Source: Ignavibacteria bacterium
Lineage (GTDB): Bacteria; Bacteroidota; Ignavibacteria; Tepidaquicellales; OLB5
DNA length: 34,708 nt
Reading direction: 5' to 3'
NCBI GenBank assembly: GCA_030835005.1
Contig: JAUQWT010000085.1
Span: forward strand, 1 to 34,708
Part shown: piece after piece, positions 1-34,708 of the stretch
How positions within the stretch are numbered: position 1 is the stretch's first letter
Layout: every line of letters begins with the position of its first letter
Made by a program: the position numbers and the translations under genes
Notes under the pieces: model-generated
Told to the model about the DNA's origin: nothing
Seen by the model: only the letters and a program-made list of their open reading frames with translations
Database searches by the model: none

Positions 1-255
1 TTTGAACAGGCAATTTCAGCCGTAGATGCTTTCAGGCATTATCTTAAAACAGAGAAGCTCATAGCAGAAGACCAGAAAACTGCTCAGTATGAATTTCTGA
101 GATGCTTAACGCGCCTTGCTGAGTTTAAACTCAGTGGAGTAGACAAAAAGAACTTACACAACTTGTCAGTTCTGAAAAAAGAAATAATGAACATGAGTGC
201 TAATCCTTTAGGAGCAAAAAACTGGTTAATAGAAAAAGCTGCAGAACTGAAATAG
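1..255 (+). CDS. C-terminal part of a ~480-aa helical paralog (same family as 2251..3687 and 7725..9185); truncated by the window edge
   Basis: Frame 1 is open from base 1 to TAG at 253-255: FEQAISAVDAFRHYLKTEKLIAED...LGAKNWLIEKAAELK. This matches the paralog C-termini YEETRSLIDSFRKTL...GVKFWLEDRIE and FETLLSYLETTRHFY...GLWIAEKIEE. Confidence 0.8.
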   Translation, partial: FEQAISAVDAFRHYLKTEKLIAEDQKTAQYEFLRCLTRLAEFKLSGVDKKNLHNLSVLKKEIMNMSANPLGAKNWLIEKAAELK

Positions 256-264
256 AAGGCAGAA

Positions 265-486
265 TCAATCCGGTATCAGTAATATTTTTTCTTTTGATGC
301 TGCCCCCGAGATCAAATCTATTTGAGATTTAGGAATCTTCAAGTGTTTTGAGATCAGCTCTATCACACGTTCATTGGCTTTTCCTTTTTCAGGCGGGACA
401 GATACTCGGATCTCGTAATAATTCTTCTCAATTTCTTTTATTGAATTTTCCCGTGAATTAGGTTTCACTTTTACTTTAATCTTCAA
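265..486 (-). CDS. DUF167/YggU-family protein
   Basis: KIKVKVKPNSR...IRVSVPPEKGKANERVIELISKHLKIPKSQIDLISGAASKEK is the typical DUF167 pattern. The TTG at 486 is preferred over the ORF-track start at 525. Confidence 0.85.
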   Translation of the reverse strand: MKIKVKVKPNSRENSIKEIEKNYYEIRVSVPPEKGKANERVIELISKHLKIPKSQIDLISGAASKEKILLIPD

Positions 487-547
487 ATGGTCTTTTCTCT
501 TTTTTTCATTTCGGATTTCAAACAAATATTAGTTCATTAATCTGAAT

Positions 548-569
548 AAAAAAGGAGCTAATTAGCTCC
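548..569 (-). terminator. Intrinsic terminator, GGAGC-N6-GCTCC family copy 1
   Basis: AAAAAA-GGAGCTAATTAGCTCC; hairpin followed by a U-tract on the - strand, downstream of the gene ending at 650. Confidence 0.7.
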
Positions 570-575
570 ATAAAC

Positions 576-610
576 TGTTCATCCGATGACTTGAAGTCAT
601 CGGATGAACA
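576..610. repeat. 35-bp palindrome, REP-like
   Basis: TGTTCATCCGATGACTT-G-AAGTCATCGGATGAACA with perfect 17-bp arms; the core GATGACTTnAAGTCATC recurs at 9227..9243. Confidence 0.75.
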
Positions 611-649
611 TGAAGTCCCCTGAAATGTATGCTGCGGAAAATGAAGTAT

Positions 650-1823
650 TTACTTCACCAGCAGCACCTTCTTTGAATCGGAATATTCGCCAGCTGTGAT
701 ACGGTAAAAAAACACCCCCTTGAATATTTTGATGCATCCCAATCTGCATAATATGATCCGGCAGACATGGATTGATTTACCAGTGTTTCAATTTCACGGC
801 CGGTTACATCATGTACAACCAATTTAATAAAACTGCCTTTGGAACAGAGAATTCTATGTTTGTTTTTGGATTGAACGGATTTGGATAATTTTGTGAAAGC
901 GAAAAAGCATTTGGAACCTCAGTTGATACTTGAGATATTCCAACAAACTTGCTAAGAGGTCTTTTGAATCCTCCACGATTACCGCCTATTGTACCACCTG
1001 CATATAAATAATTATTAAACAGACACATTGAATACATAATCGGAGTCCCGCCAAATCCTTCGTTTTTTTGTATCCATGTCGTGCCATAGTCATTTGACAA
1101 ATAAATTCCCTGGCTTGTTGCTGCAAAGAGATTATCGCCATAAACCAAAAGATCGTTTATTGTTTGATTGTTAAAAGAAGTCTGTGCCCAGTTAAGTCCG
1201 TTATTAGTTGATTTATATACACCATAAACCGCCATTCCAGCAAATATATTATTTCCAATAGCTGCTAGAGAGTATGGTGTCCTGATATTTAAGGATGTTT
1301 GCGTCCAGTTAAAACTATTATCTGTTGATTTATATACGCCGTGCTGCGACCCCATTCCGGCAAAAATAATACCACCGCGGCGAGCAAACAATGTACCTCG
1401 TAGTTGATATTAAAAGTCCGGGTCCAATTAGTCCCGTTATTTGTTGATAAATATATTCCATACGTACCGCCTGCTAATACATTATTCCCCAAGAATATTA
1501 TGTCGTCCATAACACTAGTTAGCGAAGTCAGTGACCAATTTAACCCGCCATTTGTTGATAGAAATACTCCAGTATTTGTTCCTGCAAAAAAAAGAACTTC
1601 CGTTTCCATTTATCACATGTACAGTTTGGTTGATCAAAGAAGTTTGAGACCAGTTAGTGCCATTGTTAGTTAAAATGTACAATCCGGTTATACCCGTTCC
1701 TGCAAAAATATTGCTCCCGTAGCCGAAAAGTACCGGTGGTTCGTTGTAAAACACCTGCTGCCATTGTGCTTCCGCCGAGAAAACAGATAAAGATGTTAAT
1801 ATTAAAATTAGAAGTTTTTTCAT
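650..1823 (-). pseudogene. Frameshifted T9SS cargo: signal peptide, BNR/Asp-box-like beta-propeller repeats, T9SS type A C-terminal domain
   Basis: ORF pieces 1515..1823, 1289..1609 and 804..1391 join into one protein with STNNGxNW repeats. Two further shifts give LSQNYPNPFNPKTNIEFSVPK-GSFIKLVVHDVTGREIETLVNQSMSAGSYYADWDASKYS-GVFFYRITAGEYSDSKKVLLVK, stop at 650-652. Shifts lie near 1590 (A8 run), 1378, 838 and 717 (C5 run). Confidence 0.85.
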
Positions 1824-1872
1824 TGTTAGATATAGTAAAATTTAACTGAGAATTGTTGTTTCATAAAATATA

Positions 1873-1950
1873 ATCCCCCAAAAACCATACTTTTGCTGAG
1901 TTTCGCAGCTATACGATGCTCAAAGAATACATATGGAATAATTGGGGGAT
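1873..1950 (-). promoter_or_regulatory. Long imperfect hairpin in the 5' leader of the T9SS cargo gene
   Basis: Nested stems on the - strand: ATCCCCCAA/TTGGGGGAT, CCATAT/GTATGG, TTGAG/CTCAG, TCGTA-TAGC-TGCGA. Three positions pair as G-U only on the - strand. Confidence 0.55.
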
Positions 1951-2065
1951 ACTTTTAGTGATAACTGTGAATCTTTCTTGAGAATCATATAGCCTATTGT
2001 AAACATAGTTCTCGAATGCAGCTTTTCAAAAGAGAAATTATTTGGTTTTAGAAAATTTTGAAGCG

Positions 2066-2073
2066 CAAACATA
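2066..2073 (-). promoter_or_regulatory. Bacteroidota-type -7 promoter element (TAnnTTTG)
   Basis: TATGTTTG on the - strand, upstream of the leader hairpin and cargo gene. Confidence 0.5.
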
Positions 2074-2250
2074 AAGAATTACTTATTTTTAGCTTGTTTT
2101 AAGCATTAAATATGTTAAAATTTTAGAGAAATTTCTTAAAACATTCAGGGAAATCATTAAACCTGCAAGAACCTATTAATTTTCAAGCATCTCTGATTGT
2201 CATTTCTGGTATCTATTTATACTAATAAAATTCTATTTACTTTAGAACAT

Positions 2251-3687
2251 TTGCAGAACACTAAGCTGGTAAAATTATTGAAGACTTTCTCCGGTCCTGA
2301 AATAAAAAAATTCAGGGAATTTGTTATTTCCCCTTATTTCAATAAGAATAAAAATGTGATCAGGTTAAATGATGTATTATTGAAATTTCATCCCGATTTT
2401 GATGCTAAATCCTTTACTGAAGAGAATATATATTCGGAAGTTTTTGGCAAGGGTAAGTTTGAGTACTTCAAAATAAAAAATATCTCATCAGATCTTTATA
2501 ACCTGGGGCTTGAGTATCTGAAATTAAAGCCTAATCCCTCCACTTTCTTTATGAACGATTACAATCTTATGGTGCAGCTTCGCAAGCGTAAGCTGTTTAA
2601 CCTTCATAAGAAACTGGTGAGATCAATGGAGGAAAACTTCAGGAATACAGAAGTAAAAGATAGTCCGTTTCTATACAGCAATTACCTTTTGACGGCAGAG
2701 AGCCAGCTTGTTGACCTTTTTGAAGAGCCCAGCAGTATCACCGGAATTTTGAGCGAGTTTGAAAGTTTTTTTGAATTCCTTATCTATCACTTACTGCAAT
2801 TTTATAACCTGATGATTCATATTGGCAAAGAAAACAATGTGAAAATAGATATAAAGATGATGGATGAAGTAGTAAGCTACCTCGAAAAGGGGCCCGTCAG
2901 CAAACATCCTACAACTGTGTCATACCAGTATCTGATATTACTGAAAACAAAAGAAAAAGAAGAATATTATTTTACTTTGAAGGAGCATTATTTCAATCAT
3001 TTTTCTGAAATGGATGCATCAGCTGCCTATAGGGCACACATGTATCTGTTTGGATATTGCGCCGATATGTATAATTTTAAGGGAGATCGCAGATTTGTAA
3101 TTGAATGTTATGAATTATATAAACATTCGTATTTAAATAACAGAGTGACATCGGGTGAATTGTTATATCCTGACTTTGTAAATTTCATAAAAGTCTTTGT
3201 GAGAGCAGGTGATACTGCTCTTGCCAGGAAATTCATAATCGACTTCACTGAAAAACTTCCCGAAGACCAGCTTGATAATTGTGTTAATTTCTCAAATGCA
3301 TATATTGCTCATTCTGAAGGTGATCTGAATAAAGCCCTGGCGTGTATTTCTAAAGTATGCTTCCCGTTGGCAATACTTAAAGTCCAGGTAAAGATCATGC
3401 AGGTTCAGTTAAACTATGAACTTGGTTTTTATGAAGAGACTAGAAGCTTAATCGATTCTTTTAGAAAAACACTTTTGAAAGAAGCGGTTATATCTGAAGA
3501 TTATAAAAACTCGATACTGAACTTCATGAAACTTACGATAAACTTGATCAACATAAAACAGGAAACAAGCAGAAAAATACAAGAATTCGAAATACATAAA
3601 TTGACTGAAACAATAAACAAAACACAGTCAAATCACTTTGGTGTCAAGTTTTGGCTGGAAGATCGAATTGAAAGTTTTAACCAATAA
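2251..3687 (+). CDS. Uncharacterised ~480-aa all-helical protein (putative N-terminal wHTH-like domain plus TPR-like repeats)
   Basis: Long ORF 2197..3687. The TTG at 2251 aligns with the start of paralog 7725 (NTKLVKLLKTFS vs NLKLINILRTFS; FVISPYFN vs FISSPFHN). No signal peptide or transmembrane segment seen. Confidence 0.85.
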   Translation: MQNTKLVKLLKTFSGPEIKKFREFVISPYFNKNKNVIRLNDVLLKFHPDFDAKSFTEENIYSEVFGKGKFEYFKIKNISSDLYNLGLEYLKLKPNPSTFFMNDYNLMVQLRKRKLFNLHKKLVRSMEENFRNTEVKDSPFLYSNYLLTAESQLVDLFEEPSSITGILSEFESFFEFLIYHLLQFYNLMIHIGKENNVKIDIKMMDEVVSYLEKGPVSKHPTTVSYQYLILLKTKEKEEYYFTLKEHYFNHFSEMDASAAYRAHMYLFGYCADMYNFKGDRRFVIECYELYKHSYLNNRVTSGELLYPDFVNFIKVFVRAGDTALARKFIIDFTEKLPEDQLDNCVNFSNAYIAHSEGDLNKALACISKVCFPLAILKVQVKIMQVQLNYELGFYEETRSLIDSFRKTLLKEAVISEDYKNSILNFMKLTINLINIKQETSRKIQEFEIHKLTETINKTQSNHFGVKFWLEDRIESFNQ

Positions 3688-3719
3688 CTCATCCGGTGAC
3701 CTTAGCTACCGGATGAGTT
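3686..3719. repeat. REP-like palindrome or bidirectional terminator between convergent genes
   Basis: AACTCATCCGGT-N10-ACCGGATGAGTT; related to the TCATCCG...CGGATGA arms at 576..610. Confidence 0.65.
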
Positions 3720-3730
3720 GAACACACTAT

Positions 3731-5356
3731 TTATTTTACGAGCACCATCTTGTTTACTTCATTGAAATCACCAGCTTCGATCTTATAGAAATAAACACCG
3801 CTTGAAAGTGCGGTGGCATCAAACCTGAAATCATAAGAACCCGGGCCCAGGTATTCGTTGACCAACACGCTTACTATCCTGCCTATAGGATCATACACTA
3901 CAAGCTTCGTAAAGGAGCCTAAAGGAAGATCAAATTTAATTTTTGTTGCCGGGTTGAACGGATTTGGATAATTATTGTATAAACGATACTTTTCCGGGAC
4001 GCCTGATAAAGACGGTTCAATTCCGGTAGTTGTGGAATACTTGACTGTAGCAAAATCACTTGAACTTCCGCTTCCCTGGCTGTTTCCTGTTACAATTGCG
4101 TTACCGGAATTATCAACGCAGATAGATAATGCTGCATCAACTCCGTTACCCGGACCGTTGTATCTTTGCTCCCACAACTGCTGGCCACCTGCATTATATT
4201 TTAAAGTTAGATAGTCCAGGTTTGAACCCCCGGAATTACTTGCACCTGTAATAAATGCATTTCCATTCCCATCAACTGCAACAGAAGTGGCATCATCTGA
4301 AGTATTGTTTGGCCCGTTATATCTCATTACCCATTGCTGAACACCGGAAGAATTATAATAAACTGTTGCATAATCAGTGGCAGACCCCTGTCCTATACTT
4401 GAACCCGTTACATAAACATTATAAACTGAAGTAACTGCAAGCCCGAATGCAACATCGTTATCATTACCTGTTCCGTTATATCTTGAATTCCATTGTTCCT
4501 GACCGGAAGAATTGAATTTTATGGTAACATAATCATTAGATGAACCGCTGCCGCTGCTGCCCCCCGTTATATAAATATTACCAAGCGCGTCCAACGCAAG
4601 ATCAGAAGGAACGTCATCGCCGTTATTCGTTCCGTTATACCTGATAGTCCATTGTTCCTGCCCGGAAGAGTTATATTTGATTGTAAGGTAATCCAGTCCG
4701 CTGCCGCTGCCCGTGCTGCTTCCGGTTATGTATACATTTCCTGCTATATCTACTTTTACTACAGCTGCATTATCAATGCTGTTTTGAGGGCCGTTATATC
4801 TTGAAGCCCACTGCTGCTGACCGGAGGAATTATACTTTACCGTTGCATAGTCATAATTTGTTACACTAAGGCTTTGTCCTGTCACATAAACGTTACCAGC
4901 GGCATCAACTGAAACAGAAAAAGCCTCATCAGTTCCGTTAGAAGGTCCATTATATCTTGCAACCCATTGCTCTTGACCGCTGCTGTTGTATTTAATGGTT
5001 GCATAATCACTAAATGAAGTTGTGCCCGTACTTATACCTGTAACATAAACATTTCCGGCTGCATCAACAGTAATGGCATTTGCAGCATCAATAAAATTCG
5101 CCGGACCATTGTATCTGGCCGACCATTGTTCCTGTCCCGCCGAGTTATATTTTACTGTTGCATAGTCAAGGTTCGAGCCATTCCCGATACTGCTTCCTGT
5201 TACGTAAACATTTCCGCCTGCATCACAAACTACTGCAAATGCTTCATCTAAACTATTACCCGGACCGTTATATCTGGAAACCCATTGTCCAAAAACCGGG
5301 ATGCTTAGTACATTTAGTACTAATAGTAATTTAAGTGTAAAAAAAAATTGTTTCAT
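3731..5356 (-). CDS. T9SS cargo with seven ~60-aa SBBP-type beta-propeller repeats and a T9SS type A sorting domain
   Basis: Signal peptide; seven repeats of RYNGP-x4-D-x6-D-xxGNVYVTG-x8-DYxTxKYNSxGQxQW; C-terminal NYPNPFNPATKIKF...GVYFYKIEAGDFNEVNKMVLVK. Confidence 0.92.
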   Translation of the reverse strand: MKQFFFTLKLLLVLNVLSIPVFGQWVSRYNGPGNSLDEAFAVVCDAGGNVYVTGSSIGNGSNLDYATVKYNSAGQEQWSARYNGPANFIDAANAITVDAAGNVYVTGISTGTTSFSDYATIKYNSSGQEQWVARYNGPSNGTDEAFSVSVDAAGNVYVTGQSLSVTNYDYATVKYNSSGQQQWASRYNGPQNSIDNAAVVKVDIAGNVYITGSSTGSGSGLDYLTIKYNSSGQEQWTIRYNGTNNGDDVPSDLALDALGNIYITGGSSGSGSSNDYVTIKFNSSGQEQWNSRYNGTGNDNDVAFGLAVTSVYNVYVTGSSIGQGSATDYATVYYNSSGVQQWVMRYNGPNNTSDDATSVAVDGNGNAFITGASNSGGSNLDYLTLKYNAGGQQLWEQRYNGPGNGVDAALSICVDNSGNAIVTGNSQGSGSSSDFATVKYSTTTGIEPSLSGVPEKYRLYNNYPNPFNPATKIKFDLPLGSFTKLVVYDPIGRIVSVLVNEYLGPGSYDFRFDATALSSGVYFYKIEAGDFNEVNKMVLVK

Positions 5357-5448
5357 AATGCCCTACTTTCTATTTTTTGACTTTCATAATCTTTCATTTT
5401 CTTAGTTAATTGATGTTGAATTATGACTTTTATATGTATTGTTTAAAA

Positions 5449-5456
5449 CAAAAATA
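5449..5456 (-). promoter_or_regulatory. Bacteroidota-type -7 promoter element
   Basis: TATTTTTG on the - strand, ~90 nt upstream of the start at 5356; low complexity, so it could be chance. Confidence 0.4.
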
Positions 5457-5734
5457 CCCTAAACTAAATCTAATTAAGTCATCACGAAGGATGAAAACAG
5501 AACTACCCCTTAAGAACTACGGTATGAACTAAAGGATCACCTAAAAAAATAATTGGACCCTGTATGATTCTAAAAGAATTTCATTCCCTTAGAGTAAATT
5601 AAATTCAATTTCCGTGCCATACTTAATTGATTAGAAAATAGGAGTTTTGTTTTGTTAACTTCTGTCAAAGAATACCTGTATCAATGACATTAGTGACAAT
5701 GAGATTTTATTATTAATGATGAATGGTTTGTTAA

Positions 5735-5850
5735 GTGAAAGAGTCTCTTGGGATTTTTAAATATGTTGAACTAAAGACCGGCAAACAGCTAAGGGCAAAG
5801 AACTGGCTGACAAACAGATCAAACAAGCAACTAAAAAAGGAGCCAATTAG
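5735..5850 (+). pseudogene. Probable decayed C-terminal remnant of a fourth helical paralog
   Basis: Reads KYVELKTGKQLRAKNWLTN and, after one shift, IKQATKKGAN*. Compare GAKNWLIEKAAELK* (1..255) and LWIAEKIEEMQKGAI* (7725..9185). Confidence 0.4.
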
Positions 5851-5859
5851 CTCCTTTTT
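5833..5859. terminator. Bidirectional terminator, GGAGC family copy 2
   Basis: AAAAAA-GGAGCCAATTAGCTCC-TTTTT, downstream of the gene ending at 5884. Confidence 0.75.
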
Positions 5860-5883
5860 GTACAGCGCTATGTATTCCCCGTT

Positions 5884-6504
5884 TTATATTCCAAATTTTA
5901 TACCCGCAGTAAATCTGAAACCATTGTTTTTTACGTTTGTTGAATTTTTAAGTATGTTTGAAAACCCGAGTGAATAACCGATGCCTGTAAAAATATCAGT
6001 TCTATCTGCAACTTTAAATTCCATGCCGCTACCCAAATAGAGCCCGAAATCAATCGATTCATAAGAAGTAGAAACATCGCTTTCCTGAAAATTAACTCCA
6101 TCGGTTGCTTCTTCGTTTGCCGATAGCTGTACACCAAGAGTCGGTCCCAGTTCAAAATATGGTTTTACTTGGTTTAAAGGAAGATTTACATTGACCAGCA
6201 TTGGAAATTCAATGTAACTGAGATTTTCTGTGAAGGTAATACCGTTATTGTTTCTGATCTCAAAACCTTTCATGATATATCTTATCGCAGGTTTTATTGA
6301 TACATTTTTAGAAACACCAATATCTACAAACCCGCCTACCATAAACCCGGTTTTTGAACCTGTGTTAAAGCTGGGTTTGATATTGGCATTTGCAAGGTTT
6401 AAACCGCCTTCTAAACCTATGGCTACCTGACGTTGTGAAAAAGAAGCAGAAGTAAATATGAATACTGTGAAAATTAATGTTAAAATGGTTACTAAATTTT
6501 TCAT
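5884..6504 (-). CDS. Outer-membrane beta-barrel (porin-family / OMP_b-brl_2-like) protein
   Basis: Signal peptide, GLEGGLNLAN, YIMKG, LSYIEFP, PYFELGP, and C-terminal strand FRFTAGIKFGI. Confidence 0.85.
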   Translation of the reverse strand: MKNLVTILTLIFTVFIFTSASFSQRQVAIGLEGGLNLANANIKPSFNTGSKTGFMVGGFVDIGVSKNVSIKPAIRYIMKGFEIRNNNGITFTENLSYIEFPMLVNVNLPLNQVKPYFELGPTLGVQLSANEEATDGVNFQESDVSTSYESIDFGLYLGSGMEFKVADRTDIFTGIGYSLGFSNILKNSTNVKNNGFRFTAGIKFGI

Positions 6505-6555
6505 CTTTTTTTCTTTCTGTTTTAAGTTATCTATTATAATGTTTTTTAGATTTTT

Positions 6556-6960
6556 TTATTGTACTGTGTAGTTTGATGTAACGCTGTAATTTGAATTTGG
6601 ATGGCCCGGCACTGTGCCTGTGAAATCAAAATTCCACTGCTGCCCGTTTTGCACACCTACATAATTATTTATGATGTATGTTGTATCCTTGCTGTAAACA
6701 TATGCAGTATTTGTAAAGCTTAATGTATCTGCAAACTGTTCAGGACTGTACCTTGATATGATACGCGATATATTTACATCAACACCGGGTCTGAAAAGAA
6801 ACTGTGTACTGCCGGTTTGAGTAATCCGCTGTGATACCTGAAATGAAACCTGCTGATTTAGGTTAGATCCCGTTACACTATCTATCTTGCTGCAACCTGT
6901 AATAATCAGGTAAACCAGCATCAACCCTCCTAAAAATAGTTTAATAATTCCGCGTTTCAT
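6556..6960 (-). CDS. Hypothetical lipoprotein, beta-rich
   Basis: Basic N-terminus, hydrophobic stretch and lipobox ITG-C; co-oriented within the cluster. Confidence 0.8.
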   Translation of the reverse strand: MKRGIIKLFLGGLMLVYLIITGCSKIDSVTGSNLNQQVSFQVSQRITQTGSTQFLFRPGVDVNISRIISRYSPEQFADTLSFTNTAYVYSKDTTYIINNYVGVQNGQQWNFDFTGTVPGHPNSNYSVTSNYTVQ

Positions 6961-7004
6961 TTTGTTTTTTTCCTTTCTTTGTTATATGATTATTGATTGT
7001 TAAA

Positions 7005-7349
7005 TTAATTCTTTTCAAAAACTAAACCTGATATATACGACTCCCAATCCGGCACAGAAGCAATTTCATTTATAACAGTTACAGAATCCGCTGTAAACGT
7101 GTAGTCTGAATTGTTCATCACATATTTTCCGTTTGAACCCATACCGTATTTATTTACAACATGCCATATTCTTGAATCACCGCTTGGCTTATAATAAAAT
7201 GCAGATATCCCTTCCACTTGTTCTAAGTCAACCACAGACTTTCTCTCAAGACTGTTGTTTTCACTTTTTTTAAGAGAAAAACCGGTTATTAATGCTGCGA
7301 TAACTATTGAGGCAAGAATCACTAACTTTACATACTTAACGATTTTCAT
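7005..7349 (-). CDS. Hypothetical exported or membrane-anchored protein
   Basis: N-terminal hydrophobic segment LVILASIVIAALITGFSL; ATGA overlap with the upstream small ORF. Confidence 0.75.
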   Translation of the reverse strand: MKIVKYVKLVILASIVIAALITGFSLKKSENNSLERKSVVDLEQVEGISAFYYKPSGDSRIWHVVNKYGMGSNGKYVMNNSDYTFTADSVTVINEIASVPDWESYISGLVFEKN

Positions 7350-7573
7350 TTATTTGTATTCCCTTCTTTATTATGATTTTGTTTTGTATTTACACGTTTT
7401 ATATTAGTTTGTTTTTTCTTTTTAAATTTCTTTATATTTTCAGTCTTCTGTATTGGTGTATTTGGAAAGATCTCATTGAAATCTTGATCATAAATTTGGG
7501 CTAATCTGATAATGCTTTGTATTGAAGATTTTCCGAATTTATTCTTGTTACTGGATTTCATTTCCATATTCAA
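7346..7573 (-). CDS. Small Lys/Asn-rich ORF (up to 75 aa; start may be the ATG at 7567 or 7561)
   Basis: Begins just downstream of the TATCTTTG promoter element; its stop overlaps the next start (ATGA); central amphipathic segment SIQSIIRLAQIYDQDFNEIFP. Confidence 0.5.
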   Translation of the reverse strand: MNMEMKSSNKNKFGKSSIQSIIRLAQIYDQDFNEIFPNTPIQKTENIKKFKKKKQTNIKRVNTKQNHNKEGNTNK

Positions 7574-7581
7574 TTCTGCAT

Positions 7582-7613
7582 CAAAGATAGTTTTCGTTTA
7601 TATGCTCGGCAAA
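7582..7613 (-). promoter_or_regulatory. Bacteroidota-type promoter (-33 TTTG, -7 TATCTTTG)
   Basis: TTTG at 7613-7610, 20-nt spacer, TATCTTTG at 7589-7582. Confidence 0.65.
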
Positions 7614-7724
7614 TAATTTATTTCTCGAAACTAATCATGGGATTCCCCCTAAATCACAATAGAAATAGCGATTTTTGGCTTATATTAAAGTTTTTTCGAA
7701 CTTGAGACTAAACAGAACATTTAG

Positions 7725-9185
7725 TTGAATAATCTAAAACTCATTAATATTTTGAGGACTTTTTCGAAAACGGAAATGAAAGATTTCGAAAAGTTCATTT
7801 CTTCTCCATTTCATAACCGGGGCAGAAATTACGTTCCCTTTTTTAACCAGCTTAAAAAATTCTATCCAAAATTTGATGATAACAGGATGACTCCGGAATA
7901 TATTTATTCAAAAATATATCCTGGTAAGAAATACAATAAACAAATTCTCTGGAATATGACTTCATCTATGCTTGCAATGAGTGAGGATTTTTTGATTTAT
8001 GTTTCTTTAAAGAGGAATAAATTCGAAAGAGAGCGCAAAGTTGCAGAAGAATTTCTTGAAAGAAGACTTTCCTCTTATTATAAAAAAAAGCTTAATGAAA
8101 TGGAGTCTGCTCTTGATAGCCTTGGAATAGGCTCAGCATATTTCAGACACAAGGCTGAGCTTGAGGATGGAAGAATGGCATACCACTTTATTGAAGACAC
8201 GCAGCAATTTCTTCCTGAGCTGGTTGATAAAAAAGGTAACTATGTCATCCTGCACTTTATGAGAGAAATTTCTGATATAATTGGCAGTTTGCGTACAAGC
8301 AAGAGTATGTATAATAGGCAGTATGAGGGATCAATCCCGTATAAATTTGTTACAAACCTAAAGCTTGATAAAATAGTGGAATTTGCATATGGGACAAAAT
8401 TTAAGTATGCCGCTGTTCTGGATATATATTATGAAACAATAATGCTATCGCTGGAATACGATAATAAAAAACATTTTTTCAGGCTAAAGGAACTATTCGA
8501 ACAGAATCATCATCTTTTTACAAACGAAGAAAAGCATTTAGTAGCAGCAGAGCTTACAAACTACTGCGTACAGAAAATGAACGAAGGGGACAATTCTTTG
8601 AGGCACGCTAACTTTGAACTTGATAAATTTAAGCTTGAAAATGAAATTGTTTTAATAAGCCGCATGTTGCCAAAACTCACTTTCATGCAGATTCTTGGTA
8701 ATGCTCTGTATTTAAAGGAATTTGAATGGGCCAGGACATTTATTGAAGAGTACGCGCCAAAACTTAAGCCTTCATACCAAAAACCAACAAAAATGCTTTG
8801 CTATGCACACCTGTATTATCTTCAAAAGGATTACGGGAAAGTTCTTGAGTGCCTTAGCAAGGTTGAATTTATAGATATGTTAGATAAAATTTATGTAAAG
8901 ACTCTTTATATAAGAACATATTTTGAGATGAAGGAATTTGAGACTTTGCTCAGCTACCTTGAAACAACCAGGCATTTTTATGAAAAGAACCCATATGTAA
9001 GTAATGTATTAAGAAGTAATAATATAAAATTTATTAGCTGCATGAGCCGCCTCTTATCGGCAATTGAATCAAACGATGATTTTGAAATGGATAGAATATG
9101 GAAATTTGTTAAAGGTGATAAATCTGTTGCGAATGGCTTGTGGATTGCTGAAAAAATAGAAGAAATGCAAAAAGGAGCTATTTAG
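7725..9185 (+). CDS. Uncharacterised 486-aa all-helical protein, paralog of 2251..3687
   Basis: TTG start; shared blocks KLxxxLxTFS-x2-E-x3-F-x2-F-x2-SPxxN, KFxPxFD, E-x-IYS, CxSKVxF and the C-terminal W-x2-E/D motif. Confidence 0.9.
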   Translation: MNNLKLINILRTFSKTEMKDFEKFISSPFHNRGRNYVPFFNQLKKFYPKFDDNRMTPEYIYSKIYPGKKYNKQILWNMTSSMLAMSEDFLIYVSLKRNKFERERKVAEEFLERRLSSYYKKKLNEMESALDSLGIGSAYFRHKAELEDGRMAYHFIEDTQQFLPELVDKKGNYVILHFMREISDIIGSLRTSKSMYNRQYEGSIPYKFVTNLKLDKIVEFAYGTKFKYAAVLDIYYETIMLSLEYDNKKHFFRLKELFEQNHHLFTNEEKHLVAAELTNYCVQKMNEGDNSLRHANFELDKFKLENEIVLISRMLPKLTFMQILGNALYLKEFEWARTFIEEYAPKLKPSYQKPTKMLCYAHLYYLQKDYGKVLECLSKVEFIDMLDKIYVKTLYIRTYFEMKEFETLLSYLETTRHFYEKNPYVSNVLRSNNIKFISCMSRLLSAIESNDDFEMDRIWKFVKGDKSVANGLWIAEKIEEMQKGAI

Positions 9186-9194
9186 CTCCTTTTG
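9168..9194. terminator. Bidirectional terminator, GGAGC family copy 3, overlapping the stop of 7725..9185
   Basis: CAAAAA-GGAGCTATTTAGCTCC-TTTTG between convergent genes. Confidence 0.8.
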
Positions 9195-9219
9195 TGGTTA
9201 TACTATAAACTGACTTAAA

Positions 9220-9250
9220 CTAATCGGATGACTTAAAGTCATCCAATCAG
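9220..9250. repeat. REP-like palindrome
   Basis: GGATGACTT-A-AAGTCATCC core with imperfect extended arms; same core as 585..601. Confidence 0.65.
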
Positions 9251-9264
9251 TACTAGAGTCGTGG

Positions 9265-9522
9265 TTATTTCATTTTATTAACAGCTTTTGTAAGCTTTGA
9301 TTTCTTATTCGCAGCATTGTTTCTGTGAATAATACCCTTAACTGCAGCCCTATCGAGTACTGTAACGGCTTTTTTCAGCTCTTTTTCAGCATCTTCCTTT
9401 TTCTTGGACGTAGTTACATTTTTCAAAGCGGATTTAATTTTAGCTTTAAAGTGTTTATTATATTCAGTCTTCTTAGGTGTCTGTCTTGCTCTTTTTTGCG
9501 CAGATTTATGTCTTAACGGCAT
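9265..9522 (-). CDS. rpsT: 30S ribosomal protein S20
   Basis: KSAQKRARQ...LDRAAVKGIIHRNNAANKKSKL. Confidence 0.97.
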   Translation of the reverse strand: MPLRHKSAQKRARQTPKKTEYNKHFKAKIKSALKNVTTSKKKEDAEKELKKAVTVLDRAAVKGIIHRNNAANKKSKLTKAVNKMK

Positions 9523-9573
9523 CTATTTTTTATCCTTTTTATACTAAAATTATACGTTTATTATTGCTTAATT

Positions 9574-9581
9574 CAAACTTA
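9574..9581 (-). promoter_or_regulatory. Bacteroidota-type -7 element for rpsT
   Basis: TAAGTTTG on the - strand, ~50 nt upstream of the ATG. Confidence 0.6.
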
Positions 9582-9720
9582 ATTTCAAAAATAGCCATAA
9601 CCTTATTGAAAATCAATTTACTATTTTCCGCCTAAAGGCAAAAGCCAACTGAGATTCCGGGATATATCAACTGCAGATTTCTCAGCAATGGTGGTGTAAA
9701 TTAATCAAAAACAAAGAATA

Positions 9721-11289
9721 ATGGAAAAAACCAAGAACAAGATCCTATGGGTTGATGATGAAATTGAGCTTTTGCGCTCCAATATACTATTCCTTGAAGA
9801 TAAGGGCTATTCTGTAGAAAAAGCAACAAATGGTGAAGATGCTGTTGATATGGTGAAAGAAAAAGACTTCGACCTCATTTTCCTGGATGAAATGATGGCA
9901 GGCATGGGAGGACTCAAAACCCTCGCCTCTATTAAGGAGGCGCAGCCAAATGTACCTGTAGTGATGGTCACTAAAAATGAAACCGAAACCCTGATGGAAG
10001 ATGCCATAGGCGCAAAAATCTCAGACTATCTTTTGAAGCCGGTTAATCCAAACCAGATACTTCTTGTCTGCAAAAAATTCCTTGAAGGCAAGCGTATAAA
10101 AAGTGAAACAGTTTCGCGGGATTACATACAGGAACTCAATAAGATCAACATGGCCATGATGGAGCCGCTGGATCATAATGACTGGATTAAAATTAACAGC
10201 GATCTTACCCAGTGGGAAATGGAGCTTGATGAACATCCGGAACTTGGTTTAAAAGATACGGTTCTTGCTACTAGAAAAGAATGTAACGCAGAATTTTGCC
10301 GATTCTTTGAAAGAAATTATGTTGAGTGGATCCACGGCAAAAAAGAAGGCCCTGTTTTTTCCAACGGTATTGTTGAGAAATATGTATTCCCTGAGCTTAG
10401 TACTCACAAATCGGTTTTCTTTTTTGTAATTGACTGCATGAGGCTTGACCAGTGGATGCTTATGGAAAAAATGCTGTATGATTACTTTAAGATAACGAAG
10501 GATTTCCATTACGGCATGATACCTTCGGCAACTCCATATGCAAGGAATGCGATCTTCAGCGGGCTATTCCCAAGTGATATAGAAAAACATTACCCGGAGC
10601 TATTTGCCAAAGGCGAAGATGATGAGAACAGCAAGAACAATTATGAAAAAGAATTCATGCAAAAGCTGATTGACAGAAAAAAAATCAAGCTGAGGAATGA
10701 ATTACGTTATGTAAAGATACTTGATGCAGAATTCGGAAAAGGGATCGAACACAAGATTTCGAGCTTCAGCAATACTCACTTAAATGCAATTGTTGTGAAC
10801 TTTGTTGATATACTTGCGCACAACAGAAGTGATAATGCAGTATTGAAAGAAATTGCTCCGGATGAATCTGCTTACCGTTCACTAACACAGTCATGGTTCG
10901 AGCATTCATCGCTCTTTTCAATGTTCAAAATACTCTCGCAGCAGAAAGATATTAAGATAATTGTAACTACCGATCATGGCAGCATACGATGTATGCGCGG
11001 TGCAAAAGTGCTGGGTGATAGAGAAACATCTACCAATTTGAGATATAAATACGGCAGGAATGTTAAGATTGATGACCGCCAGGCAATATTCATACGCAAT
11101 CCGCATGATTACAAGCTTCCTAAAAGAGGCGGAATAGTGAATTATGTGGTAACAAAGGAAGATTTTTATTTCGTATATCCAACCGATTATCATTATTACC
11201 TGAATCATTACAAGAATACTTTCCAGCACGGCGGTATTTCCATGGAAGAATTGATATTACCCGTGGTAACGCTTGAACCGAAGGTGTAA
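9721..11289 (+). CDS. porX: Response regulator with PglZ/alkaline-phosphatase-like domain (PorX family)
   Basis: Receiver domain ILWVDDEI...FLDEMM...KPVNPNQILL; PglZ motifs IDCMRLDQW, PSATPYARNAIFSG, TTDHG, TFQHGGISMEE; followed by tsaE. Confidence 0.9.
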   Translation: MEKTKNKILWVDDEIELLRSNILFLEDKGYSVEKATNGEDAVDMVKEKDFDLIFLDEMMAGMGGLKTLASIKEAQPNVPVVMVTKNETETLMEDAIGAKISDYLLKPVNPNQILLVCKKFLEGKRIKSETVSRDYIQELNKINMAMMEPLDHNDWIKINSDLTQWEMELDEHPELGLKDTVLATRKECNAEFCRFFERNYVEWIHGKKEGPVFSNGIVEKYVFPELSTHKSVFFFVIDCMRLDQWMLMEKMLYDYFKITKDFHYGMIPSATPYARNAIFSGLFPSDIEKHYPELFAKGEDDENSKNNYEKEFMQKLIDRKKIKLRNELRYVKILDAEFGKGIEHKISSFSNTHLNAIVVNFVDILAHNRSDNAVLKEIAPDESAYRSLTQSWFEHSSLFSMFKILSQQKDIKIIVTTDHGSIRCMRGAKVLGDRETSTNLRYKYGRNVKIDDRQAIFIRNPHDYKLPKRGGIVNYVVTKEDFYFVYPTDYHYYLNHYKNTFQHGGISMEELILPVVTLEPKV

Positions 11290-11324
11290 TTGCACAATCG
11301 AAAATTCGTAATGAAATTTTTTGA

Positions 11325-11765
11325 ATGATACGCGATTTTGCCGTAACGACAAATTCTGCTGGGGAAACCCAAAAGTTCGGATTTGAGCTTGCAAAAAGTT
11401 TAAATCCCGGAAGTGTTGTTGCTTTGTACGGCGATCTAGGAAGCGGTAAAACGCAAATTGTAAAGGGTGTTTGCAATGCTTTGGGAGTAAAACAAACCGT
11501 AAACAGCCCTACTTTTATAATTGTGAATGAATACACTGCAACAGACTCAAAGCTGATTTATCACTTCGATCTTTACAGGATGAAGTCCCTTGATGAAGTC
11601 CTTGATATGGGGTTTAAGGATTACCTTGATGAAAGTTCAATTATACTTATAGAATGGCCGGAGAAAGTTGAAGATATTTTGCCTGCGAATGCCGTTAAGA
11701 TACATATTGCCCATACAGTTGAAAATGAGAATGCAAGATGGATAAAGATGGAGAAATCTGATTGA
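11325..11765 (+). CDS. tsaE: tRNA t6A37 biosynthesis ATPase TsaE
   Basis: GDLGSGKT, VNSPTF, YHFDLYR, IEWPE. Confidence 0.96.
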   Translation: MIRDFAVTTNSAGETQKFGFELAKSLNPGSVVALYGDLGSGKTQIVKGVCNALGVKQTVNSPTFIIVNEYTATDSKLIYHFDLYRMKSLDEVLDMGFKDYLDESSIILIEWPEKVEDILPANAVKIHIAHTVENENARWIKMEKSD

Positions 11766-12421
11766 ACTTGCTGCTTATAAATTCAGGTGATAAAGAACCG
11801 TTCGTTGCCTTATATAAAAACGGTGAGTTGATTATTTATCATGCTTCGGAGTATTTACATAGCACAAATCCCCGCGACAAAAAACCTGATAAGCTGATCA
11901 ACTGTCTTGATGATTTGACGAAAGAGAATGAAATAAAGGAAACAGAAGCAATTGCAGTTACAATCGGCCCAGGGTCGTTTACAGGTATAAGGGTCGGTCT
12001 CTCCCTTGCAAAAGGACTCGCATTCGGACTTAACGTAAAGCTTATCCCTATCACAAATTTTGAACTAACGCTTAACCGTCTTGAAAATATCCAAACGGAC
12101 GAAAAATATTGCATAATAATTCCAGCAAAGCTGCCTGAATACTATTATTCTGTTGATACTGTTGGAAACGGTAATGTGCGGGGCTGTGCTGAATTGGATG
12201 ATTTGTCAAAAATCCTGCAAAAAGATACAATTATTGTGGGAGATTTTGATGATGAAACTCATTTAAAACATTGTTATTTTGAGTATATTAACGTAAAAAA
12301 TCTGAAAAAAGAAGCAGATTCCTTGGCTGAACTTGCCATTTCAAGATTCAGAGCTGGCAAGGTCTTTGATGCTGAAGATGTTGAGCCGCTATATCTTAAG
12401 GATTTTAATATAAAGAAATAA
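11762..12421 (+). CDS. tsaB: tRNA t6A37 biosynthesis protein TsaB
   Basis: IAVTIGPGSFTGIRVGLSLAKGLA and C-terminal VEPLYLK. Confidence 0.92.
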   Translation: MNLLLINSGDKEPFVALYKNGELIIYHASEYLHSTNPRDKKPDKLINCLDDLTKENEIKETEAIAVTIGPGSFTGIRVGLSLAKGLAFGLNVKLIPITNFELTLNRLENIQTDEKYCIIIPAKLPEYYYSVDTVGNGNVRGCAELDDLSKILQKDTIIVGDFDDETHLKHCYFEYINVKNLKKEADSLAELAISRFRAGKVFDAEDVEPLYLKDFNIKK

Positions 12422-12466
12422 GTTGCCTGTTAACTTATTCAATTGTAAACACTAATTTACAGAACA

Positions 12467-13309
12467 ATGGCCTGGTTTAAGAGAACAAAGCAGAATATTG
12501 AGACCCAGGAAAAAAAGGATCTCGGTGAAGGGCACTGGGTTAAATGCCCTAAGTGTGATGAAATTATGCACAAAAAGCAGTGGGAAAATAATTTTTACCT
12601 CTGCACAAAATGCGATTATCACTTCAGGATAGGAAGCGAAGAATATTTTACAATACTTTTTGATGAAGGTACGTTTAAAGAGTTCGATAGAAAAGTAACT
12701 TCCAAAGACCCGCTTGATTTTGTTGACTCGAAAAAATATAAAGACAGGTTAAATGATACTATCAAACAAACCGGTCTTTACGACGCCATCAGGAATGCCT
12801 TTGGCGAAATTAACGGCAAAGAGTGTGTTATCAGTGCAATGGATTTTAAATTCATTGGCGGCTCCATGGGTTCAGTTGTAGGTGAAAAAATTGCGCGCGG
12901 TATACAAAAGGCGATAAAAGAAAAATGCCCATATATTATTATCTCAAAATCCGGCGGCGCAAGAATGATGGAAGCTGCAATTTCACTTATGCAGCTTGCC
13001 AAAACTTCAGCATGGCTGGCTAAACTGGCCGAAAACAGGCTTCCTTATATTTCTGTCCTCACAGACCCCACAACCGGCGGCGCATCAGCAAGTTTCTCTA
13101 TGCTTGGTGATGTTAACATTGCCGAGCCCGATGCGTTAATTGGTTTTGCAGGGCCAAGAGTTGTAAGGCAGGCAACAGGTAAAGACCTTCCCAAAGGATT
13201 CCAGCATGCAGAATTTGTTCAGGAGCACGGTTTTTTAGATTGTGTTGTAAACCGCAAAGACCTAAAAGATAAGATATACCAGTTCATGAAATATATGCAT
13301 GGGGGATAA
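12467..13309 (+). CDS. accD: Acetyl-CoA carboxylase carboxyltransferase beta subunit
   Basis: Zinc finger WVKCPKC...[34 protein letters not shown]. Confidence 0.97.
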
Positions 13310-13351
13310 GCGCTGGTTTTTTGCATCCGGCATATAAAACATGAACCATAA

Positions 13352-14218
13352 ATGAAGATACTTCGCAAAATAAGCGAAACCAGAAAGATTACTTCGGCTC
13401 TTATCCTAAGAAAGAAAATAATAGGCTTTGTACCTACAATGGGTTACCTCCATGAGGGACATCTTTCGCTTATCAAAGCTGCAAAGAAAAAATCCGATGT
13501 TGTTATTGTAAGTATTTTTGTTAATCCCCTGCAATTTGCTCCGAACGAAGACTTCACAAAGTATCCACGGAATTTTAAGAAGGACGAAAAACTTTGCCGT
13601 GCCGAAGGCGTTGATTATATTTTTTATCCTGATATAAAGGAAATGTATCCGGATGATTTTTCTACTTATATTACTGTTGAAAATGTAAGTGCGGGGCTTG
13701 AAGGAAAGATCCGCCCTGAGCATTTTAGAGGAGTAGCAACAATTGTCCTTAAGCTCTTTAATATTGTGCAATGCAGTTTTGCTGTATTCGGGCAAAAAGA
13801 TGCACAGCAGGCATGCGTCATTAAAAAAATGACTGAAGACCTGAACATTAATACAAAAATTATCATTTCCCCAACCGTTCGCGAAAATGACGGGCTGGCA
13901 ATGAGTTCACGGAATGTTTATCTTACCCCCGGACAAAGGGCTGACGCTGCTTACTTATATAAAGCGCTTGAATATGCCCGCCGGAAAATAATGCTTGAGA
14001 ATTATAACCGGGATATTGCCTTCCTAAAGGGGCAGATGAGTAAACTTATAAAATCGCGCAAAACTGCAACAAAAATTGATTATATTTCGTTTAACAATAG
14101 CAGAACGCTTGAAGAAGTGCAAACGCTTAAAAACCTCAAAAGCGCCAGTATTTTGATAAGTTTAGCGGTTAGATTTGGCAAAGTAAGGTTAATTGATAAT
14201 ATAGTAATTAAGCGTTAA
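13352..14218 (+). CDS. panC: Pantoate--beta-alanine ligase
   Basis: GFVPTMGYLHEGH, SIFVNPLQF, FGQKDAQQ, GLAMSSRN, RLIDN. Confidence 0.97.
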   Translation: MKILRKISETRKITSALILRKKIIGFVPTMGYLHEGHLSLIKAAKKKSDVVIVSIFVNPLQFAPNEDFTKYPRNFKKDEKLCRAEGVDYIFYPDIKEMYPDDFSTYITVENVSAGLEGKIRPEHFRGVATIVLKLFNIVQCSFAVFGQKDAQQACVIKKMTEDLNINTKIIISPTVRENDGLAMSSRNVYLTPGQRADAAYLYKALEYARRKIMLENYNRDIAFLKGQMSKLIKSRKTATKIDYISFNNSRTLEEVQTLKNLKSASILISLAVRFGKVRLIDNIVIKR

Positions 14219-14246
14219 TTTTGAGTAATAAGAAAGGATCTTCACC

Positions 14247-14627
14247 ATGGAAAGAATAATGTGCAAATCAAAGCTGCACCGCGCGACGGTAACGCAGGCT
14301 GAACTGTTTTACGAAGGAAGCGTAACGATCGATGCTGATCTGCTGGATGCTGCAGATATAGTGCCTTACGAAAAAATTCAGGTTGTCAATATCAACAATG
14401 GCTCCCGGTTTGAAAGTTACGCAATCGAAGGCAGAAGAAGAAGCGGAACAATATGCATTAATGGCGCAGCAGCAAGAATGGCAGCAGTTGGTGACGAAAT
14501 AATTATCATTTCGTATGCAAACTATAATGAAGAAGAATTGAAGTCATTTAAGCCTACGCTTATTATGATGGATAAGGGCAACAAGATTAAGGACATTAAG
14601 CATACTAACGAAATAATAGAAGTGTAA
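14247..14627 (+). CDS. panD: Aspartate 1-decarboxylase
   Basis: [18 protein letters not shown] self-cleavage site, INGAAAR. Confidence 0.97.
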
Positions 14628-14980
14628 TGAAAAGACTTATATATTTGCTTCCGATAGTTGCAATTTTTATTTGTTCCGGCAGTTTATTTTCCCAGAAAAT
14701 GTATAAGGTTCAGTATGAATCACAGGCTGATCTGAAAATTTATGTGGTCTCGTATGAATCGCAGGCTGATTTGAATGTTTATATGGTCAAATATGAATCT
14801 CAGGCAAGCAAAGACGGTTTGTGGTACAATGTTGCTTACGAAAGCCAGGCAGATTTTAAGCTCTATTTCGTTGAATACGAATCTCAGGCTGACCTGAAGA
14901 TCTATTTTGTAGATTACGAGTCACAAGTTGGATGGAAGAACAAGCAGAAAGAGTATCTTTTGAAGTTTAAGAATAATTAA
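14627..14980 (+). CDS. Exported repeat protein, DUF6150-like
   Basis: Signal peptide, then six VxYESQ(A)D-type repeats ending in GWKN. Confidence 0.75.
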   Translation: MKRLIYLLPIVAIFICSGSLFSQKMYKVQYESQADLKIYVVSYESQADLNVYMVKYESQASKDGLWYNVAYESQADFKLYFVEYESQADLKIYFVDYESQVGWKNKQKEYLLKFKNN

Positions 14981-15055
14981 TCTACCTGAATTATATCAAA
15001 TCGATAGTGTTCATCTTTAACATTCCCCTGCTCTTGGATATTTAATAATAATACT

Positions 15056-15913
15056 ATGCCAATAACCGATACCAATTTCAACGAGAAAAACTTGGCCTTC
15101 CGTGAGAATGAGCTTGCTGAGCTGATGAAGAAAGTCAAAACCACAGAAGGCACAGATGGTAAAAAGCTCGCAGTGGCAATACTTGCGGCGGGACTTGGAA
15201 AGCGGATGAAATCACCCGAAAAACCAAAAGTTATGTTTGAAATTAATGACAGGCCGATGATTGATTATGTTGTTGAGCTTGCTTTTAAGGTCAATGCAGA
15301 TGAAGTTGTGCCTATAGTTGGACACCACAGAGAACAGGTTATTAATTTTCTGAATAGCAAATTCCCCGGAAAAAATATTAAATACGCGATTCAGGAAGAA
15401 CAGCTTGGCACCGGACATGCACTCATGCAGACTGAAAGCCTGCTTAAGGATTTTGACGGAGAGATACTGATCTTATCGGGAGACGTTCCCCTTTTAAAAT
15501 TTGAAACTGTTGAAAAGCTTTTAGATGAGCATTTCCAAAACGGGAATCTAGCGACTTTACTTACAACAGTATTTGAAAATTCTCATGGCTATGGCAGGAT
15601 AGTTCGCGACGCAGAGAATAACTTCCTTAAGATTGTTGAAGAAAAAGACACAAGTGATGAAGAAAAAAAGATCAAAGAGATAAATCCGGCAATATATTTA
15701 GTTAACTCAGGAACATTGTTTGATGCGCTCGGCAAAATTTCCCCTGAAAATAATCAGAAAGAATATTATTTAACCGATATCTTCAACTTCATTCCTAAGG
15801 ATAGAATAGGCACCGTGGTTACTGATGACGAGCTTGAAGTAACCGGTGTTAATTCAATTGAACAGCTTAAAGAGATGGAAGATTCGATTAATTCACGCAT
15901 TCCTACTAAGTAA
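15056..15913 (+). CDS. Sugar-phosphate nucleotidyltransferase, GlmU N-terminal domain only
   Basis: LAAGLGKRMKS, QEEQLGTGHA, GDVPL, YGRIVR, NNQKEYYLTD, GVNS; stops before the left-handed beta-helix acetyltransferase domain. Confidence 0.88.
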   Translation: MPITDTNFNEKNLAFRENELAELMKKVKTTEGTDGKKLAVAILAAGLGKRMKSPEKPKVMFEINDRPMIDYVVELAFKVNADEVVPIVGHHREQVINFLNSKFPGKNIKYAIQEEQLGTGHALMQTESLLKDFDGEILILSGDVPLLKFETVEKLLDEHFQNGNLATLLTTVFENSHGYGRIVRDAENNFLKIVEEKDTSDEEKKIKEINPAIYLVNSGTLFDALGKISPENNQKEYYLTDIFNFIPKDRIGTVVTDDELEVTGVNSIEQLKEMEDSINSRIPTK

Positions 15914-15933
15914 CAGCAAAATAAACTTAAAAC

Positions 15934-16845
15934 TTGACCCAGGCAGTCAAACGGAATTCCAGTTTTTTCCCCGAAGACCTTATCGCTATTTCAGTTTCCG
16001 GCATAATTGTACTGGCGCAAATATACTGCTTCTGGATGGGTATGATAAAGGATGTCTCACAGATCATCATTCCGGCAGTATCGTCAACAGTATTAACCCT
16101 CTTTATTATCTACCGCAGAAGAACTTCATCAAAAACCATAAAATTTATAAGCAGCTATCTGCATATTCCGTTTTATGGAATAATTTTCAGCGCATTCCAG
16201 ACAATTATACATAAGATAAACCCGAATGACTATGATGCCCTGCTTTTAAGGATTGATCTGAGTGTGTTCGGATTTGACATAACGCGCAGTTTTGAACCAT
16301 TCATTAGCAAGGGTTTAACTGAAATACTTACACTTTCTTATTTTTCTTATTACGTTCTGCCAAGTCTGACTTTTGTGCTTCTGTATTTCAAAAAAGAAAG
16401 CGGCGCATTTACATTTTCAAGGCAGTACTTACTTGCCATATTGATTGCATGGTACAGCGCATTTATTTTTTACATAATTTTGCCGGCGGCGGGACCTGAT
16501 ATTGCTTTCCCGGAACACTATACTGTGCATCTTCAGGGACTCTCACCAATTACAAATACATATTTGAACAATCTCGGGCAGTACTTAAGGGAATCATTTG
16601 TCCGCAACACATTTCCCAGTCTGCACTTTTGCATTATACTTATCACAAACTTTTTTGCATATAAGCTGAGAAGAAAATACTTCCTCTTCTGCACTTTGCC
16701 TCTTGGAACCATGCTTGCAATAGCAACAGTGTACTTAAGGCAGCATTACCTTATCGATCTTGTTGGCTCTTTACCCCTGGCCGCTCTCAGCATTTACCTC
16801 TCAATAAAATTGATCAATTCACGTAACAAAAAAGAGGCCGCTTAA
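15934..16845 (+). CDS. PAP2-superfamily membrane protein (AUR1/inositol phosphorylceramide synthase-like)
   Basis: Multiple TM segments with PAAGP, NTFPSLH and YLRQHYLID motifs. Confidence 0.85.
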   Translation: MTQAVKRNSSFFPEDLIAISVSGIIVLAQIYCFWMGMIKDVSQIIIPAVSSTVLTLFIIYRRRTSSKTIKFISSYLHIPFYGIIFSAFQTIIHKINPNDYDALLLRIDLSVFGFDITRSFEPFISKGLTEILTLSYFSYYVLPSLTFVLLYFKKESGAFTFSRQYLLAILIAWYSAFIFYIILPAAGPDIAFPEHYTVHLQGLSPITNTYLNNLGQYLRESFVRNTFPSLHFCIILITNFFAYKLRRKYFLFCTLPLGTMLAIATVYLRQHYLIDLVGSLPLAALSIYLSIKLINSRNKKEAA

Positions 16846-16858
16846 GCCTCCTTTGTTT
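16825..16858. terminator. Probable bidirectional terminator
   Basis: AACAAAAAA-GAGGC-N7-GCCTC-CTTTGTTT between convergent genes. Confidence 0.55.
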
Positions 16859-16868
16859 TAATGTTATA

Positions 16869-16939
16869 TTTTCGCTTTTTTACTTTTGCCTTCTCACTTT
16901 ATTTCACTATCCCGCCATTTAACTATTTCGCTATCTCGC
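16869..16939. repeat. Degenerate 7-mer then 8-mer tandem repeats
   Basis: TTTTCGC/TTTTGCC/TTCTCAC followed by TATTTCAC TATCCCGC CATTTAAC TATTTCGC TATCTCGC. Confidence 0.55.
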
Positions 16940-17382
16940 TATGCATGATGTGTATGCTCTGCCATATCCTGTCCATCGGGGAAATGAAGATTGAGGTCAA
17001 CATCAATATCCGGATGAATGCTTTTTGCCACGGGACAGTGAAGAGCGACTGCTTCAAGAATTCCTCTTTTATCAAAAGGAATTCCGGCAGGAAACTTTAT
17101 ATCTGCAACAAGCTTTACAACTCTTCTTGGCGAATCTGAGCTCATATGCTTTTCTATTCTGCATGTTGTGCCTTCCATGTTTATGCCGCGGTCCAGCGCC
17201 GAAATTCCCATAGTAGTAAGGTAACATGCCGCCAGTGAAGCCGCCAACAGGTCTGTTGGCGAGAAACTTTCTCCTTTGCCTCGATTATCTGCCGGCGCAT
17301 CTGTTTCAATTGTTACTCCGCTTGATTTATGAATGGCTTTGCAGTGAAGGCCGCCTTCATAAGTTGTATTTATTTCTACCAT
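16939..17382 (-). CDS. OsmC/YhfA-family protein
   Basis: TDAPADNRGKGESFSPTDLLAASLAAC...HCPVAKS with two conserved Cys. Confidence 0.92.
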   Translation of the reverse strand: MVEINTTYEGGLHCKAIHKSSGVTIETDAPADNRGKGESFSPTDLLAASLAACYLTTMGISALDRGINMEGTTCRIEKHMSSDSPRRVVKLVADIKFPAGIPFDKRGILEAVALHCPVAKSIHPDIDVDLNLHFPDGQDMAEHTHHA

Positions 17383-17416
17383 GATAATTATCTCCGGTTT
17401 GTTAGAAGCTCTTATG

Positions 17417-17424
17417 CAAAATTA
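17417..17424 (-). promoter_or_regulatory. Bacteroidota-type -7 element
   Basis: TAATTTTG 34 nt upstream of the OsmC-family start. Confidence 0.6.
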
Positions 17425-17472
17425 ACCAATTATTGCATCAAATAATCTGACGATTTTATGGATAATCGAATG

Positions 17473-17493
17473 AAAAAGGAGCCATTTGGCTCC
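17473..17493 (-). terminator. Terminator, GGAGC family copy 4 (after nrfA)
   Basis: AAAAA-GGAGCCATTTGGCTCC. Confidence 0.7.
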
Positions 17494-17614
17494 CTTAAAT
17501 TGCGTAGTTTGGATTATTTCCTCCCGGCGTTAGTCTGCGGCTCTACTTATCTTCAACACCAAATGTGAGTTTTTGAAAGCAAAGCACTCTAATATTTGAT
17601 TTTTAATATTTTAA

Positions 17615-18910
17615 TTACTTTGCTGCCAGATTTTTCATCAGTCTTTCTGCTGCAATTTGCGACTGCCGTGCATAATCAATCGCATTGCCTAATGTTTTCA
17701 ATGTTTCCTGAGGGGAGTGGAAACCCATAGAATTTTCTGCTGCAACAAAATCCCATCTAAGCTGTGCACGGCGATGAAGTTTTCGCGCTTCTTTCAATTG
17801 TTCATCTGTTGCACCTGCATCCTTAGCTGTTTTGATTGCAGTGATTGCATCCAGTATAGCATTCTCGGACTTAATCATTGTTTCATAAACCCTGTCCTGA
17901 ATTGTCTTAACTCTTCCTGCCAGTTCTTCTTCGCTCCACTTATGACAAGTCTGGCAGGCATTGTTGATGTTGCGCAGCGGTGATTTTATCCAGTGATTTG
18001 TAACTTTGAGGGAACCAACTCTTTCATACGGCATGTGGCAATCAACGCAGCTTACACCGCTTTTAGCATGTATGCCTGTTGACCATGTTTCAAACTCCGG
18101 GTGCTGCATTTTTATCATTGGCGCACCGGATGTTTCGTGATCCCAATCTTTAAAACCGTACTCATCATAATATGCTTCAATGCTGTCAACAGAAAGGCCC
18201 TTATCCCACGGGAATGTCAGATATTTTCCATCGCCTTTGAAGTAATACTCAACATGGCATTGCCCGCAAACATAGCTTCTCATCTGCTCGCGCGTGGCTT
18301 TTGTAACATCAATTCCTCTTCTCTGCATCGCTTCAATGAATGCCGGACGCTGAACTCTAAGCGCCATTGTCTTGGGGTCATGGCAATCAAGGCAGCCGAT
18401 GCCCTTATCATAATGCGCGCCCACATCTTTAAACATCGCTTTGTAAAAATTCTCTGTGCCCATTTTTTCAACATCAACAAGTACCTGTGAGCTTTTGCAG
18501 CTGATACAGGTATTTGCAGTCTTTTCATTAACGCGCAGAGTGTTTTTCACATCAGTAATAGCCCAGTAATGTCCGCGCTCTTCGCGGTAATCTTTAGAGA
18601 ATGGATAACCTGCAAACAGTTTTATCAACTGCGGATACTTCTCTAGCTTCTGGTAATTATCCGAGCCCCCGAATTGAGTAGGACCTTCATTTGTTTCAGT
18701 TTTTAAAAAGCTGTCATACTCAAACGGGAAATTTTCGCCCCATACTTTAGGGTCGGTTTCTTTATCACCAACAGGTTTGAATACAGATGGATACAAATTT
18801 GCTTCCTGCTTCTTTTCGAATATGTTTATCAGCAGCAGCGTAATTCCAACCGTCACCAGTGCAGTTATGAAAAAGATGAAGAAATATTTTTTATTTAACG
18901 GGTTAGCCAT
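17615..18910 (-). CDS. nrfA: Ammonia-forming cytochrome c552 nitrite reductase
   Basis: CISCK (CXXCK) plus four CXXCH (CLDCH, CGQCH, CVDCH, CQTCH); QCHVEY, KMQHPEFE and ENSMGFH motifs. Confidence 0.96.
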   Translation of the reverse strand: MANPLNKKYFFIFFITALVTVGITLLLINIFEKKQEANLYPSVFKPVGDKETDPKVWGENFPFEYDSFLKTETNEGPTQFGGSDNYQKLEKYPQLIKLFAGYPFSKDYREERGHYWAITDVKNTLRVNEKTANTCISCKSSQVLVDVEKMGTENFYKAMFKDVGAHYDKGIGCLDCHDPKTMALRVQRPAFIEAMQRRGIDVTKATREQMRSYVCGQCHVEYYFKGDGKYLTFPWDKGLSVDSIEAYYDEYGFKDWDHETSGAPMIKMQHPEFETWSTGIHAKSGVSCVDCHMPYERVGSLKVTNHWIKSPLRNINNACQTCHKWSEEELAGRVKTIQDRVYETMIKSENAILDAITAIKTAKDAGATDEQLKEARKLHRRAQLRWDFVAAENSMGFHSPQETLKTLGNAIDYARQSQIAAERLMKNLAAK

Positions 18911-18969
18911 GATAAAATTTGTTATTTAATATTTGATTTCTTTAGCGTTCAATTCGTAATTCCTAATTG

Positions 18970-19413
18970 TCATTTCATATGCCCCACGCTTCTATGGCAT
19001 GATGTGCACTGAATCTTCGTGTTCTCGGTTTCATGAAAAGTAATGCCCGATACTACAGTTGTATGGCAGTAGCGGCAATTTTCTTCAAGTATGTCTCTGT
19101 TCCTTTGGTTGACTTGTATGGGTTCATGGAAATCGCCTGATGTAAATGCGTAACTGTGATTCCACCCGTTTAGACCTTTGGTGAACCACTTGCCGGCAAA
19201 GTTTTTGGGAGTATGGCAGTCATTACAAGTTGCAACTGAGCGGTGAGAGCCTCTTTGCCAGCCGTTGTACTGGTCATCCATTATATGGCAGTTATCGCAT
19301 GCTGCGGGGTCATCCTGCAAATATGAATATCCCTTGGCATAATAGAAAGTTGCCCCGCCAATTCCCGCCGCAACTCCGGTAAATATATAAAGTAAAAGGA
19401 AAAGTTTTCCCAT
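18970..19413 (-). CDS. nrfH: Cytochrome c nitrite reductase small subunit (tetraheme quinol oxidase)
   Basis: N-terminal TM, SYLQDDPAACDNCHIM, four CXXCH, terminal VGH; directly upstream of nrfA. Confidence 0.95.
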   Translation of the reverse strand: MGKLFLLLYIFTGVAAGIGGATFYYAKGYSYLQDDPAACDNCHIMDDQYNGWQRGSHRSVATCNDCHTPKNFAGKWFTKGLNGWNHSYAFTSGDFHEPIQVNQRNRDILEENCRYCHTTVVSGITFHETENTKIQCTSCHRSVGHMK

Positions 19414-19529
19414 CTATAGTTTCATCTTTACACAAAATTTCTCATTTTTTTGTCAACTTTCAAGTGAAAATCGTTTTTGAATATCCTTTGAGAAAGTAAT
19501 TTTGTTTAGTATAGTCTTCGACCTTTGTC

Positions 19530-19555
19530 AAAAAAAAGGAGCCTGTTGGCTCCTT
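19530..19555 (-). terminator. Terminator, GGAGC family copy 5
   Basis: A8-GGAGCCTGTTGGCTCC-TT, downstream of the porin gene. Confidence 0.75.
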
Positions 19556-19624
19556 GGTCTGTATTCCTATTTTTGATTTGTTGCTTTACTTTGTTTCATA
19601 TCTTTCATTTCGCGCTCCCCTGCC

Positions 19625-20686
19625 TTACTTAAACACAAAGAAAAACGTCATACGTGCAGCAAGATCTGTTTTGCGCTCTGCAGCTGTATTAGTCTTTTTA
19701 GCATATGAGTTCATCCAAACATTCGGCATGAAATGGATATTCTCTATCGGCATGTAATCCAGGCCAACAGTGATGAAGTTTTCTTTGTAGCCCGTGGAGT
19801 CATTTTTTGAATCCGGATTGTACATATCATACCTTGCAAACACGTTCAGTACAGGTTTATTTTCCCTGCCCAGCAAGTTACCCCAGATAAATCCGCCAAT
19901 TCCAAATGGCGCTGCGTCAACTCCTGTTCCTCCGGCATTTTTCTGAGTCTGCTGAAACACCTCAACACCTGCATTGAATTTTTCATAGGTGTAACCAACA
20001 AATCCTTTTAGTGTAGTTTTATTCTTCTCACCGTCTGCGGGTTCATAGTCGCCATACACTTCCATTTGCAGGCCTTTTACTGGCTTAGCAAATAATGTTC
20101 CGTAGTACTTCTTGTGTTTATTAATTTCAGGTTTCTGCCCGTTTCCGTTGCCTATCATAAATGCAAAGCCATAATTGCCCGCTTTATCAAACTTGCCGCG
20201 GGCGGCCACGCCTAAGTCGCTTGCTAGTACAAATCCTCTCATATCTATCAGGGTTTTTTCAACTGCGCGGTAATTCCATGCCTTTTCACTAAGAGCCCAT
20301 GAAATTGTTGGAGTTGGCACAAGTCCTATAGCAAAGCTTACTTTTTCAAATGCCTTCCATTCAACAAATGCAGTTTTTATGATTAGGCCAAATCTCGTGC
20401 TGGTGATTATTTTGTCGTTGCCTTCAAGCAGTATCTGCGAGCTGAACTTGTCATTAAAAACATAATCATACCCAAGGTATGCCCTTCGCATTTCAAATCC
20501 CTGGAATGATTTGCTATAAGGGGAGTACTGCGTTGAACTACCGGTAGAATCACCCGAAACTTTAAAAAAGTAATCCCCGAAAACATATCCCCAAAGCTTT
20601 CCGCCTTTATCCTGAGAATGAACGCTGTCAGCACTCAAACTTATGATACTTAGAAACAGCAAAACTGATAACAATTCTTTTTTCAT
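19625..20686 (-). CDS. Outer-membrane porin-like beta-barrel (possibly anion/phosphate-selective)
   Basis: Signal peptide, FEMRRAYLGYDY, IGNGNG, FARYD, amphipathic strands and aromatic C-terminal strand ARMTFFFVFK. Confidence 0.75.
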   Translation of the reverse strand: MKKELLSVLLFLSIISLSADSVHSQDKGGKLWGYVFGDYFFKVSGDSTGSSTQYSPYSKSFQGFEMRRAYLGYDYVFNDKFSSQILLEGNDKIITSTRFGLIIKTAFVEWKAFEKVSFAIGLVPTPTISWALSEKAWNYRAVEKTLIDMRGFVLASDLGVAARGKFDKAGNYGFAFMIGNGNGQKPEINKHKKYYGTLFAKPVKGLQMEVYGDYEPADGEKNKTTLKGFVGYTYEKFNAGVEVFQQTQKNAGGTGVDAAPFGIGGFIWGNLLGRENKPVLNVFARYDMYNPDSKNDSTGYKENFITVGLDYMPIENIHFMPNVWMNSYAKKTNTAAERKTDLAARMTFFFVFK

Positions 20687-20751
20687 ATTACTGTATAAAT
20701 TAATTTATAAGTTATTGTTAAATTCTTAATTATTTATATAAAATTATCGTT

Positions 20752-20795
20752 AAGAAATTAAGTTAATGTAAACAAATTATTAAGTTTCCATTAAG
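20752..20795 (-). promoter_or_regulatory. Four 11-bp direct repeats (OmpR/PhoB-type operator candidate)
   Basis: - strand: CTTAATGGAAA CTTAATAATTT GTTTACATTAA CTTAATTTCTT, upstream of the porin gene. Confidence 0.4.
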
Positions 20796-20840
20796 AAAAA
20801 ACCCCCGAATCATTCCAAAATGGGATGAAACGGGGGCTTT
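20796..20840 (-). terminator. Intrinsic terminator
   Basis: AAAAAA-CCCCCG-AA-TCATTCCA-AAA-TGGGATGA-AA-CGGGGG-CTTT, downstream of 20898. Confidence 0.7.
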
Positions 20841-20897
20841 ATTTCATTGAAGCATAATCTTTAATATTAACCGAACATTATTCACAGAATCTTAACA

Positions 20898-21305
20898 CTA
20901 CTTATTAAGATTGTATGAAGAAGTTAGTTCCGCAGATTTATGCAGCATTGCATGAACGCGGCAGTACTTTTCCTCGGAAAGTTTTATTGCACGCTCAATG
21001 ACTTCCGGCTCAAGCTCCCTGCCAATGAAGTTATATGTTAAGTGTATCCTGGTGTAAACTTTTGGATGTTCAGGTGCTTCTTCGGCAGTAATATCTATCC
21101 AGAATTTATCGATCTTCTTTCTTGATTTGCCGACTATCAGCGCGCAATCCATCATAGTGCATCCGGCAAGTGCCTGCAAAAGCAGCTGTGCAGGTGATGC
21201 CGCACTGGCATTCTCACCGGAATCCATTAAAACCGTTAATCCATTCTCAGTTGTACCTTTTAGCTTGAAGCCTTCAATCCACTCAACACTGGCTGTTTTT
21301 GTCAT
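20898..21305 (-). CDS. OsmC/YhfA-family protein
   Basis: SPAQLLLQALAGCTMMD...HPKVYTRIHL...RAIKLSEEKYCRV. Confidence 0.92.
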   Translation of the reverse strand: MTKTASVEWIEGFKLKGTTENGLTVLMDSGENASAASPAQLLLQALAGCTMMDCALIVGKSRKKIDKFWIDITAEEAPEHPKVYTRIHLTYNFIGRELEPEVIERAIKLSEEKYCRVHAMLHKSAELTSSYNLNK

Positions 21306-21321
21306 TTATCAAAAAGTATTC

Positions 21322-22665
21322 TTAATTATAGTTCTTTGATTTTGCAAACTTCTCAAGCTCTTCGCGAAACTTTGGATGCGAAATGCCTATAAGCGCACTT
21401 ACTCTTTCCCTCACATTCATTCCATGAAGGTCAACGGCGCCGTACTCGGTAACAACCCAGTGTACATCACCGCGTGAAGTAGTGACTCCTGCCCCCTCTT
21501 CAAGATGCGGAACGATCCTTGAAAGTGTGCCTTTCTTTGCAGTTGATTGCAGCGCAATTATCGGTTTACCGCCTTTTGAACGTGAAGCGCCCCTGATAAA
21601 ATCAACCTGCCCGCCAAATCCGCTGTAGAAATTGTAGCCTATTGAGTCAGAGCAAACCTGCCCTGTCATATCAACCTGCAGACATGAGTTTATTGCCACC
21701 ATCTTATCATTTCTTGCAATTACGAAAGGATCATTTACAAAATCTGTTGTTCTCATTTCAACAAAAGGATTATTGTGAATATACTCGAAAAGCGTATGCG
21801 AGCCAAGCACAAAAGAAGTTACCATCTTTCCTCGAAGAAGTGTTTTCTTATCGCAGTTAATTACTCCGCTTTCTATAAGCGGTATTACACCGTCTGAAAA
21901 CATCTCTGTATGGATACCAAGATCTTTCCTGTCGCCAAGGAGTCCAAGCACTGCATCGGGAATCGCGCCGATACCCATTTGAAGTGTTGAACCGTCTTCA
22001 ATAAGATCTGCGATATTCTGTCCGATTTTCTGAAAAATTTTCAGCTCTTCCGGGTCTTTTTCTGCATGCATTCCGGGGAGCTCCTGCAAATCCTGTTCAT
22101 ACTCAAAGGCATAATCAATATCACTAATGTTGATGAAGCTGTCTCCGTGTACCCTTGGCATTTTGGGATTTACCTGTGCGATTACAAGCCTTGCAACATG
22201 TACAGCAGCCTTTGTGCAGTCAACAGCAACACCCATGCTGCAGAATCCATGCATATCCGGAGGTGACACCTGAATAAGCACTACATCAACCAAATGTTTC
22301 GTATCATGATTTATAAGTTTCGGTATTTCTGAAAGGAATATCGGCATAAAATCTGCTTTGCCTGCATTAACAACCTTACGTGTATTGGCTCCAAGAAAAA
22401 ATCCATTATGCCTGAAATGGCCTTCCATTTCAGGTTTCATATACGGCGCTTCGCCAAATACCATTAAGTGGCAGATTTCAACATCTTTTAATTCGGGAGC
22501 TCTTTCTGACATTGCTTCCACAAGCCTTTGCGGATATGCACAGCCTGACTGAATATAAACCCTGTCTCCTGATTTTATTGCTTTTACAGATTCTTCGGGT
22601 GTAACAAATTTATTGGAATATTTTTGTCTGATTCTATTCGATTTTTCTTTAATTTGAGTTAACAC
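21322..22665 (-). CDS. Acetyl-CoA hydrolase/transferase family (4-hydroxybutyrate CoA-transferase-like)
   Basis: DGSTLQMGIGAIPDAV, DLGIHTEMFSDG, SGFGGQVDFIRGA, VVTEYG. Confidence 0.93.
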   Translation of the reverse strand: MLTQIKEKSNRIRQKYSNKFVTPEESVKAIKSGDRVYIQSGCAYPQRLVEAMSERAPELKDVEICHLMVFGEAPYMKPEMEGHFRHNGFFLGANTRKVVNAGKADFMPIFLSEIPKLINHDTKHLVDVVLIQVSPPDMHGFCSMGVAVDCTKAAVHVARLVIAQVNPKMPRVHGDSFINISDIDYAFEYEQDLQELPGMHAEKDPEELKIFQKIGQNIADLIEDGSTLQMGIGAIPDAVLGLLGDRKDLGIHTEMFSDGVIPLIESGVINCDKKTLLRGKMVTSFVLGSHTLFEYIHNNPFVEMRTTDFVNDPFVIARNDKMVAINSCLQVDMTGQVCSDSIGYNFYSGFGGQVDFIRGASRSKGGKPIIALQSTAKKGTLSRIVPHLEEGAGVTTSRGDVHWVVTEYGAVDLHGMNVRERVSALIGISHPKFREELEKFAKSKNYN

Positions 22666-22742
22666 AGCTCTTTTCTCCTGTCAATCTTGGTTAGTTGTAT
22701 TATGTTTAATTCATTCTGATGAATATAAATCTTTTTCAAAAT

Positions 22743-23999
22743 CTATTTCTTTTCTCTTTCGTCAAAGAAGTCTCCCAGTTTAAATCTTGCATTTATGAAT
22801 GCCGTTATAACTCCAAACTTCCCGGATTGAGTTTTAGAAAGCCTTATGGACGGGCCGAATGCAAATGCGTTAAGCGCAAAGCCTTCTCCTATATTGGATA
22901 CCATTATTTCAACAAGAAGCTGGAAATTTCTTATTTTTTTCAACGTAGCGTTTACCCTGAAATCAAATACTGCTCCGGCAAGGCGGCTTTCGCGTGTCAT
23001 CATTCCAATATGCGTTTCATTTGCATAATATGCAATATAAACCTGTGATCGGGTTGAGCCAAACATCCTGAACGGGTAACGGAACTCTGCATTAAGATAT
23101 GTTCCTTTAAGCACATTGTTAGGCATTGGTTTTGTACTGTCGCCGTTCTCGTAAAACGTATACATCGGCCCGTTAGTGTTATTCATATTCCCGGCCAGCT
23201 TTACATCACTAAGTACACCAACTTCCAGAAAATTGCCAAGCGGGATCACATAGCTTAACTCGATCGCTCTTATAGGTGAATATATATTATTATACTGCTT
23301 CCACGGATAGTTATCTCCTGCTGCCGGATCTATGGCGTGTGTATTCAGGTTATCTATACTGGTATTATAGCTTACACTCACTCCTATAATATTCATTCCA
23401 ACACTAACAAGATCACTTTCAAACGGTGCGCTGTATTTGTTCCCAATGCCAAATGTAAAACCTATCGATCGTTTGAGCGGTATGCCCAGCTTTTCGCCTC
23501 CGAATAACTGAAAGTACGGATTGATATAAGCAGTTGTGCTTCTGATCGTACGCTCTCTTTTAGGAGGCGCAATAAACTCTTTAATTTTTATCTGCCGTAT
23601 GACATCTAAGAACACACTGGCGTAATCAAGCCTTTTGGCGTTCATGTTCTCTTTATTGGTACCGGTCCAGCTGATCAGGCCATCCTGTACACGCTTAGAA
23701 AGCTGGCTCCATGCATATCTTTGTGCGCTTGGATCGCTTTCATCACCCAGCACTACGTACTGGTTTTGAGAGTTTCCATCCATAACATTGATAACTATAG
23801 TATAACTCTCAAGCTTGGGATCGATCCCCATATCATCCTGTGCCATAATAAATACGCTGTCATCATCTGCGCGCGCCATTATTTTGAAATACTTCCAGGA
23901 ACGCGGATTGCCTTCATCTTCTTGTTGAGCGTAAACGCTTATTAATTCGAAAGAACTAACAAATATTGCAAGAGCTATTAATTTTATCAGGGTTTTCAT
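22743..23999 (-). CDS. Hypothetical exported protein, probable C-terminal beta-barrel
   Basis: Signal peptide ending VYA-Q; alternating hydrophobic strands in the C-terminal two thirds, ending FINARFKLGDFF. Confidence 0.8.
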   Translation of the reverse strand: MKTLIKLIALAIFVSSFELISVYAQQEDEGNPRSWKYFKIMARADDDSVFIMAQDDMGIDPKLESYTIVINVMDGNSQNQYVVLGDESDPSAQRYAWSQLSKRVQDGLISWTGTNKENMNAKRLDYASVFLDVIRQIKIKEFIAPPKRERTIRSTTAYINPYFQLFGGEKLGIPLKRSIGFTFGIGNKYSAPFESDLVSVGMNIIGVSVSYNTSIDNLNTHAIDPAAGDNYPWKQYNNIYSPIRAIELSYVIPLGNFLEVGVLSDVKLAGNMNNTNGPMYTFYENGDSTKPMPNNVLKGTYLNAEFRYPFRMFGSTRSQVYIAYYANETHIGMMTRESRLAGAVFDFRVNATLKKIRNFQLLVEIMVSNIGEGFALNAFAFGPSIRLSKTQSGKFGVITAFINARFKLGDFFDEREKK

Positions 24000-24048
24000 A
24001 TTCCTATTTATTGTAATTAATTTAAAATACTTTAACTTAATTACACTA

Positions 24049-24114
24049 CAAAATTAGTCTTAATCGTCATATTATACTATGATTTGACTCATTAACATTA
24101 ATGACCTGCATCAT
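24049..24114 (-). promoter_or_regulatory. Promoter with -7 element and two FNR/CRP-like palindromes
   Basis: TAATTTTG at 24056-24049; ATGATTTGACTCAT at 24079..24092; ATGACCTGCATCAT at 24101..24114. Confidence 0.6.
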
Positions 24115-24256
24115 TCTGATTTCTTATGTTCTTTAAAGTAAAAGAGCAAGAATCTTAGGACTTCCTGGAGCGTAACCATTCCACTAAAATACACCGTTAA
24201 TACGTGAGCAGTAAGTGTTAATTGAATGAATCTCATGTAACATAATCAATTACATT

Positions 24257-24281
24257 AAAATAGCTGAAATATCAGCTATTT
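24257..24281 (-). terminator. Terminator of the sqr-tusE-dsrE operon
   Basis: AAATAGCTGA-AATA-TCAGCTATTT, perfect 10-bp arms. Confidence 0.7.
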
Positions 24282-24315
24282 GCAGAGGCCGGTAATGTTT
24301 CAAAACGATGAGTTT

Positions 24316-24798
24316 TCAGGTGAATATAATGTTTGCCCCGGCAGACGTTTCGTAGAATTCACCCACCGTAATCACATCATCAACTTCTGCGCAAAAGTCC
24401 TCTTTCTTCAAATGGAACATATCTACCGAAGCTTTGCATGCATATATATTGCAGCCGGCGTCATGTATCATCTGGATAAACTCCCGTACAGGCGGAATAT
24501 CGATCTTTTCCATTTCCTTTTCCATCATATGGGTTGCAAGTGCACTCATTCCCGGCAATGAACCAAGCAATGTCGGCATATGCATTGCAGGGTTGCCCAC
24601 GGTTGCAACTTTGAGGTGATCCATCTTCTTATTAATAATTGCCTCCATACCAAAAAAGGTAAAGAACAAATTTGCTTCAATCCCTTCCATTCTGGCACCA
24701 TTGGCCATTATGAGTCCGGGATACACTCCTTCGAGTGAGCCTTTGGAAATAATTATTGATACTTTTTTCACAGGCTCGTAATTGTTTTCTTCTAACAT
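24316..24798 (-). CDS. DsrE/DsrF/DrsH-like (DsrE2-type) sulfur-relay protein
   Basis: SIIISKGSLE, LFFTFFG, IYACKASVDMF with the conserved Cys. Confidence 0.88.
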   Translation of the reverse strand: MLEENNYEPVKKVSIIISKGSLEGVYPGLIMANGARMEGIEANLFFTFFGMEAIINKKMDHLKVATVGNPAMHMPTLLGSLPGMSALATHMMEKEMEKIDIPPVREFIQMIHDAGCNIYACKASVDMFHLKKEDFCAEVDDVITVGEFYETSAGANIIFT

Positions 24799-24826
24799 TT
24801 TCCTTATTGTTAAATTATTCTTACTC

Positions 24827-24889
24827 TAATTTGTTCATTGTTGGTTGTTTACTGCACACTGTTCATTGCTCATTGAAAATTGCTAATTC
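24827..24889. repeat. Nine degenerate heptamer tandem repeats
   Basis: TAATTTG TTCATTG TTGGTTG TTTACTG CACACTG TTCATTG CTCATTG AAAATTG CTAATTC. Confidence 0.65.
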
Positions 24890-24890
24890 A

Positions 24891-25220
24891 TTAAATACAT
24901 CCTTTCGGCTTGGGCAGCCCTGCGATCTTTGCTGCTTTTTTTGCCGGCCCTTTTGGGAAAAGAGCATAAAGCATTTTAGTATCTACTCCGCTTTCCTTAG
25001 TGAGCTTTCTGATTGAAGGCGAGTCCCCGGTTTCAGAAAACACTTTGCGCATAAAGTTTATCACTTTCCAGTGATCTTCCGTTAATTTCTCGATACCTTC
25101 TTCTTTTGCGATCTCGGCGGCGATCTCTTCATTCCAGTCTTTAAGATCAACCAGATTCCCGTCTGCATCAACCTGCATTGATTTCCCGAGTATTTCCTTT
25201 ACTCCTGCTGCAATAGACAT
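24891..25220 (-). CDS. TusE/DsrC/DsvC-family sulfur carrier with a single C-terminal Cys
   Basis: DADGNL...WNEEIA...LTEDHWKVINFMR...LYALFPKGPAKKAAKIAGLPKPKGCI. Confidence 0.93.
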   Translation of the reverse strand: MSIAAGVKEILGKSMQVDADGNLVDLKDWNEEIAAEIAKEEGIEKLTEDHWKVINFMRKVFSETGDSPSIRKLTKESGVDTKMLYALFPKGPAKKAAKIAGLPKPKGCI

Positions 25221-25244
25221 TTTATGTTATCCTTTCAATAAAAA

Positions 25245-26501
25245 TTAATTTATAATTGGTTTCAAAATCGTATCAATATCTTTTCCCATTAACGACATCT
25301 CCGATCCAACAGGAAGTTCCTTGCCCCTGATAAGAAAATTCCAGTAAGCCCATCTGAACAAAAGTTTGCCAATGTGATTCATACGGGTTTCTTTTAAAAG
25401 CGAAAATGGCCCGACAAATGGCAGGGGAAATGATCCTGTAACCGGCTCAACTTCGTAATTAAAATCAATTAGGAATGCCTTTCCGTGGCCGGATTCTATA
25501 AAACAGTTTGCATGCCCGTCATATTTAGCTTCAAGCGGTTCGCCATTTATGAAATGCATGATATTTTCTGCCAGAATTTCAGATTCAAAATGAGCAACCG
25601 AGCCCGCCTTGCTTGCCGGTATGTTTGCAGCATCACCTATTACAAAAATATTTTCATGGTTTGCTGAGCGCAGTGTGAATTTATCTGTAGGTACGAAGTT
25701 AAGCTCATCTCCAAGTCCGCTTCTGCCAATATAATCGGCGCCTTTATTTGTTGGTATAGTTACCAGCAGGTCAAAATCAACTTCTCTTTCATCCCACGAG
25801 ACGATCTGCCTTTTTTCATTATCAATCCGTCCTGTATTGAAATCTGGAACCAGCTCAATGCCTTTATCTTCAAGAAAGTGGCCAAGCACTTCTGCGCAGT
25901 TATGTTTTGTAAATGCTTCCGAGAGCGGAGTGACATATTTTATCGACGTCTTTTCTCGGATTCCCCTATCTTCAAAAAATGAATCAGCCAGGAAGGCAAA
26001 CTCAAGAGGTGCTACCGGGCATTTTATGGGCATTTCGGTAATGTTGATAACAAGCTTCCCGCCCTCCCATGTGCTGAATTTTTCGGAAAGCGCTTTTGCT
26101 CCTTCGAAAGTATAAAAATCAAATATATCCTTGTGCCAAAGCTTACCCAATAATCCTTCCGTCTCTTCCGGTGCTATCTTTGAACCTGTTGCAATTAAGA
26201 GTACGTCATAGTCAAGTATCTCGCCGCTTTCCAGCTGTACTTTATTAAAATCAGGAAGCACTTTCCATATTTCGGAAAACAATACTTGAGTATTATGAGG
26301 GAAGAATTCGCACTTGGGTTTTACAACATCTGAGGCTTTATAAATCCCAAAAGGCAAGAACAAAAAACCCGGTTGGTAGTAGTGTGTCTTATCATTATCA
26401 ACTATAGTTATTCTCCATTGATTCTTATCAAGCAGTTTATTTAACTTGTTAAGCATCATCGTACCGCCTGTTCCTGCTCCAAGAATAACCAGATTTCTCA
26501 T
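25245..26501 (-). CDS. sqr: Sulfide:quinone oxidoreductase-family flavoprotein (type III/SqrC-like)
   Basis: GAGTGG FAD motif, HYYQPG, IKCPVAPLEF, IGDA...KAG, YDGHANCF (redox Cys pair). Confidence 0.82.
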   Translation of the reverse strand: MRNLVILGAGTGGTMMLNKLNKLLDKNQWRITIVDNDKTHYYQPGFLFLPFGIYKASDVVKPKCEFFPHNTQVLFSEIWKVLPDFNKVQLESGEILDYDVLLIATGSKIAPEETEGLLGKLWHKDIFDFYTFEGAKALSEKFSTWEGGKLVINITEMPIKCPVAPLEFAFLADSFFEDRGIREKTSIKYVTPLSEAFTKHNCAEVLGHFLEDKGIELVPDFNTGRIDNEKRQIVSWDEREVDFDLLVTIPTNKGADYIGRSGLGDELNFVPTDKFTLRSANHENIFVIGDAANIPASKAGSVAHFESEILAENIMHFINGEPLEAKYDGHANCFIESGHGKAFLIDFNYEVEPVTGSFPLPFVGPFSLLKETRMNHIGKLLFRWAYWNFLIRGKELPVGSEMSLMGKDIDTILKPIIN

Positions 26502-26530
26502 TTCACAGCTTGTTTGTTTTTACTCTTACA

Positions 26531-26596
26531 CAAAATTAACCTCTAGTTTCATGTTGCCAAATGATATTAGTCATTAACTCAGATGATTGTAGTCAT
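26531..26596 (-). promoter_or_regulatory. Promoter TTG-N19-TAATTTTG with two FNR/CRP-like palindromes
   Basis: TAATTTTG at 26538-26531; TTG at 26560-26558; ATGATATTAGTCAT at 26561..26574; ATGATTGTAGTCAT at 26583..26596. Confidence 0.7.
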
Positions 26597-26632
26597 ACAT
26601 TAATATCTTGTTTTACATATATTTAAGTACAT

Positions 26633-26660
26633 AAAAAGGCCATACTGTTAAGTATGGCCT
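26633..26660 (-). terminator. Intrinsic terminator
   Basis: - strand AGGCCATAC-TTAACA-GTATGGCC-TTTTT. Confidence 0.75.
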
Positions 26661-26992
26661 ATATTATCGTTAGTCATATTTTAGGTATCGCAATTCTGTC
26701 TATTGGCTTTTCCTTTCTAACGTGAGAAAAGCAAATGATTTATACCAAGTTTCTGATTATTTATCTGCCGGAATGACGATTTTCCTATTTGCTGCAGCCC
26801 TTTTTTCGCAATCCGGTTCTATGTTCTTTGGTGTTATGATGCACTGTTTAACAGAACGATCTTTGTAACCGGAAAATATTTTGTTTTTTGACCGCGCTTA
26901 CATCTGGGAGTTAAACTCCCCGGCATAACCGGCTGAACAACTTCCTGATAGAGACCCATTGAATGCTTTACTTGAAGAATCCCCATCACCCA

Positions 26993-27000
26993 CAAAGTTA
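26993..27000 (-). promoter_or_regulatory. Bacteroidota-type -7 element with no clear downstream gene
   Basis: TAACTTTG on the - strand. Confidence 0.4.
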
Positions 27001-27077
27001 ATATACTACATAAAGGGTATCCTATGACGGCTATCAAATGATTAAATGATTTTTATCTATGGAAATTCCGGTGTCGC

Positions 27078-27797
27078 TTAATCTCCTGTAAATAAACGAC
27101 TGGCTAGAGAAACGGGAAGACCTTCTTTGAGAATTTTTTCTGATGCACTCTTAATATCATAATCCAGCCTTATCAGCATGTACTTAAACTCGTTTGTATC
27201 AAACAATCCGAATGCAAGCCTTCGATTGTTATCTCTTGGCTGCCCTACGCTGCCAACATTTATTATATACCTGTGCCCGGGATTAAGTTTTCCTTCCGAG
27301 ATCAATTTTACTCCGCCCGTTGAACTTTCAAAAATCAGCGGCTGGTGAGAGTGTCCAATGAAACAAACTTTTTCGTCAAATGCCGTGAAGTTCTCTGCGG
27401 CAGCCTCTTCCGTGCGAACATATTTATATGCTCGCGGATTGAACGGTGAGGCATGAACAAACAGCAAGCTGTTTTCTGAGTGTGAATATTTCAGCGTCTT
27501 AAAATATTCTATGTAAGCAGGATCGATCACATCCCGTGTGTGGATTGATGATATCTTCGCATTTTCAGAAAATCCGTTTGATAGAGCGTGATTGAATTGC
27601 GCTTCATCGTGATTGCCGAGTATAACAACGTCACACTGGTCTTTAATAAGCTTAATTACCTCATTGGGTTCGGCGCAGTAATCAACCAAATCACCCAGGC
27701 AGATAACTCTATCAATTTTTAATCTGTCGATCTCCCTCAGGCATGCACTCAATGCCTCAGTGTTAGCGTGAATATCGGATATTATTGCGTATTTCAA
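27078..27797 (-). CDS. Calcineurin-like metallophosphoesterase
   Basis: SDIHAN, LGDLVDY, GNHD, VHASP, GHSH, NVGSVGQPRD. Confidence 0.93.
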   Translation of the reverse strand: MKYAIISDIHANTEALSACLREIDRLKIDRVICLGDLVDYCAEPNEVIKLIKDQCDVVILGNHDEAQFNHALSNGFSENAKISSIHTRDVIDPAYIEYFKTLKYSHSENSLLFVHASPFNPRAYKYVRTEEAAAENFTAFDEKVCFIGHSHQPLIFESSTGGVKLISEGKLNPGHRYIINVGSVGQPRDNNRRLAFGLFDTNEFKYMLIRLDYDIKSASEKILKEGLPVSLASRLFTGD

Positions 27798-27835
27798 ATT
27801 ATACTGGATAAAAAATCATCTAATCAAGAAGTATG

Positions 27836-27861
27836 TTGCCACGACCCAAAGGTCGCGGCAA
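27836..27861. repeat. GC-rich hairpin (REP-like or terminator)
   Basis: TTGCCACGACC-CAAA-GGTCGCGGCAA; the one mismatch is G-U on the - strand. Confidence 0.55.
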
Positions 27862-27908
27862 TTCATTTATATACAATTTTTCGTTATTTGTTATTTACTA
27901 TTTGATAT

Positions 27909-28745
27909 TTATCTAAGATTTTCTTCCAGCGCCGTTGATACATCCGTCTTCTCATCCCTGTACTTAATAATTATCGGAGTATAAATAGATAAATTATTTC
28001 GAATACCAAATTCATTTTTCAATGACCGTGTTCCTGCCACAACAACTGCTCCTTCGGGAATTACAAGCGGCGTATCATTTGTTTTTTTGTAGATGAGACC
28101 CCTAACTGTATCGTAAACAGGAGTTGACCCTGTAATAACGCATCCGGCACCAATGACTGCCCTGCGCTCAACAATAGTGCCTTCATAAATTCCGCAATTG
28201 CCGCCTATCATTACTTCATCTTCAATAATTACGGGCACAGAGTTTATCGGTTCAAGCACACCGCCAATCTGCGCCGCTGCAGAAAGATGTATCTTTTTCC
28301 CCAGCTGTGCGCATGAGCCCACTAACGCATGTGAATCAATCAGCGAATTATCATCAACATAAGCGCCAATGTTTATATACATAGGAGGCATGCATATCAC
28401 TCCCTTGCCGATATATGCCCCTGAACGGATAGTTGAACCGCCGGGCACAATTCTTACTCCGTCTTTTATTTTAACCGGCTTTAAGGGCAGTGTATTTTTA
28501 TCATAATAGCGGAAGCTGTTATCAATTGACATTTCCTTCAGCTTGCCCAGCCTGAACCCCAGCAGAATTCCCATCTTAACCCAGCGGTTTGCCTGCCATC
28601 CTGCGGAAGACTTTTCGGCAGAACGTACCTTTCCTTTGTTTAAGAGTTTCACCATTTCTTTAAATGACTCAAGCGCCTTTTTCTTTTCAGCAGGGTTTAA
28701 ACTTGCTGAGGTGTAATACTTTTCTATATCTTTATCTAAGCTCAT
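27909..28745 (-). CDS. dapD: 2,3,4,5-tetrahydropyridine-2,6-dicarboxylate N-succinyltransferase
   Basis: [40 protein letters not shown]. Confidence 0.95.
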
Positions 28746-28785
28746 TATAAAGTTCTAATTAATTGAATTAGGTAAATGATATCAA

Positions 28786-28824
28786 CTCCCCCCTCTCCCT
28801 ATAGAAGAGGGTCTGGGGGTGAGG
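28786..28824. repeat. CCCTCTCC...GAGGG..GGGGGTGAGG-type extragenic palindromic element
   Basis: CTCCCCCCTCTCCCTATAGAAGAGGGTCTGGGGGTGAGG, a GC-rich island in an AT-rich spacer; single copy in this window. Confidence 0.55.
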
Positions 28825-28967
28825 TTAAATATCTTAGTAAATTACTCGATTTTTATCGTTAATTCAATTGAAACAAAATGTTACAATTTTCTGTTAGAAT
28901 TACGTTGATTGTTTGGTTACTAAGCAGTAATTTTATACAGTAAATCTTCAAAAAGGAGCTAAAACAA

Positions 28968-29429
28968 ATGTCTGACAAAATATCGAGGCGGGATTTCATT
29001 AAAAGATCGGCAATAGGTGTGGTTGTTGGCTCAACAGTGCTTTCGTCGCTGAACCTTGAGGCTTATGCAAAATCCCCTGCAAAAAAGGGAATTGCAAAGA
29101 AAACAGGGGATGACCTGGTTGTTAAGCTTTCCGAAAACGCAGAGCTGACCAAAACTGGCGGCACGGTAAAAGTTAATGATGAACTAATGCTTGTCCGCAC
29201 TTCAGAGACCGAGTTCCTGGCAGTAAGAACAGTTTGCACTCATAAGGGCTGTGATGTTGAACTGCAGGGAGATAAGTTTGTCTGTCCGTGCCATGGCTCG
29301 GAATACACAATTACCGGCAAAGTGACCGAGGGCCCCTCTACAACAAATCTCAAAACTTTCGAAACGGTGTTTGATTCCGATAAGGGGACTGTTACCATAA
29401 AGAATGCAGGAATAATAGAAAAAAATTAA
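28968..29429 (+). CDS. Tat-exported Rieske [2Fe-2S] protein
   Basis: SRRDFIK twin-arginine motif; CTHKGC and CPCHGS boxes; AAGGAG upstream. Confidence 0.93.
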   Translation: MSDKISRRDFIKRSAIGVVVGSTVLSSLNLEAYAKSPAKKGIAKKTGDDLVVKLSENAELTKTGGTVKVNDELMLVRTSETEFLAVRTVCTHKGCDVELQGDKFVCPCHGSEYTITGKVTEGPSTTNLKTFETVFDSDKGTVTIKNAGIIEKN

Positions 29430-29478
29430 GAAACTCAGCAAACTTCAAAAGTCATTTGCAAAATAGTTACAATAATTG

Positions 29479-29508
29479 AAGAACAAGGGGGCATGCCCCC
29501 TTGTTCTT
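29479..29508. terminator. Perfect 30-bp palindrome between convergent genes (terminator or REP-like)
   Basis: AAGAACAAGGGGGCATGCCCCCTTGTTCTT. Confidence 0.75.
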
Positions 29509-29529
29509 TATATTGTATCACAATACCAA

Positions 29530-30435
29530 TTACTTTCTTCCCCCCGATAAAATACTCTTCACAACATAACCTGCCATCTGGGGATTTTCTTTAAAGCGCC
29601 TTGTTGAATACTGGTACCAGTGCGAACCAAACGGTATATAGACCCTTATTCTGTGCCCGTCCCTTAATATCTTATCGCGCATAATTTCTCTAACTCCCAG
29701 CAGCATCTGGAATTCATACCGGTCTTTTGTTTTCTTTAGCTCTTCTATTAACCTGTATGCACCCTCTACAAGAAACTCGTCGTGAGTAGCAATCCCAACA
29801 TAGCTGTTGTTTTCAAACATCAGCCTTAATACTTTCAGGAAATTATCACGCACTTCCTGCTTGTCCTTAAATGCTATTTCAGCGGGCTCAATATATATAC
29901 CCTTACACAAACGAAAGTTTGTTCCTGTTTTAATAAGTTCTACTGCATCATAATATGTGCGCTTTAAATATGCCTGGAGTACAATTCCTGTTTTGCTGTA
30001 TTTGCTGTTTGCTTCCTTAAAGATTCTTATTGTCTCATCTGTGCATGTAGAGTCTTCCATATCAATCCTGACAAAAATATCAAATGCCTTTGCCACGGTT
30101 AATATCTCGCTTACTGTTTCAAGGCAAAAGTCATGGTCAATCTTTAAGCCAAGAGAGGTAAGCTTTATCGATTGATTCGCATCCAGTTTATTCTTATCAA
30201 TTGCCTCCAGCACTCTAAGGCAGTCATCTTTTGCCCTTCTGGCATCATCTTTACTGAAAACGTCTTCGCCGAGCACATCAATTGTGCCCATAATGCCTTT
30301 ATCGTTCAGCTTCTTTGCGGTAACAACGGCATCTTCCAGTTTATCTCCGGCGATATATTTATTTGCGAATTTTCTTACGATCGATCTTGGTACAAGCGGC
30401 AGGGTTCCAACTATGATTTTGTTTAATATTCCCAT
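29530..30435 (-). CDS. Monofunctional proline dehydrogenase
   Basis: DVLGE, SIKLTSLGL, RIDMED, LQAYLKR, RLCKGIY, IATHD, EFQMLLG, RVYIPFG...RRFKENP. Confidence 0.93.
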   Translation of the reverse strand: MGILNKIIVGTLPLVPRSIVRKFANKYIAGDKLEDAVVTAKKLNDKGIMGTIDVLGEDVFSKDDARRAKDDCLRVLEAIDKNKLDANQSIKLTSLGLKIDHDFCLETVSEILTVAKAFDIFVRIDMEDSTCTDETIRIFKEANSKYSKTGIVLQAYLKRTYYDAVELIKTGTNFRLCKGIYIEPAEIAFKDKQEVRDNFLKVLRLMFENNSYVGIATHDEFLVEGAYRLIEELKKTKDRYEFQMLLGVREIMRDKILRDGHRIRVYIPFGSHWYQYSTRRFKENPQMAGYVVKSILSGGRK

Positions 30436-30479
30436 AAATATATTAGTATTTGGTAATTGAAAATATGTAATGCGCTTCT

Positions 30480-30510
30480 AAAAAAAAGGAATGCTCAAAC
30501 TGCATTCCTT
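30480..30510 (-). terminator. Terminator after leuS and the DUF2203-like gene
   Basis: A-run-GGAATGC-N7-GCATTCC-TTT. Confidence 0.7.
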
Positions 30511-30515
30511 TAACT

Positions 30516-30908
30516 CTATAATTCATCCAGATTTTTCCTGCCAGAATACCCTTCGGGAATTGTATGCCAGAATTTTATTTCGCCTTCTCCGTGATGCCAG
30601 CACAGGTAAACTTCTTCACCGCTTTTGCGCAGGTGCGGAAAATCTATCAGTCCTCTATCTATCCCCTTAATCAAAACACCTTCTGCAGAAATGCTTCGCA
30701 CTATATCAACAAGCCTCTCCATTTCTTCAGGGAATGCGCCTTTGCCGTTTGGCCCCGAGCCCCCAAAGTACTGGTGGTTATAAACGTCGTAGCCTTTTGA
30801 GTCAAGCTTTTTCTTCAGCCCTATCATCTCTTCTATAAGCGGTTTAATTTCATCCAAAAGAGTGTTCGCTTCTTCAACACTGAAATGCCGGCTGTGAAGT
30901 GTATTCAT
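30516..30908 (-). CDS. DUF2203-like protein
   Basis: [10 protein letters not shown]...[15 protein letters not shown]...[17 protein letters not shown]...GYSGRK. Confidence 0.85.
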
Positions 30909-33334
30909 TTAACCACAATATTTACAAGCTTGTTCTTTACAACTATTTCCTTAACGATCTGTTTACCCTCAAGGTAAGTTTTTACTTTCTCGTCACTTTT
31001 TACAAGTTCTTTCAGTTTTTCTTCGTCTGTATCGTTTTCCACTTCAACTCTTGCTCTTACTTTCCCGTTAACCTGCCCAACAACCGTCACAACGCTGCGC
31101 TGCACTTTCGCGGGGTCATACACCGGCCATGAAGCAGTTGATATCGTTTCTGTGTTGCCCAGCTTCTGCCAAAGCTCTTCGGCAATATGCGGCGCAAGAG
31201 GAGCAAGCAGTTTCACCAATGCAATTACAAGATCTTTCGGAATAACTTCAAGCTTTGAGATCTCATTTACATATATCATTAACTCACTGATGCATGTGTT
31301 GAACTTCATATCCATATCTTCAATATCATCGGTAACTTTCTTAACTGTACGGTTCATCAGGCGTTCGGTTTCACCTTCAGGCTTAACATCTTTTATTGCC
31401 TTATGGATATTGCCTTCTTCATCAATTATCAGTCTCCATACTTTGTTAAGAAATCTGTAAACGCCTTCAATACCTTTGGTTGACCAAGGTTTGGTTGCGC
31501 TTAGGGGACCGAGGAACATTTCAAAAAGCCTCAGAGAATCTGCGCCATAATCTGCGATAACCTCATCGGGACTTACAACATTGCCGCGGGATTTACTCAT
31601 CTTGTTTGAATCTTCGCCAAGTATCATCCCCTGGTGATACAACCTGACAAACGGTTCACGTGTTGATACATATCCCAGATCAAACAGCACTTTATGCCAG
31701 AACCTTGCATAAAGCAGATGCAGTACTGCATGTTCTGCACCTCCAAGATACAAATTCACAGGCATCCAGTATTTTTCTTTTTCTTTGCTTACTATTTCTT
31801 TATCATTATTCGGGTCTAGGAATCTTAAGTAATACCAGCACGAGCCGGCCCATTGAGGCATAGTATTGGTTTCGCGCTTTGCAGGTTTACCCGTTTCTTT
31901 ATCAATAGTGTTTACCCATTCAGAAATTCCGGCAAGCGGCGATTCACCCGTTCCGATCGATTTATAATTATCAACCTCCGGAAGCATAACAGGCAGGTCC
32001 TCTTCAGGAACAAGCTTTGCTGTTCCGTCTTCAAGGTAGATTATCGGGAACGGCTCTCCCCAGAATCTCTGGCGCGAAAAAAGCCAGTCGCGAAGTTTAT
32101 ACTGAACCGTAGATTTCCCGAGTCCTTTAGATTCCAGCCAATCAATAACCTTCTTCTTTGCTTTTTCTGTCTTCAATCCTGTGATGAAACCTGAATTGAC
32201 AGCAATGCCTTCTTCGGCAAAAGCTTCTTTCTGAATGTCACCTTCTCCGCTTAAAGGCCTTACAACTTCAACAATTGGCAAATGAAATTTTGTCGCAAAT
32301 TCCCAGTCGCGTTCATCATGCCCCGGTACTGCCATGATAGCTCCCGTGCCGTAACCTGTCAGCACATAATCACTGATCCAGATCGGTATCTCCTCGTTGT
32401 TGACGGGATTAACCGCATACGCGCCGGTGAATACACCTGTTTTATCTTTATCAAGTGATTGGCGCTCAAGATCAGATTTATGTGCTGCATTATCTTTATA
32501 AATATCAACAGCGGTTTTGTTATCAGCCTGAGTGATAAGTTCAACATACGGATGTTCCGGAGCAAGCACCATATAAGTTGCTCCCCAAAGCGTATCCGGG
32601 CGTGTTGTAAAAACTTCGAGAGTCTCCGGCCTGTTTTTAATTTGGAACGTTACCTTCGCGCCTTCAGATTTTCCTATCCAGTTGCGCTGCATTTCTTTTG
32701 TACTCTCTGGCCAGTCAAGCATATCAAGATCAATAAGTAAACGCTCTGCGTATTCCGTTATCTTCAGCATCCATTGTTTCATCGGACGGCGGACAACTGT
32801 AAATCCTTTTTCGGTCTGTTCCGGTACTTCTTCGTTTGCTAGCACAGTGCCAAGCTCGGGGCACCAGTTCACGGCAACCTCTGCCTGGTAAGCCAGTCCT
32901 TTTCTGTAGAGCTGCATGAATATCCACTGAGTCCATTTATAATACTTAGGGTCAAATGTTGTAACTTCTCTGTCCCAATCGATCGAGAGGCCGATCAATT
33001 TAAGCTGCCGCTTGAAATTATCAATGCTTTTTTGAGTTGTTATGCGCGGGTGAATTCCGGTCTTGATCGCGTACTGCTCTGCCGGAAGTCCAAATGAATC
33101 CCAGCCCATCGGGTGAAGCACATTAAACCCCTTCATTCTCTTATATCTTGCAATAATATCGGTTGCAGTATATCCTTCAGGGTGGCCAACATGCAGGCCG
33201 TCGCTTGAAGGGTAAGGGAAAAAGTCCAGTACATAGTATTTAGGCTTTAAACTATCTTCTTTTGCGGCAAAAGTTTTGTTTTCTTCCCAATATTTCTGCC
33301 ATTTCTGCTCTATTTCAGTGAAATTATACTTCAT
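30905..33334 (-). CDS. leuS: Leucine--tRNA ligase
   Basis: [50 protein letters not shown]. Confidence 0.98.
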
Positions 33335-33339
33335 ATTTA

Positions 33340-33347
33340 CAAAATTA
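33340..33347 (-). promoter_or_regulatory. -7 element 5 nt upstream of the leuS ATG
   Basis: - strand TAATTTTG-TAAAT-ATG. Confidence 0.55.
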
Positions 33348-33560
33348 CAAACTTGTTAAGTAATAATCAGTGTTATTATTGCGGGATTTATTAACTTTAA
33401 GCTTGTATGACAGTATTTAACAGCATTGTTGACAGTCCATATGCAATACTACACAGTCTCTGAATTGAATTTTATTTAAGCATTCCTATACGTAAATTCG
33501 TAATCATGAAAAAAAACGTGATAAATAGTAAGTTATAAATAACCCTGATAAAATAAAATA

Positions 33561-34400
33561 ATGGCTCATCCGTTAAAAGATATAAAGCTTATCGTAATTG
33601 ATATTGATGGTACTCTGGTAGATTCTGAAGGTAATGTTGGCGAAAAGACGCTGCGGCTTGCCAAAGAATTGAAAAAACAGAATATCCTTTGCACACTTTC
33701 TTCGGCTAGATCATTTCATTTCTCCTCACATATTGCCGACGATATGGAGATCGATATTCCGTTTGTTACTCTTGATGGTGCCCTTATAAAGAACCGAAAC
33801 GGTCAAACTGTATTCAAAGGAGTCATAAAGAATACTGTTATTAACAAAGCAATAAAACTTGCCGAGAATAATTATGGCAAGATTACTATGTGCGACGAGT
33901 TTAATTTATTTGTTACGCCAAGAAATGCTGTTGTTAAAGAATTCACAAGGCTAAGTACTCCCGTTAAGGAAGTCCGGGACTTCTCTTCTGTTAAAGATAT
34001 TCTGGAGATACTTATATATTGCGAAGATAAAGTAAGCGTGAAAGCGATTAAGCATAATTTCAGTTTCTTTGATAATTATGGAATTTCAATGAGTGTTACT
34101 AAATCACCCACACATGAATATTACCTGCTTACAATTAAAAGAAAAGGAAGTAATAAGCTTGAAAGCGTTAAGAGACTGGTAAAGCATCTTGGACTGAGCA
34201 AAAAGAATGTTGCTGTTATTGGAGACTGGCATAATGATATGCCCCTATTTGATTACGGCGCATATAATATCGCAGTACAGAATGCGATTCCCGAACTGAA
34301 GCGCAAAGCAGATTACGTAACTAAATCAACTAATAACGAAGACGCCGTTGGCGAAGTCCTTGAGATAGTCCATAATTACCGTTTGAACGGTTCGGGCTGA
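33561..34400 (+). CDS. Cof-type HAD-IIB hydrolase
   Basis: DIDGTL, SSAR, GSNK, IGDWHNDMPL, ADYVTKSTNNEDAV. Confidence 0.92.
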   Translation: MAHPLKDIKLIVIDIDGTLVDSEGNVGEKTLRLAKELKKQNILCTLSSARSFHFSSHIADDMEIDIPFVTLDGALIKNRNGQTVFKGVIKNTVINKAIKLAENNYGKITMCDEFNLFVTPRNAVVKEFTRLSTPVKEVRDFSSVKDILEILIYCEDKVSVKAIKHNFSFFDNYGISMSVTKSPTHEYYLLTIKRKGSNKLESVKRLVKHLGLSKKNVAVIGDWHNDMPLFDYGAYNIAVQNAIPELKRKADYVTKSTNNEDAVGEVLEIVHNYRLNGSG

Positions 34401-34468
34401 TATTATTTTTAGAGATCTATTATTGAATTCATTTCTTATCCATTTTAAATTATCCTGCCTTTTAATAA

Positions 34469-34708
34469 TTGAGGAAACCTGAAATAATCGGAATACTTGG
34501 CGGCGGACAACTTGCAAGAATGTCGGCCTTTGCCGCAAAGCGCATGGGTTTTGGCGTTGCAGTGGTTGAAAAGAAAAGACACTCGCCTGCCGGACAGATA
34601 GCCGAACATGAACTCAAAGGATGGGTAAGCAGCTCTCAGCTTTTGAAAAAACTTTCGGCTATTAGCAGTGTTGTAACACTTGAAAATGAATTCGTTGATT
34701 ATCGCCGC
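34469..34708 (+). CDS. purK: N5-CAIR synthase, 5' part (runs off the window)
   Basis: Not in the ORF track. TTG start gives MRKPEIIGILGGGQLARMSAFAAKRMG...DSPAGQ...VVTLENEFV. Confidence 0.9.
   Translation, partial: MRKPEIIGILGGGQLARMSAFAAKRMGFGVAVVEKKRHSPAGQIAEHELKGWVSSSQLLKKLSAISSVVTLENEFVDYRR

Follow-up and report, generated by a model that had tools for sequence, protein, structure and literature searches.

The open reading frames at 2251..3687 and 7725..9185 and a fragment at 1..255 of the 34,708-nucleotide Ignavibacteria contig analysed here (the window) belong to a large family of helical cytoplasmic proteins that has gone unannotated and whose genes are paired divergently with genes for secreted proteins far beyond chance genome-wide, and among which locus-specific direct repeats link the promoter region of the neighbour to the family gene's own leader. 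From remote sequence homology and genomic context, we consider it likely that the family is a distant branch of the BT2802/RusR-like superfamily of Bacteroidota and consists of cytoplasmic one-component, locus-specific transcription regulators that switch on the neighbouring secreted-protein cassette.

A preliminary description of this DNA had recognised three diverged plus-strand paralogs, and open reading frames, BLASTP and a family HMM confirm all three (Table 1). The two complete copies, P0002 and P0003, align over their full length in BLASTP at 23% identity (7725..9185 against 2197/2251..3687, E 7e-22), while the 84-aa fragment at the contig end matches family HMM positions 405-482 (E 9.2e-15) and the C-termini of the other two copies (BLASTP E 1e-7 and 2e-4). 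The reading frame of P0002 is open from TTG 2197, with homology and the family N-terminus starting at TTG 2251, the start assigned earlier and the one that agrees with the alignment to 7725..9185. The conserved N-terminal motif first noted in these copies is real, with the consensus KLxxxLKTFxxxExKxFxxFxxSPFFN...YPG in 25 paralogs and, in 58 homologs, an invariant S27 and E17 and N31 conserved in at least 90%; the reported lack of signal peptides is likewise borne out by a crude hydrophobicity score, by which no family copy is positive and the neighbours score high. When the HMM was used to collect genomic copies, it returned 33 matches in the 3.2-Mb Ignavibacteria MAG, establishing the expansion of the family; related genomes hold up to 51 or more copies each, and public data 12,577 family clusters at 50% identity. 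Pfam, NCBIfam, PDB-sequence and PADLOC searches of the family gave no match, and P0002 and P0003 had no NCBIfam match at E ≤1. The family had been called undescribed, which stands for this branch, matched by no curated model, but not for the wider superfamily, in which one member has been studied genetically and for which NCBIfam has a model.

Table 1. Features of the window that bear on the family (positions in the window; strand as +, - or. for none).
Positions	Strand	Feature	Basis or remarks
1..255	+	third family copy, C-terminal 84 aa	truncated by contig end; family HMM and BLASTP
~590..1823	-	T9SS cargo gene divergent to second copy, BNR/DUF6242-like repeats	three-frame translation; weak Pfam BNR and DUF6242 matches on pieces
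1824..2250	.	shared divergent intergenic region of second copy	between ~590..1823 and 2251..3687
2251..3687	+	family copy P0002	family HMM E 6.7e-111
3731..5356	-	intact T9SS cargo, SBBP beta-propeller repeats and Por_Secre_tail	PF06739 E 1e-25; PF18962 E 9.6e-7
5884..6504	-	OMP beta-barrel protein, last gene of divergent cluster	PF13568 E 5e-23
6556..6960	-	putative lipoprotein, signal peptide ending in Cys	no Pfam match
7005..7349	-	114-aa exported or membrane-anchored protein	no Pfam match; kept in 3/4 orthologous loci
7346..7561	-	small basic ORF, first gene of divergent cluster	no signal peptide
7582..7615	-	Bacteroidetes-type promoter of divergent cluster	invariant blocks, 5-sequence ortholog alignment
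7628..7637	+	candidate operator site 1, AAACTAATCA	conserved block in orthologs
7706..7715	+	candidate operator site 2, GACTAAACAG, direct repeat of site 1	conserved block in orthologs
7725..9185	+	family copy P0003, 486 aa	family HMM E 5.7e-195

The relationship to RusR emerges from profile comparison. The family alignment matches 11 BT2802-like proteins with an hhalign probability of 96.8% (E 2.4e-10, 454 collinear columns) and the eight BT2802-like paralogs of the MAG with 96.0% (E 4.1e-9), at an aligned identity to BT2802-like proteins of about 13%. The match is collinear over the full length (~485 aa in the family, ~500-520 aa in the RusR group) and spans an LxxL(I/L)K(S/T)(L/F)xKxExxxF N-terminal motif, the TPR-like body and a C-terminal Trp motif. 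None of 58 family members matched the NCBIfam model NF058569 at E ≤0.1 or reached its curated cut-off of 550 bits, under which the BT2802-like proteins compared themselves fall (98-220 bits); the eight paralogs of the MAG match that model with E 5.8e-47 to 3.5e-32. In the portion of the bioRxiv report drawn on here, deletion of rusR (BT2802) leaves no growth on ribose and only ~10% of rus activation, so that the adjacent rus locus depends on RusR for its activation; the evidence given for RusR itself is only genetic, along with "predicted DNA-binding motifs", and it is described as "with no homology to known PUL regulators" (10.1101/574913). In both groups each gene adjoins the surface or secreted-function locus that it is thought to control, but the family's neighbours are T9SS cargo or envelope-protein genes, not a ribokinase/SusC/SusD/permease ribose locus, and family copies run to tens per genome, against 1-3 BT2802-like genes in each sampled genome other than the present MAG, which has eight, six of them also divergent to T9SS cargo. 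The regulators of Bacteroidota PULs (SusR, hybrid two-component systems, ECF sigma/anti-sigma pairs) provide one dedicated regulator per locus and have expanded with their loci. Our family shares this logic of one regulator per surface or secreted locus, although the architectures are unrelated, the partner is T9SS cargo instead of SusC/D, and the proteins are soluble, with no membrane sensor.

Genome-wide, the enrichment of divergent neighbours, a check that followed from the preliminary description, proved strongly non-random. By gene calls and a CTD model that are in-house heuristics (the custom CTD HMM is positive for 247 of the 3013 called genes of the MAG), the immediate upstream neighbour is divergent for 23/27 copies against 566/2355 background genes (p=4.9e-11), and both divergent and equipped with a T9SS tail for 11/27 against 40/2355 (p=1.4e-12). 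A set of 20 loci from three other genomes gave a divergent T9SS-tail neighbour in 13 of 35 cases by a strict count and in 19 of 35 once unannotated ORFs below 125 aa were skipped; Por_Secre_tail (PF18962) was found on the neighbours in two loci (L069 and L070), and the divergent arrangement also occurs in other classes of Bacteroidota. At least 127 T9SS-tail matches remain in relatives that have 0, 1, 6 or 8 family copies, and expression of cargo therefore does not in general depend on the family. Within the window, both complete copies are indeed divergent to genes for exported proteins, as had been claimed, but the intact propeller cargo (3731..5356) is convergent with 2251..3687 and the cargo truly divergent to it is frame-broken: with its end placed approximately at ~590, that gene encodes a signal peptide as well as a sorting domain at the C-terminus and shows, by three-frame translation, at least four frame changes in the assembly, which makes it a pseudogene or the product of assembly errors. 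The divergent neighbours of 7725..9185 are not T9SS cargo.

Such tight pairing with exported-protein genes, and the fact that TPR proteins often are chaperones or scaffolds, would also suit a non-regulatory role, in which a cytoplasmic TPR protein serves the neighbouring exported protein as its dedicated chaperone or targeting factor. We regard this as very unlikely. T9SS cargo crosses the inner membrane via Sec and is recognised in the periplasm, where it is not obvious how a cytoplasmic partner would reach it; chaperone genes are not usually arranged divergently, as 23/27 copies are, instead of being co-transcribed; the neighbours vary widely, those of 7725..9185 including no T9SS cargo; and the relative RusR, going by the part of the published account used above, acts on transcription.

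Candidate operator sites were delimited at the locus of 7725..9185. The gene order of its divergent cluster is kept in four orthologous loci, within reach of 1.1-1.5-kb flanks, and the small ORF at its head likely starts at ATG 7561, not TTG 7573, its N-terminal ~45 aa being kept in the four orthologous loci and the frame upstream of ATG 7561 not. The promoter of the cluster has a -7 box, TATCTTTG, at 7582..7589 and a -33-like TATTTG at 7610..7615, as judged against the -7/-33 consensus of the Bacteroides literature; on visual inspection most family genes are preceded by the same bipartite pattern, which a strict regular expression finds in 21/62 loci. Candidate site 1 sits 12 nt upstream of the -33-like element, the position at which the two closest paralogs (C26 and C113) have similar AAACTAAYC sites, and 9 nt separate the end of candidate site 2 from the start codon of the family gene. 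The orthologs have ACTAATCAG at site 1 in three of four cases, with ACTAATCAA in L038, and at site 2 likewise in three of four, with ACTAAACAG in L034.

Across loci, direct 12-mer pairs with at least 11/12 matches lie upstream of 6/27 copies against 19/398 control intergenic regions (p=0.003), while inverted pairs show no excess (0/27 against 22/398). The idea of a paired site arose from inspecting the MAG's own loci; the same statistic was replicated on loci from other genomes (6/35, p=0.010). Distal and proximal segments match within the same locus in 9 of 62 cases, the rate between mismatched loci being 83 of 3782 (p=8e-6). The paralogs on C368 and C60 have repeats of 11-12 bp. By this crude test, the paired site is present in only ~15% (at least 11/12 matches) to 35% (at least 10/12) of loci; the region 1824..2250 upstream of P0002 has no clear one, its best direct 12-mer pair reaching 10/12 matches. 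The position of site 2 in or near the family gene's leader, together with weaker fold matches that include designed PPR proteins and ISG54/IFIT2, could be taken to indicate a PPR/IFIT-like helical-repeat protein that binds RNA and acts post-transcriptionally on the mRNA of the neighbour or its own. This strikes us as the most improbable of the explanations considered: wherever the promoter was recognised, site 1 precedes the neighbour's -33 element and would thus fall outside the neighbour's mRNA, and the PPR/IFIT matches are generic solenoid matches.

The protein encoded at 7725..9185 is predicted to be all-alpha (pLDDT 93.2), with a basic helical N-domain (residues ~1-100) followed by a TPR-like solenoid (~100-486), so that the TPR-like helices first proposed from sequence reappear in the model. 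For the family N-terminus, the mean net charge is +5.1 over the first 105 aa, against +0.7 for the remainder. A symmetric homodimer is predicted with an ipSAE of 0.80 (best control 0.02), the score mark being one reached by 20/30 proteins solved as pairs and 1/23 solved as single chains, with runs agreeing in at least 96% of contacts and a partner pLDDT of at least 87. A helix-turn-helix fold in the N-domain is weakly suggested by a VIA structure search of the model, in which, by our own reading, HTH DNA-binding domains, sigma region 4 included, account for about 30 of the best 50 matches; the top one among them (3mzy) has Z 6.3 and rmsd 2.3 Å over 73 aligned residues, and these Z scores (≤6.3) fall below VIA's typical value for unrelated models. 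A Foldseek search with the N-domain found nothing, hhalign of it against the MAG's sigma region 4 and OmpR-type domains gave probabilities below 1%, and known DNA-binding domains left no signal in Pfam or NCBIfam and nothing meaningful in a PDB profile search.

Two analogies had guided the regulator proposal. SARP regulators bind direct repeats near the -35 region and, like the proposed family, join N-terminal DNA-binding and TPR-like domains in pathway- or locus-specific activators; one of them, AfsR, weakly matches the N-domain (Z 4.6). The SARP layout of winged HTH and BTAD is nevertheless rejected, there being no Trans_reg_C or BTAD in Pfam (E ≤1), an hhalign probability below 1% for an OmpR-type wHTH, and an all-helical N-domain model with neither beta strands nor wing. 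The likeness to RRNPP proteins (Rap, NprR, PlcR, Rgg, AimR) amounts only to a resemblance in the fold of the TPR part: both have a small helical N-domain and then a TPR solenoid, with a homodimer predicted here, and among whole-protein fold matches RapI (Z 14.7), Rap of pLS20 (13.4) and Rap of phi105 (13.0) rank first, with NprR at 12.6 and PlcR at 10.7, values within the tool's range for helical repeats generally, just as the nearest named Atlas clusters, AimR (0.76) and Rgg_C (0.75), lie within helical-repeat noise. The family differs in having no Pfam XRE-type HTH and no sequence similarity to RRNPP proteins, and in a host that belongs to the Gram-negative Bacteroidota, not the Bacillota; nor was a secreted-peptide gene seen as a general neighbour of the copies, the small ORF beside 7725..9185 having no signal peptide.

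Rap proteins act on other proteins and are not known to act on DNA, and their place at the head of the fold matches raises the alternative of an adaptor that binds no DNA and whose TPR solenoid modulates a response regulator, sigma factor or RNA polymerase, the neighbours being tuned indirectly. That sequence searches revealed no recognisable DNA-binding domain, and that the predicted dimer interface buries N-domain residues 5-30, the invariant SP loop included, would fit such an adaptor. We nonetheless think it unlikely, given that no conserved partner gene accompanies the copies, whose neighbours are cargo genes, that locus-specific direct repeats would be left without a role, that 30-50 diverged copies per genome would require equally diverse protein targets, and that the Rap Z values are those of helical repeats at large.

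The pairing, the direct repeats, the predicted homodimer and the homology to RusR favour the original proposal of locus-specific regulators of secreted cassettes, though not the SARP and RRNPP analogies in the form in which they were drawn. We infer DNA binding, activation, autoregulation and ligand sensing along the following lines. Each family protein would form a symmetric homodimer, with the positively charged N-domain joined to a TPR-like solenoid serving as sensor, and each copy would recognise its own ~10-bp site, present twice as a direct repeat: site 1 shortly before the -33 element that serves the divergent neighbour, mostly a T9SS cargo gene or operon, and site 2 at the family gene's own promoter or leader. 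On a cytoplasmic cue, the regulator would activate the neighbouring secreted-protein cassette and autoregulate. A bolder version, which we advance only tentatively, is that RusR-like proteins are an unrecognised one-component superfamily with a DNA-binding domain of a new type, which in Ignavibacteria has radiated into the largest transcription factor family of the cell (30 to more than 50 copies), each with its own ~10-bp double operator, a TPR sensor and one T9SS cassette to switch on. Such a set would mirror, on the side of secretion, the one-regulator-per-PUL logic and would supply naturally orthogonal pairs of regulator and operator.

Bacteroidota and Ignavibacteria carry T9SS cargo genes by the hundred, and the T9SS regulation described so far, to our knowledge (PorX/PorY, SigP), concerns the machinery more than the control of individual cargo genes. 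If the regulator reading is true, one unannotated family, which makes up 1-2% of genes in some genomes, would explain how a sizeable share of cargo genes is controlled locus by locus, and its annotation could change from "hypothetical protein" to a named regulator family. RusR would come to stand in a superfamily that counts sequence clusters by the thousand (12,577 in the present branch alone) and would gain testable operator predictions.

The three plus-strand ORFs that the preliminary description had taken for diverged paralogs are present and paralogous: the two complete copies, P0003 and P0002, align end to end with 23% identity (E 7e-22), and the fragment at the left edge aligns with the C-termini of both. 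They belong to a family of unannotated helical proteins of ~485 amino acids. We consider it fairly probable that these proteins act as dimers, each activating transcription at its own locus and binding its own promoter as well, because of their gene layout, paired sites, basic N-terminal domain, predicted dimer and kinship to a genetically supported regulator. The contig belongs to a 3.2-Mb MAG of 443 contigs, and the nearest named relatives of its proteins come from Ignavibacteria MAGs. The conserved N-terminal motif was confirmed among homologs, and a crude hydrophobicity score agrees that signal peptides are absent from the family copies and present in their neighbours. The claim that both complete copies are divergent to exported-protein genes held for the cluster beside P0003 and for the frame-broken cargo gene beside P0002, and not for the intact cargo gene, which is convergent. 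The frame-broken gene carries at least four reading-frame changes in this assembly, contains homopolymers at 1586 (A8), 706 (A7) and 715 (C5) and adjoins an intact regulator; either the gene is decaying or indel errors affect the sequence here. Within the 1.1-1.5-kb flanks of four orthologous loci, the P0003-divergent cluster keeps its gene order, with the 114-aa gene present in three of the four. Its first ORF, with neither signal peptide nor Pfam match, retains the N-terminal ~45 aa at these loci, and the Lys-rich tail differs in length and frame. On the other side, 0.5 kb downstream of P0003 and past a short ORF, lies a gene for a response-regulator receiver + PglZ protein, the domain arrangement of PorX, the T9SS response regulator.

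Features of the window, with repeat examples and related ORFs on other contigs (C-numbers) of the same genome
Feature	Position	Strand	Remarks
Family fragment, 84 aa	1..255	+	C-terminal part; HMM positions 405-482
BNR/DUF6242-like T9SS cargo gene	about 590..1823	-	Divergent to P0002
P0002, family copy	2251..3687	+	ORF open from 2197; family N-terminus is TTG at 2251
SBBP + Por_Secre_tail cargo gene	3731..5356	-	Intact; convergent with P0002
Cluster divergent to P0003			Four genes: small basic ORF, 114-aa exported or membrane-anchored protein, lipoprotein, OMP beta-barrel
Small very basic ORF (MKSSNKNKFGKSS...)	7346..7561	-	First gene of the P0003-divergent cluster
Cargo-gene promoter	7582..7615		Bipartite
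Candidate site 1 of P0003, AAACTAATCA	7628..7637	+	Conserved block in five-sequence ortholog alignment
Candidate site 2 of P0003, GACTAAACAG	7706..7715	+	Conserved block in five-sequence ortholog alignment
P0003, family copy	7725..9185	+	486 aa
Short ORF	9265..9522	-	Resembles ribosomal protein S20 (by eye)
Receiver + PglZ protein gene	9721..11289	+	PF00072, E 4e-27; PF08665, E 2e-21
Direct repeat ATTTGTCGCCA	C368
Direct repeat ATTTGCAAATCA	C60		Perfect 12-bp repeat, first 10 bases palindromic; locus of the 181-aa fragment
Direct repeat TGTCGAATG	C373
Direct repeat TCTTCTCACAG	C202
Family fragment, 181 aa	C60, 2900..3445	+	HMM positions 1-162; inside contig, directly downstream of a full-length copy
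Eight BT2802-like ORFs	C122, C441, C70, C169, C394, C29, C289, C157

A family HMM built from 58 homologs matched 33 ORFs of the MAG (20 full-length, 13 partial), and the family is present in 29 of 30 relatives, or 30 of 31 genomes with the MAG included, with from 1 to at least 53 matches per relative genome. Across the phylum it was found in 26 of 301 evenly drawn genomes, other classes with full-length copies among them, and a library clustered at 50% identity holds 12,577 family clusters at E <=0.001 (7,532 at E <=1e-30). Among the best 150 of these 12,577, 146 align over their whole length and measure 465-523 aa, the remaining four are fragments of 314-381 aa, and none has a fused extra domain. 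The family has no match in Pfam above threshold, NCBIfam, PDB sequences or PADLOC. Its set of copies turns over rapidly: for the paralog at 3709-5154 of contig C368, 20 congeneric genomes yielded nothing at E <=1e-100 and hence no ortholog footprint. A tendency of the family to disrupt assembly was considered and dropped, the 13 partial copies among 33 being close to the roughly a dozen contig-end cuts expected by chance (family ~1.4% of the genome, 886 contig ends).

For the analysis of gene neighbours, greedy ORF calling (our own heuristic) gave 3013 genes in the MAG, of which 247 (8.2%) were marked by an HMM for the T9SS sorting domain, or tail, made from 188 regex seeds and compared in its calls with Pfam PF18962 on three genes. 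Of 27 family genes, 23 have a divergent gene directly upstream, compared with 566 of 2355 other genes (p=4.9e-11); in 11 of the 27, compared with 40 of the 2355, that divergent gene also carries a tail (p=1.4e-12). The pairing with divergent T9SS genes noted in the window is non-random genome-wide. Tail-bearing downstream neighbours are also enriched (6/24 vs 119/2321, p=0.0012). Among 20 loci taken from three further genomes, a divergent tail-bearing neighbour was counted in 13/35 cases by the strict rule and in 19/35 when unannotated ORFs of <125 aa were skipped, and a divergent family gene can stand at the head of as many as five consecutive cargo genes; the layout recurs in other classes, the cargo there being Big_9 or DUF7619 proteins with Por_Secre_tail. 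To this layout a chaperone-like role, which we regard as improbable, is the poorer fit, and so is an RNA-binding role, to which we give slightly less credence still. Even with 0, 1, 6 or 8 copies of the family, relatives retain 127 or more tail matches, which counts against an obligate role of the family. Set beside its 247 tail genes, the MAG has only 17 matches to Sigma70_r4_2 and 4 to Trans_reg_C.

Most family upstream regions, inspected by eye, carry in reverse complement a promoter for the divergent gene (CAAAnnTA, ~20 nt, CAAAGA) that fits the Bacteroidetes-type consensus; the cargo-gene promoters are bipartite, TCTTTG, ~20 nt, TAnnTTTG. A weaker TAnnTTAG box lies 15-25 nt ahead of many family start codons, a position that suggests very short leaders for these genes. 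Adjoining the promoter are direct repeats of 9-12 bp that differ from locus to locus, those on C368, C60 and C373 measuring 11-12 bp. Site 1, the first copy, is just past the -33 element, and site 2, the second, is 13-50 nt before the family start codon. Scored as 12-mers with at least 11/12 matches at a spacing of 40-120 nt, direct pairs occur in 6 of 27 family regions of the MAG, on whose own loci the operator idea was formed, compared with 19 of 398 other divergent regions between genes (p=0.003); with this statistic set in advance, 6 of 35 loci in three other genomes had such a pair (p=0.010). When distal (-150..-70) and proximal (-70..-1) segments were compared, matches of at least 11/12 were found in 9/62 same-locus and 83/3782 mismatched combinations (binomial p=8e-6), and of at least 10/12 in 22/62 and 682/3782 (p=8e-4), the pairs being confined to a minority of loci and the sites short and AT-rich. 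Each candidate site of P0003 reads ACTAATCAG in three of four orthologs, and AAACTAAYC occupies the corresponding place in the two paralogs closest to P0003. Both site 1 and a regex-defined promoter could be scored at six loci, in five of which the site begins 6-12 nt from the -33 element; this spacing rests on these loci and on inspection by eye, since the strict regex found the divergent promoter at only 21 of 62 loci. Inverted repeats were rejected as family operators, showing no excess (0/27 vs 22/398; 4/35, not significant; 2/62 distal-proximal).

The AlphaFold model of P0003 is all-helical (25 helices, pLDDT 93.2, pTM 0.83). In VIA-align its top ranks are RapI (Z 14.7), Rap of pLS20 (13.4), Rap of phi105 (13.0), OGT (12.9) and NprR (12.6), all covering residues ~100-486, the TPR-like solenoid, with Z within the tool-calibrated range for helical repeats; an Atlas search returned unnamed clusters of the family's own, the nearest named ones (TPR_2 0.82, AimR 0.76, Rgg_C 0.75) being leads only. 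A Rap-like adaptor acting via another protein is the main rival to direct transcription activators, and we hold it to be unlikely. The N-terminal domain is basic (mean net charge +5.1 vs +0.7 for the remainder of the protein) and, folded alone (first 105 residues), has five helices (pLDDT 89.5). Its VIA list is headed by sigma-H 3mzy (Z 6.3, rmsd 2.3 A, 73 aligned; none higher), and ~30 of 50 rows are, in our reading, sigma region 4, LuxR-, OmpR- and Fur-type DNA-binding domains (Z <=6.3). Neither the whole model nor the N-domain had a Foldseek match in the PDB at E <=0.001, and PDB profile searches returned noise only, N-domain included. Nor did hhalign link the N-domain to sigma region 4 (14 domains of the MAG compared) or to the OmpR type (3 domains), the probability being <1%. 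The predicted symmetric homodimer scores ipSAE 0.80 (best of three controls 0.02; contact agreement >=96%, partner pLDDT >=87), a mark that, among proteins of solved structure, was attained by 20 of 30 pairs and by 1 of 23 single chains. This model supports self-binding through residues 5-30, where the invariant SP loop lies, together with 87-118 and 161-226.

The family HMM weakly matches ~520-aa proteins of other Bacteroidota, one of which, aligned over HMM positions 6-466 (E 5.5e-6), matches at full length NF058569, the NCBIfam model 'BT2802 family ribose utilization protein' (BT2802 being RusR, the ribose regulator of Bacteroides thetaiotaomicron), with E 3.4e-43 and 148 bits, below the 550-bit cut-off. 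In the MAG this model finds eight further ORFs of ~500-546 aa (E 5.8e-47 to 3.5e-32), none above the cut-off, which the B. thetaiotaomicron control exceeds. The family aligns with these eight in hhalign (96.0%, E 4.1e-9, 458 columns) and, profile to profile, with 11 BT2802-like proteins from 11 genomes (96.8%, E 2.4e-10, 454 columns), collinearly from the N-terminal motif through the C-terminal Trp. Direct matches to NF058569 were found for 0 of 58 family members at E <=0.1, and the kinship is therefore one of superfamily, not of membership. Six of the eight BT2802-like genes are divergent to tail-bearing cargo (p=1e-9). As a second, related paralogous family, the eight add to the family copies and so bring the superfamily in this genome to ~41 members per 3.2 Mb. 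Another BT2802-like gene, of ~515-520 aa (loci L063-L066 in genomes G068, G280, G093 and G221), is highly conserved (74-93% identity among the best 120 of 6133 matches), has 1-2 copies per sampled genome, adjoins a HAD phosphatase gene in L064, and may represent the superfamily's ancestral form, prior to expansion.

RusR is a regulator with genetic support in the available text of bioRxiv 10.1101/574913, and BT2803-09 are treated as its regulon in that of NAR 2025 (PMC12596196); the available portions of both contain no biochemical evidence of RusR DNA binding. The preliminary view of locus-specific regulators gains from divergent pairing, paired sites, the predicted dimer and RusR kinship; for the N-domain, no HTH- or OmpR-type profile matched. 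As locus-specific activators, family dimers would bind the sites of their own locus, activating the divergent neighbour and also occupying their own promoter, and by analogy with RusR the TPR-like body might sense a cytoplasmic metabolite. The literature searched on regulators of type IX secretion in Ignavibacteria, and on divergently transcribed regulators of T9SS cargo, held nothing relevant to this coupling. The branch is unannotated and very large, and the kind of system is already known: one-component regulators, each dedicated to the control of an adjacent locus, in a superfamily that has a studied member in RusR.
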